DNA of 64,000 nucleotides. Source: a virus. Position 1 is the first letter of the stretch. Each line of letters opens with the position of its first letter. Below, piece by piece: positions 1-64,000 of this stretch. Below the pieces are notes generated by a model, which saw only the letters and a list, made by a program, of their open reading frames with translations, made no database searches and had not been told where the DNA came from. The position numbers were made by a program, and so were the translations under genes. The stretch is taken from the IMG/VR virus record IMGVR_UViG_3300036820_000002, positions 32,001 to 96,000 of that record; one strand, given 5' to 3'.

Positions 1-1
1 G

Positions 2-100
2 CTGTCCCCGGCGGTCGGCACCTACACCCCGGTTAGCATCCACGGCGCCAGCACGATCGGGAACTCCTTCCAGGTGTACACCGGGAACTCGATCGGCTAA
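2..100 (+). CDS. 3' end of a hypothetical protein (truncated by window start)
   Basis: Open frame 2 with GC3-rich codons ending at TAA 98-100 (LSPAVGTYTP...GNSIG*). Confidence 0.5.
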   Translation: MSPAVGTYTPVSIHGASTIGNSFQVYTGNSIG

Positions 101-130
101 GCTAGGTCCCGCCCTGGCTGAAGGCACCGA

Positions 131-168
131 GCAGGAGGGAGCCGCAGTGATACTGCGGCTCCTTCTGC
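131..168. terminator. Strong hairpin, probable terminator
   Basis: GCAGGAGGGAGCCGCAGT-GAT-ACTGCGGCTCCTTCTGC followed by TTT. Confidence 0.6.
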
Positions 169-186
169 TTTCCCCGGGTATTCCGC

Positions 187-215
187 TTGCACTGCCCGGG
201 AGCGTGTGGTAGCTT
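187..215 (+). promoter_or_regulatory. sigma70/HrdB-type promoter
   Basis: TTGCAC-N17-TAGCTT with TG just upstream of the -10 element. Confidence 0.5.
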
Positions 216-254
216 TAGCTCATCAGCAAAGAAAAGAAAAGAAGGAAGAACACC

Positions 255-548
255 ATGAAGCTCCGCACCATCGCAGCGGCCGTCACGATCGCCGGTGCCG
301 CTCTCACCGGTACCGCCCTGGCCGCTCACGCGTCGGCGCCCGTCATCTTCCAGGCTCAGGTCACCGGCTGGAATACCTTCCGGGCCGCTTACCCGCTGAC
401 CGTCGGCGAGATCGTCTCCGAGAACACGGGCGGCCGTCAGTTCACCATCACCTCGGTGCAGAGTGCCGGCGGCGATGAGAACGTGACCGTCAGCACCGCC
501 GGGCTCCCGGCTAAGGGCACTGATGTGGCCCTGACCCTGGTCAGTTGA
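255..548 (+). CDS. Small secreted protein
   Basis: Strong SD (GAAGGAAG); N-terminal signal peptide MKLRTIAAAVTIAGAALTGTALAAHASA. Confidence 0.75.
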   Translation: MKLRTIAAAVTIAGAALTGTALAAHASAPVIFQAQVTGWNTFRAAYPLTVGEIVSENTGGRQFTITSVQSAGGDENVTVSTAGLPAKGTDVALTLVS

Positions 549-574
549 CAGGTCCGTCCGTACGGGCTTACGCT
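545..574 (+). promoter_or_regulatory. Promoter heading the tRNA array
   Basis: TTGACA-N18-TACGCT. Confidence 0.6.
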
Positions 575-736
575 TAGTTCATGTTTAAGTGGCAGATCTC
601 ACACTCCCGGGCCACCCGGCCTGGTACTGAGCGCTGCCCCGGGAGTCTCCCTGGGTGATCTTCCCCGAAGCCCAGGGAGGCCGCCCGGATCAGGATTACC
701 TGGTTCCACGAGCGGCCTTTCTCATAACTGAATCTT

Positions 737-809
737 TCGGACGTAGCTCAACGGGGAGAGCTCTGGTCTCCAAAACCAGCGGTTGAGGGTTCGAGTCCCT
801 CCGTCCGGG
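737..809 (+). tRNA. tRNA-Trp(CCA)
   Basis: Cloverleaf; anticodon arm CTGGT-CTCCAAA-ACCAG; TTCGAGT T-loop. Confidence 0.9.
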
Positions 810-914
810 CGAGGCACCACCTGCGGGTGTACGTGCGTGATCATTGACAACTCCATCTGTTGACGGGCCGGATGACCAGGGGTGAACGATGCCGCTGTAC
901 CGTCCGGTCTCGTG

Positions 915-987
915 GGGGCCTTGGCGCAGCTGGCAGCGCGTCTCTTTTGCACGGAGAAGGTCGCGGGTTCGATCCCCGCAGGCTCCA
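915..987 (+). tRNA. tRNA-Ala(TGC)
   Basis: Cloverleaf; G3:U70; loop TTTGCAC. Confidence 0.92.
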
Positions 988-992
988 CGTCA

Positions 993-1066
993 GGGGGTTT
1001 GGCGCAGTCCGGAAGCGCGCTTCCTTCGCAAGGAAGAGGGCACGGGTCCGAATCCCGTAACCTCCA
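993..1066 (+). tRNA. tRNA-Ala(CGC)
   Basis: Cloverleaf; G3:U70; loop TTCGCAA; T-loop TCCGAAT. Confidence 0.9.
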
Positions 1067-1073
1067 CCTGTAC

Positions 1074-1147
1074 GGGGCTTTAGCGCAGCCTGGTAGCGCG
1101 TCTGCGTGGCACGCAGAAGGTCGCGGGTCCGAATCCCGCAAGCTCCA
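1074..1147 (+). tRNA. tRNA-Ala(GGC)
   Basis: Cloverleaf; G3:U70; loop GTGGCAC; T-loop TCCGAAT. Confidence 0.9.
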
Positions 1148-1292
1148 CGAAAGAAGGGCCTGGCGCTGTCGGGCGTCAGGACTAAACGACATCCGGCGGG
1201 GCCCCAGTGATTACAACGGGCCGGGCGGCAGTCAGGGTACTACTCATGAGGTCCGCGCTCCCGCTTACTGGTGGTACTGCTAGGAATAGCAT

Positions 1293-1366
1293 CGGGTTGT
1301 GGCGCAGCTTGGCAGCGCGCGTCGTTCGGGACGACGAGGTCGGCCGTTCAAATCGGCCCAGCCCGA
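1293..1366 (+). tRNA. tRNA-Pro(CGG)
   Basis: Cloverleaf; CGTCG-TTCGGGA-CGACG. Confidence 0.92.
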
Positions 1367-1449
1367 CTCTGAGGAGCTGCATACGGGGATGAGATAAGCC
1401 CTGGCTGTGTGTGGCGGTGAAAGTCCGTGCCAGTTCCTCAGTTTTTAAA

Positions 1450-1523
1450 CGGAGTATGGCGCAGCTTGGCAGCGCGCCCGGCTGGGGGCCGGGAGGTCGC
1501 GGTTTCGAATACCGCTACTCCGA
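1450..1523 (+). tRNA. tRNA-Pro(GGG)
   Basis: Cloverleaf; CCCGG-CTGGGGG-CCGGG. Confidence 0.9.
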
Positions 1524-1577
1524 CGAGCAGCCCGGACGCAGGCGCCGCCGGACGGCCTGGGCGGGCTGCCAGGTGTA

Positions 1578-1649
1578 CGGGGTGTAGCTCAGTGGCAGAG
1601 CACCGCGTTTGGGACGCGGGGGTCGTCCGTTCGGTCCGGACCACTCCGA
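1578..1649 (+). tRNA. tRNA-Pro(TGG)
   Basis: Cloverleaf; CCGCG-TTTGGGA-CGCGG; T-loop TTCGGTC. Confidence 0.88.
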
Positions 1650-1661
1650 CGTAAGTACTAT

Positions 1662-1733
1662 GGTCACCTAGCTGAGACGGATTAGCGGCTGCCTGAAAAG
1701 CAGCAGAGGCAGGGTCGCTACCTGCGGTGGCCA
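1662..1733 (+). tRNA. tRNA-Phe(GAA), atypical T-loop
   Basis: Cloverleaf; GCTGC-CTGAAAA-GCAGC; T-loop GTCGCTA. Confidence 0.8.
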
Positions 1734-2024
1734 CGGGGCTATAGGGAATCTCTTTGATGGTATCCTTGGCCTTTACCGGAAGACAGGACTAGAACCGTGG
1801 CCTCTGGCGGGGCCTTCGAAGAGAATTCCGGACACGATGAGGTCTTCCTTCCCTTACCGCGCTGAACACCTGTCTTCCCTCATAGTCGTGAGCCCCGGGT
1901 CCGCCTCTGCCTGCATGCCGCCCGGGGCACGGCCTGCCCCTGCCCTGACCTGGTCTCCGCGTACGGATAGCTTTATGGCATCCGTATGCAGTGGAGTATC
2001 CGTTTGAATCGGAAAGGGGCTCCT

Positions 2025-2095
2025 GCGGGTGTCGTCCAAAGGCAGGACAGCAGCCCTCCAAGCTGCTTACGCCGGTTCGACCCCGGTCACCCGCT
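2025..2095 (+). tRNA. tRNA-Gly(TCC)
   Basis: Cloverleaf; GCAGC-CCTCCAA-GCTGC; U73. Confidence 0.88.
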
Positions 2096-2107
2096 CTTAT
2101 CAGCCAT

Positions 2108-2181
2108 GGGCCGCTAACTCAAGTGCGAAGAGTACCGTCCTCTTAAGTCGGAAGTTCCGGGTTCGAGTCCCGGGCGGCTCA
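2108..2181 (+). tRNA. tRNA-Lys(CTT)
   Basis: Cloverleaf; loop CTCTTAA. Confidence 0.88.
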
Positions 2182-2224
2182 CTGCTAGTGTTAAGGAGGG
2201 CGGCTCACTGCTAGTGTTAAGGAG
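2173..2224. repeat. Perfect 26-bp tandem duplication
   Basis: GGCGGCTCACTGCTAGTGTTAAGGAG at 2173-2198 and 2199-2224. Confidence 0.95.
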
Positions 2225-2274
2225 AATGTCATGCACGCTCTCTATAAACAGGTCCCGGCCATCTGATAAACCGG

Positions 2275-2348
2275 GAGCCGCTAACTCAAATGCGAAGAGT
2301 ACCGATCTTTTAAATCGGGAGTTCAGGGTTCGAGTCCCTGGCGGCCCA
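2275..2348 (+). tRNA. tRNA-Lys(TTT)
   Basis: Cloverleaf; CCGAT-CTTTTAA-ATCGG; A2:C71 mismatch. Confidence 0.85.
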
Positions 2349-2359
2349 CAGGAGAGAAT

Positions 2360-2470
2360 ATGCCGCAGGTCATCTGCCCGGACTGCAAGGGCGGTGAAGA
2401 CGATAAGAAGGACTGCGAGCGGTGCCATGGCACCGGTACTATCTGGGTGGACAGCGGCTCCGGCTGGTAA
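2360..2470 (+). CDS. 36-aa zinc-finger peptide (DnaJ-type CxxCxG repeats)
   Basis: SD GGAG; MPQVICPDCKGGEDDKKDCERCHGTGTIWVDSGSGW* (below the ORF-track cutoff). Confidence 0.7.
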   Translation: MPQVICPDCKGGEDDKKDCERCHGTGTIWVDSGSGW

Positions 2471-2546
2471 GGGCGGGTAAGTCCAATCTGGTAGAGCTGG
2501 CCTGCTCAAAACAGGTCGTATGCGGGTTCGAGCCCCGCCCCGCCTA
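2471..2546 (+). tRNA. tRNA-Leu(CAA) with short variable loop
   Basis: Cloverleaf; GCCTG-CTCAAAA-CAGGT; variable region only CGTAT; A73. Confidence 0.8.
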
Positions 2547-2554
2547 CGGAAGAG

Positions 2555-2731
2555 ATGAATGGGATGCAGCGGCGGCAGACCCGGGGCCTGGCTGAGGGTG
2601 ATGTCTTCACCGGCTGGAAGCATGTGCTCTGCTACGTGCAGCGAGCGGGAGTGAAGAGCGGTATCAAGCGCGGTGCCCGGCGGCGGGAGCGGCGTGAGGG
2701 CAAGGCGCAGCTGCGGGAAGAACAGATATGA
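2555..2731 (+). CDS. 58-aa basic hypothetical protein
   Basis: MNGMQRRQTRG...KRGARRRERREGKAQLREEQI*; ATGA overlap with the next gene. Confidence 0.6.
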   Translation: MNGMQRRQTRGLAEGDVFTGWKHVLCYVQRAGVKSGIKRGARRRERREGKAQLREEQI

Positions 2732-3033
2732 AGAGAAGGCCGGTGGCGGCATTCGACGTGGACGGCACCCTCCTCCGGGACGACGACAGCCCCCGCGAGG
2801 AGATGGTCTCGTTGCTGATGGCACTGGTGCCGTACTGCAGGATCGTGGTCTGGTCCGGTTGCGGGAGCGATTATGCGGTGATGCAGGGACGGCGGCTCAG
2901 GCTCCCGGACGGCATCACCTACATGGCGAAGGCCGGCGGGTTCGCCGACCTCTGCTTTGATGACCAGGATGTTAACCTGGCGACCGTGAACATCATGGTC
3001 GCCGATGAGGAGCAATCCTCCGATCCCGCTTAG
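2728..3033 (+). CDS. Minimal HAD-superfamily phosphatase-like protein
   Basis: Motif I FDVDGTL, motif II VWSG, motif IV CFDD. Confidence 0.75.
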   Translation: MKRRPVAAFDVDGTLLRDDDSPREEMVSLLMALVPYCRIVVWSGCGSDYAVMQGRRLRLPDGITYMAKAGGFADLCFDDQDVNLATVNIMVADEEQSSDPA

Positions 3034-3096
3034 TTCAGCTGGTAGAACGCCGCCCTCTGAAGGCGGAAGTGCGAGGTTCGAAACCTTGAGCGGGAG
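3024..3096 (+). tRNA. tRNA-Gln(CTG)
   Basis: Cloverleaf; U1-A72; CCGCC-CTCTGAA-GGCGG. Confidence 0.9.
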
Positions 3097-3100
3097 CTGT

Positions 3101-3138
3101 GCCCCTGTAGCTCAGCCGGAAGAGCGGTCACCTCGTAC
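3101..3138 (+). pseudogene. 5' half of a tRNA-Thr(CGT)
   Basis: GCCCCTG-TA-GCTCAGCCGGAAGAGC-G-GTCAC-CTCGTAC, then no 3' half. Confidence 0.7.
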
Positions 3139-3147
3139 AGAAATCTT

Positions 3148-3221
3148 GCCGTCATAGCTCAGCTGGTCAGAGCGGCTGTCTCGTAAACAGCAGGTGGCAG
3201 GTTCGAGCCCTGCTGGCGGCT
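3148..3221 (+). tRNA. tRNA-Thr(CGT)
   Basis: Cloverleaf; GCTGT-CTCGTAA-ACAGC. Confidence 0.92.
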
Positions 3222-3260
3222 CTCCGTGGTCAGGGGCTCTGGCCGAAGAGAAGGAGAAGG

Positions 3261-3464
3261 ATGAGCGAACAGGACAGGACGGCGGCCGTTCACGCCTCCG
3301 TCGATGAGAAGGCGGCTGAGCTCGCGCTGATGGAGCACATCCGGGCGGCAGTGTACAGCCTGGAGGTTCCTATTTCCCAGGTCGTGCTCCGCTTCGAGGA
3401 GAAGCTCCGCGAGCTGCTCCCGGTGGCGCCGGGGGAGACCTTGAAGACGCCGGACAGCGAGTAG
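3261..3464 (+). CDS. Hypothetical protein
   Basis: SD AAGGAG; GC3-biased 67-aa ORF. Confidence 0.7.
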   Translation: MSEQDRTAAVHASVDEKAAELALMEHIRAAVYSLEVPISQVVLRFEEKLRELLPVAPGETLKTPDSE

Positions 3465-3465
3465 C

Positions 3466-3978
3466 ATGGGCCGTATCGCGGTAGCAATGGTCGCGGTGGC
3501 GGTGGCCGCCGGAGCCTGCTTCGCACCGGCTGCGGAAGCCAAGCCAGCTCCGTCGAGCCATGAGGTGGCTTATGATGATATCCGGGCAGCGGGAACCAGG
3601 GAATGTTTCGCGGTCTCGGGGCTGCGGGTGATAATCGCTACCTGCAATGTCCATGACGGTCATCAGGAATGGCTTCTCAACCGCTATGGAGCACTGCTGG
3701 AGATAGCCAGCTCGGAGTACCCCGGGCTGTGCCTCGGCAAGCCCGGCTACCCGGTGACGCTCAGTTCATGTGCGGACCTGAATGCTCACGGTTACCCGCT
3801 CCGCCTTGATGAGACCGCCAGGGAGACGATGACTGTGGAACTGGCGCGTACGGGTGACCTGTTGTCTTCCTGCCTCTCCGGCGACGAGGAGGCGATCGCC
3901 CGCTGGACGGTCAGGAACACTGCCGACTGCCTCCAGGAGCTTGTGCTTCCGGAATGGAAGCCGGTGAAGGACGCGTAA
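3466..3978 (+). CDS. Secreted protein, ricin-B/beta-trefoil-like (paralog 1)
   Basis: Signal peptide; repeated C..C..QxW pattern (HQEW, LCL). Confidence 0.6.
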   Translation: MGRIAVAMVAVAVAAGACFAPAAEAKPAPSSHEVAYDDIRAAGTRECFAVSGLRVIIATCNVHDGHQEWLLNRYGALLEIASSEYPGLCLGKPGYPVTLSSCADLNAHGYPLRLDETARETMTVELARTGDLLSSCLSGDEEAIARWTVRNTADCLQELVLPEWKPVKDA

Positions 3979-3992
3979 GGAGGGAGAAGGAG

Positions 3993-4217
3993 ATGGCCGT
4001 AGAGATTGCGCTGAAGCACAAGTACCGGATGGGCAGCACCGGCAAGAGGAATGCGTCCCGGGGCAATAACAGCGGTACGAACAAGCACCGGGGCGAGGAT
4101 AAGAACCGGCTTGCGTTCGCCCAGTCTCAGACCAGGGCAAACCAGCGGATGCTGGTTATGCTGCCGACCGGCAGGTTCCGGTGGGTGCTGGCGGCGGACT
4201 GGGGTGGCAGCCGCTAG
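3993..4217 (+). CDS. Basic hypothetical protein
   Basis: SD AAGGAG before ATG 3993. Confidence 0.6.
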   Translation: MAVEIALKHKYRMGSTGKRNASRGNNSGTNKHRGEDKNRLAFAQSQTRANQRMLVMLPTGRFRWVLAADWGGSR

Positions 4218-4251
4218 CGGGCGGCCTGGCGGGATATCAGGAAGATAACAT

Positions 4252-4336
4252 GCGCTCGTGGCGGAATGGCAGACGCGCAGCGTTGAGGTCGCTGTGCTCC
4301 GCGAGGGGCGTCCCGGTTCAAGTCCGGGCGGGCGCA
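4252..4336 (+). tRNA. tRNA-Leu(GAG)
   Basis: Cloverleaf with long variable arm; loop TTGAGGT. Confidence 0.92.
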
Positions 4337-4407
4337 CACCGTGTCTGGCTGGTCACGGTGAGATGATATGAGCAGGGCCCGTGGCGAGTGCCAGCTCGCT
4401 ACGGCAC

Positions 4408-4481
4408 GCCGCCTTAGCTCAGTCTGGCAGAGCAACCGCCCTGTAAGCGGTAGGTCACCCGTTCGAGGCGGGTAGGCGGCT
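4408..4481 (+). tRNA. tRNA-Thr(TGT)
   Basis: Cloverleaf; ACCGC-CCTGTAA-GCGGT. Confidence 0.88.
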
Positions 4482-4510
4482 CACGAGGTAATCCCAGGGG
4501 AAGGGGACGA

Positions 4511-4654
4511 ATGGATTTCAGTGACGCGCTGAGCACTATGCGGCAGGGCGGCAGGGTACGGCGGCGGTTGTGGTCACAGATATGGCCCGCGCACCTATGG
4601 CTGGAGATCGTGGCGAACTGGGACCTCCTGGCCAGTGACTGGGAGGCAGAGTAA
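4511..4654 (+). CDS. Miniature DUF2829/Tad2-like protein (47 aa)
   Basis: MDFSDALSTMRQGGRVRRRLW...DLLASDW matches both conserved ends of DUF2829 as I recall them. Confidence 0.6.
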   Translation: MDFSDALSTMRQGGRVRRRLWSQIWPAHLWLEIVANWDLLASDWEAE

Positions 4655-4794
4655 TCAGCCGGCGGGATTGGACGACCCCGAAGGCGCATGCCCGCAGGCC
4701 GCACCATAAAGCCATGCACAGCGGCAAGAAAGGGAGAGGTGGGGATAAGAAGCTGAAGGAAGTCAAGCGCCTGCTCGCGCAGGGAGCAGTGTAA

Positions 4795-4868
4795 TGCCCG
4801 CTGGGGTAACCGGCAAGCCCACCGGGTTTTGGTCTCGGGTGTTCCAGGTTCGAATCCTGGGCGGGCAG
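4795..4868 (+). tRNA. tRNA-Gln(TTG)
   Basis: Cloverleaf; U1-A72; loop TTTTGGT. Confidence 0.9.
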
Positions 4869-4965
4869 CGAGGAGATAGGGTTCTGCGCACGGAGATGAT
4901 TCTCCTCTGTCTAAACATGGCATAGTGCCTGGGTTACGGTACCCGGTGTCTAAAAGCCGCTGTAA

Positions 4966-5038
4966 GCCTCTCTAGCTCATCCGGCAGAGCGTGGCCATGG
5001 TAAGGTCAAGGCGAGCGGTTCGAGTCCGCTGGGAGGCT
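4966..5038 (+). tRNA. tRNA-Thr(GGT)
   Basis: Cloverleaf; loop ATGGTAA. Confidence 0.9.
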
Positions 5039-5054
5039 CACCGGGATACGTCTG

Positions 5055-5150
5055 GCACCGTGGCGTGTCCCTGCCGGTCCCACGAAGATGCTGACCTTCA
5101 CGGAGGGCCGGTAACCAGCCAGCCCTGGTCAGCGGGCGCTGGCACGGTGC
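5055..5150 (+). ncRNA. Candidate three-way-junction RNA with complementary loops
   Basis: Closing stem GCACCGTG/CACGGTGC; two hairpins carrying GCTGACC and GGTCAGC. Confidence 0.5.
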
Positions 5151-5154
5151 ACAC

Positions 5155-5226
5155 GCGGTTGTGGCGCAGTGGTAGCGCACCACCTTGCCAAGGTGGGGGT
5201 CACGGGTCCGAATCCCGTCAGCCGCT
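5155..5226 (+). tRNA. tRNA-Gly(GCC)
   Basis: Cloverleaf; CCACC-TTGCCAA-GGTGG; T-loop TCCGAAT. Confidence 0.9.
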
Positions 5227-5287
5227 CGGAGGGACAACGCTGGGGGCTGACTTACCCAAGGAGATCGTCACTGGTGTCCCTTCTCAT

Positions 5288-5359
5288 GCGGCCATAATTC
5301 AATGGCAGAATGCCACCTTCCCATGGTGGAGACGAGGGTTCGACTTCCCTCTGGCCGCT
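5288..5359 (+). tRNA. tRNA-Gly(CCC)
   Basis: Cloverleaf; loop TTCCCAT; 8-nt T-loop. Confidence 0.85.
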
Positions 5360-5392
5360 CTGTTCCTTACGCCGAGACGCGTGAGGAACCCC

Positions 5393-5477
5393 GGGCGAGT
5401 GGTGGAATGGTAGACACGCATGCCTCAGGAGTATGTGTCTTAACGACGTGGGGGTTCGACTCCCCCCTCGCCTACCA
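5393..5477 (+). tRNA. tRNA-Leu(CAG)
   Basis: Cloverleaf with long variable arm; encoded CCA. Confidence 0.92.
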
Positions 5478-5557
5478 GCAGGAAGCTTTTATGATAGAAC
5501 CCGGATTCCCGGGTACTGTCTGACGGACTCCATAACCCGGGCTTCCTGCTGTTTTCC

Positions 5558-5646
5558 GGAGTGGTCGCCTAGTCCGGCCCATGGCGCTCGACTGCTAATC
5601 GAGTGGGGTCTCACCGCCCTCGGGAGTTCAAATCTCCCCCGCTCCG
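5558..5646 (+). tRNA. tRNA-Ser(GCT)
   Basis: Cloverleaf with long variable arm; CTCGA-CTGCTAA-TCGAG; G73. Confidence 0.92.
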
Positions 5647-5677
5647 CCCTGTTTCAGTGAACTGAAGGAAGAGATAC

Positions 5678-6253
5678 GTGATGATACGGTCGGCTGTTCT
5701 CGCAGCAGCAGCTGCCATGACGGCAGCGATTGCCCTGGCTGTCCCTGCTGGTGCGGTGACGGGACCTCCGGCCGGCTCCCGGGGAACCGGGGTGATCTCG
5801 GTGAGGACGAGCAAGGAGAAGCTCTGCCTGACCGCCCTGGGCAGCGGGGTGGTCGTGGCCAAGCCGTGCGTATCCAGGCTCAGCGACGAAGGGGACGGGC
5901 AGGCGTGGTTGCTGTCCCGTTATGACGGCTTCCTGGCCGTGAGGTCAGTCCGCGAGTCAGGTGAGTGCCTGGGGTCGCGTGGCGGGACGGCTTCCGCTGT
6001 GCTGGTGAGCTGCACGGCGAGCAATGAGGGCGGTGACGCTCTCCGCTACGTGGAACTGGGTGACGACGCGTGTCCCGGTATCGCTGCCACCTCAGATTGC
6101 GCCGAGATCACGCTGGTTAACGGGCGTAAGCTGACCGCCTGGGTCGCGGCCCGGGGCCATCGTGACTCCTATGCCGTCGTGACCTGGGATGAGGATCCGG
6201 GAGGCATGAACGTCCGGTTTACCTGGGCGGTGCCGGGGTGGCATCATGATTAG
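5678..6253 (+). CDS. Secreted protein, ricin-B/beta-trefoil-like (paralog 2)
   Basis: Signal peptide; LCL..C..GQAW, ECL..LVSC repeats. Confidence 0.65.
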   Translation: MMIRSAVLAAAAAMTAAIALAVPAGAVTGPPAGSRGTGVISVRTSKEKLCLTALGSGVVVAKPCVSRLSDEGDGQAWLLSRYDGFLAVRSVRESGECLGSRGGTASAVLVSCTASNEGGDALRYVELGDDACPGIAATSDCAEITLVNGRKLTAWVAARGHRDSYAVVTWDEDPGGMNVRFTWAVPGWHHD

Positions 6254-6262
6254 CAGGAGCTG

Positions 6263-6445
6263 GTGATAGTCTCTGACCAGAGAATGAATTGCGACAGGAA
6301 TTGCGGCAAGGACCTGTACCGGGAGTGCTTTGACTGCTGGGACGGGTACCATGTCTACGCTACGACACCGGGGAGCAGGATCAGGTGCCCTCCGTGTGAC
6401 CAGAAGAAGACCGGGAAGGTGGGCTTAGAGGCAGCCATCCTCTAA
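6263..6445 (+). CDS. Small Cys-rich protein
   Basis: SD AGGAG; CDRNC, CFDC, CPPC; 3' end overlaps the rRNA-mimic RNA. Confidence 0.45.
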   Translation: MIVSDQRMNCDRNCGKDLYRECFDCWDGYHVYATTPGSRIRCPPCDQKKTGKVGLEAAIL

Positions 6446-6533
6446 GGAGTGAGAGTACCGGCGTGAGGCGTCGGCGGAGCGCCTGGCCTCACCGGGCAGC
6501 TCCGGTCTCTTCGGCGTAACAGCACACCCGGTC
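6409..6533 (+). ncRNA. 23S rRNA GTPase-associated-centre (uL11-binding H43-H44) mimic with a 63-nt hairpin insert
   Basis: GACCGGGAAGGTGGGCTTAGAGGCAGCCATCCTCTAAGGAGT[insert]GCGTAACAGCACACCCGGTC resembles 23S nt ~1051-1108; no flanking rRNA. Confidence 0.8.
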
Positions 6534-6584
6534 AGTCCTGATGGTGTACAGTGAACAGGGAAAAGAAAGAACAGTGAGGAACGG

Positions 6585-7055
6585 ATGAGACTCGCCGAGG
6601 CGCTGCGTGAGCGCGCCGATACCCAGAAGAAGCTCGCGCAGCTGAGTCACCGCATCAGCGAGAACGCCCGGGTCCATGAGGGGGATACCCCCGACGAGGC
6701 CCCCCTGGATCTCCTGGCTGAGGCCAGGGTGAGGATGATCACGCTGGAAGAGCTGATCCGGCGCATCAACGCGACGAACGCCGCGACTCCGCTGACCCCG
6801 GAGATGACGCTCACCGCCGCGATGGCCCGCCGCGAGGCGCTGACCAACCTGCAGAAGTTCCTCACTGCCGCCGCCGATGCTGCCGCCGGCGGTACTGCTG
6901 ACCGGATGTGGGGCCGCCGCCGCGCGACTGAGCTCCGGGAGGTGGCGGCCTTGCCGGTGAAGGACCTCCGCGCCGAAGCGGACCGGGTGTCCGGGGAGCT
7001 GAGGAAGCTGTCCATGAGCATCGAGGAAATGAACTGGAAGACGGAACTGATGTAG
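6585..7055 (+). CDS. DIP1984-family helical/coiled-coil protein
   Basis: MRLAEAL.ERAD...ARVHEGDTP...RINATN...NWKTEL termini typical of the family. Confidence 0.8.
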   Translation: MRLAEALRERADTQKKLAQLSHRISENARVHEGDTPDEAPLDLLAEARVRMITLEELIRRINATNAATPLTPEMTLTAAMARREALTNLQKFLTAAADAAAGGTADRMWGRRRATELREVAALPVKDLRAEADRVSGELRKLSMSIEEMNWKTELM

Positions 7056-7056
7056 A

Positions 7057-7284
7057 GGGGAAGACGGTAGCTGCTCGTCACCCGTCCGGGGTGAGTACGC
7101 AATCCTCGCAAGATTCATGGTCTTGCATCACAGCACATGCGCGGGGCCGCATGACAATCATTACCAGTCAGCCCAGCATCTATGCAGCAGTCAGCGGCGG
7201 AAGCCGTTACCAGTTATTTTTATCACCATGTGCTAACCGGACAGGATTACTGATGGCAGCGAGGGCGGGCCAGGGGAATTCCCC
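7057..7284 (+). ncRNA. Candidate structured RNA downstream of the DIP1984 gene
   Basis: Nested helices GGGGAA/TTCCCC, GCTGC/GCAGC, CGTCA/TGATG, GTCCGG/CCGGAC, AGCACATG/CATGTGCT. Confidence 0.55.
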
Positions 7285-7660
7285 CCAGCAGAAGCCTTTC
7301 TTGAGCATACGGCTCAAGGATTGTGAGGTGCAGACGTTCCAGTCCGGCGGACCGGGCGGCCAGCACCAGAATCATTCCAATACCGGGGTCCGGATCATCC
7401 ACCGGGCGTCCGGGGCCCGTGGGGAGTCGCGGGAGGAACGTAGCCAGCTGCTGAACAAGAAGGCGGCGTTCCGGCGGATGACAGAACATGTGATGTTCCG
7501 GGTGTGGGTGAACCGGATGATCTTCTATGCCGGGAAATCCCCGGAGGAGAGGGTGAAGGAAGACCTGGTACCGCAGAATCTGCGCACGGAAGCCCGTCGC
7601 GGGAACCGGTGGGTACCTTATGCGGCAGAAGGGAATGATCATGGCGGAACCGCAGGATGA
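7253..7660 (+). CDS. Peptide chain release factor-like GGQ protein (RF-1 domain only; ArfB/PrfH-like)
   Basis: SGGPGGQHQN..TGVRIIH..SG....SREERSQLLNK; start chosen at ATG 7253 after AGGA. Confidence 0.85.
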   Translation: MAARAGQGNSPQQKPFLSIRLKDCEVQTFQSGGPGGQHQNHSNTGVRIIHRASGARGESREERSQLLNKKAAFRRMTEHVMFRVWVNRMIFYAGKSPEERVKEDLVPQNLRTEARRGNRWVPYAAEGNDHGGTAG

Positions 7661-7751
7661 CCAGGCTGACGAGGAAATCATCGAGGAGCTCGTCAAGGGC
7701 TATTCCGGTGACGGCCTGTTCCGCGAGCAGAACTCGCCGCACCCGAAGTAA
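7641..7751 (+). CDS. 36-aa acidic peptide
   Basis: MAEPQDDQADEEIIEELVKGYSGDGLFREQNSPHPK*; GC3-biased. Confidence 0.45.
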   Translation: MAEPQDDQADEEIIEELVKGYSGDGLFREQNSPHPK

Positions 7752-7798
7752 TGGAGATGAACGGGCAGGAGCGCACCTCTCACGGAGGGGTGCGCCGG

Positions 7799-7870
7799 AC
7801 GCGGGTAGCTCAGCGGCAGAGCGACGCTCAGATGAAGCGGAGGCCGGTGGTCCGAGTCCACCCCCGCGTA
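7799..7870 (+). tRNA. Degenerate tRNA-Ile(GAT)-like gene
   Basis: Acceptor ACGCGGG/CCCGCGT, D arm and T arm intact; anticodon loop CAGATGA (A33) and A27:G43 mismatch. Confidence 0.65.
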
Positions 7871-8410
7871 CTGATCCGCCTCAGGGAAGAGCTGGGGCTG
7901 CCGGGATGCCCGTACGTGATCCGGTGGCGCCTTCAGGTCCCCGGGGGGTCGGTCCGGCTGCATCACTGGCTGGGCCCTGATGATGACCGTGCTCACCATG
8001 ATCATCCGTGGTGGTTCGTGACCCTGGTACTGCGCGGCGGCTACACCGACCGCAGTCCTGGGGGGACCGAGCGCTTGCGGGCGGGATCGGTGCGGTACCG
8101 CCCGGCTCTGTACCGGCATACGGTGGTTCCTGATCCCGGCGGCGCCTGGACGCTGTTGGTTACCGGTCCCCGGGTGCGGGACTGGGGATTTTGGCCGGGG
8201 AAGTTCGTGAAGGCTAACAAGTGGTTCTTCCGGTACGGTCATCACCCGTGTTTCGAGGATTCGCCTAGCGGCTTAGGGCGCACGCCCGGAAAGCGTGTTG
8301 GGGGTGACCCCCCCTCGCGAGTTCGAATCTCGCATCCTCGGCGATGGAGACGTGGCACGAGTGGCTTAAGGCTCCGGTCCCGAAAACCGGCGGGTGTAAC
8401 AGCCCCGTGA
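7832..8410 (+). CDS. Cupin/dioxygenase-like protein; start uncertain (7751 or 7832)
   Basis: LHHW.GPDDDRAHHDHPWWFVTLVLRGGY...H.V...WTL.VTGP...WGF cupin motif; frame continues through tRNA genes. Confidence 0.7.
   Translation: MKRRPVVRVHPRVLIRLREELGLPGCPYVIRWRLQVPGGSVRLHHWLGPDDDRAHHDHPWWFVTLVLRGGYTDRSPGGTERLRAGSVRYRPALYRHTVVPDPGGAWTLLVTGPRVRDWGFWPGKFVKANKWFFRYGHHPCFEDSPSGLGRTPGKRVGGDPPSRVRISHPRRWRRGTSGLRLRSRKPAGVTAP
8254..8341 (+). tRNA. tRNA-Ser(GGA)
   Basis: Long variable arm; CACGC-CCGGAAA-GCGTG; G73. Confidence 0.88.
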
Positions 8411-8434
8411 GTTCGAATCTCACCGTCTCCTCCA
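8346..8434 (+). tRNA. tRNA-Ser(CGA)
   Basis: Long variable arm; CCGGT-CCCGAAA-ACCGG; encoded CCA. Confidence 0.88.
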
Positions 8435-8435
8435 A

Positions 8436-8510
8436 GGGCTGGTAACTCAGCAGGTCAGAGTACCCGTCTGATAAGCGGGAAGCCGGCAGGTTCAAATCCT
8501 CCCCAGCCCA
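8436..8510 (+). tRNA. tRNA-Ile(GAT)
   Basis: Cloverleaf; loop CTGATAA; imperfect T stem. Confidence 0.85.
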
Positions 8511-8511
8511 C

Positions 8512-8586
8512 AGGCCGGTAACTCAAGTTGGTCAGAGTGCCATTCTTATAAGATGGGAGTCACGGGTTCGAACCCCGTCCGGCCTA
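8512..8586 (+). tRNA. tRNA-Ile(TAT)
   Basis: Cloverleaf; CCATT-CTTATAA-GATGG; A73. Confidence 0.85.
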
Positions 8587-8594
8587 CCGGAGCC

Positions 8595-8855
8595 ATGATG
8601 AAGCGCAAGGATGATAACAGCTGCCGGTGTGATCCGCCGCCTTTTACCGGAGGGTGCCGGTACCGGCTGTGCCGGTACGGTCACTGCGCGGAGTACGTGT
8701 GCTTGCGCTGCGATCTGTTCAGCTGGGGATACGGCCCTATGCTGTGCAAGTGTGATGTCCCTAAGCCCAGGCTCTTCCTTTACCCGGACATGGACGTGAA
8801 ACCGCACGTAGCCCTCAAGTCGTCAGCACGCCGGCGGCGGGTAAGGAAATGGTGA
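8595..8855 (+). CDS. Cys-rich hypothetical protein
   Basis: SD GGAG; multiple Cys clusters. Confidence 0.55.
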   Translation: MMKRKDDNSCRCDPPPFTGGCRYRLCRYGHCAEYVCLRCDLFSWGYGPMLCKCDVPKPRLFLYPDMDVKPHVALKSSARRRRVRKW

Positions 8856-9127
8856 ACCGCCAGCCGCTGGCAGCATTCATCCAGGAAGGGTGCTACCGTA
8901 GCTGGCACCGCCACGGGAAACGGGCGAAGCACCGTTCTGTACGGCGTGAGCGGATGCTGGCCCGCACGGAAGCCAGGGAGGCCGTGATGAGCGAACCTGA
9001 GAGCGGATATGATATCTGGCCGTACGGTGATGACAACATGCCGGCGGTCGGTGACCCTGATGATGATTATGAATGGGTAGAGGACCTGCTCACCGCCGAG
9101 CGGGCCAGCCGTTCCGGGCCCCTGTAG
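8849..9127 (+). CDS. Hypothetical protein (basic N-terminus, acidic C-terminus)
   Basis: SD AAGGA; stop TAG lies inside tRNA-Arg(TCT). Confidence 0.55.
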   Translation: MVNRQPLAAFIQEGCYRSWHRHGKRAKHRSVRRERMLARTEAREAVMSEPESGYDIWPYGDDNMPAVGDPDDDYEWVEDLLTAERASRSGPL

Positions 9128-9190
9128 CTTAACGGAGAAAGCAGGGAGCTTCTAACTCCCGGGATGCGCGTTCGAGTCGTGTCAGGGGCG
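9118..9190 (+). tRNA. tRNA-Arg(TCT)
   Basis: Cloverleaf; GGGAG-CTTCTAA-CTCCC. Confidence 0.88.
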
Positions 9191-9192
9191 CT

Positions 9193-9265
9193 GGTCCCTT
9201 GGGGTAATGCGCAGCCCGCCGCCCTCTCATGGCGGAGATTGCCGGTTCGAATCCGGCAGGGATCA
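9193..9265 (+). tRNA. tRNA-Glu(CTC)
   Basis: Cloverleaf; CCGCC-CTCTCAT-GGCGG. Confidence 0.88.
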
Positions 9266-9299
9266 CTGATGTACCAGGAAAAGAAGAGAAAGGTCCAGC

Positions 9300-9881
9300 A
9301 TGAAGAAGATGCTCGCCTGTGCCGCCGCGCTGGCAGGCGCGGCGGCAGGAACGGCAGTGATGGCCGTCCCTGTGCACGCGGTCACGGCTGCTAATGACGG
9401 GGCTGGCCGGATCACCATGACCGTCAGCGGTGTCACCCGGTGCCTGGCAGGTAATCCGGAGACCAAGGCGGTTACCCTCGGCAGCTGCTCGGACGCGCAG
9501 TCCTGGGCGATCACTGCTTCAGCCGGGGTCATGTACGTCGACTGGATCAGGAACCCGCTGCTCTGCCTCGGCGTGAAGCCAGCCAGCGGCAGTGCGCTGC
9601 TGGTCCGGTGCGATGCCCGTGATGTTACCAGCGCTTACCTGGGATATGATTTCCGGAACTCCAGGGACGCGGTCATCACATCCCCCGGTCCGAGTGCCTT
9701 CGAAGAGATCCTGCCTCCCGGGTTTGTTACCCGGGCCCGGCTGACAGTGGTCGTGCCGGAACAGGTCACGGCTACCACGGTCCTCCCGGTGCTCTGGGCT
9801 GGCCGTAACTTCATCGCTGAACCGGGATCGGCCCAGGACGTATGGACGCTGCCTAAGCTCAGCCCGACCCGCAAGGACTAG
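9300..9881 (+). CDS. Secreted protein, ricin-B/beta-trefoil-like (paralog 3)
   Basis: SD AAAGG; signal peptide; RCL..VTLGSC..AQSW, LCL..LVRC. Confidence 0.65.
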   Translation: MKKMLACAAALAGAAAGTAVMAVPVHAVTAANDGAGRITMTVSGVTRCLAGNPETKAVTLGSCSDAQSWAITASAGVMYVDWIRNPLLCLGVKPASGSALLVRCDARDVTSAYLGYDFRNSRDAVITSPGPSAFEEILPPGFVTRARLTVVVPEQVTATTVLPVLWAGRNFIAEPGSAQDVWTLPKLSPTRKD

Positions 9882-9903
9882 CTGCCTGGCCGCCGGGGGT
9901 AAT

Positions 9904-9986
9904 GCCGTCGTTGCTCTGATGGTGAGGGGCCGCCGCCCTTTCATGGCGGATTAGCGACGGGGGTTCGATTCCCCCCGGCGGCACCA
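9904..9986 (+). tRNA. tRNA-Glu(TTC), enlarged D and variable regions
   Basis: CCGCC-CTTTCAT-GGCGG; 9-nt variable region; encoded CCA. Confidence 0.75.
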
Positions 9987-10004
9987 GGATAAGGAAGGAA
10001 GCCG

Positions 10005-10418
10005 TTGATCTGCAGGCACAGCGATGAAGGGAGAGCGGAGGCAGACGCCTTGCTCGCCGAAGTGAAGCAGCGACTCGGCGGCCGGGATGGGCCGGTCACC
10101 GACGGCACCCTGCTTAGCTGCGTGATATATAGCCTGAACCAGGACTTCGGTGCGCAGATCACCGAGATCATGTGTGATCTGTGGGCGGTAGTCTGCGCCT
10201 CTACGTACCGGGATTCGGATGACCCCTTCGAGGTGAGCATCTACTGCGATAACGTGGAAGACGGGATCGCCGCCGCCTGGAAGGCGTTCGCGGACAGGAA
10301 GGACGGAAATGCTGCTGCTGGAGCGGATGGCCCTGGAATCGGACTGGCAGGAGACCTGCCCGGTGAAGGTGGCGGAGCTGATGACGTTCATGACTCCCAT
10401 CGCACCAGTGCTGGGTAA
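10005..10418 (+). CDS. Hypothetical protein
   Basis: SD AAGGAAGG before TTG; GC3 bias. Confidence 0.55.
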   Translation: MICRHSDEGRAEADALLAEVKQRLGGRDGPVTDGTLLSCVIYSLNQDFGAQITEIMCDLWAVVCASTYRDSDDPFEVSIYCDNVEDGIAAAWKAFADRKDGNAAAGADGPGIGLAGDLPGEGGGADDVHDSHRTSAG

Positions 10419-10472
10419 CCTGGAAGACAGCACCGGGGAGCCGCGAATCTGGCGGTATCGGGTGTGCGGCAT

Positions 10473-10546
10473 GCCGCCGTGGTGAAGTCGGAAATTCACG
10501 GTGTCCTCATAAGGCACAGAGCCCTGTTCGAGCCAGGGCGGCGGTA
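10473..10546 (+). tRNA. tRNA(CAT), elongator Met or Ile2
   Basis: Cloverleaf; GTGTC-CTCATAA-GGCAC. Confidence 0.82.
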
Positions 10547-10555
10547 CGAAATCGC

Positions 10556-10584
10556 TTGACGGCACGGGATCTGCCGGCGATAAT
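10556..10584 (+). promoter_or_regulatory. Internal promoter before tRNA-fMet
   Basis: TTGACG-N17-GATAAT. Confidence 0.6.
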
Positions 10585-10595
10585 GGATCCTACGA

Positions 10596-10672
10596 CGCGG
10601 GGTGGAACAGTTCGGTAGTTCGCTGGGCTCATAACCCAGAAGTCGCAGGTTCAAATCCTGCCCCCGCTACCA
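10596..10672 (+). tRNA. Initiator tRNA-fMet(CAT)
   Basis: C1:U72 mismatch; three G-C pairs in the anticodon stem; encoded CCA. Confidence 0.95.
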
Positions 10673-10739
10673 GAGGCACCTGGCACAGTCAGGAGTCGAC
10701 CACGGGCTGCTGCTTACCGTGGCCTCAGAAGCAGCGTAA

Positions 10740-10813
10740 TCCCCGATAGCTCAACTGGCGGTAGCGTCCGGCTGTTAACCGGAAGGTTCCTGGTTCGATC
10801 CCAGGCCGGGGAG
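10740..10813 (+). tRNA. tRNA-Asn(GTT)
   Basis: Cloverleaf; TCCGG-CTGTTAA-CCGGA. Confidence 0.9.
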
Positions 10814-10917
10814 CGCTAGTCCGGGAAACGAGGGCCAGTGGCCTGCGGCTGCCTGCGCCGCGAGCATGAAGCAGGACAGTATGAGGGGTTCCCCGGTCAG
10901 CCGCCTCATGCGCCTAT

Positions 10918-10992
10918 GGTCTTGTAGAGCAGCCCGGAGTGCTCGCCACCCTGTCACGGTGGAGGTCGCGGGTCCGAATCCCGCCAGGACCG
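10918..10992 (+). tRNA. tRNA-Asp(GTC)
   Basis: Cloverleaf; CCACC-CTGTCAC-GGTGG; G73; T-loop TCCGAAT. Confidence 0.9.
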
Positions 10993-11008
10993 CATAGAGT
11001 GGAACGAT

Positions 11009-11275
11009 ATGACCGCCAGCAGGAAAAAGCAGATTACCCTGTACCGGATAACCCGGATCAAGTACATCCGCAACCTGGCTCTGGGCTGGAAAGCGGACTC
11101 GGTGAGTATCGTCTACTGCTCCACGAAGGCCAGCCTTACTAATGCCCGCAAGGAACTGATCGTACTTAACGGGCATCAGTGGGCACGCGGGCAAGGCAAC
11201 CCTCGCATCCGGTATGAACTGATAGCAGAGTGGTGCCCGATGCCGGAGTTCCAGCCACTGGACCTGGGCGCGTAG
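11009..11275 (+). CDS. Hypothetical protein
   Basis: Fills the spacer between tRNAs; stop TAG is tRNA-Val positions 8-10. Confidence 0.55.
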   Translation: MTASRKKQITLYRITRIKYIRNLALGWKADSVSIVYCSTKASLTNARKELIVLNGHQWARGQGNPRIRYELIAEWCPMPEFQPLDLGA

Positions 11276-11338
11276 CTCAGCGGTATGAGTGCTCGCCTGA
11301 CGCGCGAGAAGGCGGCAGTTCGATCCTGCCCGTGCCCA
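11266..11338 (+). tRNA. tRNA-Val(GAC)
   Basis: Cloverleaf; CTCGC-CTGACGC-GCGAG. Confidence 0.88.
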
Positions 11339-11391
11339 CCGGGGTTACTGATCAGGACTGAGGTATCTCTCCTGATTTCTGGCCCTGCCAG

Positions 11392-11465
11392 GCCCCCATA
11401 GCTCAGCGGAATAGAGCGGCCGGCTACGAACCGGCAGGCCGGGAGTTCGAGTCTCCCTGGGGGTA
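11392..11465 (+). tRNA. tRNA-Arg(ACG)
   Basis: Cloverleaf; GCCGG-CTACGAA-CCGGC. Confidence 0.92.
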
Positions 11466-11466
11466 C

Positions 11467-11685
11467 GTGATATGGACTGATATCGACCCGGCGGACGCCG
11501 TGGACATTGATTGCCGGGAGCGCCTGGATCTTGACCCGCCGCTCAACGAGAACCAGGAGGCATGCCCGTGGCCCTGGGACCCGCAGCAGCTCAAGGGTGC
11601 TCCGCTGGGCCAGTATCACTGCCCGTACTGCGGGGCGATGGTGATGGCAGGTCTTCCCCATCCGGATTACCGGAGGGATCTCTAA
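11467..11685 (+). CDS. Small CxxC protein
   Basis: CPWPWDPQQL..APLGQYHCPYCG; GC3 bias. Confidence 0.6.
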   Translation: MIWTDIDPADAVDIDCRERLDLDPPLNENQEACPWPWDPQQLKGAPLGQYHCPYCGAMVMAGLPHPDYRRDL

Positions 11686-11702
11686 GGGAAAAAAAGAAGC
11701 AA

Positions 11703-11773
11703 GGTCGGCTAGCTCAATGGAAGAGCGAGGCGTTTACACCGCCAGGACGAGGGTCCGATTCCTTCGCTGACTA
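11703..11773 (+). tRNA. tRNA-Val(TAC)
   Basis: Cloverleaf; GGCG-TTTACAC-CGCC; T-loop TCCGATT. Confidence 0.82.
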
Positions 11774-11775
11774 CC

Positions 11776-11848
11776 GGGTCGTGATCCAAGTGGCTGAGGA
11801 AGCGGTTTGTGGAACCGTTACTGGCGGGTTCGAATCCCGTACGACCCT
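11776..11848 (+). tRNA. tRNA-His(GTG), atypical acceptor end
   Basis: GCGGT-TTGTGGA-ACCGT; GGGTCGT/ACGACCC stem. Confidence 0.75.
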
Positions 11849-11861
11849 CCCGTCTGATCTC

Positions 11862-11943
11862 GCCAGGGTGTCCGAGCGGTCAAAAGAGGCGCTCTGTAAA
11901 AGCGTTGGCCCTGCCTTCCCAGGTTCGAATCCTGGTCCTGGCA
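11862..11943 (+). tRNA. tRNA-Tyr(GTA)
   Basis: Long variable arm; loop CTGTAAA. Confidence 0.9.
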
Positions 11944-11997
11944 CGTGAAATACGAGTTCTTTCATTGACGTAATGGACGATCTGTACAGTCCTGTAT

Positions 11998-12070
11998 GCT
12001 CCCATGGTAAAGGGGATATTACGCTGGTTTCCGAAGCCAGAGATCGCCTGTTCGAATCAGGCTGGGAGCA
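11998..12070 (+). tRNA. tRNA-Arg(CCG)
   Basis: Cloverleaf; loop TTCCGAA. Confidence 0.88.
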
Positions 12071-12075
12071 CGCCT

Positions 12076-12148
12076 GACCCCGTGCTGAAGCGGCTAACAG
12101 AGCTGCCTGCAAAGCAGCCATTCGCGGGTTCGAGTCCCGCCGGGGTCT
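12076..12148 (+). tRNA. tRNA-Cys(GCA)
   Basis: Cloverleaf; GCTGC-CTGCAAA-GCAGC; U73. Confidence 0.88.
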
Positions 12149-12171
12149 CGGAGAAAAGAGAGGAAGTCATC

Positions 12172-12369
12172 ATGCTGCTCAAGAGCCAGCAGCGGGTATA
12201 CCTGCTCGCCGCACCCTCTAATGCGGGTCATGTGTCCCGTATCCGGGGTGACCAGTTCACTGTCACCTATGACAGTCCCGGACGGCCCAAGGGCCATCCC
12301 CGGGTCCGGGTGACCTACCAGGAGCGCCAGGTGTCCCAGTTCGGCACCGGCAATCTCGGCCAGCCCTGA
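12172..12369 (+). CDS. Small hypothetical protein
   Basis: SD GAGGA before ATG 12172; stop TGA inside the tRNA-Arg(CCT) acceptor stem. Confidence 0.6.
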   Translation: MLLKSQQRVYLLAAPSNAGHVSRIRGDQFTVTYDSPGRPKGHPRVRVTYQERQVSQFGTGNLGQP

Positions 12370-12434
12370 TAGCTCAGAGGACAGAGCGGGGCTCTCCTAA
12401 GGCCTGCGCGGGGGTTCGAGTCCCTCTCAGGGCA
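12363..12434 (+). tRNA. tRNA-Arg(CCT)
   Basis: Cloverleaf; loop CTCCTAA. Confidence 0.9.
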
Positions 12435-12456
12435 CGTTACGCTAGGACCGGAAGAG

Positions 12457-14628
12457 GTGAGGGATATGGATACGGAGCAGGTCGTTTTCGCCCGGACGCA
12501 CCGGGTATCGCTGGATACCGCCCGTGACGGCCACGATGCCGTCACGGAGGCCCGTCAGCTGGACGCGGTGCTGATGAGCACCGGGTTCAAGCTGTCCGCT
12601 GACCTGCTCCGGGCCCTGAGCGTGCTGGATCCCCCGTATGTCATCGACCGGGCCGTGGAGATCATCGGCTGGGCCCGGGAGCTGTCCGGGGATCACGTCC
12701 GGCACAACGCCTATTTCATCGACTTCCCGGCGAACGTGCCGGATACGCTGGAGTTCTGGGCGGATTGCCTGCGTGAGGCGGTCCTCGCCGGCGGCCAGGT
12801 CCGCCACTTCGCGGTGCTGAACACCGACGGCCTGCAGTTCTTCACCGACCTGCTGTCGCTGCCCGGCTACGGCCGCTATCGTCATGCCTATGAAGAGATG
12901 CTGGCCCGTCACGATGAGTTGATCCCGCTGATGACCGACCGGATGACCATCATCCACCTCGGCGTATCAGCGGCGCAGGAGGCGGCTGCGCTCTACGCGG
13001 AGCTGGCCGGGTCGGCCGTGCCGCTGTCCGGGGAGGGGCTGGCCGGGCTGCGGGTGCTGGCGCAGGCGTGCCTGGGTGAGATGCCGGAGATCCCGGTCCG
13101 GGAGAACCGGGCCGTCGTGAACGCCGTCCGGGTCAGGGCCGGGATCATGCCGTCGGTGACCACGGTCACCGACATCCTGCGGCTGGCCGCTGAGCTGTCC
13201 GGATCCGGCGTGACCCTGGCGGAGCCGCCCCGGTTCCGGTCGCTGCCCCGCCCGCAGCGTCACCTGCTGATGCAGTCCCTGGACGCCCTCACGCCGGTTA
13301 ACGACGTGGTGCGGCACCGGGAGCAGTGGAAGAGGCTCGGCGAGCGGCTGCATCCCCATGAGTACCCGCAGTACCCGGTGGCCCAGCTGGCGTTCGCGGC
13401 AGCGCGCGGCGAACAGGAGGTCACCACCCTCGCCGGGAAGGCGGAGCAGGCATTCCGGCGCGGTGACACCGTCAGCGCGGCGAAGTGGCTGTCTGTTGCT
13501 CCCGGGATGCTGTGGCGGTCGGCGGACCGGCTGCTGCGCACCGCTGATCCCGGTGACCTGACTGCCCTGATGAAGGGGTTCAGCGGAGCTGCCCCGGACG
13601 TGTCCGCCCGGGTGCTGCTGTCGGCGGGGGAGCACCTGGTGAACCGGGTCCGCAAGAGCGAGGTCAGCCGCATTTTCACCGGCAGGGGTGCCCGCGCCTG
13701 GGTGATGCCGGACACCCGCCCGCTGCTGGACCTGTCCGTGGTCGCTGACCTGTCGGCACTGATCGATGAGGAGATCGGCCGCCGGCTCCCGGCAGTGCCG
13801 GTGCTGGTCATCGACCCGGCGATCCTGGACGCGGCCGTGCCGCTGTCCGGGAAGGGGATCCCGGACGGGCTGGGCGTGTGGCCGCGCGGGTCGGTGATCC
13901 CGCTGCCGCCGGGAGATACGCTGCGCTTCTTCTGTTACTGGAAGCAGACGCGGCGGCAGACTGACTTCGACCTGTCCGCGGTGTTCACCGATGAGCAGTT
14001 CGCCAACGGCGAGCATGTCAGCTGGACCCGTCTCCACGGGAAGAATGCCGTCCACAGCGGTGACATCGTCAATGCCCGCGACGGTGCGACCGAGTTTATC
14101 GACATCGCCCTGGCCGGGTTCGGGCGTGGCTACATCATCCCGCAGGTCTACGTCTACGCCGGGGAGGGGTTCGATGAGGTGGAGGAGAACGTCTTCGGCT
14201 TCATGACCCGCCAGTCCGGCCAGGAAGGTGCCCCTTTCGAGGCGCGGACGGTGCGGATGAGGTCGGCGCTCCACGGAAGCGGGCGGGTGGCGATGCCGCT
14301 GGTCTTCTTCCGGGGCGAGGATGGCCGTTTCTATGCGAAGTGGCTGCACCTGAACCTGAAGGGGCAGCAGGGCTTCTCCGGCGGCGCCCAGGTCGAGGAT
14401 AACCGGCTGACCACGCGGCTGCTGGCCCGGTCGGTAATGGAACGGGATTATCTCCGGGTCGGCTACCTGGCCGGGCTGATGGCAGCGAAGGCGGGGATGG
14501 TGCTGCAGGCAGGCGGTGACCTGCCGGGCCAGCCGGTGACCTACCTTGGTGTCGCGGAGCCGGAAGGGCTGCCGGAGGGGTCGGCGGTCATCACCCTGCC
14601 GGGCCTGGCCCGGCTGATCCCGGTGTAG
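12457..14628 (+). CDS. Large helical protein with C-terminal TerD-like domain (Ro/TROVE-like 'Rot' architecture)
   Basis: C-terminal DFDLSA...HSGDIVNA.DGATEFIDI TerD signature; TVTDILRLA, WKRLGERLHPHEY and PG...R.ADRLLR motifs; followed by Y-like RNAs; ATG 12466 is an alternative start. Confidence 0.75.
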   Translation: MRDMDTEQVVFARTHRVSLDTARDGHDAVTEARQLDAVLMSTGFKLSADLLRALSVLDPPYVIDRAVEIIGWARELSGDHVRHNAYFIDFPANVPDTLEFWADCLREAVLAGGQVRHFAVLNTDGLQFFTDLLSLPGYGRYRHAYEEMLARHDELIPLMTDRMTIIHLGVSAAQEAAALYAELAGSAVPLSGEGLAGLRVLAQACLGEMPEIPVRENRAVVNAVRVRAGIMPSVTTVTDILRLAAELSGSGVTLAEPPRFRSLPRPQRHLLMQSLDALTPVNDVVRHREQWKRLGERLHPHEYPQYPVAQLAFAAARGEQEVTTLAGKAEQAFRRGDTVSAAKWLSVAPGMLWRSADRLLRTADPGDLTALMKGFSGAAPDVSARVLLSAGEHLVNRVRKSEVSRIFTGRGARAWVMPDTRPLLDLSVVADLSALIDEEIGRRLPAVPVLVIDPAILDAAVPLSGKGIPDGLGVWPRGSVIPLPPGDTLRFFCYWKQTRRQTDFDLSAVFTDEQFANGEHVSWTRLHGKNAVHSGDIVNARDGATEFIDIALAGFGRGYIIPQVYVYAGEGFDEVEENVFGFMTRQSGQEGAPFEARTVRMRSALHGSGRVAMPLVFFRGEDGRFYAKWLHLNLKGQQGFSGGAQVEDNRLTTRLLARSVMERDYLRVGYLAGLMAAKAGMVLQAGGDLPGQPVTYLGVAEPEGLPEGSAVITLPGLARLIPV

Positions 14629-14630
14629 GA

Positions 14631-14709
14631 TGAGTGCGTGAGGCCATGGGCGGGCTTCCTTCTATTCTCTTATACGGAAACTAGCGCGCCCGCTTTCCTC
14701 ACGCACTCA
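14631..14709 (+). ncRNA. Y-RNA-like RNA 1
   Basis: 13-bp terminal stem TGAGTGCGTGAGG/CCTCACGCACTCA, CCAT/GCTTT internal loop, inner stem, TCCTTCT. Confidence 0.75.
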
Positions 14710-14711
14710 CC

Positions 14712-14848
14712 TCCCGGCGGTCATAGGCGGGGTTCCTTCTGTCCCTCATAATCTGGGTGCCGCAGGTTCGACCCCTGCCTCCCCTCCGGGGAGTAGCTCA
14801 GCGGCAGAGCACCAGACGGCTCCTACCCCGCCTGCTTCCCGCACGGGA
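14712..14848 (+). ncRNA. Y-RNA-like RNA 2 carrying a circularly permuted tRNA domain (YrlA-like)
   Basis: Same closing module; T arm GCAGGTTCGACCCCTGC precedes a closed acceptor hairpin and D arm TAGCTCAGCGGCAGAGC. Confidence 0.85.
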
Positions 14849-14856
14849 TACACCGA

Positions 14857-14950
14857 AGGCCCTGCGGTCATCGGAGAGCTTCCTTCTAGCTGCGTCCTGC
14901 GCAGCGGTTTCAGGAACCGCTTCCTAGCTCCCCGGCTCACCGCAGGGTCT
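14857..14950 (+). ncRNA. Y-RNA-like RNA 3 (stem followed by a T-run, may double as terminator)
   Basis: AGGCCCTGCGGT/ACCGCAGGGTCT stem, CAT/GCTC loop, inner stem, TCCTTCT, two small hairpins. Confidence 0.75.
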
Positions 14951-14955
14951 TTTCC

Positions 14956-15081
14956 TCAGTGCGGGCGTACCTCCGCGAGGATCACCAGGATGAGGAAGAG
15001 GACCCCCATCGCGAGCACGATGATGACCAGGTCATTCATGAACGCCCGCATCAGGGGGCGCAGCTTCCGGAACCTGTCCAC
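14956..15081 (-). CDS. 41-aa single-TM membrane peptide
   Basis: SD AAGGAG; MDRFRKLRPLMRAFMNDLVIIVLAMGVLFLILVILAEVRPH*. Confidence 0.55.
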   Translation of the reverse strand: MDRFRKLRPLMRAFMNDLVIIVLAMGVLFLILVILAEVRPH

Positions 15082-15206
15082 CTGTTCTCCTTAAACGACG
15101 GCCTGCTGCCGTCCTGATCATATAGAGTCCTGATCCACGGGGCAGCCTGGCACCCGCGACGACAGGCTCCCGGTCACTGCCGTCAGTCTTCCAGGGAGGT
15201 CAGCTC

Positions 15207-15518
15207 GTGACAGCTGCTGTCAAGATAGGCATCAAGCCGCTCGATGACCGGATCGTGGTCCGGCCGCTCGATGCCGAGGAGGTTACCGCCGGCGGGCTGG
15301 TGATCCCGGCCACCGTGCGGGAGAAGCCCCAGGAGGGTGAGGTCCTCGCGGCCGGGCCCGGCCGCTTCAACAGCGCGGGCACCGCTCGCATCCCGACCGG
15401 GATCAAGCCCGGGGACATCGTGCTCTACGGCCGGTACGGCGGTACCGAGGTCAAGCATGACGGCGAGCAGTACCTGATGCTGACCGCCGCCGACGTGATG
15501 GCTCTCATCGAGAAGTGA
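15207..15518 (+). CDS. groES: Co-chaperonin GroES
   Basis: IKPLDDRIVV...TAGGLVIP...EKPQEGEVLAAGPG...YGGTEVK; SD GGAGG. Confidence 0.95.
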   Translation: MTAAVKIGIKPLDDRIVVRPLDAEEVTAGGLVIPATVREKPQEGEVLAAGPGRFNSAGTARIPTGIKPGDIVLYGRYGGTEVKHDGEQYLMLTAADVMALIEK

Positions 15519-15524
15519 GAACAG

Positions 15525-15566
15525 GAAAAATACCCCCCCGTACCTGAGTGCGGGGGGGTATTTTTC
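15525..15566. terminator. Bidirectional intrinsic terminator
   Basis: GAAAAATACCCCCCCG...CGGGGGGGTATTTTTC between convergent genes. Confidence 0.9.
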
Positions 15567-15597
15567 TTACAGCACCTGTCTCTTGCCTTTAAGGCTA

Positions 15598-16233
15598 TCA
15601 CGGGCGGGCGGTCCACGTCTTCCCGTCGGGGGAGGTCACCGGCACGCTGGAGAGCCCGGCGGTCACCACGACGCCCGCCTGCACCTGGTGCGGCAGGAAC
15701 CAGCCGGGGATGGTCACCGACAGGTCGACAGTCAGCTCTGACAGCGTCTGTACGGTCCCGGGAGCCACCGTAGCAGGATTGGAGGAGGGGGAAGCCCACT
15801 GGATGGCTACCACGTCCCCGCCGAGCGCAGCGGCTGCCCCAGCTTCATCCAGGGACCAGTCCGCGATCCAGTACTGCACGTGCCCGGCCAGCCCGGCCGC
15901 CTTCACTGCCGCCTTCACGGCGGCCAGGCTCCCCTGGCTGACGTAGATCCAGGACAGCCACCCCCTGCCCTTGCGGGCCAGCGCTCCTGTGACTGCCTGC
16001 GCGATGGTGCCCGCCCCCGTCTCTACGTCCGCGACGTCGGCCTCCCCGGCGGCGAAAGCGGCCAGCTCCGGGGACTGGTCGATGCGGACCTTCCCCTCGC
16101 TGAACCGGGCCCAGTCCGCCGTGGTCCAGCGGATCCCGCTGCTGCCGGTGACGTAGCCGGCTACCAGCGGGGCGTTCGCCGGGATGCTCATCACGTCAGC
16201 GTGGGTGGCGTCGGTCATCACCTGATAGGTCAT
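15598..16233 (-). CDS. Probable endolysin (GH25/DUF1906-like glycoside hydrolase barrel)
   Basis: M.DAT..., AGYV.G, DVETG, WIADW, AIQW, VDLS motifs; last gene of the late operon, next to membrane proteins. Confidence 0.55.
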   Translation of the reverse strand: MTYQVMTDATHADVMSIPANAPLVAGYVTGSSGIRWTTADWARFSEGKVRIDQSPELAAFAAGEADVADVETGAGTIAQAVTGALARKGRGWLSWIYVSQGSLAAVKAAVKAAGLAGHVQYWIADWSLDEAGAAAALGGDVVAIQWASPSSNPATVAPGTVQTLSELTVDLSVTIPGWFLPHQVQAGVVVTAGLSSVPVTSPDGKTWTARP

Positions 16234-16691
16234 GAATTCTCCTCCGGGGCGGATATCTTCTGGTGGATCTGCTGCGCCAGCCCGTGAATCTGCTCGGTGA
16301 GGTCGGTGTTCCGGTCCAGCAGCTGCTTGTTCTGGTCTTCTACCGTCGCGATATGGGTGAGTGCCTCATGCATGGCCGCCGACTGCAGGTCAGAGGAGCG
16401 CTGCAGCTTGTTCCCGACGTAGACCATCAGCGGCAAGGCGAACAGCTGGAGCCAGCCGCTGGAGTAGAAGAAGATCTTCCCCTCGGCGGCCGGCCCGAGA
16501 TAAGGGGCGATCAGGGGCACCGTGAAGAAAAGCCAGATTGTCCAGCAGACGCCGAAGACGATGGCCAGATGGGTAGCCAGCCAGTCATTGGCGGCGGCGA
16601 TTTTGCCCCGGGCTCCCCGCTCATGGCGGGCGGCATCCTCGCGGAGCCGCATATGCACGGCGTGCGGCACTGCCGGGTGCTGGCTGTCCAT
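16230..16691 (-). CDS. Two-TM membrane protein with coiled-coil tail (DUF1003-like)
   Basis: Hydrophobic segments and SSGWLQLFALPLM..G; start at ATG 16691. Confidence 0.6.
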   Translation of the reverse strand: MDSQHPAVPHAVHMRLREDAARHERGARGKIAAANDWLATHLAIVFGVCWTIWLFFTVPLIAPYLGPAAEGKIFFYSSGWLQLFALPLMVYVGNKLQRSSDLQSAAMHEALTHIATVEDQNKQLLDRNTDLTEQIHGLAQQIHQKISAPEENS

Positions 16692-16822
16692 GGGCCTGTC
16701 TTTCGTTATGCAGGTGCAGCAGTTGCGCCAGCTGCCTGCCAGGGCGGTGATAGCTGCCGCGCTGCTGCCGCAGCGGCGCGCTTCCTCATCGAGGTAGCCC
16801 GCGACCTGGCACCAGCGGCAGC

Positions 16823-16975
16823 TCACCAGGCGGGGCGGTCCCAGATGCTGCTCAGGCACCACAGGAACAGGCCCAGGACGGCCAGCACCCTCCAGGTGAG
16901 GGCGCCGTGGGACAGCGTCCAGGCCACCATGACCAGGGACAGGAAGAATGCGAGCATGGCCAGGATGCGGATCAT
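16823..16975 (-). CDS. 50-aa two-TM protein, holin candidate
   Basis: MIRILAMLAFFLSLVMVAWTLSHGALTWRVLAVLGLFLWCLSSIWDRPAW*; ATGA overlap with the upstream gene. Confidence 0.55.
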   Translation of the reverse strand: MIRILAMLAFFLSLVMVAWTLSHGALTWRVLAVLGLFLWCLSSIWDRPAW

Positions 16976-17424
16976 GATTTCCCTGCCTTGGCGATGAGGT
17001 CCCGGACGTAGGATTCGCTGGAGAAGTCGCTGTAGCTGGCGCAGTGGACGCCCATCGGGCCCCGGTGGTGGTTCACGCAGAGCAGGGTGAGGTTGGCGTC
17101 GCCGTCGATCCAGGCGCCGATGTCATCCGCGCTGATCCCCGGGTAGTCCTTCTCCAGCAGCGCTATGTCGATCTCGTTGAGCATGGCCAGCTCCACCACC
17201 CGGTGGTGGGCTTCCAGCGGGCTGCCCAGGTCGCATTCACCGGCTTTGCCGTCGCGGTGCTCCTTCGCGAAGTCGCACCACCAGGTCTCGGCGTTCCTGC
17301 GCCGCCGCTTCCATTCCTCGAAATCACGGCGGTGCGGGTCGGCGGCCCTGGGCGGGTGCTCCGGGTAGTGCACCAGGTAGCGGCGGCTGGTGACCTGCCA
17401 GTGCGCGGGGGTCACTTCGTGCAC
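16972..17424 (-). CDS. HNH-like protein
   Basis: C..C..LEAHH...NLTLLCVNHHRG...H. Confidence 0.6.
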   Translation of the reverse strand: MHEVTPAHWQVTSRRYLVHYPEHPPRAADPHRRDFEEWKRRRRNAETWWCDFAKEHRDGKAGECDLGSPLEAHHRVVELAMLNEIDIALLEKDYPGISADDIGAWIDGDANLTLLCVNHHRGPMGVHCASYSDFSSESYVRDLIAKAGKS

Positions 17425-17669
17425 CTGAACTGGTGCTGTACGGTGACGAAGTCCTCATACAGCTCGTAGGTCTGCACCCGGCTCGGGTTGGCCGCCGGGT
17501 CAGCCGGCTTGGGTACCGGATGGCTGATCAGCAGGTTGATCACGTTGCACCACTGCTGATCAGCCCGGTTGATCTGCCAGGCGGTCAGCAGGTAAGCGCC
17601 GGCGATGGCCGCCACCACGATCACCACCAGTGCGGAGATCAGCAGCGCGATCCGGGTAGCGTGGGTCAT
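17412..17669 (-). CDS. Single-TM membrane protein
   Basis: N-terminal TM helix, WC motif; in the lysis cluster. Confidence 0.65.
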   Translation of the reverse strand: MTHATRIALLISALVVIVVAAIAGAYLLTAWQINRADQQWCNVINLLISHPVPKPADPAANPSRVQTYELYEDFVTVQHQFRCTK

Positions 17670-17884
17670 GGCCGCTTGATCCTGTCTTCGAGGATCGCTA
17701 TCCGGGTTTCATGGCTCTGGTACATGTTCTTGAGCTCTCCCACTCCCGTGGTCAGTCTCCTCACCGCCTCGGTGTTCTCCTCAGTAGCGGTGACCTGCCG
17801 GAAGATGCCGCGCCCGATGATTACGACGGTGGACAGCAGCACGATGAAGCCGCCGAGGCCGCCGGTCGCGATCAGCCAGGTCAC
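17666..17884 (-). CDS. TM plus coiled-coil protein (holin-like)
   Basis: One TM helix then HETRIAILE coiled coil. Confidence 0.65.
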   Translation of the reverse strand: MTWLIATGGLGGFIVLLSTVVIIGRGIFRQVTATEENTEAVRRLTTGVGELKNMYQSHETRIAILEDRIKRP

Positions 17885-18537
17885 GCCGTTCTCCAGGCGC
17901 GCGGCCAGCTCTGGTCAGCCGGCACCTGGCGCAGCCGCTTCCCGTTGTAGGAAGGCTGCTCCGGTTCCCCCGCCATCACCATCGCGGTCCCGGCGCTGGT
18001 GATGGCGGGAAAACGATGGCGCTGCTCGCGAAGCCAGGTGAACCCCGATCCGGGGACCTGGCCGTAGGCGCAAGCGGCCGTCCCGCGCCAGGGCAGCGGG
18101 TGGACCAGGCCGGGCCGGTAGGCGCAGAGCCGCATCTCCAGCGCCACCGGGACGGCGACCCCGGTCTGGGCCAGGTAGCGGACCACCTCGAACCGGGGGA
18201 TCTCCGCCACTGACCCGTGGAGGATGATGTCCCCCTCCGACCCGTCCAGGCCGTGGGCCAGGAATTCGCGGAGGCCGTCTTTGCGCTCTTTCCCCGGCGG
18301 CTGCGGCAGCTCTCCCGGCAGTACGTCCACGTGGGTCCAGCGGCCGTGGTAAGGGCTGAACCGGGTCCGGCAGTTCTCCTTGAAATGCAGCGGCTTAGGA
18401 TCTCCCTGCCAGGTCACGGATGTCTCCGCTATCACGTGAGTGACGTCCGGGATGTCCTCCAGTTCCTGCATCCGGGCGGCCAGCAGATCCAGGTCCTTGT
18501 CCTCCCCGATGAGGACGCAGTCGAAAACGCGTGGCAT
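17881..18537 (-). CDS. GT17-like glycosyltransferase (possibly degenerate)
   Basis: VFDC...DLL..RM.EL....HVIAE...T.QG.PKPLHF N-terminus; expected DxDEIP reads SVAEIP. Confidence 0.55.
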   Translation of the reverse strand: MPRVFDCVLIGEDKDLDLLAARMQELEDIPDVTHVIAETSVTWQGDPKPLHFKENCRTRFSPYHGRWTHVDVLPGELPQPPGKERKDGLREFLAHGLDGSEGDIILHGSVAEIPRFEVVRYLAQTGVAVPVALEMRLCAYRPGLVHPLPWRGTAACAYGQVPGSGFTWLREQRHRFPAITSAGTAMVMAGEPEQPSYNGKRLRQVPADQSWPRAWRTA

Positions 18538-18567
18538 GCCGTTCCCCTCCGGTTGGTAACTGACTGG

Positions 18568-21500
18568 TCATTCCCAGTAATTATTCGGTTCGTGGTCCAA
18601 AGTGAGCACCACGCTGCCGGTGACATCGCTGTCATGGCTGCCGTAGGAGATCCGCCGGGTGATCGCGGTCACCCGGTAGGTGTAGACGGTGCCGCCGCCG
18701 CCGATCTGCCAGTCCTGCATCGTCACCACGTCCCCCACGTTGATCCCGGCGACCAGCTGCCAGGCCTGCGGGTAAGGGGCGGCGTCGATCCTGATCCCGG
18801 CCGCCCGCCGCTGCGGGGTGCCGTAGACGCTGAACAGCCAGTTCGCCTGGCTCTGCATCTCAGTGACGCTTTGCAGGTAGGACGTCACCTGGTAGGGCTG
18901 CGCCCCGTCCTGGTCCTGGCTGGCGTTAACCGCCGTGGCATCCTGCGGGGTGAGCAGCGGCAGCGAGGCGCCGGTCGGGGACAGCGGCTGGACGGTGATC
19001 GCGTTCCATACCCGCTGCGGGTCAGTGATCCACTCGGCGGCGCGGTAATAGGGGACCTGCCCCGCCGAGGTAACCGGGCCCAGCGCCCATACCGGGCTGC
19101 TGTACTGCGACTGCAGGTGCGGGCGCTGCCAGTAGGTGAGGTTGTTGCAGTTGTCGACGAACAGCATGCCGTCATCGGACTGCTGGATCGCCTGGATCCC
19201 GGCGCCTGCCTGCACGCCGCCGCCAGTCGCTCCCGGCGACTGGACCTGCAGCGGGGCCTGGTCGATGCACCGGTTCGGGGAACTGCACAACCCGGCCCGC
19301 ATCAGCCGCTCGATCCGCTGTCCGACAGTATCCCCCACGCTGGAGGGGACCGTCGGCGGGGGGGAGCCGTTTCCGCCGGCTACCTGGCAGACCCCTGTCC
19401 CGGTGGCGCTGCCGCCGTAGCCGCCGGAGAAGGCGGCTCCGCTGCCGCAGGTCACCGCCGCCTCCTCTTCCGCGCCCACCTTGCTGGAGGTATAGGCGTA
19501 GATCAGCGGCGCGACCGCCTGCCAGCCCAGCCACAGGCTCGCGTAGCCGGTGCCGGACTCGTCGTTGCGCTGCACCGTCGTGCCGGTCGCCCAGGCGCTC
19601 GGTCCCGAGGTGATGCCGCCGGGGACCACCGCGACCGCGACCCCGGAAGCGGCTACTCCCGTGGTGGCCGTATAGCCGCCGTTGGTGCTGCCGTCGGGGG
19701 AGAAGGTGGTGATCACCTGGTTGCCCGTCGTCGGGACCTGCGGCGTCCAGGTAACCTGGACCGATGTCGGTGCCGGGAGCTGCCCGAACCCGGTGATCGC
19801 GGCCCAGTAGTGGTCCATGATCCGGTAGTAGGGCAGTACGTACGGGTAGAGGGCCAGGTGCGCGATCGCGGTATTGCCGCAGTGCTGGACCTGGCCCGAG
19901 GCCCCGCCGCCGCCGGAGCCCATGTCGGCGTTCGCGATGAGCCAGGTCCAGGCGGAGGTCATCCCGGACGCGGTGCCGCTGACTTCCGCTGTCGCGCCGC
20001 CGTTGACGTAGACCGTCCAGCTGGTCTGGGTGAGGGTCATGCTCACCATGAACCAGGCGCCGGACCGCAGGTCGCTGCCGTTGTAGATGAGATTCGAGGT
20101 GCCGGTGCCGCCGGAATAGGTGATCAGGTGCAGGGCGCCGTTATCATCAAGCTGCAGCACCGCGACCGGGTTGCTGCCGGTGGCCAGCTCGATCAGGGTC
20201 AGCGGGCACAGCGGCTGCTGCTGGAGCGGGGAGGGCTGGTCGGTTTCCCCTATCCCGGTCGGGCCGGCCTGGAACTGGAACTGGAACCACCCCTCGGCAG
20301 TGATCCCCGAGGACAGCGGCGGGAAGCTGCTGTCGTTGCAGGAGAGGTACCAGCCGTAGGAGCCGGTGCTGCCGGACTGCCCCGACGCCTGCCAGGCCGC
20401 CGACCCGGGGGTTGCGGTCTGCGGGTTGCCGGTGTCGACGGTGCTGATCGCGGACTGAGGATCTCCCGGCATCCACCCGGCCAGCGCGCCGGTCGTGTAG
20501 ACGGGCATCGTCGGCGGGATGAGGGTGTCCGGCGCGTATCCTTCCAGGCTCTCCGGTGTCTGCGCGATCCCTCCGAGACTGGACAGCATCACGTCCAGCG
20601 TGTTCGTGTTGCCGAGGGCGGCGTTCAGCAGCGCCGTGGGCAGCACCCCGGCCGTGCCCGGCTGGTCATCGCACGGCCACCAGGCATAGGGGGCGTCCTC
20701 GTAGACCTCGGACCGGTAGAAGGTCGGCGGGGTCGCCGACAGTGCCGCCCAGATGTCAGCGCCAGTCACCGTGCAGTAACGGCGGAAGGTGTCGTCGATC
20801 TGCTCCGCCCACTGCGTCGCGTTCCGGGCGATGACATACCACCGGTTGCAGGTGCTGCCGCCGAGGGTGCCCAGCGCCATCCGCAGCCGTACGGGAGTGC
20901 CGGGGACGCAGTAGGGATAGTAGGGTGACAGGGAATTCAGCGGTGACAGCGCGCCGTCGAAGTTATCCAGGATCAGGGTGAGGTTCGTCGACTGCAGCTC
21001 GCCCAGCTCGAACTGGATCCCGGTCTGCTCATCCCACTCCCAGAGGCGGTTCGAGATGTCGGTCCAGGTCACCTCGCTGTCCGGGGTGTTGAACCCGGAC
21101 CCGAACCCGGCTTCGGCGACGATATGCGGCCAGGCCTGGTTGCCGGCGGGGACCGGGCTGGGGGCATTGGTGTAGACGCCGACCAGGAAGCCGGACATCG
21201 CCTCGGCGGTCCCGGCGGAACCTGATACTGACTGTGCGCTCAGCGAGGAAGACAACACGGCGGCGGTGAGGATATTGTCCGCGAGGGTGTTGACGCCGTT
21301 GGTCTGGGTCTGGGTAACCAGGGACGTCCACCCGGCCGGCGTGAACGCCTGTCCCGACGACGCGTTATTCCCCCCGGTGGCCCCGAGGAAGAAGGAGGCG
21401 GCAGCGGGAGCGCCCAGCGACAGGGATAGCGACGTCCCCGAGCCGGTGTAGGCGGTGTCTGTACCCGCGACAGTGTCCCACGGGCCCAGTCCGGCCACCT

Positions 21501-22755
21501 CGATGACCAGCACGTTCATCGCCGCGACTTCCATATCGGGGGCCACGTAGACATACTGGGGGACGCCGGCGATATTCGGGGTGTAGCTGACGGCGGTGCG
21601 GACCAGCCCGCCGCTCCCGGCGGCCGGGTACTCGCGCCAGTAGGAGCGGATGTCGTCAGCGGTCCCGATGTGGACGTTCGCGATCTGCGGGTTCTGCGTC
21701 CAGCTGGCAATGGTGAACAGCCAGTTCCCGGCGGTCGGCACACCCGAGCCCGGCCCGACCGACCCGGTCGGGGTCAGGCTCACCACCGTCGACTGCAGCG
21801 CCGGGGTGATGGCGGTGAAGGTAGTGCCCTGCCCGTAGCCGCCGGCCCACTGGTTGACCACGGCAGGTGCGGGCAGTGACCCGTAGCCGGCCAGGGTGCC
21901 AGCTCCGGTGAGGGCAGTCGTCCCGTGGAACGTCTGCAGCTGGAGACCGGGCACGACCTGGTGCCGGGCCCTCCCGAAGCGGCGCAGCCAGGTGGGCCCG
22001 GGGGCACGCTGGGGGGCGATCACCGTGCCGGGGACGCCGACTGCCCCGCCGGCGGTCAGCGTGCCGGTTCCCGCCAGCGTCGCGGTCTCGGTGAGGCCCA
22101 GGGTGTAGATGAGGGTGACCTGCCCGCCGGCGCCGCTGCCGCCGTTGCTGGGAAGGGTGTCCCGGGAGCCGCCGCCGCCGCCGGAGCCGGGAACGGTGCC
22201 GTTGGCCCCGGCAGCACCTGCGGTTCCTGATCCCGCGCCGCCTGCCGCTCCGCCGGGAGAACCGGAGCCTGCCGTCCCGCCAGCGCCGCCGCTGGCGGAG
22301 CCGCCGGTCCCGCCGGATCCGCCGGAGCTGCCCGCTCCCGCCGAGCCGCCGCCGCCGCCGCCGCCGCCTGTCCCGGTGCTGCCGGTTGACTTCCCGCCGC
22401 CGCCGGGACCTCCCGCGAACGCGACGGCATTGCTGCCGGCCGGGCCGCCGGTGCCTTCATTGGTCCCGGACCCGGACGCTCCCGCGTCAGCGGTGATAGA
22501 CGGGCTGGCCCCGGTGATGGTCGTGTTCGTGGATGTGCCGCCGGACCCGATGGTATAGGTCAGGACGGTGCTCACCACGACGCCGGGATAGTCCTGCGCG
22601 AATGCGCCGCCTCCCCCGCCCCCGCCGCCATGGTGGTTGGTGACGGAGCTGCTGCCGTCGCCGCCCTCGCCCCAGGCCTGCGCCGTCAGCGATCCGCTGA
22701 CGTAACCGGTGGGGGTAACCCAGGTTCCCGAGGAGGTGAAGGTGACGGTCGTCAC
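18568..22755 (-). CDS. Large minor tail protein (Gly-rich N-terminus, LamG-like domain)
   Basis: 1395 aa, WTDIS...LDNFDGALSP.N hub motif, YAWWPCDD/LamG-like segment; downstream of the tape measure. Confidence 0.75.
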   Translation of the reverse strand: MTTVTFTSSGTWVTPTGYVSGSLTAQAWGEGGDGSSSVTNHHGGGGGGGGAFAQDYPGVVVSTVLTYTIGSGGTSTNTTITGASPSITADAGASGSGTNEGTGGPAGSNAVAFAGGPGGGGKSTGSTGTGGGGGGGGSAGAGSSGGSGGTGGSASGGAGGTAGSGSPGGAAGGAGSGTAGAAGANGTVPGSGGGGGSRDTLPSNGGSGAGGQVTLIYTLGLTETATLAGTGTLTAGGAVGVPGTVIAPQRAPGPTWLRRFGRARHQVVPGLQLQTFHGTTALTGAGTLAGYGSLPAPAVVNQWAGGYGQGTTFTAITPALQSTVVSLTPTGSVGPGSGVPTAGNWLFTIASWTQNPQIANVHIGTADDIRSYWREYPAAGSGGLVRTAVSYTPNIAGVPQYVYVAPDMEVAAMNVLVIEVAGLGPWDTVAGTDTAYTGSGTSLSLSLGAPAAASFFLGATGGNNASSGQAFTPAGWTSLVTQTQTNGVNTLADNILTAAVLSSSLSAQSVSGSAGTAEAMSGFLVGVYTNAPSPVPAGNQAWPHIVAEAGFGSGFNTPDSEVTWTDISNRLWEWDEQTGIQFELGELQSTNLTLILDNFDGALSPLNSLSPYYPYCVPGTPVRLRMALGTLGGSTCNRWYVIARNATQWAEQIDDTFRRYCTVTGADIWAALSATPPTFYRSEVYEDAPYAWWPCDDQPGTAGVLPTALLNAALGNTNTLDVMLSSLGGIAQTPESLEGYAPDTLIPPTMPVYTTGALAGWMPGDPQSAISTVDTGNPQTATPGSAAWQASGQSGSTGSYGWYLSCNDSSFPPLSSGITAEGWFQFQFQAGPTGIGETDQPSPLQQQPLCPLTLIELATGSNPVAVLQLDDNGALHLITYSGGTGTSNLIYNGSDLRSGAWFMVSMTLTQTSWTVYVNGGATAEVSGTASGMTSAWTWLIANADMGSGGGGASGQVQHCGNTAIAHLALYPYVLPYYRIMDHYWAAITGFGQLPAPTSVQVTWTPQVPTTGNQVITTFSPDGSTNGGYTATTGVAASGVAVAVVPGGITSGPSAWATGTTVQRNDESGTGYASLWLGWQAVAPLIYAYTSSKVGAEEEAAVTCGSGAAFSGGYGGSATGTGVCQVAGGNGSPPPTVPSSVGDTVGQRIERLMRAGLCSSPNRCIDQAPLQVQSPGATGGGVQAGAGIQAIQQSDDGMLFVDNCNNLTYWQRPHLQSQYSSPVWALGPVTSAGQVPYYRAAEWITDPQRVWNAITVQPLSPTGASLPLLTPQDATAVNASQDQDGAQPYQVTSYLQSVTEMQSQANWLFSVYGTPQRRAAGIRIDAAPYPQAWQLVAGINVGDVVTMQDWQIGGGGTVYTYRVTAITRRISYGSHDSDVTGSVVLTLDHEPNNYWE

Positions 22756-22771
22756 GGCGGGTCACCTTTTC

Positions 22772-23167
22772 TCAGACGAGGGAGACGGAGATCCCGGCGG
22801 GCGCGATCTGGAAGGTGTCGCCGGTCGGTACCGAGATCGGCTGGCCGGTCCAGGTCCCGAAGAAATGGCGCAGCGGCGTCCCGGCGGTATCCCAGATCTC
22901 CAGTCCCGCCAGCGACCAGCTGCTGCCGGTATTGATCCAGGAGATGGTCCCTGAATTCGCGGTGGCGGCAGCGCTGACAGCATTCCAGGCAATAGCTGAC
23001 CCGCCGGTTGTGTAGCCGGACCCGCCGCCGAGCTCGGTCATGTCGGCGGTGGCCGTCGGGACGGTGGTGCCCAGCCGGAGATGGGTTGAGGTAACCGTGG
23101 TATAGGCCGAGTCATTGAGGATCGCGGCGAGGATATTTGTAGCGTCGACCTGGTCAAACATCGCCAT
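22772..23167 (-). CDS. Minor tail/virion protein
   Basis: TEL.GGSGY...IWD...GDTFQI..G.ISVSL pattern of small tail proteins. Confidence 0.65.
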   Translation of the reverse strand: MAMFDQVDATNILAAILNDSAYTTVTSTHLRLGTTVPTATADMTELGGGSGYTTGGSAIAWNAVSAAATANSGTISWINTGSSWSLAGLEIWDTAGTPLRHFFGTWTGQPISVPTGDTFQIAPAGISVSLV

Positions 23168-23176
23168 GAGAACTCC

Positions 23177-23770
23177 TTAGTTGAGTCCGCTGGCGACCAG
23201 CTGCTGCATGATGGCGGAATTGCTGGAGCTGGCGGTGGAGAATGTCACCGTGAAATACAGCCACTGGTTGACGGAGAAGTCGATGGTGGCCAGGTTCGCG
23301 GGGCCGCCCAGCACGGTCCCGCCGGCAGAGCCGGCGTTCTGGTAGCCGATGCTCATCGATGACCACAGGTTCGTGGACACGGAGCTGGTGCCGTAGCCGG
23401 CCCCGAAGCAGCTCACGATCAGCCGCCCCATGACGGTCGCGGAAGCAAAGGAAGTGCAGGTGAAGGCGTTCGCCGCAACCAGCGTGCTGCCTGATGCGGT
23501 GGTGGTGGACTGCGGGGAGGTGGCCAGCCCGGCGGTAATGATGGCGGTGGTCGCCGACCCTTGCCCGGAGAGGATGACCGCGAAGTCTGCTGACAGCGCC
23601 TGGTTGGTGCGGCCCTGCTGGAAGAAGCCGCCGAACAGTACCGGCTGCTGGTACTTCCCTGAGGCCCCGGCGACCAGGTTCTGCGCTCCGGAGGAGGAGG
23701 CGTTAGCGGTGGGGTAGGCGAACCCGGAGGAGAAGACGACTTCGCTCTGGGTCCCGGTATAGAAGGTCAC
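23177..23770 (-). CDS. Ser/Thr-rich virion protein
   Basis: Co-oriented, SD GAGG, beta-rich composition. Confidence 0.6.
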   Translation of the reverse strand: MTFYTGTQSEVVFSSGFAYPTANASSSGAQNLVAGASGKYQQPVLFGGFFQQGRTNQALSADFAVILSGQGSATTAIITAGLATSPQSTTTASGSTLVAANAFTCTSFASATVMGRLIVSCFGAGYGTSSVSTNLWSSMSIGYQNAGSAGGTVLGGPANLATIDFSVNQWLYFTVTFSTASSSNSAIMQQLVASGLN

Positions 23771-23779
23771 ATACCTCTC

Positions 23780-23965
23780 TCAGGGGGTGGCGCCAGCCAG
23801 GCCGGCGGTTGCGGTGATAGTGACGGTCCGGCAGCCCAGCCCGGCGTGATCATGGGGAAGAGGGCAGCAGCCGCACTGCAGCGAGGCGTGGGGCTGCGTG
23901 CCGTCGGTGACGGGTGCCTGCGTACCGCAGGTGTTGCAGGTGACAGTCAGCTCGTCAGTGGTCAT
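23780..23965 (-). CDS. Small Cys/His-rich protein
   Basis: CNTC, CGCC..HDH..C; overlaps the tape-measure stop. Confidence 0.5.
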   Translation of the reverse strand: MTTDELTVTCNTCGTQAPVTDGTQPHASLQCGCCPLPHDHAGLGCRTVTITATAGLAGATP

Positions 23966-26900
23966 GAGCCGTAGCCTTTCTGGGTCAGGCCGCTCTTGCG
24001 GTTCCGCTTGGACTGCTGCAGGATCTTGGCCTCGATCTCGGCGATCAGCTGCTTCATCTGGGCGTTGGACAGGGCCAGGTTGCCGCTGCCGGAGCCGGAG
24101 CCCATGTTGACGCTGACGGTGACGTTGTTCGTGGTGAAGGTTCCCGACTTCAGGTTGGGGGCTAGCACGCCGCCGTAGGCAGCCCCGGCCGCCTTCGCCC
24201 CGAATACGTTCGCGGCCTTGGTGATGGCGCCGTAGAGCTTGTTGATGGCCGCGATCTCGCCCTTGCCGCCGCCCTGCGCCTGGTTCGCTTTGGTCCCGAA
24301 CTGGTTCGCCGCCTTCTGCAGGCTGGCGTAGGCGGCGTTCACGGCGGCGACCTGGTTACCCCCGGTGCTACCCGCCCCGAGCAGTGACTGGGCCAGCGGG
24401 TCCGAGGACGGCCCGGCCTGAATCAGCTGATTGAGCAGGGACTTGTTGAGGTGGTCCTTGCCGAGGGCGCCGACGTCCTTGGTGAACTGCTTCAGGCTGC
24501 TGGTGTAAGTGCCCATCTGCTGCGCGACCGGCCCCTGGGTCGGGTCGATCTGGGCGAAGTTCAGCCCGCTGACCGCCGATGCGCTGGCAGCAGAGGCGCT
24601 GCCCTGTCCCAGGATTGCCTGCGCCTCCGGCAGCGCTGCCGGGCCTGCGCTGGCCAGCTGCTTGAGCAGGGTCTGGTTCAGGCCGCCCTTGGATAGCTCG
24701 CTGATCGCCGTGGTGAACTGCTGGATGCTGGTCAGGTAACTCTGCATCTGGTCGGCGATGCCGCCGTTAGAGGGATCCAGCTGAGCGAAACCCAGCCCGC
24801 TGACCACGTTCGCGGAGGTGGTCTTGGCGTAGCTGACCTCGTTCTTGATCCGGGTCACCAGGCTGGAGGCCAGGCTTGCGATACCTTTGGTGCCGTCGGC
24901 GTCCGCCAGCCCCGACGAGATGCCGCTGACCAGGGAGACGGCGATCTTCTTGCCGATCCCCGACTTCTCGATCGCCGCTTCCAGCTGCGCCTCCAGCTGC
25001 AGCAGCGCGGCGGACAGCGGCGGGTTCGGCTGGCTCGCGCCCGCCCCTCCGGTGGGACCGCCGCCGGCGGTCATCGGGGTGATTACCTCCGGGGAGCCGG
25101 TCCCGTTGTAGGCCATGGTCAGCCCCGGCATCAGCATGCCGCCGGCGTCGAACCAGCCGAACTGGAGCTTGTGTGCCATCGCGTTGCCGGGAGTGCCGTA
25201 GGTGCCGGAGATGTAGGCCATCTGCGAGGTGATCAGCGAGGCTGCCGTTTCCACCGGGGCCGACCCGAGCGCCCCGGCGATCTGGGCCGCCGAGTTCGCC
25301 CCCGTCACGGCCTGCATCATCGCCCCGACCCCCGGCGCGACGCCGCCGGCCGCGAAGCCCGGCACCCGGCCGGCCAGCAGCGGCGCGACCATGCCCACCA
25401 GGTGCTTGGGCACGACCGCCTCGCCGGGTTCCAGCATCGCCGGGATGATGTCGCCGCCGCCGTAGCCGGGGATCTTGCCGCCGGTCTGCTCAGCCAGGAC
25501 GTGGCCCGCGACAGGCCCGGAGGCACCGGGCATCGCCCCTCCGGGCCCGGAAGTGACGTAACGGAGATTGACGGTGACCGTCTTGTTCTGCACGGCATTC
25601 AGGGCCGCCTGGGCCGCGATGGCCCCGGCGGTGTTGGCCTGGATCAGCAGCCGCACCGTCTTGTCAGCAACCGACTGCACCGCATTCTTCGCTCTGGTCG
25701 CACCGGACGTGTCAGCACTGACAGCGAGCTTGATGTCCTTGCCGGAGATGCCGGCGATATCACTTTTGACCTTGTTGATGCCAGAGGTGTCCGCCTGGAC
25801 GCTCAGCCGGATGGTCTTCGGCGAGACGTCTGCGATCGCCGCTTGCGTCTGTGCAGTCCCGGCGGCGGTAGGGCCGGGGAAGATGGGCCTGGTTCCGAGC
25901 GCTGCTGCCGCATCTTCCGTCAGCTTCGACGGGACCAGGGTGGCGAGTTTGCCTTCCTTGGGGCCCAGCGGACTCGTGGAGGTAGTGTCGTGGGGTGTCA
26001 GGCTGGCCAGTGAGCGGCCGGAGATAATATCGCCGACGTCGCCGGTAGCGGCCTTGATACTCGCCGACGTGGCACCGTACCTTGTCATCGTCTGGCTGAC
26101 GACCGCCTGGATGGAGGCGAGATTCTGACCGGTGTCCCGCATGTTCTGCGCCAGCCCGGTCAGGGCGGCCTTATCGAAGGTTCCTGAACCCCGCTTCAGG
26201 GAGCCGGCAAACAGTCCGTATGCTGCTGCCGACCGGGTGACTGACGGGTCGGCACCGCTCAGGGCGGTGCTCAGGGAACTTCCGACGGCAGAGCTGAATC
26301 CCTGTGCCTGCGCACTGAGGTCAGAGGTTGCCTTGGTGCCGTCGGTAACGGTGGCGTTGTACTCTTTCTGGCTGCTTGCTACCTTATCGATAGCTTTGCT
26401 GATGTTCTTATAGTTCTGCGCCTGGGTCAGGGTGGGGTTATAGGCGGCTTGCGAGCCGAGTCCTGCCTGCTGGGCGATAGTGCTTATTTCCGCTAGCGCA
26501 GCCGGGCTCTGCTTTCCGTAAGGGAGGAGCTGTTTGGCCAGGTAGCCTCCCGCGCCTTCCATCTGGGTAGCGGTGATTCCCGGCTGCCCTCCCCAGCCGT
26601 AGGAAGTGGCGGCGGTACGCAGCCAGTCCATCATCGTCCCGGCCTGCTGGATCAGGCCGGGAGTAGTCGTAGAGGTAGAGCTCAGCGCCGCCCACGCGGA
26701 GGCACCCTGGGGGGTAGTGAATGACGTCAGTGCCTTGGCGAAGTTTTCCTGGTCCTTTTTCGAGCTGACCTTCGCTTCCTCAGCAGTATGTTCAGCGGCA
26801 GCTTTCGCGGTAGCTGTCTGGGGCTTGGCCGGGGGGACGCTCATGCCCGCCCCGAGCGTCTGTGCTGCCTGCAGTGACTGGTAGAGGCCGGTGATCGCGG

Positions 26901-29900
26901 TCGTACCCTCGGTCGCGTTCTGGAGAAGCAGGTCCTGGGACGTGTTGACGCTCGCCAGGGTGCCACCCAGGCCCTGAGCGGCGGTAACTGCACCGACGTT
27001 TACGCCGAACTGACCGGTATTCGCGTGCATCATCTGATAGCCGGTGGCCGCATTGAGGACTTGCTGCAGTGCGACGGGGGTGAGAGTGCCGTTCTTGCCG
27101 AAGGCAGTGGACATCTGTACGCCCGCCTGGTCCAGCAGTCCGTAGGCACCGGACAGGGACACGCCGCCGAGCTGCCCGCCCAGGTCCTGCTGTACCTGAG
27201 CTCCGGCGCCCAGGAAATTCGAGTACTGGGTCGCGAAGTTCATCAGGGAACCGAGATCGGTCCCTCTCGCGCCGCCAGAGACCAGCCCTTTCAGGTTCTG
27301 GATCGTGGTGGCGTCCCAGTTCCAGTTTGCGCCGGGGGCCGCTTGCGCGGCGACGGCCGTCTGGTTCATGGCATTGACCAGTTCGCTGCCGCCTTGCAGG
27401 AACGGCGCCTGGTTGATCTGCGTTTGCAGGCTCCCGGTAGCTGCCTGTGCCGGGGTCGGCTGCATAATCGCGCGCCCGGTGATATAGGCGCCGGCCGCAG
27501 CCAGCGCGATCTCCGGGGCGGACAAGCTGCCCAGGAAGCCGGCCGCACCGGTCCCGGCGACCATATCTCCTTCGGCGATCCCCAGGCTTGCCGCCTCGGC
27601 AGCGGTGGCCGGGTGGGCAACTGCCCCGAAGAAACCTCTTATGCCGGTTCCTGCTGTCGCGTCTCCTGCCGCTGTGCCTAGCACCCCGGCTCCGGCTAGC
27701 CCGAAAGCGGACAAGCCGCTCCCGATGCCCTCCAGTGCATTCCCAGCCAGGCCGCCGAGTGCACCGATTCCGCGTCCGACCGACCCGACCAGAGCGGGAC
27801 CGTACCGGCCCCCGGCTTCGGCGGCCAGTGCCGGGCCAAGCAGGCCCGCCTCGCCGAGCCAGCCGGTGGTCAGTGACAGCCCTTTGGTGAACGCATCGAG
27901 TGTGGACAGGATGTCACTGCCGACACCGGGCAGGTTGGGCGCGACGTTCATGAACGTCTTACCCAGATTGCCGAACACCTGACCGAATTGCTGCAGGTCA
28001 CCGACCCCGCCGGAGACTACCCCTGCGAGAGCCTTTCCGGCGCCTCCCTTGAAATCGAGGGTCATCCCGGCAGAGAACCGGTCCAGCATGTCGATTGTAT
28101 TCTGGCCCATTGACCAGAAATTCGACAAGCCGCCGGCAGCGTTGTCACTGGCAGCTTTCACCGAGTTGATCCCGGCACCCATCAGTTCCCAGACACCCGT
28201 GTCGGCCGAGTTCTGTGCTTTCTGCAGAGCGTCACCGAGTCCGAGGAACTGCCCGGATGTCTCGTTCAGTGCACCGGCTCCCAGGGACTGGGAGACGTCG
28301 TTGACAGCGACCAGCCGGTTCCACAGCGTCTGGCCGCCTTGCGCGCCGACGGCCATGGCGTTGCCCGCCGCGATAGCGGCCGGTCCGACCGTGGCCAGGA
28401 TCTCGTTGGTCGCCATCATTGCGTAGTGGAAACGCGGGTACCAGGTGCCAAGCCAGCTGAGCATCGCCGCAGACTGTACTCCCGAGGTGCCGAGACCGAA
28501 TCCGCTGCCGCCGCCCCCGCCGCCCCCGAACATAGCGGCGGCGGCTCCGCCTGCGCCGCCTACGCCGCTGCCGCCAGCTGCCGCCGCCAGGGCGGTAGTA
28601 AGACTGCTGCCGCCACTTCCCTGGACAACCCGCCTGGCTTGTGCTGCTGCTGCTGTAGCGGCGGCAGCGGCAGCACCGCTGTTCCAGCCGCCGCCAGCGC
28701 CTCCTGCTGTTGTTGCCGCTGTCGCGACACTGGAATAAATAACGGCGTTGGCGATAGCCTGCTGGGTCCTGGTGACTGCCGCCGTTGCTTTGCCCATCTC
28801 GGTAGCGACGGCAGCGCCTGTGATAAGAGACTGGTCTGAGATTTCCTTGGTGGCTGCGGCAACATCTCGCTGTGCTGCCGCCAGACGATAGGCGGCTGAT
28901 TCGGAAGGGAAAAACGTCTCATTCATTCTTTCCCAGGCATTTGCCACTTCCTGGGCCGAAGCTTTCGAGCGATTCCCGCTATTGATCAGGGCGTTATTGT
29001 AGGTCTCATTGCGGGTGGCGGCTTCAGTCCATGCAGCTTCCATTGCGGCAAGATTCCTGCGCTGCTCTTCAAAGTCGTCACCGGAAAGACCTCCGCTTCC
29101 GGCATTTCCTCCGCCGTTACCGGAGCCGCCGCCGCCGGTCCTGCCGCCGGATCCGCCGAACCCGCCAGTTCCGCCACTGGAGATAACGTTCTCCAGTTCA
29201 CTGATAGCGTCGTCCCAGTTGCCGCCGCCGAGGGCGAAACCGGAGCCGCCACCGCCCGCACCTCCTCCGGCCAGCGCGAAGACCCGCATGACCTCCGGCG
29301 CCTTCGCCTGGATGGCGTTCATCTTGACCAGGATCATGTCCAGGGCGCTGCCTTGGTCGGACAGGCTGGAGATGGCTATCCGGCTGGCAGCCGCCGTGCT
29401 GGCCCCGAGGTTGTCATAGGCGTCGGAGATGCGGCCTGCGGAGCTGGCGGAGGCATCTGCCATGTCACCGATGGCGGTGATGCTGTCATTCATCAGGTCG
29501 CCGGTCCTGGCTAGCACCAGCTGGTGCTGCTCATGGACGGCGGTGGCCCCGGCAACGGCTTCGCTGAGCCGCGCGTACTCCCCGGCATAGGCGGCGACCC
29601 GGCTTCCGCTGTCATCGGCCACCTGCCCGGCGTCGCCGATCGCACTGGAGACCGCAGCGACCGCCTCGCGGACCTCGCGGAGATCCCCCACGGAACTGCG
29701 CAGGTCCGCGAACTTCTCCCTGAGGCTGCCCGCCGCGTCGCCGGCCCCGCCCAGGACCGTCTTCATGTCCTCCCCGGCCGCCTTGATCAGCGCGAACGAG
29801 GGCGCCATCTCCCGGGCCATGACGATAGTGGCGGCAATAGCGCTGTTGACATCGGCGTGGATGCCGATGATCTGCTGCATGCCGCCGGTGTACTGAGAGA

Positions 29901-29952
29901 CGTCAGCGATGAATTTCTGCTCGACGGTAGGCAGGCCGCGTGACGGCATCAC
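23962..29952 (-). CDS. Tape measure protein
   Basis: 1996 aa Ala/Gly-rich helical protein; GG.IPGYGGGD.IPAMLEPGE.VV motif; position in the tail module. Confidence 0.85.
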   Translation of the reverse strand: MMPSRGLPTVEQKFIADVSQYTGGMQQIIGIHADVNSAIAATIVMAREMAPSFALIKAAGEDMKTVLGGAGDAAGSLREKFADLRSSVGDLREVREAVAAVSSAIGDAGQVADDSGSRVAAYAGEYARLSEAVAGATAVHEQHQLVLARTGDLMNDSITAIGDMADASASSAGRISDAYDNLGASTAAASRIAISSLSDQGSALDMILVKMNAIQAKAPEVMRVFALAGGGAGGGGSGFALGGGNWDDAISELENVISSGGTGGFGGSGGRTGGGGSGNGGGNAGSGGLSGDDFEEQRRNLAAMEAAWTEAATRNETYNNALINSGNRSKASAQEVANAWERMNETFFPSESAAYRLAAAQRDVAAATKEISDQSLITGAAVATEMGKATAAVTRTQQAIANAVIYSSVATAATTAGGAGGGWNSGAAAAAATAAAAQARRVVQGSGGSSLTTALAAAAGGSGVGGAGGAAAAMFGGGGGGGSGFGLGTSGVQSAAMLSWLGTWYPRFHYAMMATNEILATVGPAAIAAGNAMAVGAQGGQTLWNRLVAVNDVSQSLGAGALNETSGQFLGLGDALQKAQNSADTGVWELMGAGINSVKAASDNAAGGLSNFWSMGQNTIDMLDRFSAGMTLDFKGGAGKALAGVVSGGVGDLQQFGQVFGNLGKTFMNVAPNLPGVGSDILSTLDAFTKGLSLTTGWLGEAGLLGPALAAEAGGRYGPALVGSVGRGIGALGGLAGNALEGIGSGLSAFGLAGAGVLGTAAGDATAGTGIRGFFGAVAHPATAAEAASLGIAEGDMVAGTGAAGFLGSLSAPEIALAAAGAYITGRAIMQPTPAQAATGSLQTQINQAPFLQGGSELVNAMNQTAVAAQAAPGANWNWDATTIQNLKGLVSGGARGTDLGSLMNFATQYSNFLGAGAQVQQDLGGQLGGVSLSGAYGLLDQAGVQMSTAFGKNGTLTPVALQQVLNAATGYQMMHANTGQFGVNVGAVTAAQGLGGTLASVNTSQDLLLQNATEGTTAITGLYQSLQAAQTLGAGMSVPPAKPQTATAKAAAEHTAEEAKVSSKKDQENFAKALTSFTTPQGASAWAALSSTSTTTPGLIQQAGTMMDWLRTAATSYGWGGQPGITATQMEGAGGYLAKQLLPYGKQSPAALAEISTIAQQAGLGSQAAYNPTLTQAQNYKNISKAIDKVASSQKEYNATVTDGTKATSDLSAQAQGFSSAVGSSLSTALSGADPSVTRSAAAYGLFAGSLKRGSGTFDKAALTGLAQNMRDTGQNLASIQAVVSQTMTRYGATSASIKAATGDVGDIISGRSLASLTPHDTTSTSPLGPKEGKLATLVPSKLTEDAAAALGTRPIFPGPTAAGTAQTQAAIADVSPKTIRLSVQADTSGINKVKSDIAGISGKDIKLAVSADTSGATRAKNAVQSVADKTVRLLIQANTAGAIAAQAALNAVQNKTVTVNLRYVTSGPGGAMPGASGPVAGHVLAEQTGGKIPGYGGGDIIPAMLEPGEAVVPKHLVGMVAPLLAGRVPGFAAGGVAPGVGAMMQAVTGANSAAQIAGALGSAPVETAASLITSQMAYISGTYGTPGNAMAHKLQFGWFDAGGMLMPGLTMAYNGTGSPEVITPMTAGGGPTGGAGASQPNPPLSAALLQLEAQLEAAIEKSGIGKKIAVSLVSGISSGLADADGTKGIASLASSLVTRIKNEVSYAKTTSANVVSGLGFAQLDPSNGGIADQMQSYLTSIQQFTTAISELSKGGLNQTLLKQLASAGPAALPEAQAILGQGSASAASASAVSGLNFAQIDPTQGPVAQQMGTYTSSLKQFTKDVGALGKDHLNKSLLNQLIQAGPSSDPLAQSLLGAGSTGGNQVAAVNAAYASLQKAANQFGTKANQAQGGGKGEIAAINKLYGAITKAANVFGAKAAGAAYGGVLAPNLKSGTFTTNNVTVSVNMGSGSGSGNLALSNAQMKQLIAEIEAKILQQSKRNRKSGLTQKGYGS

Positions 29953-29995
29953 TCACCACCTCTGCAGAATGAGTATCTTGAGTTGTCTGTGTTTC

Positions 29996-30478
29996 TTACG
30001 GATCGTAGGGGCGGAAAGCCTCGATGGCTTCCTCCTGCAGGTCCCCGTCACGGATCGCGGCCTCAGTCGTCGGGCCCAGGTAAGGGTGCGGGGGAACCAC
30101 CAGGATCGTGTGGTACCAGGAGCCGCCCGTGTCGGTCCAGTGCAGGAATTTCTTGTTCACGGGCACGATGACGCACCCGAATTCGAGGATGCGGGAGTAT
30201 TCCGCGTCATTCCCGGCAATGGCGGTGGCCCGCATCCCTGAATGGGCGGGACGCACGTACATGCTGGACGCCAGGTTCCCCGAGGCGTAGGCCGGCGGGC
30301 GTCCCGGGCCCTGCCGGTACCATTCCCCGGGGGCGTGGGAGGACTGGCGCAGCGTGTCTTCCGCAGTCCGCAGCGCGACGTAGCGGGCCATCGCGGTGGC
30401 GGCAGCCGGGGCGCCGCCCCGGGTCAGCTGGGCGATGTCCTGCCAGAGGTCAAGGCTCTCCTCGAAGGTGATGCTCAC
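29996..30478 (-). CDS. HK97 gp10-like tail-completion protein
   Basis: G.PPA..SGNL..S...YSRILEFG...PHPYL.P. Confidence 0.65.
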   Translation of the reverse strand: MSITFEESLDLWQDIAQLTRGGAPAAATAMARYVALRTAEDTLRQSSHAPGEWYRQGPGRPPAYASGNLASSMYVRPAHSGMRATAIAGNDAEYSRILEFGCVIVPVNKKFLHWTDTGGSWYHTILVVPPHPYLGPTTEAAIRDGDLQEEAIEAFRPYDP

Positions 30479-31632
30479 GCTTTCTTTTTCTTCTCCATCC
30501 GGTCCAGCAGCTCCTCGATGGCGGGCTTCATGTAGAGCCGCGCGACCAGGTCGGCGTCATAAGACAGAGCGTGGTCGCGGAGGAGGTCGCGCAGCTCGCT
30601 GCGGCTGCCGTCACGGCGCTGCTGCCAGGCCTGCTCATAGGCTGCCGTGATCCCCGGTACCGACGGGCGGGTCCACCAGCCCTTGTGCACGCCGTTCCAG
30701 AAGGGTTCCCCGGGAACCTGGGTTCCCAGCGGGTTCAGCTCCTCCATCGCCGAGCAGGCGGTGGTGATCACCGGGGTGCCGCAGGCCTGCGCCTCGACGA
30801 CAGGCAGCCCGAAGCCCTCTCCGTAGGAGCAGTTGGTCAGCACGTCCAGGGCGCCGTACCAGCCCGCCAGCTCGCCGGGCTGGACCAGGCCGCAGGAGTA
30901 GCGGTACTGGTCCACGGCGCGGACCCGGTCGGTGATGCCGAGATTCTCGGCGAGGGCGTCCAGGTCCTGGCCTCCGTCGGTGTGAATGCCGGTATGCAGG
31001 GCCAGCAGCCCTTCGGGGTGGCGCTGCAGGAACTGCGCGAAGGCGAGCATCTGCTCGGGGATGGCCTTGCGGATCGCGTCGTTGTTAGCGGAGTTCATCC
31101 CCACGACGAAATCCCCCGGCTCGATGCCGAGGGCGGCGCGGGCCGCCTCCCGGTCGGCCGGGGGGGTGAAGACGGAGGTGTCGATGCCGTGAGGCACGTA
31201 AAGAGGGCGCAGTCCCGCTGTCGCGAACCGGTCATAGCCGAACCGCGACATCGCGATCAGCTCCGACCCGGCCGCGTCGACGACATGGCGGTCCGCCAGC
31301 GACATCGGGCGGCAGTCCGAGGGCAGCCAGTGTGCCAGCGGCAGCCCCTTGAGCACAGCGGGGTCCAGTACCCAGATGTCACCCAGGGTGATGACCAGGT
31401 CAGGCCTGAGCGCCTGCGCGTGCTGAGCGAGGGACTGGGAGCAATACGAGTGCCCGAACCCTGGCATCACGGTGACGTCCTGCCATCCGGTCGGGGACCC
31501 GGACAGCCCCCAGTAGGAACTTACCGTCACCGAGTGGCCCATCTGCGTCAGCTTGCGCACCCAGACTGCCGTCTGGGTGCCGTAGCCGCTCGCTGCCCAG
31601 GGGGCTGTTGAATGCCAGAGGATAGTGCTCAT
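30475..31632 (-). CDS. GT-B (GT4) glycosyltransferase
   Basis: SGYG.Q, VPHGID..F.P, EGFGLPVVEAQACGTPVI. Confidence 0.9.
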   Translation of the reverse strand: MSTILWHSTAPWAASGYGTQTAVWVRKLTQMGHSVTVSSYWGLSGSPTGWQDVTVMPGFGHSYCSQSLAQHAQALRPDLVITLGDIWVLDPAVLKGLPLAHWLPSDCRPMSLADRHVVDAAGSELIAMSRFGYDRFATAGLRPLYVPHGIDTSVFTPPADREAARAALGIEPGDFVVGMNSANNDAIRKAIPEQMLAFAQFLQRHPEGLLALHTGIHTDGGQDLDALAENLGITDRVRAVDQYRYSCGLVQPGELAGWYGALDVLTNCSYGEGFGLPVVEAQACGTPVITTACSAMEELNPLGTQVPGEPFWNGVHKGWWTRPSVPGITAAYEQAWQQRRDGSRSELRDLLRDHALSYDADLVARLYMKPAIEELLDRMEKKKKA

Positions 31633-31652
31633 GCGCGGTTCTTCTCCGGGGT

Positions 31653-31904
31653 TCAGTCGTCAGAATGAAGCTCCCGGTAGGTACTGATCGCCTCTGCTTT
31701 CGCGTCGGCCATCACCGGCAGCCAGAACATTTCATCGAGATCGAGCCTGTCGACGGTGCGCGGATCCCAGTGGTGCAGGTCGGCGAACCGGTCATAGGCC
31801 CACATCCGCTCCGGCATCCCGGCTGGCGGACCGGGGGCGAACTGGGGCGGGTATCCCTGGTAGTAATGCAGGTAGACCGAGGTCAGCTGACGTCCTGCTT
31901 TTTT
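31653..31904 (-). CDS. -1 frameshift extension of the tail chaperone (gpT-like)
   Basis: A AAA AAG heptamer (31898-31904, minus strand); -1 frame open to TGA 31653 with HWDPRTVDRLDLDEMFWL. Confidence 0.75.
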   Translation of the reverse strand, partial: KKAGRQLTSVYLHYYQGYPPQFAPGPPAGMPERMWAYDRFADLHHWDPRTVDRLDLDEMFWLPVMADAKAEAISTYRELHSDD

Positions 31905-32254
31905 GGGTCCGGTGCCGTGCGCCCCGAGATCTTGTCCATCAGCGGTTGCACGGCTTCCTCTATCAGGGAGTAGTCATCCAGGTCCATGCAGCCGCCGATC
32001 ACCGCGTCAGCGGCTGCCATGGAGTTCTGGCCGGGAACCGGCACCGGGTAGCTCCAGGCGGTGATGATGCGCCCGAGCAGTGCATTGCGCATGTCGTTCT
32101 GCAGCGCCAGGAAGCTGGTACGCTGCTTCCCGTCGCCGGTCTCGACGAGGGCGGCCTCCTGGACCTCGAAACGGTCCTGGGCCATCAGCTTGTCCCGGAA
32201 CTCCACCCAGTGGGGGGTCCCGTCGGGCTGAAGGCTGGCCATGTCAATGCGCAT
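31883..32254 (-). CDS. Tail assembly chaperone (gpG-like)
   Basis: Directly after the tail tube gene; ends in PDPKKQ with a slippery site. Confidence 0.75.
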   Translation of the reverse strand: MRIDMASLQPDGTPHWVEFRDKLMAQDRFEVQEAALVETGDGKQRTSFLALQNDMRNALLGRIITAWSYPVPVPGQNSMAAADAVIGGCMDLDDYSLIEEAVQPLMDKISGRTAPDPKKQDVS

Positions 32255-32279
32255 CCGCGTCTCCTGGATGTAGGGCGGT

Positions 32280-33578
32280 TCAGTAGGTGGGGGTCGAGTT
32301 GGTCAGCGTGATGGTGCCGGGGCCCAGTCCGCCGGAGCCGCCGACGTCAGTAGCGTTCGCGACACCTTCGAAGCTGTTGCTGTAAGCGATCAGCTGCTTG
32401 CTCCGGTTGATCTTCGACTTGATGTTCGCCGTCTGGGAGGCGGTGAAGACCAGGGTGAACGGGGTACCGGAGTTCGGGATGCCGGTGTTGGTGACAGTGA
32501 CCGTCATCGGGCCCTGCGCGTTCAGCAGCATCATGTCCAGCGGCTGCTCGGTGTTGGTCGGGTCCCAGTCGACCATCCCGGTCAGGTTCAGCGGCCCTCT
32601 CGCGATGACGAACGGTGCCTGGATGCCCTGGACGGTCCAGTAGACCTGAGTTGCCCGCACGAAGCTGAAGCTGAAGTTCCCGATCTGGTTGATGCTGGCG
32701 CCCAGGATGGACATCGTGGTGTTCCAGTTCGGGATGGGCCGGGAGTTGGTGGTCACGTTGGTGACCGCCGAGGTCGCCGGGGTGGACAGCCAGGTTTCCC
32801 CCGCCATCTTGATGCTCAGCAGCTGCTCGGCATTACCGCTGAAATCGATGTTCTTCAGTACCCCGGACGGGTACTGGCGGGCACCGTAAGTGTTGGTGGG
32901 CGCGGTGCCGTAGGTGGCGTTGGTGTAGGTATTTACGATGTTGGTGACATCGGTGAACGTGTGGGTCGGCGGCTGCGCACCGTAGGCGCCGCCGTAGCCC
33001 AGCGCCGAGTTCAGGGCCGCGAATTTATGGGTGTACGGGCCGGTCACCGTGTTGACGGTCTGGCCGGTCGGGTGCGTGAACCGCAGCGGGTTGTTGGCAA
33101 AATTGATCACGTTGCTGGCGGCGGTCGTGGTGATCACCACGACCTCGCTGGTGGAGAGGGTGCCGATCTGGATGACGGCGGTCGCCGTGTACTGAGTCGG
33201 CGGGGTGGTGCCCAGCGTCATCGAGGTCGCGCCGACTGCCAGCGCGCTGTTCGCCGTCGCCGGGTTAGCGGCACCGGTCCCGGTGGTGGACAGGTCCCCG
33301 AACAGGTTGTCCATGAAGTACCCGTGGGAATCCAGGAAGTTGGGGCCGCCGAAGGAGAACGTCGCCGACTCCACGCCCAGAGTCTCGTAGAACAGGTTGG
33401 TCATCGAGCCACGGATCGCGTTGTCCTTCAGGAACTTCGGCGTGTCCTCCGGCTCGAAGGTGTTCTGGTCCAGCGGGTGCGTGATCACCGGGTTGACGCA
33501 GGTGCCTACGGTCAGCTCGCGGGCAACTCCGAGCCACGACAGGACGCCTGGATAGATGTTCGGTCCGCCAAGGGCCAC
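32280..33578 (-). CDS. Major tail tube protein
   Basis: LGVARE.T.GT...D.AIRGSM N-terminus; PYTHKF; position before the chaperone. Confidence 0.8.
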   Translation of the reverse strand: MALGGPNIYPGVLSWLGVARELTVGTCVNPVITHPLDQNTFEPEDTPKFLKDNAIRGSMTNLFYETLGVESATFSFGGPNFLDSHGYFMDNLFGDLSTTGTGAANPATANSALAVGATSMTLGTTPPTQYTATAVIQIGTLSTSEVVVITTTAASNVINFANNPLRFTHPTGQTVNTVTGPYTHKFAALNSALGYGGAYGAQPPTHTFTDVTNIVNTYTNATYGTAPTNTYGARQYPSGVLKNIDFSGNAEQLLSIKMAGETWLSTPATSAVTNVTTNSRPIPNWNTTMSILGASINQIGNFSFSFVRATQVYWTVQGIQAPFVIARGPLNLTGMVDWDPTNTEQPLDMMLLNAQGPMTVTVTNTGIPNSGTPFTLVFTASQTANIKSKINRSKQLIAYSNSFEGVANATDVGGSGGLGPGTITLTNSTPTY

Positions 33579-33581
33579 ACG

Positions 33582-33827
33582 TTATTCCTCTCCGCCCTCA
33601 GGCTGGTCCGCGCTCGGGGCGCTGTTTTTCGCAGCCTTGGTGCTGCTGTCTTTCACTGTCACCGGGGTCACGGTGAAACGGCCGTCGGTGGGAACGTCAG
33701 AGGCCGTTCCCCCGGCCGGGACGATGTCATAGGAACTGCCGGGGACGCAGGTCAGCGTCTTCCCGGTATCCGCATCGAGATACCCCGGGTAGGTCATGAC
33801 CTCATGGCCCGCGTAGGTTACGAGCAC
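33582..33827 (-). CDS. Small hypothetical protein
   Basis: SD AAGGAG; co-oriented. Confidence 0.6.
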   Translation of the reverse strand: MLVTYAGHEVMTYPGYLDADTGKTLTCVPGSSYDIVPAGGTASDVPTDGRFTVTPVTVKDSSTKAAKNSAPSADQPEGGEE

Positions 33828-33836
33828 ACTCTCCTT

Positions 33837-34352
33837 TTACGCTTGGAAGATTTCCCAGATGGAGACGGTGATCAGCGCGTCATAGCGCTTGCGTCGCTGA
33901 TCGGCGAGGGATTCCACGCCCAGGCGGTAGGTCATGATCTCGCCGGTGTTATACAGCGTTGAGGTCAGTTCCGTATTGGGGTCGGTGATGTACACCGGGT
34001 TCGGCTGGCTGAAGCGCATCGCGAACATGACGGCATCCACCATTCCCGGGAAGATAGGGTCCTGCTGGACTCCCGATCCCCCTGACGTCCAGGTGATGTA
34101 GACGTCGGTGCGGTGCAGGATGCCTTTAGTCCCCGAGGAGGTGCCCACCCCGGTATTACGGGGAATGGTGCCGCCGAGATCGGCGCTGCGGTTCTCCTCA
34201 CCGTCGGCGGGCCATATGTACAGCGCCGGGATCGACGTCTGGATTCTCGGGTCCGGCGGGGTGATGAATGCCCGCGCATCCGGTTGCCCGTAGGGCATCG
34301 GCAGCTGGTCCAGCAGGTTCAGCAAGAATGACTGCGCGACGACAATGCCCAT
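33837..34352 (-). CDS. Probable tail terminator
   Basis: Size, IPALYIWP motif and position before the tail tube gene. Confidence 0.55.
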   Translation of the reverse strand: MGIVVAQSFLLNLLDQLPMPYGQPDARAFITPPDPRIQTSIPALYIWPADGEENRSADLGGTIPRNTGVGTSSGTKGILHRTDVYITWTSGGSGVQQDPIFPGMVDAVMFAMRFSQPNPVYITDPNTELTSTLYNTGEIMTYRLGVESLADQRRKRYDALITVSIWEIFQA

Positions 34353-34403
34353 GCAGGGGGCCTTTCCGGGATAAAAAAAACCCCTGATGGATTTATACCA
34401 GGT

Positions 34404-34619
34404 TTATGCCCGGCGCGCTTTCTGCGCCTTCTGGGCTTTCTGCGCCTTCGGGGAGCCGACCGGGCCCTCGGACGACGACTCGTATTCCTGGTGCAGGATC
34501 TGCAGCTGCTGCAGGTACTGCTGGCGGGCCATCATCCGCTGCTCGCGGTACAGGGCGCGGGCATTGCGGCGGCGCATGCTCAGCGCCGACATCCTGCGGT
34601 TCACCGGGGTCGATGCCAT
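34404..34619 (-). CDS. Small basic protein with KAQ repeats
   Basis: KAQKAQKAQKA encoded by a 9-bp-period repeat. Confidence 0.45.
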   Translation of the reverse strand: MASTPVNRRMSALSMRRRNARALYREQRMMARQQYLQQLQILHQEYESSSEGPVGSPKAQKAQKAQKARRA

Positions 34620-34629
34620 GAAAATCGCC

Positions 34630-35631
34630 TTAGACCGTGCGCCGGAACGGGTGGCAGAGGAGCTCGGCCTCGGTATTCAGGCCGGTGATGTCACCGCCGG
34701 TCGCCTGCGAATGGCCGCCGATGTCGTGGATGGTGGTGGAGGTGGCGCCGCGTACCAGTGCCTCGGCGGTCGCGAACAGGATGCACGCCTCCTCGATGGA
34801 CGCCGGCAGGGAAGTAATCAGCGTCCCCGCCTCATGGGGGTAGACCAGGGGCGTGGCCAGGGTCAGCGTGCCCGGTCCCGTTTTTACTGATGCCGACGTG
34901 ACGCGGACGGCCTCCTGCTGACCGGAGTCGGGGATCCGCCCGGTAGCCCCGGTGTAGGTCCCGTAGTAATTGGTGACCGCCCAGCCGGTGGTGTCATCGA
35001 CGGTGATGACGCTGTCCCCGGCATCAGCTGAGACCGTGACCTCGCTGTGCGGCCACCCGTTGATGTAGCTCACCTGGACAGCCCACCCGTTACGGCCGTA
35101 AGCCCAGGTGATGTAGCCGGGAGCCAGGATGACGGCCTGGCCTCCCTGGGCGCTGCCGCCGGGGGCGCTGCTGCCGTAGATTCCGATCGGGGGAGTTTCC
35201 GGCTCGAAGTAGCCGGCCGGGACGCTGGTCCAGCTGCGCGGCCACATGTTGTTCGGGCAGGTCTGCACTGCCGTGACTTCCAGCACCGGCCAGCGGGCCA
35301 GGATCAGCCGTGCGTTATATCCCGCTCCGCCCCAGTAGGGGGTCGGGGAGGAGCCGCCGCCGCCGGGCCCGACGGTGACCTTGAAGTCGGGGCCGTGGAG
35401 CAGCTCGTCATCGGCAGTGGCGCGGAGCGTCTGGTTGCAGTAGCCGTCGACCTTGGCTGTCGCGCGGGCGCACATGTTCCAGATCTCGTTCTGGGTCTGC
35501 GCGGGAGTGGCGTCGTCCCAGGGGGTAATCGTCGTCCAGTCGATGCCGGTAAAGTAGGCGCCGATTGCAATGTTACGGGGGAAATGTAAGGAGCTAGCCC
35601 GAAGGGCAATGGCGTTGACATAAGGCATCAC
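34630..35631 (-). CDS. Head-to-tail adaptor (N-terminus possibly in another frame)
   Basis: RATAKVDGYCNQ...V.Y.NGW...LPASIEEACIL...LCHPFRR; see the frameshift finding. Confidence 0.7.
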   Translation of the reverse strand: MMPYVNAIALRASSLHFPRNIAIGAYFTGIDWTTITPWDDATPAQTQNEIWNMCARATAKVDGYCNQTLRATADDELLHGPDFKVTVGPGGGGSSPTPYWGGAGYNARLILARWPVLEVTAVQTCPNNMWPRSWTSVPAGYFEPETPPIGIYGSSAPGGSAQGGQAVILAPGYITWAYGRNGWAVQVSYINGWPHSEVTVSADAGDSVITVDDTTGWAVTNYYGTYTGATGRIPDSGQQEAVRVTSASVKTGPGTLTLATPLVYPHEAGTLITSLPASIEEACILFATAEALVRGATSTTIHDIGGHSQATGGDITGLNTEAELLCHPFRRTV

Positions 35632-35836
35632 CTCCCTCCGTGACCTGGTAAGCTACTGAGCCTTTCTTCTGGGCCCGGTCGCATTTAGTGCAGATCCACC
35701 CGTCTTTCCAGACGGAATGCTTTTCGCAGATGTCCTCGCGGCAGCGGTTGCACTGGGCCCAGGGGGCGGCTGTCCGGGCGGCGCGGCCCCGTTTAGGCCC
35801 GCCGCACCTCCTGCACAGCCCCGGGGCCCGTGACAT
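35594..35836 (-). CDS. Small zinc-finger protein
   Basis: CRRC, CNRC, CEKH, CTKC. Confidence 0.55.
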   Translation of the reverse strand: MSRAPGLCRRCGGPKRGRAARTAAPWAQCNRCREDICEKHSVWKDGWICTKCDRAQKKGSVAYQVTEGGDALCQRHCPSG

Positions 35837-35851
35837 CTAATCTCGCGGTCC

Positions 35852-36511
35852 TCATGCAGCCTCCAGGCGCATGATCATCTCGTCTTTGGTGCCCTTATCG
35901 GGGAGATCCTTCTCCCGGCACATTTTGCGCAGCGTCTGCACGTGGAGCCGGTCTAGCGGGATAACTGCTTCCGGAGCGGCTTCTACCTGTGCACGCGCGT
36001 TCATCGCCGCCCCGCATTCGGCGCAGAACTTGGCCCCGGCGGCATTGTCGTGGCCGTTGACGCACAGCATCGTGCCGTAGAGGATCCCGGCGGGGAGTTC
36101 CTTCTCCAGTAGCCACATCGCCTCGACGGGGACGTTGACCCCGGTAGCGCGGATCGCGGCCAGTGCCTGCAGCATCTGGATCTGCTGGCTGCCGCGCTCG
36201 GCGCGGACGTGGTTGACGGCCGCCTCATCGGGGGTCAGGGGGACGGAATCAGGGGTCGAGGACCACAGCGGATCAGCGTCAGCGACGCGCTCCTGCTTCG
36301 CCGGGATGCCCGCCTTCGGGTCGCCGGGGGTCGTCTTGAGGATGCGCTGCTTGCGATCTCCCTTGAGGTAGCCTTCACAGGAGGGGCAGTCCAGCCGGAA
36401 TGCTTTGTCAGGAGCGCCACGGGTCACCGTCCGGGAATGGGAGGCTCCGCAGCCGCCTGCCGACGCCGGCACGGAAATGTGCATGACATCGGAGCGCGCG
36501 TAAAGGACCAA
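35852..36511 (-). CDS. Zinc-ribbon protein with C-terminal SAP-like motif
   Basis: CPSC, C..GH.N...KFCAECG; LDRL.VQTLRKMCREKDL...GTKDEMI.RL; TTG start after GAGGAA. Confidence 0.65.
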   Translation of the reverse strand: MVLYARSDVMHISVPASAGGCGASHSRTVTRGAPDKAFRLDCPSCEGYLKGDRKQRILKTTPGDPKAGIPAKQERVADADPLWSSTPDSVPLTPDEAAVNHVRAERGSQQIQMLQALAAIRATGVNVPVEAMWLLEKELPAGILYGTMLCVNGHDNAAGAKFCAECGAAMNARAQVEAAPEAVIPLDRLHVQTLRKMCREKDLPDKGTKDEMIMRLEAA

Positions 36512-36547
36512 CGGAATCAGTTCCTCTCGGGAGAACGGGAAAAGAAA

Positions 36548-37057
36548 ATGGATACGGACAGGCTTGTCTTCGTCGACTGCGAGGCACGCGGCGCGAGCTC
36601 GTTTTCCGGGGTGATGACGGAATTTGCCGCCGGGTACTACCGGACCCGGGACACTTTCCACGGGCGCCTGCATGAAGGCAGCCCCGACCCGGCTAACCCG
36701 GCCGTTCCGCTCCCGGGGAAGCGCATCGCCTCCGACCTGGAGGTCGCCACCCGTCTCTCCGGGTGGATCGCGCAGCGGCTGGGCGGGGCGCGGCCTGTTT
36801 TCGTCAGCGACAATCCGGCCTATGACTGGCAGTGGGTGGCCGCGATGTATGACAGGGCGGGGATAGCGAACCCGTTCGGGCATTCCGGCCGCCGTATCGG
36901 TGACTTCTGGGCCGGGGTGACCAGGGACTGGCGGAATACGCAGCAATGGAAGCAGTTCCGCGTCACCCGTCATGACCACAATCCGGTTAATGACGTCCTG
37001 GGGAACATGGAGGCGTTCGCCCAGATCCTGGACCGGATGGAAACAGGGATGATCTAG
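36548..37057 (+). CDS. DEDDh 3'-5' exoribonuclease-like protein (Rv2179c/DUF5051-like)
   Basis: FVDCE, SDNPAYDWQW, PFGHSGRRIGD, HDHNPVND. Confidence 0.8.
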   Translation: MDTDRLVFVDCEARGASSFSGVMTEFAAGYYRTRDTFHGRLHEGSPDPANPAVPLPGKRIASDLEVATRLSGWIAQRLGGARPVFVSDNPAYDWQWVAAMYDRAGIANPFGHSGRRIGDFWAGVTRDWRNTQQWKQFRVTRHDHNPVNDVLGNMEAFAQILDRMETGMI

Positions 37058-37377
37058 GGCTGGTACTCGCCGGGGAGGGAATGGTCCATCTCCGGCTCCG
37101 GGACGGTCGGGCCGTGGCCTTTCGGGCACTGCCGGGTCCAGGAATGCCAGAGGGTGTTGCAGGTGCGGCACCACATGCCCGGCGGTGACTTCCGCACGTA
37201 GAATTTCTCCGGCCCGGCGTCGACGAGTCCGGCGTTCGCGTAATCCTGGTTCCTCAGCTTCTTCAGCTGCCGGGGGTCCTCGATGCTCACGAAGCTGCCG
37301 GGGCCTCGCTCGGCCATGAATTTCTGGTTGCCGTCAGCGAACCCGGCGCAGCCGGGAGGAAGCTGGATCCTGGGCAA
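37054..37377 (-). CDS. Hypothetical protein with zinc ribbon
   Basis: CRTC...CPKGH; SD AAAGGA. Confidence 0.6.
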   Translation of the reverse strand: MPRIQLPPGCAGFADGNQKFMAERGPGSFVSIEDPRQLKKLRNQDYANAGLVDAGPEKFYVRKSPPGMWCRTCNTLWHSWTRQCPKGHGPTVPEPEMDHSLPGEYQP

Positions 37378-37387
37378 TGCGCGTCCT

Positions 37388-37678
37388 TTAGAAGTTAGTG
37401 GAGACGATGTACTGGATGGATGTCGCGGACGCGGCGGCCGTGGAGCCGGTGGTCCCGTAGAGCTGCTGGCCCCTGCTCCCGACGAACGCAGTGAAGCTGG
37501 TCGGGAGGGAATGGCACTGCATCCCGTTCGCGGACGTGACAGCCGTGGACGTCCCGATCCATACCGGGACGGCGCTCAGGTTGTAGAAGGTGACGGCGCA
37601 GGAACTGGCCGGCACCGCGAACAGGAATGTCCCGGTCGTCCCGCTCGGGACGGTCGCCTGTCCCATGACAATCGCCAC
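37388..37678 (-). CDS. Small beta-rich virion (decoration-like) protein
   Basis: N...PVWIG....VT..NG motif shared with neighbouring ORFs; SD GAGGAG. Confidence 0.6.
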   Translation of the reverse strand: MAIVMGQATVPSGTTGTFLFAVPASSCAVTFYNLSAVPVWIGTSTAVTSANGMQCHSLPTSFTAFVGSRGQQLYGTTGSTAAASATSIQYIVSTNF

Positions 37679-37687
37679 ATGGCTCCT

Positions 37688-38395
37688 CTAGGCGCCGGCG
37701 AGAAGCCAGCGGACATCAGGGTTGAATTTCCGGCGCAGCCGGGCCACGTCGAGGATGAAACCGGTGCTGCGCCATTCCTGGAAGGCCTTCAGGTCGCGGT
37801 CCCCGAACAGCTCCTCAGTCTCGGAATAGAGGGAGTCCTTGTCCGTGGTGTCATCAACGGAGTAATGCCGGTGTTCCACTACCGCTTCGGGGACATACCG
37901 GATCAGCCCGGAATGGACACCCAGGTCGGCGATAATATTGTCACAGTAAAAATGCATTTGCCATGGCGGCGCGAACCAGCCCAGCTCGGTGACCAGGTCG
38001 GAGCTGGCCAGCCAGATCTCCGGGATGTCGGAGCGCCTCTTGTCATCGGGATAGACCCAGCCGGTGCCGCCGAGGTCATCCAGGGCCCGCAGCAGGATCT
38101 CGTCCCAGCCGGGGGTGAGGAAGACGTGGTCGTCGCCGGCGAACATCAGCGTGTCATACAGCGGCGCGTGAGCCAGCGCGGCTGCGTTCAGCTTCCCGCT
38201 AAAGAAGGCGCGCGGGGTGATGACGGTATGCGCCGCATCTCCCCAGTCGGTACCGTCATAGGAGTCGTCGTCGCAGTCCGTCACGACCAGGATCTCGGTG
38301 TCCGGGGACGTCCTGGTCGCACGGAAAGAATCAAGCAGCCGGGCGAGCTGGCCCGGACGGGTCCTGGTCGGGACGATTACCAGCAGGGAAGTCAC
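37688..38395 (-). CDS. GT-A (GT2-like) glycosyltransferase
   Basis: VIVPTR.RP, GDDH.F.TPGWD, H.YCDN, VEH.H. Confidence 0.8.
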   Translation of the reverse strand: MTSLLVIVPTRTRPGQLARLLDSFRATRTSPDTEILVVTDCDDDSYDGTDWGDAAHTVITPRAFFSGKLNAAALAHAPLYDTLMFAGDDHVFLTPGWDEILLRALDDLGGTGWVYPDDKRRSDIPEIWLASSDLVTELGWFAPPWQMHFYCDNIIADLGVHSGLIRYVPEAVVEHRHYSVDDTTDKDSLYSETEELFGDRDLKAFQEWRSTGFILDVARLRRKFNPDVRWLLAGA

Positions 38396-39096
38396 TCACA
38401 CGGTCCTTTGCCGTCACGGGCACGCTGGTAGGAATCCCAGGTGCCGCAGTCGCGGAAGTCATCCAGCCACACCACCGGGGTGCCCTGCAGGGCAGTGACA
38501 GGCCCCCGGACCTGCCGCAGGGTGGAGGCGGTGATCAGGTCCAGCCCAGCCAGCCCGTCCGGGCCGCTGAACCCGAACATGCCCCAGGCACTGTCATAGA
38601 TCCCGGGGACGTCTGGCTTGTCCTCATAGGCCACGACGTGGTCATCGCGGGTGCGCAGCGCCCCGAGGGCGCCCAGTTCCTCTTCGGGCTTAGGTGCCGC
38701 CGCGAAGCAGAAGCCGCTCTCCAGCAGCCGGTCCCCGATCCGGGACAGCACGTCCCCGGTGCAGGAGTAGATGACGTCGGGAAGCATCAGGATGGTAATG
38801 CTCCCCAGCCAGGGTTCCAGGCAGCGGACGGCGTCAGGCATATCCCTGGTGTCGGGGTCCTGCCGGACCCGGGCCAGCGGCGCCCTGGGGAGCCTGCGGC
38901 CGATGTAGGCTGCCGTCTGCTCCCGCATCCCGCCGTCCATCAGCAGGATGCGGACGTCGAGGCCCGTTTCCCGGATCAGGTCCAGGCAGGAGTCGATGAC
39001 GAGCCTGCCCGGCTCCAGCGGGGCCAGTTCCTTGGGGAACGGCAGCCCCAGACGTGATCCCGCCCCGGCGCAGGGGAGGATCACTGTCGCGATCAC
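38392..39096 (-). CDS. Sugar-phosphate nucleotidyltransferase (RmlA-like)
   Basis: ILPCAGAGSRLG..PKEL.P, LPD, EDKP, DCGTWDSY. Confidence 0.85.
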   Translation of the reverse strand: MIATVILPCAGAGSRLGLPFPKELAPLEPGRLVIDSCLDLIRETGLDVRILLMDGGMREQTAAYIGRRLPRAPLARVRQDPDTRDMPDAVRCLEPWLGSITILMLPDVIYSCTGDVLSRIGDRLLESGFCFAAAPKPEEELGALGALRTRDDHVVAYEDKPDVPGIYDSAWGMFGFSGPDGLAGLDLITASTLRQVRGPVTALQGTPVVWLDDFRDCGTWDSYQRARDGKGPCE

Positions 39097-39621
39097 TTAC
39101 ACGACCCCGGCCGTCACGCGCAGCTGCCCGAAGGTAGGCGTGCACGTGTAGATGACGTCAGAGGTGGCGTGAGGGTACTGCAGGGTGGTCGCCAGCGTCA
39201 GTGACGTGGAAGCCAGCCCGAAGGTGGAGATTGCCACTACTTCCGCGTTCGCGGTGTTCACCGTGTTCGCGATCATGATGGTCCCCCCGGTGAACAGGCT
39301 GCCGGTAGTCGCCGTGACAGCGCAGGTGATCACGGTGACGCCGGGAGCCACCGCCGCGCCGACGGTGCCGATGACCGGCCCCTGGGAGACCGCTGACATC
39401 GCGTACATCGCGACGTTGCCGATGAGCTCCACCGGCCGTGACCTCGGCGTGATCGGGAAGCCCCCGTTGATCCCCATGCCCTGCTGCCCGACGTAGACCG
39501 TGTTCAGGCCTTCATTGCTGAGCCGCAGGTTGGTAGTCGCCGACGTATTCGGGGTGAAGATCCACGTCGGGGTGTAGGTGAGGTTGACATGCTGGTCGAC
39601 CCCGGGCCCGAGGTAGGGCAT
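39097..39621 (-). CDS. Virion-associated beta-rich protein
   Basis: SD AGGAG before ATG 39621; N.G..TVYVG motif. Confidence 0.6.
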   Translation of the reverse strand: MPYLGPGVDQHVNLTYTPTWIFTPNTSATTNLRLSNEGLNTVYVGQQGMGINGGFPITPRSRPVELIGNVAMYAMSAVSQGPVIGTVGAAVAPGVTVITCAVTATTGSLFTGGTIMIANTVNTANAEVVAISTFGLASTSLTLATTLQYPHATSDVIYTCTPTFGQLRVTAGVV

Positions 39622-39635
39622 CTGGTTCTCCTGTC

Positions 39636-39935
39636 TCAGACGACCGAGACGACCGACGCCCAGCCGAGGTTGACCGTGGCGGTTCCCGGGCTGTACGCGT
39701 AGATCTTGGCGGACGGCGGCGCCTGTCCCATCAGCACGGTGGTCTGCCCGGCCGGGATCAGGAAGCCGGTGGCGGCAGCGGCACTGGAGGCAGACGTGCC
39801 CATCGTCACGTACAGCAGGGCGGTGCTGCCGTTGTTGATGGCCAGGTCCCGGTAGTAACCGGTGGCCGGGATGGTGTACGGGGTGGTGCTGGACGTGATG
39901 GTCGCCGTGGTGAAGTAGCTGACGGCAAGAGCCAC
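39636..39935 (-). CDS. Capsid decoration-like protein
   Basis: SD AAGGAG before GTG; first gene after the major capsid gene. Confidence 0.6.
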   Translation of the reverse strand: MALAVSYFTTATITSSTTPYTIPATGYYRDLAINNGSTALLYVTMGTSASSAAAATGFLIPAGQTTVLMGQAPPSAKIYAYSPGTATVNLGWASVVSVV

Positions 39936-40035
39936 ACAACTCCTTTTCCTGTGTGCTGGGTAACGGAAGACGGGCGGCTCTGCGCCGCGATCGCGGTACC
40001 TGCATGACAGTTGCATCACGCAGGTACCGCTCTCA

Positions 40036-41976
40036 TTAGCTGTACGGGGTGGTGTCGGAAACCTGCAGGCCCTGCAGGATCCCCGAATAGAACGGCGCGT
40101 GCGCGATCAGGCTGCCCAGGAGGAAGATCGAGTACCTGAACGTCGCGTCGATGACAGGCCAGGCGACGCTGCAGTAGTCCTGGACGCAGGTCATCTCCCA
40201 CGCATTGTCGATGTGGCTCCAGGTCTGCGGCAGCTGGTAGCTCATCAGCAGGGCGGTGCCCTGGCTCATCCACGGGTGGACGGTGAGCTTGACGGTGCTG
40301 CGGGTGACCGGGTTGACGAACTCGGCGACGGCCGCGCCCGCCCGGATGCCGCTGATCTGGTCCTGGCTGATGTTCAGCAGGTAATTCAGCGCGCTGCCCT
40401 GCAGCAGCATGTCGTTGGCCAGCCGCATCAGGTCGCCGCCGTCCGCGACGATCTCGCTCGGGTCCGCCTTGTAGGCACCCGGGGTGACCTGGTTCATCCC
40501 GTTGTTCTCCCACAGGGCGTCCAGCGCGGTGAAGATCGCGTTGGTGCTCAGGTGGGTGCCGACGGACTGGTTGACGTAACCGCCCTGCCAGACGCCGCCG
40601 GCCTCGAAGCCGACATTGCTGTACGGCCCGGAGCCAGTCGAGGACAGGCCGGACAGGACGGGGATGAGCCCCTCCATCCGGTTGCCGGAACCGGTGCCGG
40701 TGTCGGCGCCGGGGGCGGCCTGCTGGGAGGAGGTGGAGATGGTCCCCTGCAGGGTGACCCGGTAACCGCCGACAGCGGTGGGGGACTGCTTGCCGGAGTA
40801 GGAGACACCGGACTGCACGGTGGTGCCGACCATCAGGTACGGGGTGGAGGCGGTCGCCGCGTAGATGTTGTACTGCTGAGCCCCCGGGACCGGGGAGATC
40901 GCGACATCAGCGACCGAGTTGGCCGCCAGGGTGGCGGTCCCGTTCGCGGAGGCGACCGTCTCGCCGAAGTAGTTCAGCGCGGTCACCGCGACATACAGGG
41001 TGCCTGATGTGGTGCCCAGCGCCGTCTCGTTGGAGCCGGCGGTCCGGACGGTGACCGTGGGGGCGGCCGGGGTCGCCAGCGGCTGCGAGCTGCCGGCGAT
41101 CATCTGGTATTCCTCGCCGAGCATCATCTCCTGCAGCAGGACCAGGTTCGCCAGTGCGCTCAGGTCCTCGAATCCCTGCCCCTCAAACTGGGCAAGCCAC
41201 GACAGTGCTTCGGTCAGCCCGAAGAAGCGGTAGGGGACGTTGAGCTTGTACTCGGTCTGCTTGCCGGTCTGCGGCAGGTTGATCGGCCAGTTCCCCGACC
41301 CGGAGATCGAGTTGTTCGAGGTCTGCACCAGCTCGGGGATCGAGATGTCGATGATCCCCTGGCCGCCGGTCTGGCTGCCGGAGATCCCGAGCAGGCCGTA
41401 GACCTGACGGGAAGCGCCCTGGCCGGCCGGCCTCGGGAACTTGTTCCGGAACAGGGTGTATACGGGATATACGAGCCTGCTCGGCGCAAGGAGGTCGAAG
41501 GGGACCAGGCCGTAGGGCTGGCCGGAGGTGCCCATGTTCGTCGCGGTGAACGACTTGGGCAGGTCCACGCCCATGCTCTTGGCGAGGGAGATGTCCATGC
41601 TCTTGCGGACGCTCGCGTCGTTGGCCAGCCGGTAACCGATGTTCCCTGCCGCCGGGTGGCGCAGGAAGTCGGGACTGAACCGGGCTGCGACGCTGTCGCT
41701 GTCCCAGCGCCCTTCGGCGACGGCCGCGCGGGTGTCCAGGATGGCCTGGTGGCTCTTGGACAGGATCGCGGTGTTATGCTGGGCCTCATTCAGCGGCACG
41801 CCGCCGTTGGTGACATGCCCGACGCCCTTGACCAGGGACTTGCTCAGCGAGGTGAAGGTCGCCTCATAATTACTGCGCCGCGCGGTCCGCGCGGCAGCGG
41901 CACTGGCCGCGCCGGCGCTGGCGCCGCCCATCTGGGGGGCCTCGATGCCCTCCTCGGTGCTGACGATATCCGCCAC
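40036..41976 (-). CDS. Major capsid protein (large, with beta-rich insertion)
   Basis: Follows protease/scaffold; PFDL.AP...P..T.FRN.FPR..GQG and VHPWM.QGT motifs. Confidence 0.8.
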   Translation of the reverse strand: MADIVSTEEGIEAPQMGGASAGAASAAAARTARRSNYEATFTSLSKSLVKGVGHVTNGGVPLNEAQHNTAILSKSHQAILDTRAAVAEGRWDSDSVAARFSPDFLRHPAAGNIGYRLANDASVRKSMDISLAKSMGVDLPKSFTATNMGTSGQPYGLVPFDLLAPSRLVYPVYTLFRNKFPRPAGQGASRQVYGLLGISGSQTGGQGIIDISIPELVQTSNNSISGSGNWPINLPQTGKQTEYKLNVPYRFFGLTEALSWLAQFEGQGFEDLSALANLVLLQEMMLGEEYQMIAGSSQPLATPAAPTVTVRTAGSNETALGTTSGTLYVAVTALNYFGETVASANGTATLAANSVADVAISPVPGAQQYNIYAATASTPYLMVGTTVQSGVSYSGKQSPTAVGGYRVTLQGTISTSSQQAAPGADTGTGSGNRMEGLIPVLSGLSSTGSGPYSNVGFEAGGVWQGGYVNQSVGTHLSTNAIFTALDALWENNGMNQVTPGAYKADPSEIVADGGDLMRLANDMLLQGSALNYLLNISQDQISGIRAGAAVAEFVNPVTRSTVKLTVHPWMSQGTALLMSYQLPQTWSHIDNAWEMTCVQDYCSVAWPVIDATFRYSIFLLGSLIAHAPFYSGILQGLQVSDTTPYS

Positions 41977-42002
41977 ACACTCTCCGATCTGCGGTAAGGA
42001 AC

Positions 42003-44576
42003 TCAGGACTGGTACTTGTCGAGCTCGGCCCGTGCGGCTTCCCGCTCAAAGGGGTTCTCGCTCGTACGCCAGGTGTGGGTCAGCTGGCGCTGGATCATCT
42101 GCTGAGTACGCTCCGCGTTCTCGGCGATCTGGGTCACGGCCGCCGGCCGGGACTTGCGGACGGGGTTCAGGGCGAGGCCGCTGAAGGCGGCAGTCAGCGG
42201 GTCCGGCTGGTCGGCGATGGCCTCCAGCACCCTCTGCTGCTCATCCAGGCGGTTCTGCTGGGTCTTGATGAGGTCAGCCATCGGGGCGAGCGCCTGCGTG
42301 ATGGCGGACTTGATGAGGTCCGGGTCAGGGTTGGCTGCTTTGAGCGATTCTTGCAGCTCCTGGATCTGCCCGGGGGTGGTGCCGGGGGCGCTCTTCGTGA
42401 CGTCGGGGGCGTTGTCCTTGCGGGACATCGAGTTGCCGACCCGCGCGCGCGCCTCATCCAGGGTGAGCTTGCCGCTCATCACCTTCTTGCCGAGCTTCTT
42501 GAGCATCTTCTTGCGGCTCTTGACCAGCTCCGTGTCCCCGGTCCCGGGATGCTCCGGCTCCTGGCCCTTGCCCTCGAAGGCGGGGACCGGCCGTGCCTGC
42601 CCCTGGGTGTGAGGGTCACGGGCCGTCATCGGGCAGGCCATCGGGAACTCGTGGGCCAGGTGGTCGTGGAGGGTGGCCAGCGCCTGGCGCGCCTTCTCCT
42701 TCTCGATGTAGGCGTAGGACAGGTTCACCGGCACGCCGGTCTCGGCGGGGTACTCCCAGTCGCCCTTCATGTGGCTCGGGCTCGGCGACTGGTGCCCGGC
42801 ACCCAGCGGCGGCCGGTCGAAGGAGTGTGCACTGGGCGCCGAGGAGGCCACCTGCGGGCTGGAATTCGGAGGGCCATAGCCCGGGGACAGGGCCGCCTGC
42901 CCGGCGGTGATCACCGGGCGGCAGAACGTCTGCGGGCTCATCGCGCCGGGGCTGGGATACGTTCCCGGGCCCGGGTTAGCGTCCCGGAATGCCTTGTGCA
43001 GCTCCAGCCGGTAATCGTTGAGCTCGGCCGGGTCGGCGGTCTTGAGGACCTGCACGGCCTTCCAGGCGCCGGTCAGCTCGTAAGCACGCTCCAGCGGGCC
43101 GCAGGCGGCATCCACGGCCTTGCGCATCCACAGGTCAGCGTCAATAGTGCTGGCGAAGCTGGCGTAGGGGTGGTACTTGAGGGTGTCCTGCGGATCATAG
43201 GCAGCGCAGGTAAGGTCGTGGAGGCGGCCCATGTCATGGTCGATGCCGATGGCCTTGAACCGCAGCATCGCGGCATGCTCGGGATCAGCGCTCTTGGTGT
43301 CAGGGGTCTTGCGCCCGGCTGGCATCGGGGATTCCTGCAGCGCGTCCGGGTGCGGGATCGGGTCCATGTCAGCGGCCTCAGCAGCGCCGGATGCCGTCTT
43401 CGGGTCGACCGCGCACTTGTCGGTATGAGCGTGGTCAGCCTTGCAGCTGCTGTCCCCGGAGTCATCGCTGTCACCCTTGCCGTCATTCATCCACGGCGGC
43501 AGCTTCTTGCCCTTCTTCGGCTTCTTCGCCTTCGCCGGCTCCTTAGTGACCTCCGGGGTCGCCTCGGCCGTCAGGGCACTGTCGTCCTTGACGACGTCGG
43601 GGGTAACCTCATCGGTCACACACTGTCCTTTCTCCGACTCCTCGGAGTCATGGAGGGGGTTGGGAACATCCAGTTCGCGGGCACGGCGCGCGATCAGGCG
43701 CTTGGCGCCGCTGACGTTGCCGTGACCGGACCGGGCCAGCACCGCCGCGTTGTGCAGGTCGTCGGCGTTCTCGATCGGGTAGCTGCCGTCGGGGAGGGCG
43801 CTGCCTTCCCCGGCCAGCCGGCGGCGGGTCGCGGTATCGATGTCGCGCTTGTACACGGCGTACTCGGCGTCGGTGATGGCCTTGGCGGCCAGCTCGTCGT
43901 AATGGCTCTCGACGACCTTGTGCTGCATGATCTTCATCAGGTCGTCGGGGGTGAAGGTGATGGACAGGTCGGGAGCCTTGGGGCGCTCCTGTACCGCGTT
44001 CTGCGATTTGGTCACGGCGTCACCGGAGAGGTACTTCGCGATGACATCCTCGTCGCCGAACACGTCGTTGAGCAGATGGACGGTACCGCCCTCGGACTTG
44101 ACCAGGGCGATGCCGCAGGACTTGTTGGCGGGGCGGTCGACCAGGGAGATTTCCACGATCTGGCCCCCGGTGATGATGCCGCCGCGCGCCTTGCCGGTGA
44201 CGTCGCGCTCGATGACGGGGCGGGCGATCCCGACGCTGTAGGCGGTCAGCACTCCCTTGGCGACCAGCTTCTGGGCTACCGGCTCCACCACCAGTGCCTT
44301 GACCCAGGTGGCGTTGCCGTCATGCTCGACGGCGATGCCCTTCCCGGCCGGGTCGCGCTGCGGGTTGTGCTGGACCCGGACGTTGGCGCCGGTCTCCTGC
44401 CAGGCCTTGATCGCAGCGAAGGCGAAAGCGGGCTGGACGATCTGCTCGTCGGCATCGACGCTGCCGTCGGTTGCCTTCCCGTAGACGACCAGGTCACCGT
44501 CAGCATTCGTCTCCGACTTCTCAATCGGGAAACTGGCGAAAACCAGTTCGTCAGTACCGGTCAGCGTTACCGCCAC
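42003..44576 (-). CDS. Prohead protease/scaffold fusion
   Basis: N-terminal HK97-type protease (VYGKAT...D.D.Q, QH, YSVGI, EISLVDRPAN); ALPDGSYPI domain; C-terminal coiled coil. Confidence 0.85.
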   Translation of the reverse strand: MAVTLTGTDELVFASFPIEKSETNADGDLVVYGKATDGSVDADEQIVQPAFAFAAIKAWQETGANVRVQHNPQRDPAGKGIAVEHDGNATWVKALVVEPVAQKLVAKGVLTAYSVGIARPVIERDVTGKARGGIITGGQIVEISLVDRPANKSCGIALVKSEGGTVHLLNDVFGDEDVIAKYLSGDAVTKSQNAVQERPKAPDLSITFTPDDLMKIMQHKVVESHYDELAAKAITDAEYAVYKRDIDTATRRRLAGEGSALPDGSYPIENADDLHNAAVLARSGHGNVSGAKRLIARRARELDVPNPLHDSEESEKGQCVTDEVTPDVVKDDSALTAEATPEVTKEPAKAKKPKKGKKLPPWMNDGKGDSDDSGDSSCKADHAHTDKCAVDPKTASGAAEAADMDPIPHPDALQESPMPAGRKTPDTKSADPEHAAMLRFKAIGIDHDMGRLHDLTCAAYDPQDTLKYHPYASFASTIDADLWMRKAVDAACGPLERAYELTGAWKAVQVLKTADPAELNDYRLELHKAFRDANPGPGTYPSPGAMSPQTFCRPVITAGQAALSPGYGPPNSSPQVASSAPSAHSFDRPPLGAGHQSPSPSHMKGDWEYPAETGVPVNLSYAYIEKEKARQALATLHDHLAHEFPMACPMTARDPHTQGQARPVPAFEGKGQEPEHPGTGDTELVKSRKKMLKKLGKKVMSGKLTLDEARARVGNSMSRKDNAPDVTKSAPGTTPGQIQELQESLKAANPDPDLIKSAITQALAPMADLIKTQQNRLDEQQRVLEAIADQPDPLTAAFSGLALNPVRKSRPAAVTQIAENAERTQQMIQRQLTHTWRTSENPFEREAARAELDKYQS

Positions 44577-44588
44577 ACAGCTCCTCGG

Positions 44589-44774
44589 TTATTTCTTCCT
44601 GAGCGTCCGGGCAACCCAGGCACCGTGGCGGCCGAACGGCACCACGTATCCTGCCTCGGTGTAGATCACTCCGTGTTTCAGCTTCGGGTTGATGCCTGCG
44701 CGCCCGGCAGCGTTGAGCGCGCAGGCCAGGTCATGCAGCAGCAGGGCATTCCTGCGCTTCTTCTTCCTGCTCAC
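44589..44774 (-). CDS. Small basic protein
   Basis: GTGA overlap with the upstream gene; MSRKKKRRN... Confidence 0.5.
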   Translation of the reverse strand: MSRKKKRRNALLLHDLACALNAAGRAGINPKLKHGVIYTEAGYVVPFGRHGAWVARTLRKK

Positions 44775-45091
44775 GCCACCGAGGTGAGGACGGCGGTGCC
44801 GGTCCACGGGTTAGACCCGGTGACGGTGTCGCTGGCCAGCGTCCAGGTGCCGGACGGGGTGCGGGTGTCGGTGGCGGCGGCGGTCACCGGGAGCATCGCC
44901 CCGGCGGCGGCCACGGTCAGCGTCCCGCTCTGGCTGGCGCTGGTGCTGGCGTCGGTGACGGTGGCGGTGACGGTGCTCCCCACGTCGGAGGAGGCGGCGT
45001 CGGTGCTGGTGTAGATGACAGTCAGGGTGATGGTGTCACCCGGGTTATAGACCGCCTGGTCGAAGGTCATGCTGGTGATGGCGAGGGACAT
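44771..45091 (-). CDS. Ig-like Thr-rich virion protein
   Basis: FDQAVYNPGDTITLTV.Y; SD AGGAGG. Confidence 0.65.
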   Translation of the reverse strand: MSLAITSMTFDQAVYNPGDTITLTVIYTSTDAASSDVGSTVTATVTDASTSASQSGTLTVAAAGAMLPVTAAATDTRTPSGTWTLASDTVTGSNPWTGTAVLTSVA

Positions 45092-45202
45092 GCTTCCTCC
45101 TGATGCGGATCCGCGCCTTGTGGGACGCGTGAGATTCCTGGTCGCCGATATGGACAGTGACGGTTACGGCCCTGGTTTTCCCCCAGGGCAGCCAGCGGAG
45201 CA

Positions 45203-45520
45203 TCAGTGATGGGTCTCCTTGAGCGCGTCCCATTCCGCCAGGGCATTCCTGGCGGCCTGCCGGACCTCACCGGTCACTGTCTCCTTCCCGCCGAAGGAGG
45301 TACCTGCCGCCCATTCCCGCATAGCGGCTATCGCGGTTGCTATTGCCCGGGACTCATCCATTCCCTGGGTGCGCATGAGCGCTCTCGCGGTATTCTGGAT
45401 ATAAGCGGGGAGCTGCTGGCGCTGCGGGATCTTCCTGCTGGGCGTGCGCCACAGCCCGTGGGTCCCGAGCGGGTGATGAACGGTACTGGCGGCCGGTGTC
45501 CGTGCTGACTTCTTCTTCAC
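45203..45520 (-). CDS. Phage hypothetical protein
   Basis: LPAYIQNTARALMR..G...SRAIATAI...W...A.AEW; GTG start chosen. Confidence 0.6.
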   Translation of the reverse strand: MKKKSARTPAASTVHHPLGTHGLWRTPSRKIPQRQQLPAYIQNTARALMRTQGMDESRAIATAIAAMREWAAGTSFGGKETVTGEVRQAARNALAEWDALKETHH

Positions 45521-45537
45521 TGCCCAGGCTTCCGCGT

Positions 45538-48500
45538 TTACTTGTTCTCTGGTGAATTCCCCTGGTGCAGCTGCGCGGAATGTGTTTCCAGCGCGGCCAT
45601 CCGGTCCTGCGGGCGGATCGTGCCGATATAGGACAGCACATCCTGCTTCAGGTTGTGCCGGGCGATGGCGCGGTGGTGGCCGTCGACAAGGAATCCCTTG
45701 CTGCCGCCGGGTTCCTGGACCAGGATGCTCGGTGCGACATGGCCCTTGTGCGCGGTGATGGCCCGCTCGAATTCCTTTACCTTGCCCGGCTGGTGGGTGG
45801 CCGCCCATTTGCTGATGTCGTCGGTGTCGATGCTATCCCACGGCACTGAGACCGGTCCCTGCCAGGTAGCACGTTTCACCCAGGCGATCTTCTCCGGCGG
45901 GAAGTTCTGCGACATCGCCAGGTAAATGTGCTCCGCCTCGACGGGATTAGGGTCACGGAAGTCCGCTGCCCCTTTACGGGCTCCGGGAATGTCGTGGACG
46001 GTGTTTCCCTCAGGGGTGAGTTCCTCCACGGCCTCGCCGGGATCGAAGGCTTCCGGAGGGACGGCTCGCGGGTTATAGGGCTTCAGGGCCTGCGGTTCAT
46101 AGACCCCGACGACCGGGTGGCCGGAATCGTTCTTCGGGATGCCTGCGGCATCGCCGCCGGGATCACTGCCGATACCCCCGTCTGGCCAGGTTCCTTCTGT
46201 CTCCTGGCCGGGGAAGCGGCTCGCCGGGCGGTTACGGGTCCGGCGGCGGGGAAATGCGTCATCCTCGCTGCCCCGGGGGTAGATGACGGCCCCGGCGGAA
46301 TCGCTGTCCGGGTCGCTTCTGGGCGGTTCTCCCCCGGCGCTGCTTCCCGGTACTGCCCCGGGGCCGGCATCGGGCCATTCAGCACCCTGCGCGTTATGCG
46401 GGTAGGGCCAGCGGGCACCGCCGCCCTGCGCGGAGACGTCCTGGCCGTCCAGGACGATGCGCTCGCCGTTCTCGGTGACCATGTTCTGCAGGAACTTCAG
46501 CGAGTCATCCTTCAGGGTGTCGCTGAGATGGATCTCATCCTCCCAGTCACCCCGGAAGCCGCTGGTGAGATCCAGGCCGCTGACCTGGCTGCGGCGGAAC
46601 CAGGCTGCCCCGGCGCTTTCCTGCGGGGTGGACCCGTTCATCCTCGGGGTGAAGATCTCCGGAGCCTCGCAGAGCCACAGGTAGGAGGTTTTCCCGTCAG
46701 GGTCGGTGTGGGTGAAGTCGCGGATCACCCGCAGCTGCGGGATGTCCCCGATCTCCTCGGTGGTTTCCCGGACCGCCGCGTCCCAGCCGTCCTCGCCGGG
46801 GTGGGCGCTGCCGCCGGGCATGCCCCAGTCGCCGTCATCACGCTGCTGCAGCAGGTAACGCCATTTCCCGTGATCATCACGGGCCCGGATGAGCAGCCAG
46901 GCGACCCGCGCAGGGTCACCGGACTTATGCGCCAGCGGCGGGAGGGCTTCTACCCCTGCGGGCGCGGGAACGCAGCGGCAGCCGGGATGGCACAGCCCCA
47001 GCATCCCGCCGGCGGAGAAGGGAGCATCCAGCGGGATGTCGCCGTCATCGGCGGCGTTCAGGCAGGTATCGCAGGCATCCCCGGTCAGCAGGTGCTTGTA
47101 GGTGACCCCGGCGTCCTTGTAGGCGGCGAGCGCACCAGTATTCATGGCACGTGCCACCTCGGTATGGGCGATCATCTGGCTGCGGGCGGCGGAGTTGCCC
47201 AGACCGGTCCGGGAGACCTGGCTGAGCCAGTGCTGTCCCTCGGTATCCAGGAAGCCCTGTACCGCGTGCGGGTCAGGCTCGCCGTGATGGCCGGCCAGGA
47301 TAGTGCCGGATTCATAGCCCAGCTGCCAGGCGCTTTCCCACATCGGGGTCATCGCATCGAGGAAGATGCCCTTCGTCTGGTCGGCGATGATGTCCAGCAG
47401 CGTGCTCCGGGTGGTCATCAGCACCCCGGCAGCGGCATCCTTGCGAATCCCGGAGCTCTTGATCTCCGCGTCCTGGAACGCCTGCGCGATCACGGCGGTG
47501 TACTTATGGACCAGGGTGAGATCATGCTGCCAGCCGGGGAACCAGGACTCGCCGTGGTGGCGGATATGCGAGGCCTTCTCTTCGCCGAGGAGCTGCCCGG
47601 CTCGCTCGACCGCGACGTCCAGCAGGACGCCCTTGGCGATGTCCTCGGCGATCATGGCCAGGGTGCCGTTGCCGATGTGCTCAGGCTTCCAGGAGGAGAT
47701 CAGCCGGCCCTTGCGCAGGTGGCGGCGCAGCGCGTCCAGCTCTGAGGCCGCCGCCTTCTTCCGCGACCCCGCCACGGAGCTGCGGCTGGTGGTGCCGCCG
47801 GTCCTCGGGGTCGGGGACTGGACGGCGCCCTGGGCTGCCGCATGCCCGGGGGTGATGCCGCCTTCGCGGTGCGGGGCCAGCGGTGCCGGGTGACTGCCGT
47901 TGGGCTTGGTCTGCCCCGCCTGCCGGACGCTGGGCTGGCTGGTCCGGCTCCTGGTGGAGGAGGTGCGTTGCCCGGAGTTGGTGCCCTGCCCGGCCTGGGC
48001 CGCCGCGATGAGCTGCGGGGCCATGCTGAACGGGATCGGGCCTTGCGCGGTGAACACGACCGGCTCGCTGGTCTCCTGCAGGTTCCACGGCGGCAGGTCC
48101 AGCCGGTCGCGGACCTCATCGATGGAGGCGATGCCGTTCTGCACCTGCTGGACGCCCAGCTCAGTGATGGCCTGCTTGTCCTCGTCGTCGACGAGCCCCT
48201 CGAACTGGAACTGCATGTCCGGCATCTGGCAGATGTCCTGCAGGATGTGGTTGAAGATGTCGCAGAGGAACAGCAGCAGGGGCATCGTCGACTTGCGGGA
48301 CTTGATGTCACGGGACTGCTGCCCGGCGAACCGGACCCCGGACGCGCTCGGGCCGGTAGAGGTGCCGCCGATGTCGGGGATGATGCCCAGCTCCTGCGGC
48401 TGCACGTCGAAGGCCATGCAGACCTGGTTCATGACCAGGTAGTCGAAGGAGTCGGAGAGGTCCACCGGCCGCTGCGGCTCCACTTTCGAGCCCGGCGGCA

Positions 48501-49632
48501 GCACGACCACTTTCAGGTGGTAGGCGGGGTCGCCGGCAAGGGCGTTGAGGGCATTCTGCAGCTCCCCGATCTGGGTCGGGGTGATGTTCGGGTCGCCGGG
48601 AGAGATGTAGACCGCCGGGACAGTCCCCTCGGTGAAGTAGTCGAGCTGGAATTCCTGTTTCTGCAGCCCGGAGATGATCGGCAGCAGCGCCCGTTCCACC
48701 GGCGGGAAGCCGTAGGGGGATTCCCGTTGCGGCCAGTACGGGGCATACAGCATGATGTCGGTGCTGAACTTGTTGACCTCGGCCCCGGCCAGCCCGGCGT
48801 CATCGATGTCGGCACCGGTCGCGATCGTCATGTAGTCGCTGCGCGGCACCCCGTAGAGGAACTGCTGGTAGGCAGGCGCCGGGGGGGGCGGGTGCTCGCC
48901 GTGGATCCCGATCAGCGGCCGGATGGTGGGGCCGGAGACCAGCCGCAGGCTGTCCAGGTCGCTGCCGAGGAGGCCGCGCCCGCCCATCCCAAAGGAGGCG
49001 CCGTATTTCGGGCGGAAGATGACGGTCAGCGCGTCATACACGAAGATCTCTTCGAGAAGCGCGTTCAGGAAGCTCTGGAAGGTCCAGAAATCCGGGTCCG
49101 GGTGGCGGAAGAACCGCACCGCCTTGGCTTTGCGCTCGCCGAAGTCGCGCATCGCCTTCGCGTCACCCTGGTAGGCCTTGGCGGCGTCAGTGGTCAAGGT
49201 GATGTCCCAGCGCAGCCCCCGGATCTCCTGCTGGCGCAGGTCGATGGATGCCCTGGCGACAGAGTACTTCTGGGCCAGCGTGCGGAGCTGGTCGAAGGAG
49301 GCGAGCTTGAGGCCCTCGGTGCCGGGAGGGGTGGGCAGGTTCCAGCCGGTGCGGTACTGCCACAGCCGTGGGTCCGGGTAGAGGCCGCCGGACGGCGGCT
49401 CGTCGACGGGGACCGGCTGAATCGGGGACATCGGGGCGAATGCGCCGTCGGTGAAGACGCGGCTCGGGCGGGGCAGGAAGGGCCCGTAGGTGTTTGCATA
49501 GGGGTCCTGGAACCAGGCATTCGCCTGTACCGGGCTGATCTGGCCCATGCCGCCGGACTGGGGGGCGGGTGTGTAGCGGGCCCCGCCCGGGATTGCCTTC
49601 ATCGCGGCGACCAGCGCACCGGGACGCGCCAT
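45538..49632 (-). CDS. Portal protein fused to MuF-like, Nudix and ParB/Srx-like domains
   Basis: Portal (PYGFPPVE, YFTEGTVP, AF.V.P.ELG, IDEVR..L.LPP); IAHTEVARA...C..C...HPGCRC; Nudix box GG.....E....AAVRETTEEIG; LVDGHHR. Confidence 0.85.
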   Translation of the reverse strand: MARPGALVAAMKAIPGGARYTPAPQSGGMGQISPVQANAWFQDPYANTYGPFLPRPSRVFTDGAFAPMSPIQPVPVDEPPSGGLYPDPRLWQYRTGWNLPTPPGTEGLKLASFDQLRTLAQKYSVARASIDLRQQEIRGLRWDITLTTDAAKAYQGDAKAMRDFGERKAKAVRFFRHPDPDFWTFQSFLNALLEEIFVYDALTVIFRPKYGASFGMGGRGLLGSDLDSLRLVSGPTIRPLIGIHGEHPPPPAPAYQQFLYGVPRSDYMTIATGADIDDAGLAGAEVNKFSTDIMLYAPYWPQRESPYGFPPVERALLPIISGLQKQEFQLDYFTEGTVPAVYISPGDPNITPTQIGELQNALNALAGDPAYHLKVVVLPPGSKVEPQRPVDLSDSFDYLVMNQVCMAFDVQPQELGIIPDIGGTSTGPSASGVRFAGQQSRDIKSRKSTMPLLLFLCDIFNHILQDICQMPDMQFQFEGLVDDEDKQAITELGVQQVQNGIASIDEVRDRLDLPPWNLQETSEPVVFTAQGPIPFSMAPQLIAAAQAGQGTNSGQRTSSTRSRTSQPSVRQAGQTKPNGSHPAPLAPHREGGITPGHAAAQGAVQSPTPRTGGTTSRSSVAGSRKKAAASELDALRRHLRKGRLISSWKPEHIGNGTLAMIAEDIAKGVLLDVAVERAGQLLGEEKASHIRHHGESWFPGWQHDLTLVHKYTAVIAQAFQDAEIKSSGIRKDAAAGVLMTTRSTLLDIIADQTKGIFLDAMTPMWESAWQLGYESGTILAGHHGEPDPHAVQGFLDTEGQHWLSQVSRTGLGNSAARSQMIAHTEVARAMNTGALAAYKDAGVTYKHLLTGDACDTCLNAADDGDIPLDAPFSAGGMLGLCHPGCRCVPAPAGVEALPPLAHKSGDPARVAWLLIRARDDHGKWRYLLQQRDDGDWGMPGGSAHPGEDGWDAAVRETTEEIGDIPQLRVIRDFTHTDPDGKTSYLWLCEAPEIFTPRMNGSTPQESAGAAWFRRSQVSGLDLTSGFRGDWEDEIHLSDTLKDDSLKFLQNMVTENGERIVLDGQDVSAQGGGARWPYPHNAQGAEWPDAGPGAVPGSSAGGEPPRSDPDSDSAGAVIYPRGSEDDAFPRRRTRNRPASRFPGQETEGTWPDGGIGSDPGGDAAGIPKNDSGHPVVGVYEPQALKPYNPRAVPPEAFDPGEAVEELTPEGNTVHDIPGARKGAADFRDPNPVEAEHIYLAMSQNFPPEKIAWVKRATWQGPVSVPWDSIDTDDISKWAATHQPGKVKEFERAITAHKGHVAPSILVQEPGGSKGFLVDGHHRAIARHNLKQDVLSYIGTIRPQDRMAALETHSAQLHQGNSPENK

Positions 49633-49642
49633 CCGTGCCTTT

Positions 49643-51607
49643 CTAGGAAATGGCCAGCTGGCCGGCAATGAGAACCGGGATCTCCGGGTCGTCGGTAATT
49701 TTCAGGTAGATGATGTAGGTGCCGATTCCCGGGTTCGCGGTTCCTGAAGGGCCGATCAGTGCCTGCGCCGAGTAGGGATACAGGACGTTGGAGGGCACCG
49801 AGATCCAGCTGCCGTTCACCCAGTCACCGGATTGCGGAACCTGGGTCGCAGTGGGCATGAAGGCGAACTGGACGGCATCCCCGGTCGGGTTATAGGCACT
49901 GCCGTTTTTCGCGGCCGTGACGGGAACGGAGATGTACTGGGTGGACAGCTGGGAGATGCCCAGCATCGAGTAACTGCCCACGACCCACTCCGCCTGCCCG
50001 GTTCCGGTGTCCCACAGGCTGCCGGGCGAGCCGGTGAGGAAGATGACGATTCCCGATGACGGGATCTGCCCGGTCGCATGGAATTGCGGGATGATACCCA
50101 GCAGTGCTGACCGGTAGTTCCCGTGCCTGCGCAGGGCCGTAAATCCTGGGTGGATGACCAGGGCCCCGGACCGCGCGTTGCCGTGAGAGCGGTATGCGGT
50201 GAATGCCGGGATGAGATCCAGGGATGCGGTGCGGTACTGCCCGTGGGCTCGCTGGGTGGTCAGTCCGGGAGTTACCGCGAGGGAGGCGGTCCGGTACTTC
50301 CCGTGGATCCTGGCAGCGGTAAACGCGGGGGTCACGGTCGTGGACGCGGTCCGGTACTTTCCTCGCGTCCGCACTGCGGTGAACGACGGGGTGACCGCGA
50401 GGGTGCTGGCCCGGTATTTTCCCCGGGTCCTGCTCGCGGTGAAGGACGGGGTGAGAGCCAGCGAGGCGGTCGCGGTATGCGCGATGCCCCCGGCCGGGGT
50501 GACTTCGACATCGACCCAGTAGTTCTCGCTGCCGGTAGTGAGCCCGGGGTACACCCAGGTGGTCTGGTAGGACCCCTGCCCGGGGCTGCCGCCGGCGTTA
50601 TCGGGAGCGGAGATGATGCCGTTGGTGATCCCGGCGCTGCCGGGCCCGGTCGACCAGTAGGCGCCGGTTACCGACATCCACTCCGACCCGGAGGCGTGGT
50701 ACGTCGAGACCTTGTAGTTCACCGACGCGGAGAGGCTGACTCCCGCTGAGGAGTAGTTGCAGTAGACCCAGCCTCCGCCGGCGGAGGCTGCCCCGCCGGC
50801 GGGGAGCAGCCAGCTCGGGGAGCTGTTGTCAGTCCCGGCGACCTCGGTGGTCGCTGAGACGTTCCACAGAGCGCACCGGGTAGGCAGGGATGCTGCCCCT
50901 GAGGGGGAGTAGTGCCAGATCTTATCCAGTGAGGAGGCCTGCGTGAGGCTGAACTCCGAGGCCAGGATGTAGCCGGTGACGTCGGAGCTGACCCCGGTGA
51001 GGTTATCCGGTAGCGAGGGCCAGAGCCGGTAGGTGGCACCGGACGGCGCGGTGGTGGTGATCTGGATGTCCAGCCAGCAGTTCCAGCCGGCGTCCGCGTC
51101 GGCGGCGAAGACGGACGTCGGGTCGGTGCTGGAGGGCTGGTAGACGCACTGGCTGTTGCCGTAAGGATCGGGATTGCTGCCGGTGCTGTCAGAGAAGGCG
51201 GTCAGCGGGCCGCTGACGATTCCTGCCGCGTAGGCGCCGCCGCTGGCGAATTCGGAATCTGTCAGCGGGAAAGGACCGGAGAATGCCGTCTGCGCCTGGT
51301 AGGTGGCGCCGGCGCTGAGCGGGACCGGCGTGGTGTAGGCAACGTAATTCCAGCCCGCGCTGAGCGTTCCTGACGTGACCTCGGTCCCGGGGACCAGGAT
51401 CCCGGCGGCACTGCCGTAGACCTGCCAGAGGCAGAATGGCTGCGCGGAGGTGCTCTGCCCGCCGGTACTGCAGACCCACCACCAGAAGCCGGCCAGGTAA
51501 AGGCCGCCGGAGGTGACCGTGAACTTGATGCCTGGCCCGAATGGCCCGGTAAAGTTCGTGGCAGCAGCCGGGCCGTTTGTCGAGGGCCACAGCCGGTAGG
51601 TGGTCAT
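49643..51607 (-). CDS. Virion protein with two DUF4082-like domains and 20-aa repeats
   Basis: G.KF.V...G.WW...GWN...P..L...Y; NYWVDVEV; seven xASLxVTPxFTAxRxxGxYR units. Confidence 0.6.
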   Translation of the reverse strand: MTTYRLWPSTNGPAAATNFTGPFGPGIKFTVTSGGLYLAGFWWWVCSTGGQSTSAQPFCLWQVYGSAAGILVPGTEVTSGTLSAGWNYVAYTTPVPLSAGATYQAQTAFSGPFPLTDSEFASGGAYAAGIVSGPLTAFSDSTGSNPDPYGNSQCVYQPSSTDPTSVFAADADAGWNCWLDIQITTTAPSGATYRLWPSLPDNLTGVSSDVTGYILASEFSLTQASSLDKIWHYSPSGAASLPTRCALWNVSATTEVAGTDNSSPSWLLPAGGAASAGGGWVYCNYSSAGVSLSASVNYKVSTYHASGSEWMSVTGAYWSTGPGSAGITNGIISAPDNAGGSPGQGSYQTTWVYPGLTTGSENYWVDVEVTPAGGIAHTATASLALTPSFTASRTRGKYRASTLAVTPSFTAVRTRGKYRTASTTVTPAFTAARIHGKYRTASLAVTPGLTTQRAHGQYRTASLDLIPAFTAYRSHGNARSGALVIHPGFTALRRHGNYRSALLGIIPQFHATGQIPSSGIVIFLTGSPGSLWDTGTGQAEWVVGSYSMLGISQLSTQYISVPVTAAKNGSAYNPTGDAVQFAFMPTATQVPQSGDWVNGSWISVPSNVLYPYSAQALIGPSGTANPGIGTYIIYLKITDDPEIPVLIAGQLAIS

Positions 51608-51655
51608 CAGACTCCCCCGGCGTTATTTTTGCTTTTCTTTTTACTCTTTTTTTTT

Positions 51656-52027
51656 TTACGAGGCTGTCGGCAGGGTAATAGTAATGCTGGTCAGGGTCAG
51701 GCTGTCGCCGGTATCCATGGTGACGCTGGAGCTCAGCGTCATGCTCAGCCCGAATGCCCCTGATGAGCTCAGCGACCAGAAGGAGATGTCGGTATCCATC
51801 TCGGCGTTAGTCCCGGCCCAGGATGTCCATTCCGGCTGATTGCTCGCGGCAATACTGCCGGCGGACGCCGACCCCCATGTCACCGCCTCGCGGGTCGTCA
51901 CCGAGGAGACGTTGGCAGTCCCTGCGCTGCCCGGGGCGCCGGTATGCAGCTGGACATAGGCGGCATCGGTGCCGGTGATGGTACCCAGTGCCGCGTCGGC
52001 GACTGCTACGGAAAGCCCGTCAGCCAT
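51656..52027 (-). CDS. Small virion protein
   Basis: YVQLHTG.PG.AGTAN...R.AVTW...GD.LTL. Confidence 0.65.
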   Translation of the reverse strand: MADGLSVAVADAALGTITGTDAAYVQLHTGAPGSAGTANVSSVTTREAVTWGSASAGSIAASNQPEWTSWAGTNAEMDTDISFWSLSSSGAFGLSMTLSSSVTMDTGDSLTLTSITITLPTAS

Positions 52028-52205
52028 GGAAGATCACCTGCTCCGGGACGGCGGAGAGAATACGCTCGCAGGCATTCCCGCACTGGCGGCAGAAATAGGT
52101 TCCCGCATTATTTCCGGGAGCCAGCTTTGCGGCACAGCAGGCCGATGATGCGCGTCTGACCTCCCCGTTCGCGGTCATGACGGGAGTAATTGAAAGGGCA
52201 GCCAC
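52020..52205 (-). CDS. Small zinc-ribbon protein
   Basis: SD GGAGG; SACC...YFCRQCG..C. Confidence 0.55.
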   Translation of the reverse strand: MAALSITPVMTANGEVRRASSACCAAKLAPGNNAGTYFCRQCGNACERILSAVPEQVIFHG

Positions 52206-52296
52206 ACACCTCCAGCAGGCCGGGGAAAGCGCGCGGGCATGATCATTCCCCAGCCACTTATATCACAGGTAAATGCAGGATGCAATAATTGAAGGA

Positions 52297-52503
52297 TCAT
52301 TCCCCGGGAACATCGGGCTGCGGAGGATTCTGCGGCGCCTGCTGGACGGCATTCAAGATAAGCGCTACGGTGACCCGGCAGGTGATCTCCAGGGCATAGG
52401 CTTCCGCCATCCCGGCATTCACCTGCCCGGCGAACAGGGCGTTGACGGCACGTCCCAGCCTGGCGAAGTCAACGGGCACGAACGGGTCTTCAGGCATCGT
52501 CAT
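52297..52503 (-). CDS. Hypothetical protein
   Basis: SD GAGGT before ATG 52503. Confidence 0.5.
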   Translation of the reverse strand: MTMPEDPFVPVDFARLGRAVNALFAGQVNAGMAEAYALEITCRVTVALILNAVQQAPQNPPQPDVPGE

Positions 52504-52723
52504 CCCACACCTCTTCCGGCCATACGATCTCTGAGTCATCATAATGGCGCCAGTATTCCACTTCCGTGCGGACAGTCCCGTTCTGGCTCCATGCCTGCCG
52601 CCGGATGCGCGGGCAGGCCCGCCAGTGAACGCCGCCGCAGTCACCGCAGGGTGCAGCCGGGCGGACCGGGAAGAGCTCGCGGAGAAGTGCCTTCTCCTCC
52701 AGGGTCGGCGCCCTTGCAGTCAT
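52490..52723 (-). CDS. Small Cys/His protein
   Basis: SD GGAG; CGDCGGVH.RACPR. Confidence 0.55.
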   Translation of the reverse strand: MTARAPTLEEKALLRELFPVRPAAPCGDCGGVHWRACPRIRRQAWSQNGTVRTEVEYWRHYDDSEIVWPEEVWDDDA

Positions 52724-52842
52724 GATCTCTCCAGGTCCAGGAAAATGCCGCATCATAATGGATAATTCCCGGGTGCGGTTCCAGCGTGCACCAGATTAGC
52801 ATGCAGCCGCATTCCAGGATGATTCTCGCGGAGGCACCGCAT

Positions 52843-54543
52843 TCAGCGGCGCCGCCAGTCCTTGCCTGCATAGACGTGGGCTCCGGTACTGCTCCCGGTG
52901 AATGCCGCCAGCTGCTTCAGGTAGAACGAAGGGTCGGTATTGCATTCCGGGCAGCTGGGCATGTTCATCGGGCGCACATGATTGTTCTCGCAGGTGCGGG
53001 AGTAAGCCATATGCCAGCGGTTAGCACGGTCCCTGACCCTCTCCTTCTCCTGCGGCGCGATTCCTGCCCCGCAGTGCCGGCACATCTTGTCCAGCAGCTG
53101 GTTGACGTTCTCCCCGCACTCCGTGCAAGGGTAGAAGCTGTACATCTCCATGTAGCTGGCGCCACTGCGGCGGGACAGCTCGATCAGCGCCCAGATCGCG
53201 GCATCCGCGCGGTCATCGTGCTGGCGGGAGCGCTCGATCTCCGGGATCATCGCGGTCAGCTGCTTCTCCATCATCTCGAACTCGCCGACCATGTGCAGCC
53301 GTCCGGCCGCTGCCAGATGAGAGATGGATTCCGCGCGGATGTACTTGCCCTTCATCGCCGCGACGCTCTTGTAGGGGATGTTCGGGTCTTCCTTGGACAG
53401 CAGCTCCGGCATGTAGTCGCCGACGGTGTTCTCGCCGACGACCAGGTCTGCCTCCCAGCGGTGGAAGGCGCTGGCGACTACCTCCATGCACCGCTTGGGG
53501 GTACCGCGCAGGGAGAGGTCCTCCAGGATGTAGAAGTGATGATCACCGCTTTCGGCGGCCACGACGATCCCGGTCTCGTCGGAGGACTCGGAGGAGGTGG
53601 ACGCCGGGTCGATGGCCACCACGATGCGGCGCCATTCCGGTACGTCCTCGGGGTAGATGCGGTACTCACAGAAGTTCTCGGCGGAGAACAAGGCGCCGTC
53701 GGAGCCCTGCACCAGCTTGCCTTCCAGCTCCTGCTGTTCCAGGTAGGTGCCCTTGTACTGGCGGCGCAGGTCCGCCAGGGCGCCCTCGGCGAAGTAGGGG
53801 TTCTCACTGGAGGAGGCGGTGGTGATGTGGAAGCGGCGCGGGTCGGCGTTCGCCATCTCCACCAGGTCGCGGATCAGCCGCAGCTTGCTGGGGGTGGTGG
53901 TGATCATCAGCCGGGGGTCGTTGTTCTTCGGCTTGATCCGCAGCGCCGGCTTGAGGCCGTAGTCGAAGAAGCGGACGTACTTGATCATGGCCAGCTCGTC
54001 GAACCAGCAGTAGCTCAGGTTGGCGCCACGGACGGAGTCGACGTTCTCGGCGGAGAACCCCTGGATGATACTGCCGTTGCGCATCGTGATGGACAGGTTG
54101 TTCTTGTTGACTTCCCGGATCTCCCCGGGCTGCGCGTTCGCCACGATGCCGGACTGTAGGTCTTCGAAGCACGTCTTGCGCACGTGGATGTAGGTGGGGG
54201 CACAGACCCCGACGTAGATCTCCGGCTCCGACAGGGCCATCGCGATCGCCCACTCGGCGCCGGCCCGGGTCTTGCCGGTACCTCGTCCGGCCAGGCAGAT
54301 CCAGGTGGTCCAGTCCCTGGTCGGGCCGTCGCAGCCGCAGGAGTAGGTGACGCCCGTCTTGGGGTGGGTCCAGGGCAGGTGGTGGCGGGGATGATCGGGA
54401 GGCAGCTGCTTGTTCCGGGCCGCCAGCTCCCAGGGGCGCGGCTCGCTGGCGGCCCGCACGGCATGAAGCCAGCGGGCTATCTCCGCGTGGGTTTCCGGGG
54501 AGAGCTTCTTCGGGTCTTTAGGCACACACTCCAGACATGGCAA
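52843..54543 (-). CDS. terL: Terminase large subunit with C-terminal zinc ribbons
   Basis: Walker A AGRGTGKT, Walker B WFDE, TTTP motif, nuclease AIDPA and DDRADA. Confidence 0.95.
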   Translation of the reverse strand: MPCLECVPKDPKKLSPETHAEIARWLHAVRAASEPRPWELAARNKQLPPDHPRHHLPWTHPKTGVTYSCGCDGPTRDWTTWICLAGRGTGKTRAGAEWAIAMALSEPEIYVGVCAPTYIHVRKTCFEDLQSGIVANAQPGEIREVNKNNLSITMRNGSIIQGFSAENVDSVRGANLSYCWFDELAMIKYVRFFDYGLKPALRIKPKNNDPRLMITTTPSKLRLIRDLVEMANADPRRFHITTASSSENPYFAEGALADLRRQYKGTYLEQQELEGKLVQGSDGALFSAENFCEYRIYPEDVPEWRRIVVAIDPASTSSESSDETGIVVAAESGDHHFYILEDLSLRGTPKRCMEVVASAFHRWEADLVVGENTVGDYMPELLSKEDPNIPYKSVAAMKGKYIRAESISHLAAAGRLHMVGEFEMMEKQLTAMIPEIERSRQHDDRADAAIWALIELSRRSGASYMEMYSFYPCTECGENVNQLLDKMCRHCGAGIAPQEKERVRDRANRWHMAYSRTCENNHVRPMNMPSCPECNTDPSFYLKQLAAFTGSSTGAHVYAGKDWRRR

Positions 54544-54596
54544 GACCCCCGGGGGAAGGTTTCCGGGGGTCTTGCGGGGTTACGGACCCTACGGCG

Positions 54597-55262
54597 TCAG
54601 CAGCCGTCGTAGGGTCTCCACGGGGAGGTGCCGTCGAGGGCGTACGCCTTTTCGAAGGCGGCATCCTGCTCGGCGGGTGAGTAGTCGCGGGCCGGGCCGG
54701 GGAGGCCGGTGATCGCGGTCCAGGTGGTGTCCAGGAAGCCGTAGAGGCCGCTGGCCGTGGAATACGGATTCTGGGCGTCAGGATTGCCTCCCGACTCGCG
54801 GGAGATGACGCACTGCTGGAATGAGCTCATTCCTTCCGTGGGGATGGCGGCGGTACTGGCCAGGGTGGCCGCAGGGCGGTGCTGCCGTTCCTGCGGCAGC
54901 GGCCCCCGGGCGCAGCGGATGACCAGGACCTCGCCGGGGATGATGATGTTGTCGTTGTTGCCGATGACGCCCCTGTTCGCGTCGTAGAGGCCGGGCCAGT
55001 CGGCGGGGGTGCCGCAGTGGCGCGCGGCCAGCACCGACAGGGTATCCCCCGGGCGGACGGTGACGCTCTCCTGGACGGCACTCGCCACGTCGTAGCTGGC
55101 GGTGAAGCCCGCACGGGGGATGGCGGCAGCGGCGGCTGCGGGGGAATGGGACACGGCGGCAGCTCCTGCTGCCACCGCGCCGGCGGCCACGGTGGTCCTG
55201 GCGGCCCTGATGACTGGTGCTGCCTTGCCGGGACGGCGGTGCCGTCCGATGCGTGACACCAT
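54597..55262 (-). CDS. Secreted LysM plus transglycosylase (Rpf-like) protein
   Basis: GRHRRP signal; VRPGDTLS LysM; CVISRESGG...ASGLYGF...TW...Q. Confidence 0.85.
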   Translation of the reverse strand: MVSRIGRHRRPGKAAPVIRAARTTVAAGAVAAGAAAVSHSPAAAAAAIPRAGFTASYDVASAVQESVTVRPGDTLSVLAARHCGTPADWPGLYDANRGVIGNNDNIIIPGEVLVIRCARGPLPQERQHRPAATLASTAAIPTEGMSSFQQCVISRESGGNPDAQNPYSTASGLYGFLDTTWTAITGLPGPARDYSPAEQDAAFEKAYALDGTSPWRPYDGC

Positions 55263-55437
55263 ACGGGTGGAGCTCCTGATGGCAGGGTGCCCGCGCAGGC
55301 GGCGTGCGCCTGCTGCATTCCCGGGGTCACGGGGAACGGACGGGCCTGGTATCATGGCCCGTGAGGCATAGGTCCCCTGGGACAAGATTTACCCAGAATG
55401 ACAGCTCCCGTCAAACCTGTCACGCGTTTCCGGGAAT

Positions 55438-55695
55438 TCATCCGGTTCCCAGCGCCTCTTTCAGTGCGATCAGCGCCTCGCTGATGAGGATCAGCTGAGC
55501 CCTGGAGTAGGCCCGGGGCTGGCGTCCCTGCCGGGAGAATGACGACATCCGGATCACTCCCGACGGCTGCAGCCTGGTGATCCTGACCAGCTCGCGGAGG
55601 TCTTTCTCCGGCATGTCCAGCAGCTGCGCGGCGATGTCCAGGGGCAGGTCATCGCCGGTGATGTCGGTGAACTGGTAGCCGGCCCAGCCGGTCAT
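55438..55695 (-). CDS. HTH-like DNA-binding protein
   Basis: AAQLLD.PE..LR.LV...GR..RAY pattern; ATGA overlap. Confidence 0.5.
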   Translation of the reverse strand: MTGWAGYQFTDITGDDLPLDIAAQLLDMPEKDLRELVRITRLQPSGVIRMSSFSRQGRQPRAYSRAQLILISEALIALKEALGTG

Positions 55696-55949
55696 CGCCA
55701 CATCCCGAAAATCAGGTGGAAGAACAGCCAGGTGAGCCCGGCCGCGAAGATACTTGCCAGAGTGTAATGCAGCCAGGTCCAGTCGGCGAAGTCGAAGGGG
55801 TTGGCCAGGCTGATCTTCTCGATGCCCCAGAACTGGTCCGAGAGGGTGTTGCGGGCGTTCACCGCGAGCCAGTAGGCTTCCGGGCCGCCGAACCCGAGGA
55901 TGAACCAGGCCAGCCAGTACCAGCCCCAGCCGCTGACACGGGGGCTCAC
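55692..55949 (-). CDS. Trp-rich two-TM membrane protein
   Basis: W..W...F...E..TLS..W...WL..H. Confidence 0.65.
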   Translation of the reverse strand: MSPRVSGWGWYWLAWFILGFGGPEAYWLAVNARNTLSDQFWGIEKISLANPFDFADWTWLHYTLASIFAAGLTWLFFHLIFGMWR

Positions 55950-56569
55950 GCTGCGGTGGGGACGCCGGGGATCCCGTCCTGCCAGACCAGCACCCAGCCG
56001 CTGAGGTGGCCGGAGTACTCCATGTGCGCGACCGGCTTGCGGCCCTGGTCATCAGTGCAGTCGCCGATGCACTGGATCAGCCCTTCCAGCGGCCTGATCC
56101 GGAGCGTGTGGCAGCGGCAGAAAGGGCAGACCGGTTCCGGCTGCCCGGGGGTGCGGGGCAGCCGGCGGGGCATCTCGGTGATGTCGAGGGCGATCTTGGC
56201 CCGGCGGGTCCAGGAGGACAGCGACCTCACCGCGATGCGCACAGAATCGTCGCAGACGGCATGAGCGAGCTGGCACAGGTTATTCACCGCTGCGGTGCTG
56301 TTCGCCCCGCTACCGCCCCGGTGGCGCACCGGGAGGCCCGCTTCCCGTTGCATCGAGGCTTCCAGCTGGCGGATCTCGGCGTGGAGATCGAGGACGGCGT
56401 CAGCGGCAGTGGCATTCCACGGCGGCTGGCTGAAGTCGAGCTTGCCTCGCCGGTGCTCGCCACCTGACGGACGGATCCCGATCACCGCTTCGAGGAGGTC
56501 CCCGAACCGGATGACGCCGTCGGCGAGAGTCCTGAGTTCTTCACGGAGCGGGATGCCGTCAGGTTTCAC
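55946..56569 (-). CDS. Actinophage helical plus zinc-ribbon protein
   Basis: S.PPWN.TAAD; CPFC..TLR...C...C. Confidence 0.65.
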   Translation of the reverse strand: MKPDGIPLREELRTLADGVIRFGDLLEAVIGIRPSGGEHRRGKLDFSQPPWNATAADAVLDLHAEIRQLEASMQREAGLPVRHRGGSGANSTAAVNNLCQLAHAVCDDSVRIAVRSLSSWTRRAKIALDITEMPRRLPRTPGQPEPVCPFCRCHTLRIRPLEGLIQCIGDCTDDQGRKPVAHMEYSGHLSGWVLVWQDGIPGVPTAA

Positions 56570-56587
56570 CTCATGAGGATAACATTT

Positions 56588-56947
56588 TCATCCCAGGCCG
56601 TCACCGCGCAGGTTCCTCACGATGGCGACAGCCTGGGTATCTTTCCGCTGCTGGTCCGGCGGCAGTTCCCGCCACGGCCGCAGGCACGGGTGCGTCCTGG
56701 GCGTGGCACACGGGTCCTTGACCTCACCCAGGACCCAGCCCAGGGCGGTCATCTCATCCGCCCACACCTCGTGGATGGCCTCGGGACCGTATCCCTGCTC
56801 GATGAGCGCGACCCGGCGGATGACCTGCTGCCGGTGCGCCCCGGAGAGGGTCTCCCAGGGGCCGTCGGGGGCGGGATCGGCGAGTGCGATATTGAGGGCG
56901 CAGTGGGCTGCATGGACGACTTGCGCGGTCTGCTCGGCAGTCAGCAT
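56588..56947 (-). CDS. RyR-domain protein
   Basis: HEVW....GW.LG..KD....THPCL.PW.ELP..Q..KD. Confidence 0.8.
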   Translation of the reverse strand: MLTAEQTAQVVHAAHCALNIALADPAPDGPWETLSGAHRQQVIRRVALIEQGYGPEAIHEVWADEMTALGWVLGEVKDPCATPRTHPCLRPWRELPPDQQRKDTQAVAIVRNLRGDGLG

Positions 56948-56993
56948 CAGGTTCTCCGTCTCTACGCTTCTGCGGGCAGTATATTCTCAGTTC

Positions 56994-57908
56994 ATGAACG
57001 ATGCGGACCGGATAGGGATAGCAGGGGACTGGCACGGCCACGCGCAGTGGGCGGTGATCGCCATCCACGCGATGGCGGCGCTGCTGGGGGAGCACCCGCT
57101 GATCCTGCAGCTCGGTGATCTCGGGGTCTACCCCGATGACGGGCGGCGGGAGTGGATGGGGCGGACCTGGACGGAGCAGACCTTCCTGGAGGCGGTCAGC
57201 GAGGCGCTGGAGGCCTGTGACGGGGAGCTCGTGTTCATTGAGGGCAACCATGAGGACCATGAGCTACTGAAGGGGAGGGAGGCGGCCTGGCGTGATGCCT
57301 GCGACGCGTTCATGGACTGCCCGTGCGGCAGCGGTGACTATGACAGCTGCCAGGACTGCACGGCCGTATACTGCACCCGTCACGGGGACGGGCAGCTGCC
57401 CCGGCCGGTGATCATCGCGCCCAGGATCACCTGGCTGCCCCGGGGGTACCGGTGGCAGTGGCATGACCGGACCTGGCTGGCCTGCGGCGGGGCGGTGTCG
57501 GTGGACAAGCTGCTGCGCACCGAGGGCACTGACTGGTTCGCGGGGGAAGAGATCACCGATGAGGAGGAGGCGATGATCATCGCCGGCGGTCATGCCGACG
57601 TGGTGGTCAGCCATGATGCCCCTCGCTGCGTGGGATTGCAGCTGATGAGCCCTCCGCCCAGGATGTGGGAGGCGATGATCCCGGCGGCGGAGGCGCACCG
57701 GGAGAGGATGCAGCGGATCGGGGAGGGAGTGACTCCTTCCTGGTGGTTCCACGGGCATTACCACCAGACCCACTGCACTGGGGTGCGGATCGGGGAGCGG
57801 GGGGGCTGGTGCGAGGTGCGCGGTCTCCACATGAACGGGTGCGACGGGAACTGGGGCATCCTGGATCTTTCCTCGATGACCTGGCTGGAACCGGGGGAGC
57901 CTGCGTGA
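56994..57908 (+). CDS. Calcineurin-like metallophosphoesterase
   Basis: GDWHG, GDLG, GNHE, GGA.SVD, SHDAP, HGHYH; Cys-rich insert. Confidence 0.9.
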   Translation: MNDADRIGIAGDWHGHAQWAVIAIHAMAALLGEHPLILQLGDLGVYPDDGRREWMGRTWTEQTFLEAVSEALEACDGELVFIEGNHEDHELLKGREAAWRDACDAFMDCPCGSGDYDSCQDCTAVYCTRHGDGQLPRPVIIAPRITWLPRGYRWQWHDRTWLACGGAVSVDKLLRTEGTDWFAGEEITDEEEAMIIAGGHADVVVSHDAPRCVGLQLMSPPPRMWEAMIPAAEAHRERMQRIGEGVTPSWWFHGHYHQTHCTGVRIGERGGWCEVRGLHMNGCDGNWGILDLSSMTWLEPGEPA

Positions 57909-58702
57909 CCGGCGTCGTGGAGTGCGGTGAATCCTACGTTTTCCCGGTGACCGGGCAGCCGGTCCGAACCGTCACCATCGACGGCGAGCCGTGGTTCGTG
58001 GGGCGAGATGTCGCCGGAGCGCTCGGGTATACCAATCCGCGCAAAGCCGTGAGGGATCACGTTCCCGCAGGTCACCATAGGGGGAACGAATCGTTCCCCC
58101 TATCTGACCTGGGCTTTCAGGCGCAGACGGTACTGATTGATGAGCCCGGCATGTACCGGCTGATCATGCGCGCCAGCACCGCGCTTGCCGAGCGGTTCCA
58201 GGAGTGGGTGACCGCTGAGGTACTGCCCGCTATCCGCACGACGGGCAACTACAGCGTTCGGTCCGTGCAGCCGCATGTGGCGGACCTCACCACGCCTGAA
58301 GGCGTGATGGTGCTGGCCGGCCTTTACCAGGACGCCGCTCGCCGGCTTGTTGATGCTACCCGGCGAGTGGCGGAGCTGGAGCCGCGAGCGGAGGCCTGGG
58401 ATTCACTGGGAAGCGGTACTGACAGCTGGTCTCTCCGTGATGCTGCCGGCATTCTTAATCAGGACTGGCAGATAGATACCGGCCAGAATAGGCTGCTGGC
58501 CTACCTGAAGGCGCAGGGGATGATTGACCGTAACGATATCCCCTATGCCCGTTACTCACGGTATCTGACGGGATGCCCCAAGGAGTACACCTCCCCTAGC
58601 GGCAAGACGGTGACACGTCGTCAGATCAGGATCACCCATGACGGGCTTGGCTACCTGCGCCGCCGTCTTGCCGGACCTGTGCAGCTGCGGCTGCTGTCCT
58701 AG
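57905..58702 (+). CDS. BRO-N/antirepressor (KilAC-like C-terminus)
   Basis: VRTV.IDGEPWFV..DVA..LGY.N...FQEWVT.EVLP.IR.TG.Y; GQNRL..YL. Confidence 0.9.
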   Translation: MTGVVECGESYVFPVTGQPVRTVTIDGEPWFVGRDVAGALGYTNPRKAVRDHVPAGHHRGNESFPLSDLGFQAQTVLIDEPGMYRLIMRASTALAERFQEWVTAEVLPAIRTTGNYSVRSVQPHVADLTTPEGVMVLAGLYQDAARRLVDATRRVAELEPRAEAWDSLGSGTDSWSLRDAAGILNQDWQIDTGQNRLLAYLKAQGMIDRNDIPYARYSRYLTGCPKEYTSPSGKTVTRRQIRITHDGLGYLRRRLAGPVQLRLLS

Positions 58703-58881
58703 AACCGGCGGTACCTGTTCCGGCGGTACTGCCGGTTCCGGCGGGCGGTGTCTTCCGCAGATGTCGCGGCCAGGAAGATGAACGCGATGAGCAGGCAGGC
58801 CCCGGCGGGACCCCACTGGCCCATGCAGGCGCTGACGAGGGCACAGAGGAAAAGCAGTGCCGCTACTCCACCTATGAACAT
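58699..58881 (-). CDS. Small two-TM protein
   Basis: SD AAAGGA; hydrophobic body, Arg-rich tail. Confidence 0.6.
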   Translation of the reverse strand: MFIGGVAALLFLCALVSACMGQWGPAGACLLIAFIFLAATSAEDTARRNRQYRRNRYRRF

Positions 58882-59251
58882 GTTGATATCCTTTCTTTTC
58901 TACGGGTAGTACAACATACCAGGGCAGCGGGATGTTCCCTGATCCCCGGTGATTGACGCCAGTCTAACCCTCTACGCGTGGAAGAGCTTTTTTTCCCTGA
59001 AATATCAAGCAGCCCTCTACACACGAGGGCTGTTTTTTTTTAACAAACTGCGGCCATGCTCCTGCTGAAACTCTCCTGCAAGCGGTTGCGCGGTTTCCGC
59101 TGATTTCCTTTTCATATCCGAGGGGGCCTGACGGCATTCCCGGTTAACTGCGTTAACTACAGGTGAATCATCCTAACCCCAAGTTAACCGCATTAGCTGA
59201 TAATTCGAACAAATGTGCGTAGAGTACATATTCGAATTATTACAGCACATC

Positions 59252-59422
59252 GTTAGCAAGACTAACCTTATTCGTTAGCAAGGCTAAGAGTAATGGTTAG
59301 TGGTGCTAAGAGTAATGGTTAGTGCTGCTAACCGTTATTGTTAGCGGTGCTAAGGGGAAGTAGTTAGCAGCACTAACCTTATTTGTTAGTTATGCTAACC
59401 ATTATCCGTTAGTATAACTAAC
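59252..59422. repeat. Array of eight GTTAG-N5-CTAA(C/G) palindromes with 22-23 bp period
   Basis: Starts at 59252, 59274, 59296, 59318, 59340, 59363, 59385 and 59408. Confidence 0.92.
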
Positions 59423-60112
59423 CTTTACCCCTGAGCGATGCTCACCGTTGACCGTGACCGCCGGAGGCGCTTGAGCTTCAAGCTCGTCACCCGTCAGTGA
59501 CTGCCCCTGACTGCCCCTGTGCGCCCCGCTGCCGGTCCGGGGTACCCGTCCTACGCCCTTCACCTCCCGAACCCGTCTGCGTGGCTGCCAGCCGCTTGCA
59601 GGGGGTACTGGGGTACTGCCCATCTCCCAGCTACGGCCGGGTTCCGCTCTCACCCGTCGGGCGTTCCTCTATTCGAGAAAACGCCCTCTGACGGTGGTCG
59701 CTCCGCTCCCCGTTTCTCTTTCTCCCCGTAACCTGAAGGTACACCGAGCCTATTGTAGACTCGTTTTTCTGCATTGACACGTAATTGCAGGTCAGCCGGC
59801 GTGTCGCGGTGTTCTGACTACCTACGTCCTCCCCTCCACGTGGTCCGCTTCCCCCACGCACTTGCGTATGGCCCTGAGAGCCTCTGTGGCGGGTCTACAT
59901 AGGGGGGCCAGTGTCATCACATCACCGAACCCCCGGTCGTCATTCTCCCTGCTCAGCAGCGTTGTGCAGGGGCACTCACGCACCACTACCCCGAGGTGGA
60001 GCTCTCCTAGTGACCGGAGTATGTACTCACGGTGATGTCAACCCCCTCTCTTTGTTACATTCCCTGGTGAGCATGTGGTGTTTCCGCAGCTCAAATATGC
60101 TGACAAGCGTAG

Positions 60113-60128
60113 TGTGACCTAGATCACA
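60113..60128. promoter_or_regulatory. CRP/GlxR-type box
   Basis: Perfect TGTGA-N6-TCACA (TGTGACCTAGATCACA). Confidence 0.55.
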
Positions 60129-60169
60129 GGGAAAGCTTTACAACCTCCTCCCACCTGGTCTTTCTTCTC

Positions 60170-61540
60170 ATCGGTGCTGGTAGTGGACGTGGAGTACCCG
60201 GAGAGCATGTGTTACGTTTCGGGGAGTTTCACAGCACGGTCCGCCGGTTCGGGGGCCGCTTCACTCGCACGACGTAGGTTGGTGGTCCCCCGTCGGGGGC
60301 CGGACGGAAACAGCAGCGACGGCTGACAACTTCATGACGGAAAACCTAGCGGGATGCGTGGATGTGGTCGCATCGTGGTGAGCTAGGGTCACTGATCCCC
60401 CGAGAACTACGGCAACGGTCCCCTGAGAATGGCGGAACCTAGCTCCATAAATGGGTAGCGATCACGGATCTTTGCAAGTGACCCAATACGGCGTAACACG
60501 CGGGAGTAACCCCCGTAACCCTGATGTCATGGGGTTCTTGCAGGTCAAAGTCACTGTTCTGTCCGGTAGCACATGTGCAAATGTGCGCAGTACCGGATTG
60601 CTGGTGACGCACCGATACGTTAGGTAGGGATCACGTGATCCCCGGGACAGGTCGTACCTGTTCCATGCGGACCGTAAACCGGACCGGTAGGTATTCACGC
60701 TGCCGGGAGGTGACTTGTCACCTCGGAACCAATAAGGCCGGACAATCGGGTAGCACAGTCCGTCATATGCCCATTGACATGTCCAGTACGACATGCGGAT
60801 GGGGTTCTCATGAGGTGATGCTGTCTTGGCGGTAGCCAGGCACAACGGAAGGGCCGCAGCTATGCCCTTGATTCTCCCTTGTGCCTCGGCGTGAACAGAC
60901 GGAGCGGTAGGTCCCGCTCCCCCGGTAAAGCACCAGGCAGTGATACAACCACCCGACATCACACGCAGCGGGCAGGACAGTTGACAGATGCCCTGTGCCG
61001 CGTGCAACCACTCCAAGGCAGTCCGCTTACGGGACACGCCGCACGACGGAGTGGCGTTACCCGTCGCCCTGGTCAGCAGAGATTCAGGTCCCATTGTCCT
61101 TACCCGATGGGCCGGTAAAGAGTGAACATTACTCTTCCGGTTACCACTTATGACATTGCGGCTTCTTCGCTGACCAGGGACCTTCGACGGCAGTTTTCAG
61201 AGTCGCCTTACGTTCATGGTGGCTCACGGCGGCTAAGCGTTCACGCTCCCCTTCCGCATGCCGGCAGCCTTCAGTGGCTAGCGGGTGCATGCTTGCGGGC
61301 GGCTCACTGAATGCGGATTCACCGTGAGCGGCTATGTCGGCAGGGAGACTTACCGACAGCACATACACCAGCCAGCGATCATTTACGGGTCGTTGGTTAA
61401 CGCCGTTAACCGCATCCAACGACGCAGATACCACGCGGGAACGTGGTTTGGCTCACTCCTTGAACAGGTCATGACACCCTTTACGGGTGACAGGGAATGC
61501 CTGCCCGGACAGTCCAGAGTATCCACGCGGTTACGGAAAG
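60170..61540 (+). ncRNA. Candidate large structured non-coding RNA or leader (boundaries approximate)
   Basis: No ORF with coding bias; dense local hairpins and long-range helices. Confidence 0.4.
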
Positions 61541-61548
61541 TCACTCAG

Positions 61549-61740
61549 ATGAGAAAGGTCATCGTGCCAATTTCTTCTTCGCCGAGAGCCCGGCGTGTCG
61601 CGGTGCTGGTCATCATCACCCTGGTGATGGTAACGGGCATCGCTATCGGTCACGTCACTACGTCGCGCACCGTCACGATCGTGTGCACCCAGACCGTTTC
61701 TCACGGTCAGAGCTACCTGAATAACTGTTTTTACCGGTAA
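61549..61740 (+). CDS. Small single-TM protein
   Basis: ATG after GGAAAG; TM segment VAVLVIITLVMVTGIAIG. Confidence 0.55.
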   Translation: MRKVIVPISSSPRARRVAVLVIITLVMVTGIAIGHVTTSRTVTIVCTQTVSHGQSYLNNCFYR

Positions 61741-61760
61741 GACCACGGAAAGGAACGTGA

Positions 61761-61991
61761 ATGGTCTACCTGTTCCTGCACCGCACGGAAAGCGGCGGTA
61801 TCTGGATGCCCCGGCGTGTTGCATGGTTCATCATGCGGCACGTCCAAGGACTGGATTACATTCCTCGCACGTGCCTCGCGTACTATTCCATCGCCGATTC
61901 CCACGACGGTGCGTGCTGCTACGCGTCGTACAAGCGCGGCGACGGCACCACCATGTCAGGTCGTCAGTGGTTCCGGGGGGCCCGTGACTAA
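61761..61991 (+). CDS. Early-type hypothetical protein
   Basis: SD AAAGGA. Confidence 0.6.
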   Translation: MVYLFLHRTESGGIWMPRRVAWFIMRHVQGLDYIPRTCLAYYSIADSHDGACCYASYKRGDGTTMSGRQWFRGARD

Positions 61992-62172
61992 CCTTCAGCG
62001 CTACTCCTCGCGGGAACTACGCGCCGTGTATTACGGCGGCAACGGCTACATCGTCCGCCGTGACACCTACCCCCGCCACCGACGTCAGGTCGTCTCGGTG
62101 TCCGTAGGCGTCCGGCAGGGACTTGCCGCCCCGTCCGGATTCACCGTCTTTACCTACCGGCGGCCGGCATGA
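61984..62172 (+). CDS. Early-type hypothetical protein
   Basis: GTG start overlapping the previous gene; ATGA coupling to the next. Confidence 0.45.
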   Translation: MTNLQRYSSRELRAVYYGGNGYIVRRDTYPRHRRQVVSVSVGVRQGLAAPSGFTVFTYRRPA

Positions 62173-62396
62173 ACGACGCCACCGACGTCATCCTAGAGCA
62201 GGCTAGTTACCGCAACGCGGTGAACAACAGCCGCGACGGTGCTGTTACCGAGATACCCGCATGGGTGGTGATGGTCCCCGGCAGTTTTTCCGGCATTGTC
62301 TATGACCCGTCGGTGCTGCTGGACAAGCTGAGTACCCCCGGCGCCACGGCCACGCGGGTCAGGCGCTACCGGCCCGTTAACCGGAAGACGATATGA
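62169..62396 (+). CDS. Early-type hypothetical protein
   Basis: ATGA overlaps at both ends. Confidence 0.55.
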   Translation: MNDATDVILEQASYRNAVNNSRDGAVTEIPAWVVMVPGSFSGIVYDPSVLLDKLSTPGATATRVRRYRPVNRKTI

Positions 62397-62641
62397 CGTA
62401 TGTCAAGATCGGTGATCATAAGTGCACCGACGAAACTGTTAGCCGTGCACTAGATCATCACCAGGACACGCGGCTTATACGCGGCTGGGTATGCATCGAC
62501 GGCGTGCGGATTATCACGCTGGCCGGCGGCGAGGTGCTGCGCTTGCACACCTTGCGCGACGCCGCGTTGCTTGTTCACGGACTTGGCAGCGCGGACCATG
62601 CAATCAGGTCTGGTAAGGCGAATATCACGTCGGGAAAGTGA
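62393..62641 (+). CDS. Early-type hypothetical protein
   Basis: ATGA coupling. Confidence 0.55.
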   Translation: MTYVKIGDHKCTDETVSRALDHHQDTRLIRGWVCIDGVRIITLAGGEVLRLHTLRDAALLVHGLGSADHAIRSGKANITSGK

Positions 62642-63063
62642 GGAGATCATTGGACCGAGACGGACCGACGCCGCTCGCTGAGCTTCTGGAGCTAGCCTGC
62701 CCCATGGAACTTCTTGAGGCTGGCGTCATCACGTGCGGCGAATTCGCCGCGATTACCTGCCGTTAAGCAGGAGGGCAGCCTCTGGCATGAGGAGCGGGAA
62801 ATACCCGCGTGACCGTTCAATCCGGTCACTGTCCGCCCGGCCACGCCAGAACGCGCTTGAATGCGCCGTAGGCGTGGCCGTACCACCTCTGAACAGAACT
62901 GCAAGGCTCACCCGCCCTGTTCGCCGGCAAGCGCGACGCTGTCCGGTTCATACAAGCCCACGAGTGCATCGCATTCGGTGCCGCCGACAATCCGCAACGC
63001 CAGAGAGAGCTATTCGGGCGTGTCATATTCCCCTCCGTCACCTGAAAGGACACTGACAGAGAA

Positions 63064-63450
63064 ATGACCTACACCTATTCAGAGGCTCGTGCGGCTGCTG
63101 AAGCCTACGCATGGGCACGCCACGACGCCGACCAGACGCTTACGTGCGCAAAAAACGGGCTGCGAGGTGACGGTAGCGGCTATGATTTCAGCCTGGCTTA
63201 CGCCGACGCCTGGAACGCATGGAATGCAAACACGCGTTCGTCAGTCTCTCCCCCCGGGCGGGCATGGGAGAACTGGCAGGCATCTCACGGCACGACCATC
63301 GACGCTACCCGCATCGTGATAATGAGCGTGGTGCTCACCGTCGCCTCTGGCAAGACCAACGATGAGATCGCCGATTCTGTCCGGCGTGAACTTGTCAGCC
63401 CGACTACCGGAGTGTTGTGGACGGTCAATGACGTGAGCGTGGTGACATGA
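63064..63450 (+). CDS. Early-type hypothetical protein
   Basis: SD AAAGGA; 128 aa. Confidence 0.6.
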   Translation: MTYTYSEARAAAEAYAWARHDADQTLTCAKNGLRGDGSGYDFSLAYADAWNAWNANTRSSVSPPGRAWENWQASHGTTIDATRIVIMSVVLTVASGKTNDEIADSVRRELVSPTTGVLWTVNDVSVVT

Positions 63451-63629
63451 CCGCATACGGGTACATCGCTCTGTACGGTGAACGCCGTACGGAGCTTTAC
63501 GCGGCTAGCTTGCATGAGGCTAAGCAAAAAGCTCTAGCGCATTTCAAGCCGCCAAAGAGCAAGCGCCACCTAGTCAGCGTGCATCTGGCAGAAATTGACG
63601 GCGAGACTGTCACGCAAACCACCAATTGA
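63447..63629 (+). CDS. Small phage protein
   Basis: GYIALY...ELYA.SL.EAK.KA...FK.PKSK.HL.SV.LAE; ATGA coupling. Confidence 0.7.
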   Translation: MTAYGYIALYGERRTELYAASLHEAKQKALAHFKPPKSKRHLVSVHLAEIDGETVTQTTN

Positions 63630-63741
63630 GACATCGTTAACCGCACGGGGGGGCATTGTCCCCCCTTTGCCATGGGGACACGCGGTGCGTGCCTCCATGG
63701 TGAAGAGAAAAGAAGAGATACGGAAGAAAGGACTTACGTCT

Positions 63742-64000
63742 ATGGAGCCCTCACGGATAGTGGCGTCCGCCATCGATGACATCTCTGACCGCACCTTCAG
63801 CTACGGCATGGAGATGATGGCGGAACGCCGGGGGGAATTCCCCGATGACCTGGCTATGAAACTGGCCGGAATCGCCATGGTGCCCGCTGCCAGGCAGGCA
63901 TTCGATGACTACCTGTCCGCCTACTGGACCGGCCGCCAGCTCCCCGGGTTCACCGACTACGCCAAGTCGGAGGTGGTCATCGGTGACGGTCTGCACGCGG
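63742..64000 (+). CDS. Hypothetical protein, truncated by window end
   Basis: SD AAAGGA; frame open to the end. Confidence 0.6.
   Translation, partial: MEPSRIVASAIDDISDRTFSYGMEMMAERRGEFPDDLAMKLAGIAMVPAARQAFDDYLSAYWTGRQLPGFTDYAKSEVVIGDGLHA

Follow-up and report, generated by a model that had tools for sequence, protein, structure and literature searches.

Background

Mimicry of ribosomal RNA (rRNA) has so far been known from the cis leaders of ribosomal-protein operons. RNAs that tie up proteins by acting as mimics or sponges are otherwise familiar from 6S RNA, CsrB/RsmZ, the tRNA-like Y RNAs and RNA anti-CRISPRs, none of which, to our knowledge, copies a ribosomal functional centre. In E. 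coli, expression of the L11-binding piece of rRNA on its own (Van Dyke et al. 2002) is said to titrate L11.

The ribosomal site concerned is the GTPase-associated centre of 23S rRNA (the tip of H42, H43 and H44; positions 1051-1108, E. coli numbering). In the available text of the articles cited by PMC identifier here and below, the C-terminal domain of uL11 is described as contacting positions 1058-60, 1062-65, 1075-83 and 1088, and thiostrepton as binding at A1067 and A1095 (PMC1802607), whilst uL10 reads a kink-turn and uL1 represses rplK-rplA (PMC10931766). That portion of PMC10931766 names no mRNA mimic of the uL11 site. The U1061A substitution stabilises the free domain in Mg2+, and G1061 is found in most eukaryotes (PMC6239185).

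A copy of the GTPase-associated centre in a phage genome

The window analysed here, a stretch of 64,000 nucleotides, corresponds to bases 32001-96000 of a complete phage genome of 130,268 bp with direct terminal repeats (IMG/VR record IMGVR_UViG_3300036820_000002). Judging from its GC content of 65% and its domain content (DUF1707, DUF6085, DUF6197 and Rpf-like domains, which we take to be linked to the actinobacterial lineage), this phage probably infects an actinobacterium.

Alignment to the reference 23S rRNA gene, rrlB of E. coli K-12, revealed that window positions 6409-6533 (125 nt, + strand) are a copy of 23S rRNA 1049-1110, with 6409-6450 equivalent to 1049-1090, 6514-6533 equivalent to 1091-1110, and 63 nt lying between 1090 and 1091. 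Identity to rrlB was 41/58 over 1051-1108 and 38/48 over 1057-1104. An earlier note on this DNA had proposed that the equivalents of A1067 and A1095 are kept, and the alignment places these at A6427 and A6518, respectively. Its compensatory substitutions G1058-C1080 and U1090-A1101 were likewise correctly read; the alignment adds a compensated tertiary swap, C1082·G1086, and the pairing of a closing helix over 1049-1055/1104-1110. Further core differences from E. coli are A1056, G1061, G1070, G1089 and C1097. The parts of the element and its immediate surroundings, with the evidence for each (element counts refer to the family described below), are as follows:

6409..6533, + strand: the whole element, a self-closed copy of the uL11-binding domain with an insert (rrlB alignment; family of 175 distinct elements)
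6409..6415, + strand: 5' strand of the closing helix, equivalent to 1049-1055 and pairing with 6527-6533; a plain helix with no kink-turn 42 (each 1049-1055 pair is canonical in 85-99% of 162 elements, as against G/A mismatches at 1047-1050 in rRNA)
6417..6441, + strand: H43 equivalent (1057-1081), bearing the face for the uL11 C-terminal domain; loop tip A6427 = A1067; G1058-C1080, G1061, G1070 (alignment, covariation and the interface list in the available text of PMC1802607)
6442..6446, + strand: triloop at the junction, C1082-U-A-A-G1086, carrying a tertiary C·G pair where bacterial rRNA has U·A (covariation)
6447..6450, + strand: H44 5' strand, G1087-A1088-G1089-U1090, the partner of A1088 being U1060 at 6420 (U1060·A1088 in 161/162 elements)
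6451..6509, + strand: variable insert domain of 59 nt, closed by GAGA/UCUC (6451-54/6506-09), with predicted hairpins at 6458-6474 and 6475-6504 (fold prediction)
6510..6513, + strand: 4-nt linker UUCG, family consensus UUUG (UUUG 134, UUUA 24 and UUCG 3 of 175)
6514..6526, + strand: H44 3' part (1091-1103), loop GUAACA, A6518 = A1095, family-specific A1101 at 6524 (A1101 in 160/162 elements, U in 51/51 rRNAs)
6527..6533, + strand: 3' strand of the closing helix, 1104-1110 (pairing)
6284..6445, + strand: small Cys-rich open reading frame (ORF) whose tail runs into the RNA (context; overlap incidental)
6585..7055, + strand: DUF6847 (DIP1984) gene, 52 nt downstream and outside the element (PF20935, E=3e-40)
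737..12435, + strand: array of 42 tRNA genes on one strand (context)

The 5' half of the element scored 26/34 against E. coli 1057-1090, whilst the next-best site in the 130-kb genome scored 20 and shuffled genomes (n=30) reached 19-21. A word-7 BLASTN search with the complete E. coli 23S sequence found no other 23S-like stretch in the whole genome, its sole match being 30 nt at the element, and the Rfam LSU model (RF02541) had no match in the genome. The element is hence not embedded in continuous 23S sequence, in agreement with the note's observation that no other rRNA flanks it. At gathering score, Rfam models matched only tRNAs in the window; below threshold, six chance matches were retrieved between 5650 and 7800, none of them on the element, and neither leader nor intron models of Rfam matched it. 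That no named family covers the element, as had also been suggested, is consistent with these searches. A 42-nt BLASTN query had no match in E. coli genomes, and an exact 29-nt pattern retrieved no near-identical copy from viral contigs.

Family members and their distribution

A total of 281 pattern matches in viral contigs, cultured phages and genomes yielded 175 distinct elements with both halves; left out were 25 matches without a 3' half that could be used (fragments of genuine rRNA, flanks cut short, chance matches and locus L020). Two pattern scans of IMG/VR each gave at least 119 loci, in stored stretches estimated at ~260 and ~360. A scan of GTDB genomes gave 34 loci, comprising 25 elements, seven true rRNAs and two loci without a 3' half, from records titled as Bacillota, Bacteroidota, Pseudomonadota, Actinomycetota, Chloroflexota, Nitrospira and Planctomycetota, mostly metagenome bins. 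A BLASTN search with the region found matches in intergenic DNA of cultured phages, and whole elements were confirmed in Pseudomonas phages UNO-G1W1, pf16 and Milchi, Xanthomonas phages XacN1 and XaC1, Serratia phage BF, Cronobacter phage GAP32 and Aeromonas phage 4_4572. The hosts of all these confirmed cultured carriers are Gram-negative Gammaproteobacteria. Distribution of the family is patchy, the pattern being present in 0/46 records picked for a tRNA-Met-type motif.

There were several unusual instances among the matches. One phage contig (L063, positions 1501 and 1819) harboured two different elements in tandem, 318 nt apart. The divergent copy L020:1478-1555 is an insert-less, self-closed domain with C1087-G1102 and C1090-G1101 and no rRNA flanks, a natural minimal form. 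A match in Paenibacillus phage Pd_22F (L557, MZ092003.1 near 83980) was rejected as a family member, being plain 23S rRNA; this stretch is unannotated and close to the record end, and is possibly host DNA. Amongst true 23S rRNAs, an unusual H44 pair, A1092-U1099 or G1092-C1099, was seen in L134, L139, L140, L145, L149, L150 and L153 (several archaea, Chloroflexota and others).

A full-text literature search covering titles and abstract starts outside subscription journals returned no description of a phage rRNA mimic. Three RNA-discovery papers make no mention of one in the parts available, namely the main text of bioRxiv 10.64898/2026.09.22.753630 and of PMC5737381, and the text and six of nine supplement files of PMC10690425; the motif could stand unnamed in candidate lists of such papers. 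To judge from the databases and papers searched, in none of which it was found, an RNA of this kind, carried by a phage and reproducing a functional centre of the ribosome on its own, would be new.

Covariation and fold

Pairing statistics were compiled from the 162 elements in standard register, the 13 of the 175 with a junction one base shorter being left out. The secondary structure of H43 and H44 and the closing helix are present both in the window's element and in the family. Position pair 1057-1081 is A-U in 133 elements and C-G in 24, and 1058-1080 occurs as all four Watson-Crick types, with 99% paired. Tertiary contacts vary in concert as well: 1082·1086 is U·A in 76 elements, C·G in 55, the window's included, and A·U in 17 (148/162), whereas it is U·A in 106/107 rRNAs; U1060·A1088 is retained in the window. 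The uL10 site, kink-turn 42, has been replaced by a plain helix, with 1047-1050 canonical in 71-88% of elements as against 0-44% of rRNA; the straight closing helix is also found in L431, a syntenic relative of the window's locus.

In an alignment of 40 elements, from which pairs outside 1053-1106 were left out owing to an alignment gap, 98.5% of 758 cells were paired and two-sided changes numbered 131, compared with 31 after shuffling; at 1082·1086, 39/40 were paired and 21 had changed on both sides. The covariation score, which ignores kinship, was 0.47, slid controls giving 0.08-0.15. When pairs or pair types were counted instead, these 40 elements did no better than shuffled ones (151 and 160 of 500).

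Nearest-neighbour folding, applied to the GC-rich window copy, gave -46.6 for the rRNA-like drawing and -61.2 kcal/mol for the minimum free energy structure, which keeps only the closing helix, amounting to ~15 kcal/mol against the rRNA-like interior. Because the energy model prefers another interior, the rRNA-like fold rests on covariation and not on energy. We regard selection for this fold as almost certain, and the structure of the element, as reconstructed from aligned sequences, as secure. The finding of family homologues with covariation upholds the proposal of the earlier note that this is a structurally selected RNA as opposed to rRNA debris.

The insert

The 63 nt between 1090 and 1091 had been described as a single hairpin inserted into H44. 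The length is correct, though the segment comprises the 59-nt domain and the 4-nt UUCG linker, with two hairpins predicted (-34.1 kcal/mol) in preference to one long hairpin (-29.1 kcal/mol). Across the family, inserts range from 27 to 400 nt (median 134); only 10/175 are of 63 nt or less, so the 125-nt copy in the window is among the shortest. The three outermost insert-closing pairs are canonical in 99, 98 and 93% of the 175 elements when the linker is taken as 4 nt, versus 47-82% with 3 or 5 nt.

Insert sequences are far less constant than the core. The core is common to the window and L431, whereas their inserts, 63 and 113 nt long, are unrelated, from which we infer that inserts turn over whilst the core stays. 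The start of the window's insert was matched as a pattern at four loci, one of them an element (L432, on the contig of L051) with a different insert. Resemblance to other parts of 23S rRNA was at chance level (7 matches versus 7 in a reversed control). A recurrent module, GGYACCCCG-loop-GGUAAGG, was observed in the inserts of L001, L002, L003, L012, L016, L127, L147 and L559, and is absent from that of the window.

It could be supposed that the insert is the working part of the RNA, displayed as cargo of a ribonucleoprotein in which host uL11 serves as a protective handle clamping the RNA ends together. An insert is present in all 175 elements (although the counting rule required one), its closing helix and 4-nt linker are conserved, and words recur within it, GGUAAGG occurring in 44/175. 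Nonetheless, the wide range of lengths, the shortest inserts being plain hairpins, the unrelated inserts of the window and L431, the existence of the insert-less non-rRNA copy L020 and the chance-level likeness to 23S rRNA render such a scaffold unlikely.

Positions kept and positions relaxed

Loop positions were compared with 51 rRNAs from two phyla, found with 241-nt queries and not chosen by loop sequence; from 58 rRNA loci, three (one unpublished genome and two duplicate operons) and four off the ungapped register (three with 1-nt insertions, one truncated) had been removed. These replaced, for loop statistics, a set of 107 metagenome rRNAs, because the search pattern had fixed the loops of the latter. 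For A1067 and G1068, the 103 elements retrieved with a pattern that did not constrain this loop were used. All four loop letters that contact translation factors are present in the window's copy but relaxed family-wide: A1067 in 86/103 elements (p=8e-4), G1068 in 75/103 (p=4e-6), A1095 in 147/162 (p=0.024) and A1096 in 131/162 (p=1.5e-4), each against 51/51 rRNAs in Fisher tests that ignore relatedness. Both loops are of the rRNA type in 39/103 elements, compared with 50/51 rRNAs.

Other positions are held. G1059 and U1060, fixed by no search pattern, are invariant (162/162), A1088 is present in 161/162, and the structural loop letters G1093, U1094 and A1098 are kept, these being partly fixed by the patterns or the 3' matching rule. 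Since the search patterns fixed 1062-64, 1071-75, 1077, 1079 and 1084-85, constancy there is no evidence. The family signature comprises G1089-U1090, A1101 and a frequent purine at position 1061, which is A or G in 73/162 elements compared with U in 51/51 rRNAs. Of the 17 uL11-interface nucleotides listed in the available text of PMC1802607, the window retains 14, the other three being compensated swaps.

Conservation of this kind fits selection for an autonomous fold with a uL11 face, rather than for contacts with factors, antibiotics or loop enzymes. As the conserved nucleotides also define the tertiary fold, any ligand requiring the fold would fit the pattern, and fold and uL11 face largely coincide.

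The relaxed loop tips argue against antibiotic and loop-cutting-toxin decoys, both of which the earlier note had entertained. A sink for thiopeptide antibiotics, protecting the ribosomes of the infected host, would find some encouragement in a possibly actinobacterial host and in the window's A1067 and A1095, the thiostrepton pocket in the text of PMC1802607. However, A1067 or A1095 is missing in 24/103 loop-unbiased elements and the cultured carriers infect Gram-negative hosts. Such hosts are largely closed to thiostrepton, and we consider this role very improbable.

Genomic context

Flanks of at least 1.4 kb on each side were available for 89 of the 174 other elements, and 53 of these had a tRNA or tmRNA gene within 1.4 kb. 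All 266 neighbouring tRNA and tmRNA genes were located on the element's strand, with 31/89 elements having one within 60 nt. No neighbour was conserved, the largest neighbour-protein cluster covering 7/89 loci. The window's RNA lies 760 and 1266 nt from its nearest tRNAs, and a scan for promoters and terminators there found no match. Among sequencing runs queried with 5600-7700, no RNA run was listed as containing it, a result with no bearing on expression.

Genes for uL11 were absent from the source genome and from all 50 large carrier records, many of which are incomplete. Other genes were compared with 14 control records, chosen by a tRNA-Met-type motif and no shorter than 60 kb, a small set with shorter records than the 50 carriers: MazG was found in 8/50 carriers versus 2/14 controls (p=1.0), HD_4 in 9/50 versus 0/14 (p=0.19), RF-1-domain genes in 7/50 versus 0/14 (p=0.33) and RtcB in 9/50 versus 0/14 (not significant), whilst DUF6847 exceeded the cut-off in 0/50 carriers. 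None of these five was an obligate partner among the 50 carriers.

The 5' half of the window's element is not free of coding DNA: it overlaps the tail of the 53-codon Cys-rich ORF, whose 11 final codons, together with the stop TAA (6443-45, equivalent to U1083-A1085), fall within the RNA. The syntenic relative L431 was found through this ORF and has a largely matching tRNA order; its homologue is 57% identical and stops at a TAG before the RNA, the last 11 codons in the window being a read-through. At L431 a tRNA-Ser follows within ~30 nt of the closing helix, with no DUF6847 or release-factor gene between. As L431 lacks both at the RNA, the ORF overlap and the DUF6847 neighbour are incidental. 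A conserved coding overlap was thus rejected, also by the finding that only 7/88 elements have 50 or more open codons before the element's TAA, as was a cis role for DUF6847.

Several other features of the region were recorded. The DUF6847 gene and the ~195 nt of folded non-coding DNA that follow it, with short CAG/CA-spaced motifs (predicted -60.8 kcal/mol), occupy 6585-7252 and appear inserted relative to L431. A small RF-1-domain (GGQ) protein is encoded within the tRNA array at 7253-7660 (PF00472, E=2e-15; phrog_3122), ~0.7 kb downstream of the RNA, its likely start being ATG 7253 rather than GTG 7091. Small proteins encoded among the tRNAs at 3466-3978 and 5678-6253 have weak, below-cut-off matches to beta-trefoil lectins (PF00652). 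A tRNA nucleotidyltransferase gene lies just upstream of the tRNA array, with RlaP, MazG-like, HD and HAD_SAK_2-like genes elsewhere in the genome (L398:12636-14054, L397:5015-5701, L397:8530-9596; genome 28.6-30 kb, 5-10 kb).

Explanations that dispense with a trans-acting RNA altogether, whether rRNA debris picked up by the phage, a fragment of rRNA with an intron in it or a leader acting in cis on DUF6847, were already largely refuted and are scarcely credible. Group I splice sites have U before the intron and G at its end, and the insert likewise comes after a U and in most members has a terminal G; the element also ends 52 nt before the DUF6847 start. However, 26/175 inserts end in A, the two ends of the insert are paired to one another, and a group I core would need far more than 63 nt; on these grounds, and in the absence of an Rfam intron match, a group I intron or rRNA intervening sequence was rejected. 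Debris is opposed by family letters unseen in the 51 rRNAs, such as A1101, by tertiary covariation beyond the bacterial range and by the failure of elements to track rRNA of the same assembly where this was seen (L137 versus L411). A leader is opposed by the DUF6847 distribution given above.

Position among tRNAs raises a further alternative, that of a decoy for a host defence enzyme or sensor (a nuclease, modifying enzyme or infection sensor) that reads the folded GTPase centre, comparable to phage tRNAs that replace cleaved host tRNAs. The tRNA nucleotidyltransferase, RlaP and RF-1-domain protein of the source genome and the patchy distribution of the family would suit such a decoy, but the exposed loops usually read by such enzymes are the least conserved parts, and RtcB is present in only 9/50 carriers. 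We know of no defence toxin that targets the H43/H44 site of the GTPase centre. For Tsr, the one known H43 enzyme, the available text of PMC2719339 gives a requirement for U1066, G1068 and A1069, with loss of activity on substitution of G1068 and a weakening by U1061A, and the family often changes both 1068 and 1061. A defence decoy consequently appears rather unlikely.

A putative sponge of host uL11

Among the ligands proposed earlier, uL11 would be the best fitting, and from the conserved positions it is probably the ligand of the element. The reading that we favour, at a probability of roughly 0.4, is that the RNA acts in trans as a sponge of host uL11 and thereby dampens Rel/(p)ppGpp signalling. 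Sequence and covariation show that its two ends together reconstitute the closing helix, H43, the junction with its triloop and H44, tertiary pairs included; the insert is attached at the 1090/1091 step through a helix of its own and the UUYG linker. The RNA would be transcribed with the tRNA array and persist in self-closed form, and would then fold and bind the uL11 C-terminal domain, as suggested by the retention of the uL11 face and fold and by the loss of the uL10 kink-turn and relaxation of the factor-facing loop tips. Its ligand would be host-made, since carriers encode no uL11 and have no constant neighbour.

Most speculatively, free or exchanging uL11 would be drawn off, so that ribosomes would go on translating yet be poor activators of Rel, a state that would suit a phage with its own tRNA set. 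In available text, uL11 is required for RelA activation and its deletion is viable in B. subtilis (PMC13448080). The host would not sense the loss, because rplK-rplA is repressed by uL1 and not by uL11. Direct binding of Rel to the free RNA, as the earlier note had raised, finds no support; any influence on Rel would have to run through uL11.

Several observations weigh against the sponge. Within mature ribosomes uL11 may not exchange within one infection, and the pronounced growth defect of uL11-depleted B. subtilis (PMC8373112, available text) is a cost to the phage. A pure sponge leaves unexplained the structured insert in nearly all copies, and the known anti-ppGpp gene families MazG and HD_4 are not clearly enriched in carriers. 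The distance to the tRNAs and the lack of a promoter or terminator match would count against release as a separate RNA.

The same titration of uL11 could instead serve to shift termination or rescue, with less RF1/UAG termination and less RqcH quality control, in place of lower (p)ppGpp. Limiting L11 reportedly alters stop-codon-specific termination (Van Dyke 2002), an RF-1-domain gene lies ~0.7 kb downstream of the window's RNA, and a CUA-anticodon tRNA lies within 1.4 kb at four of the 89 loci. In the available text of PMC8373112, uL11 is needed for RqcH recruitment. RF-1-domain genes, however, are found in only 7/50 carriers (p=0.33 against controls), and the source genome uses all three stops (TGA 108, TAA 36 and TAG 27 in 171 mechanically picked ORFs) without a suppressor tRNA. 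We hold this purpose to be less probable than either the scaffold or the defence decoy.

In its broadest form, the uL11 sponge reading holds that a single ancient RNA gene is shared by phages across many bacterial phyla and that its product, a reconstruction of the uL11-binding centre apart from the ribosome, strips or re-routes host uL11, a proposal that we advance tentatively from sequence comparison. If true, the RNA would be the first example from nature of a mimic that acts in trans in the likeness of a functional site of the ribosome, and would amount to an RNA switch opposing the stringent response. A free RNA whose likeness to such a centre extends as far as tertiary covariation, and which moves between unrelated phages, would be a new viral action on host translation. 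The proposal is directly testable in the cultured carriers pf16 (Pseudomonas putida) and UNO-G1W1 (P. fluorescens), whose laboratory hosts are harmless, and decades of binding assays exist for the 58-nt domain. The family can also be read as mutagenesis carried out by nature, showing which letters of the domain are needed to fold and to bind protein when contacts with translation factors no longer constrain it.

Comparison with known systems

The element resembles the 23S GTPase-associated centre in its secondary structure, its tertiary pairs U1060·A1088 and 1082·1086, its triple-forming G1071/C1072 with 1091-1100/1092-1099, and its 14/17 uL11-interface letters, the rest compensated. It differs in having no rRNA flanks, a plain closing helix in place of kink-turn 42, an insert at 1090/1091 with a UUYG linker, U1090-A1101 and, across the family, relaxed loop tips, and in being phage-encoded in tRNA arrays.

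With the leaders of ribosomal-protein operons (the uL1 site of rplK-rplA and the L10(L12)4 site of rplJ-rplL in the available text of PMC10931766) it has in common that a non-ribosomal RNA copies an rRNA protein site. Those leaders, however, are cis elements in host mRNA exerting feedback control, whereas the phage element adjoins no ribosomal-protein gene, DUF6847 lying downstream, is without the uL10 kink-turn and reproduces the site of uL11. A ribosomal-protein leader was rejected, there being no operon of a bound ribosomal protein downstream and no Rfam leader match. The GOLLD and ROOL RNAs are structured, of unassigned role, near tRNAs and sometimes in phages, but are much larger and not rRNA-like (PMC5737381, available text), and no Rfam match to the element was obtained.

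The likeness to 6S RNA, CsrB/RsmZ, Y RNAs and RNA anti-CRISPRs is limited to the proposed principle of a trans RNA copying a natural ligand, with no relation in sequence or structure. The engineered free L11-binding fragment (Van Dyke et al. 2002), reported to titrate L11, is artificial; the phage element would be its natural, evolved counterpart.
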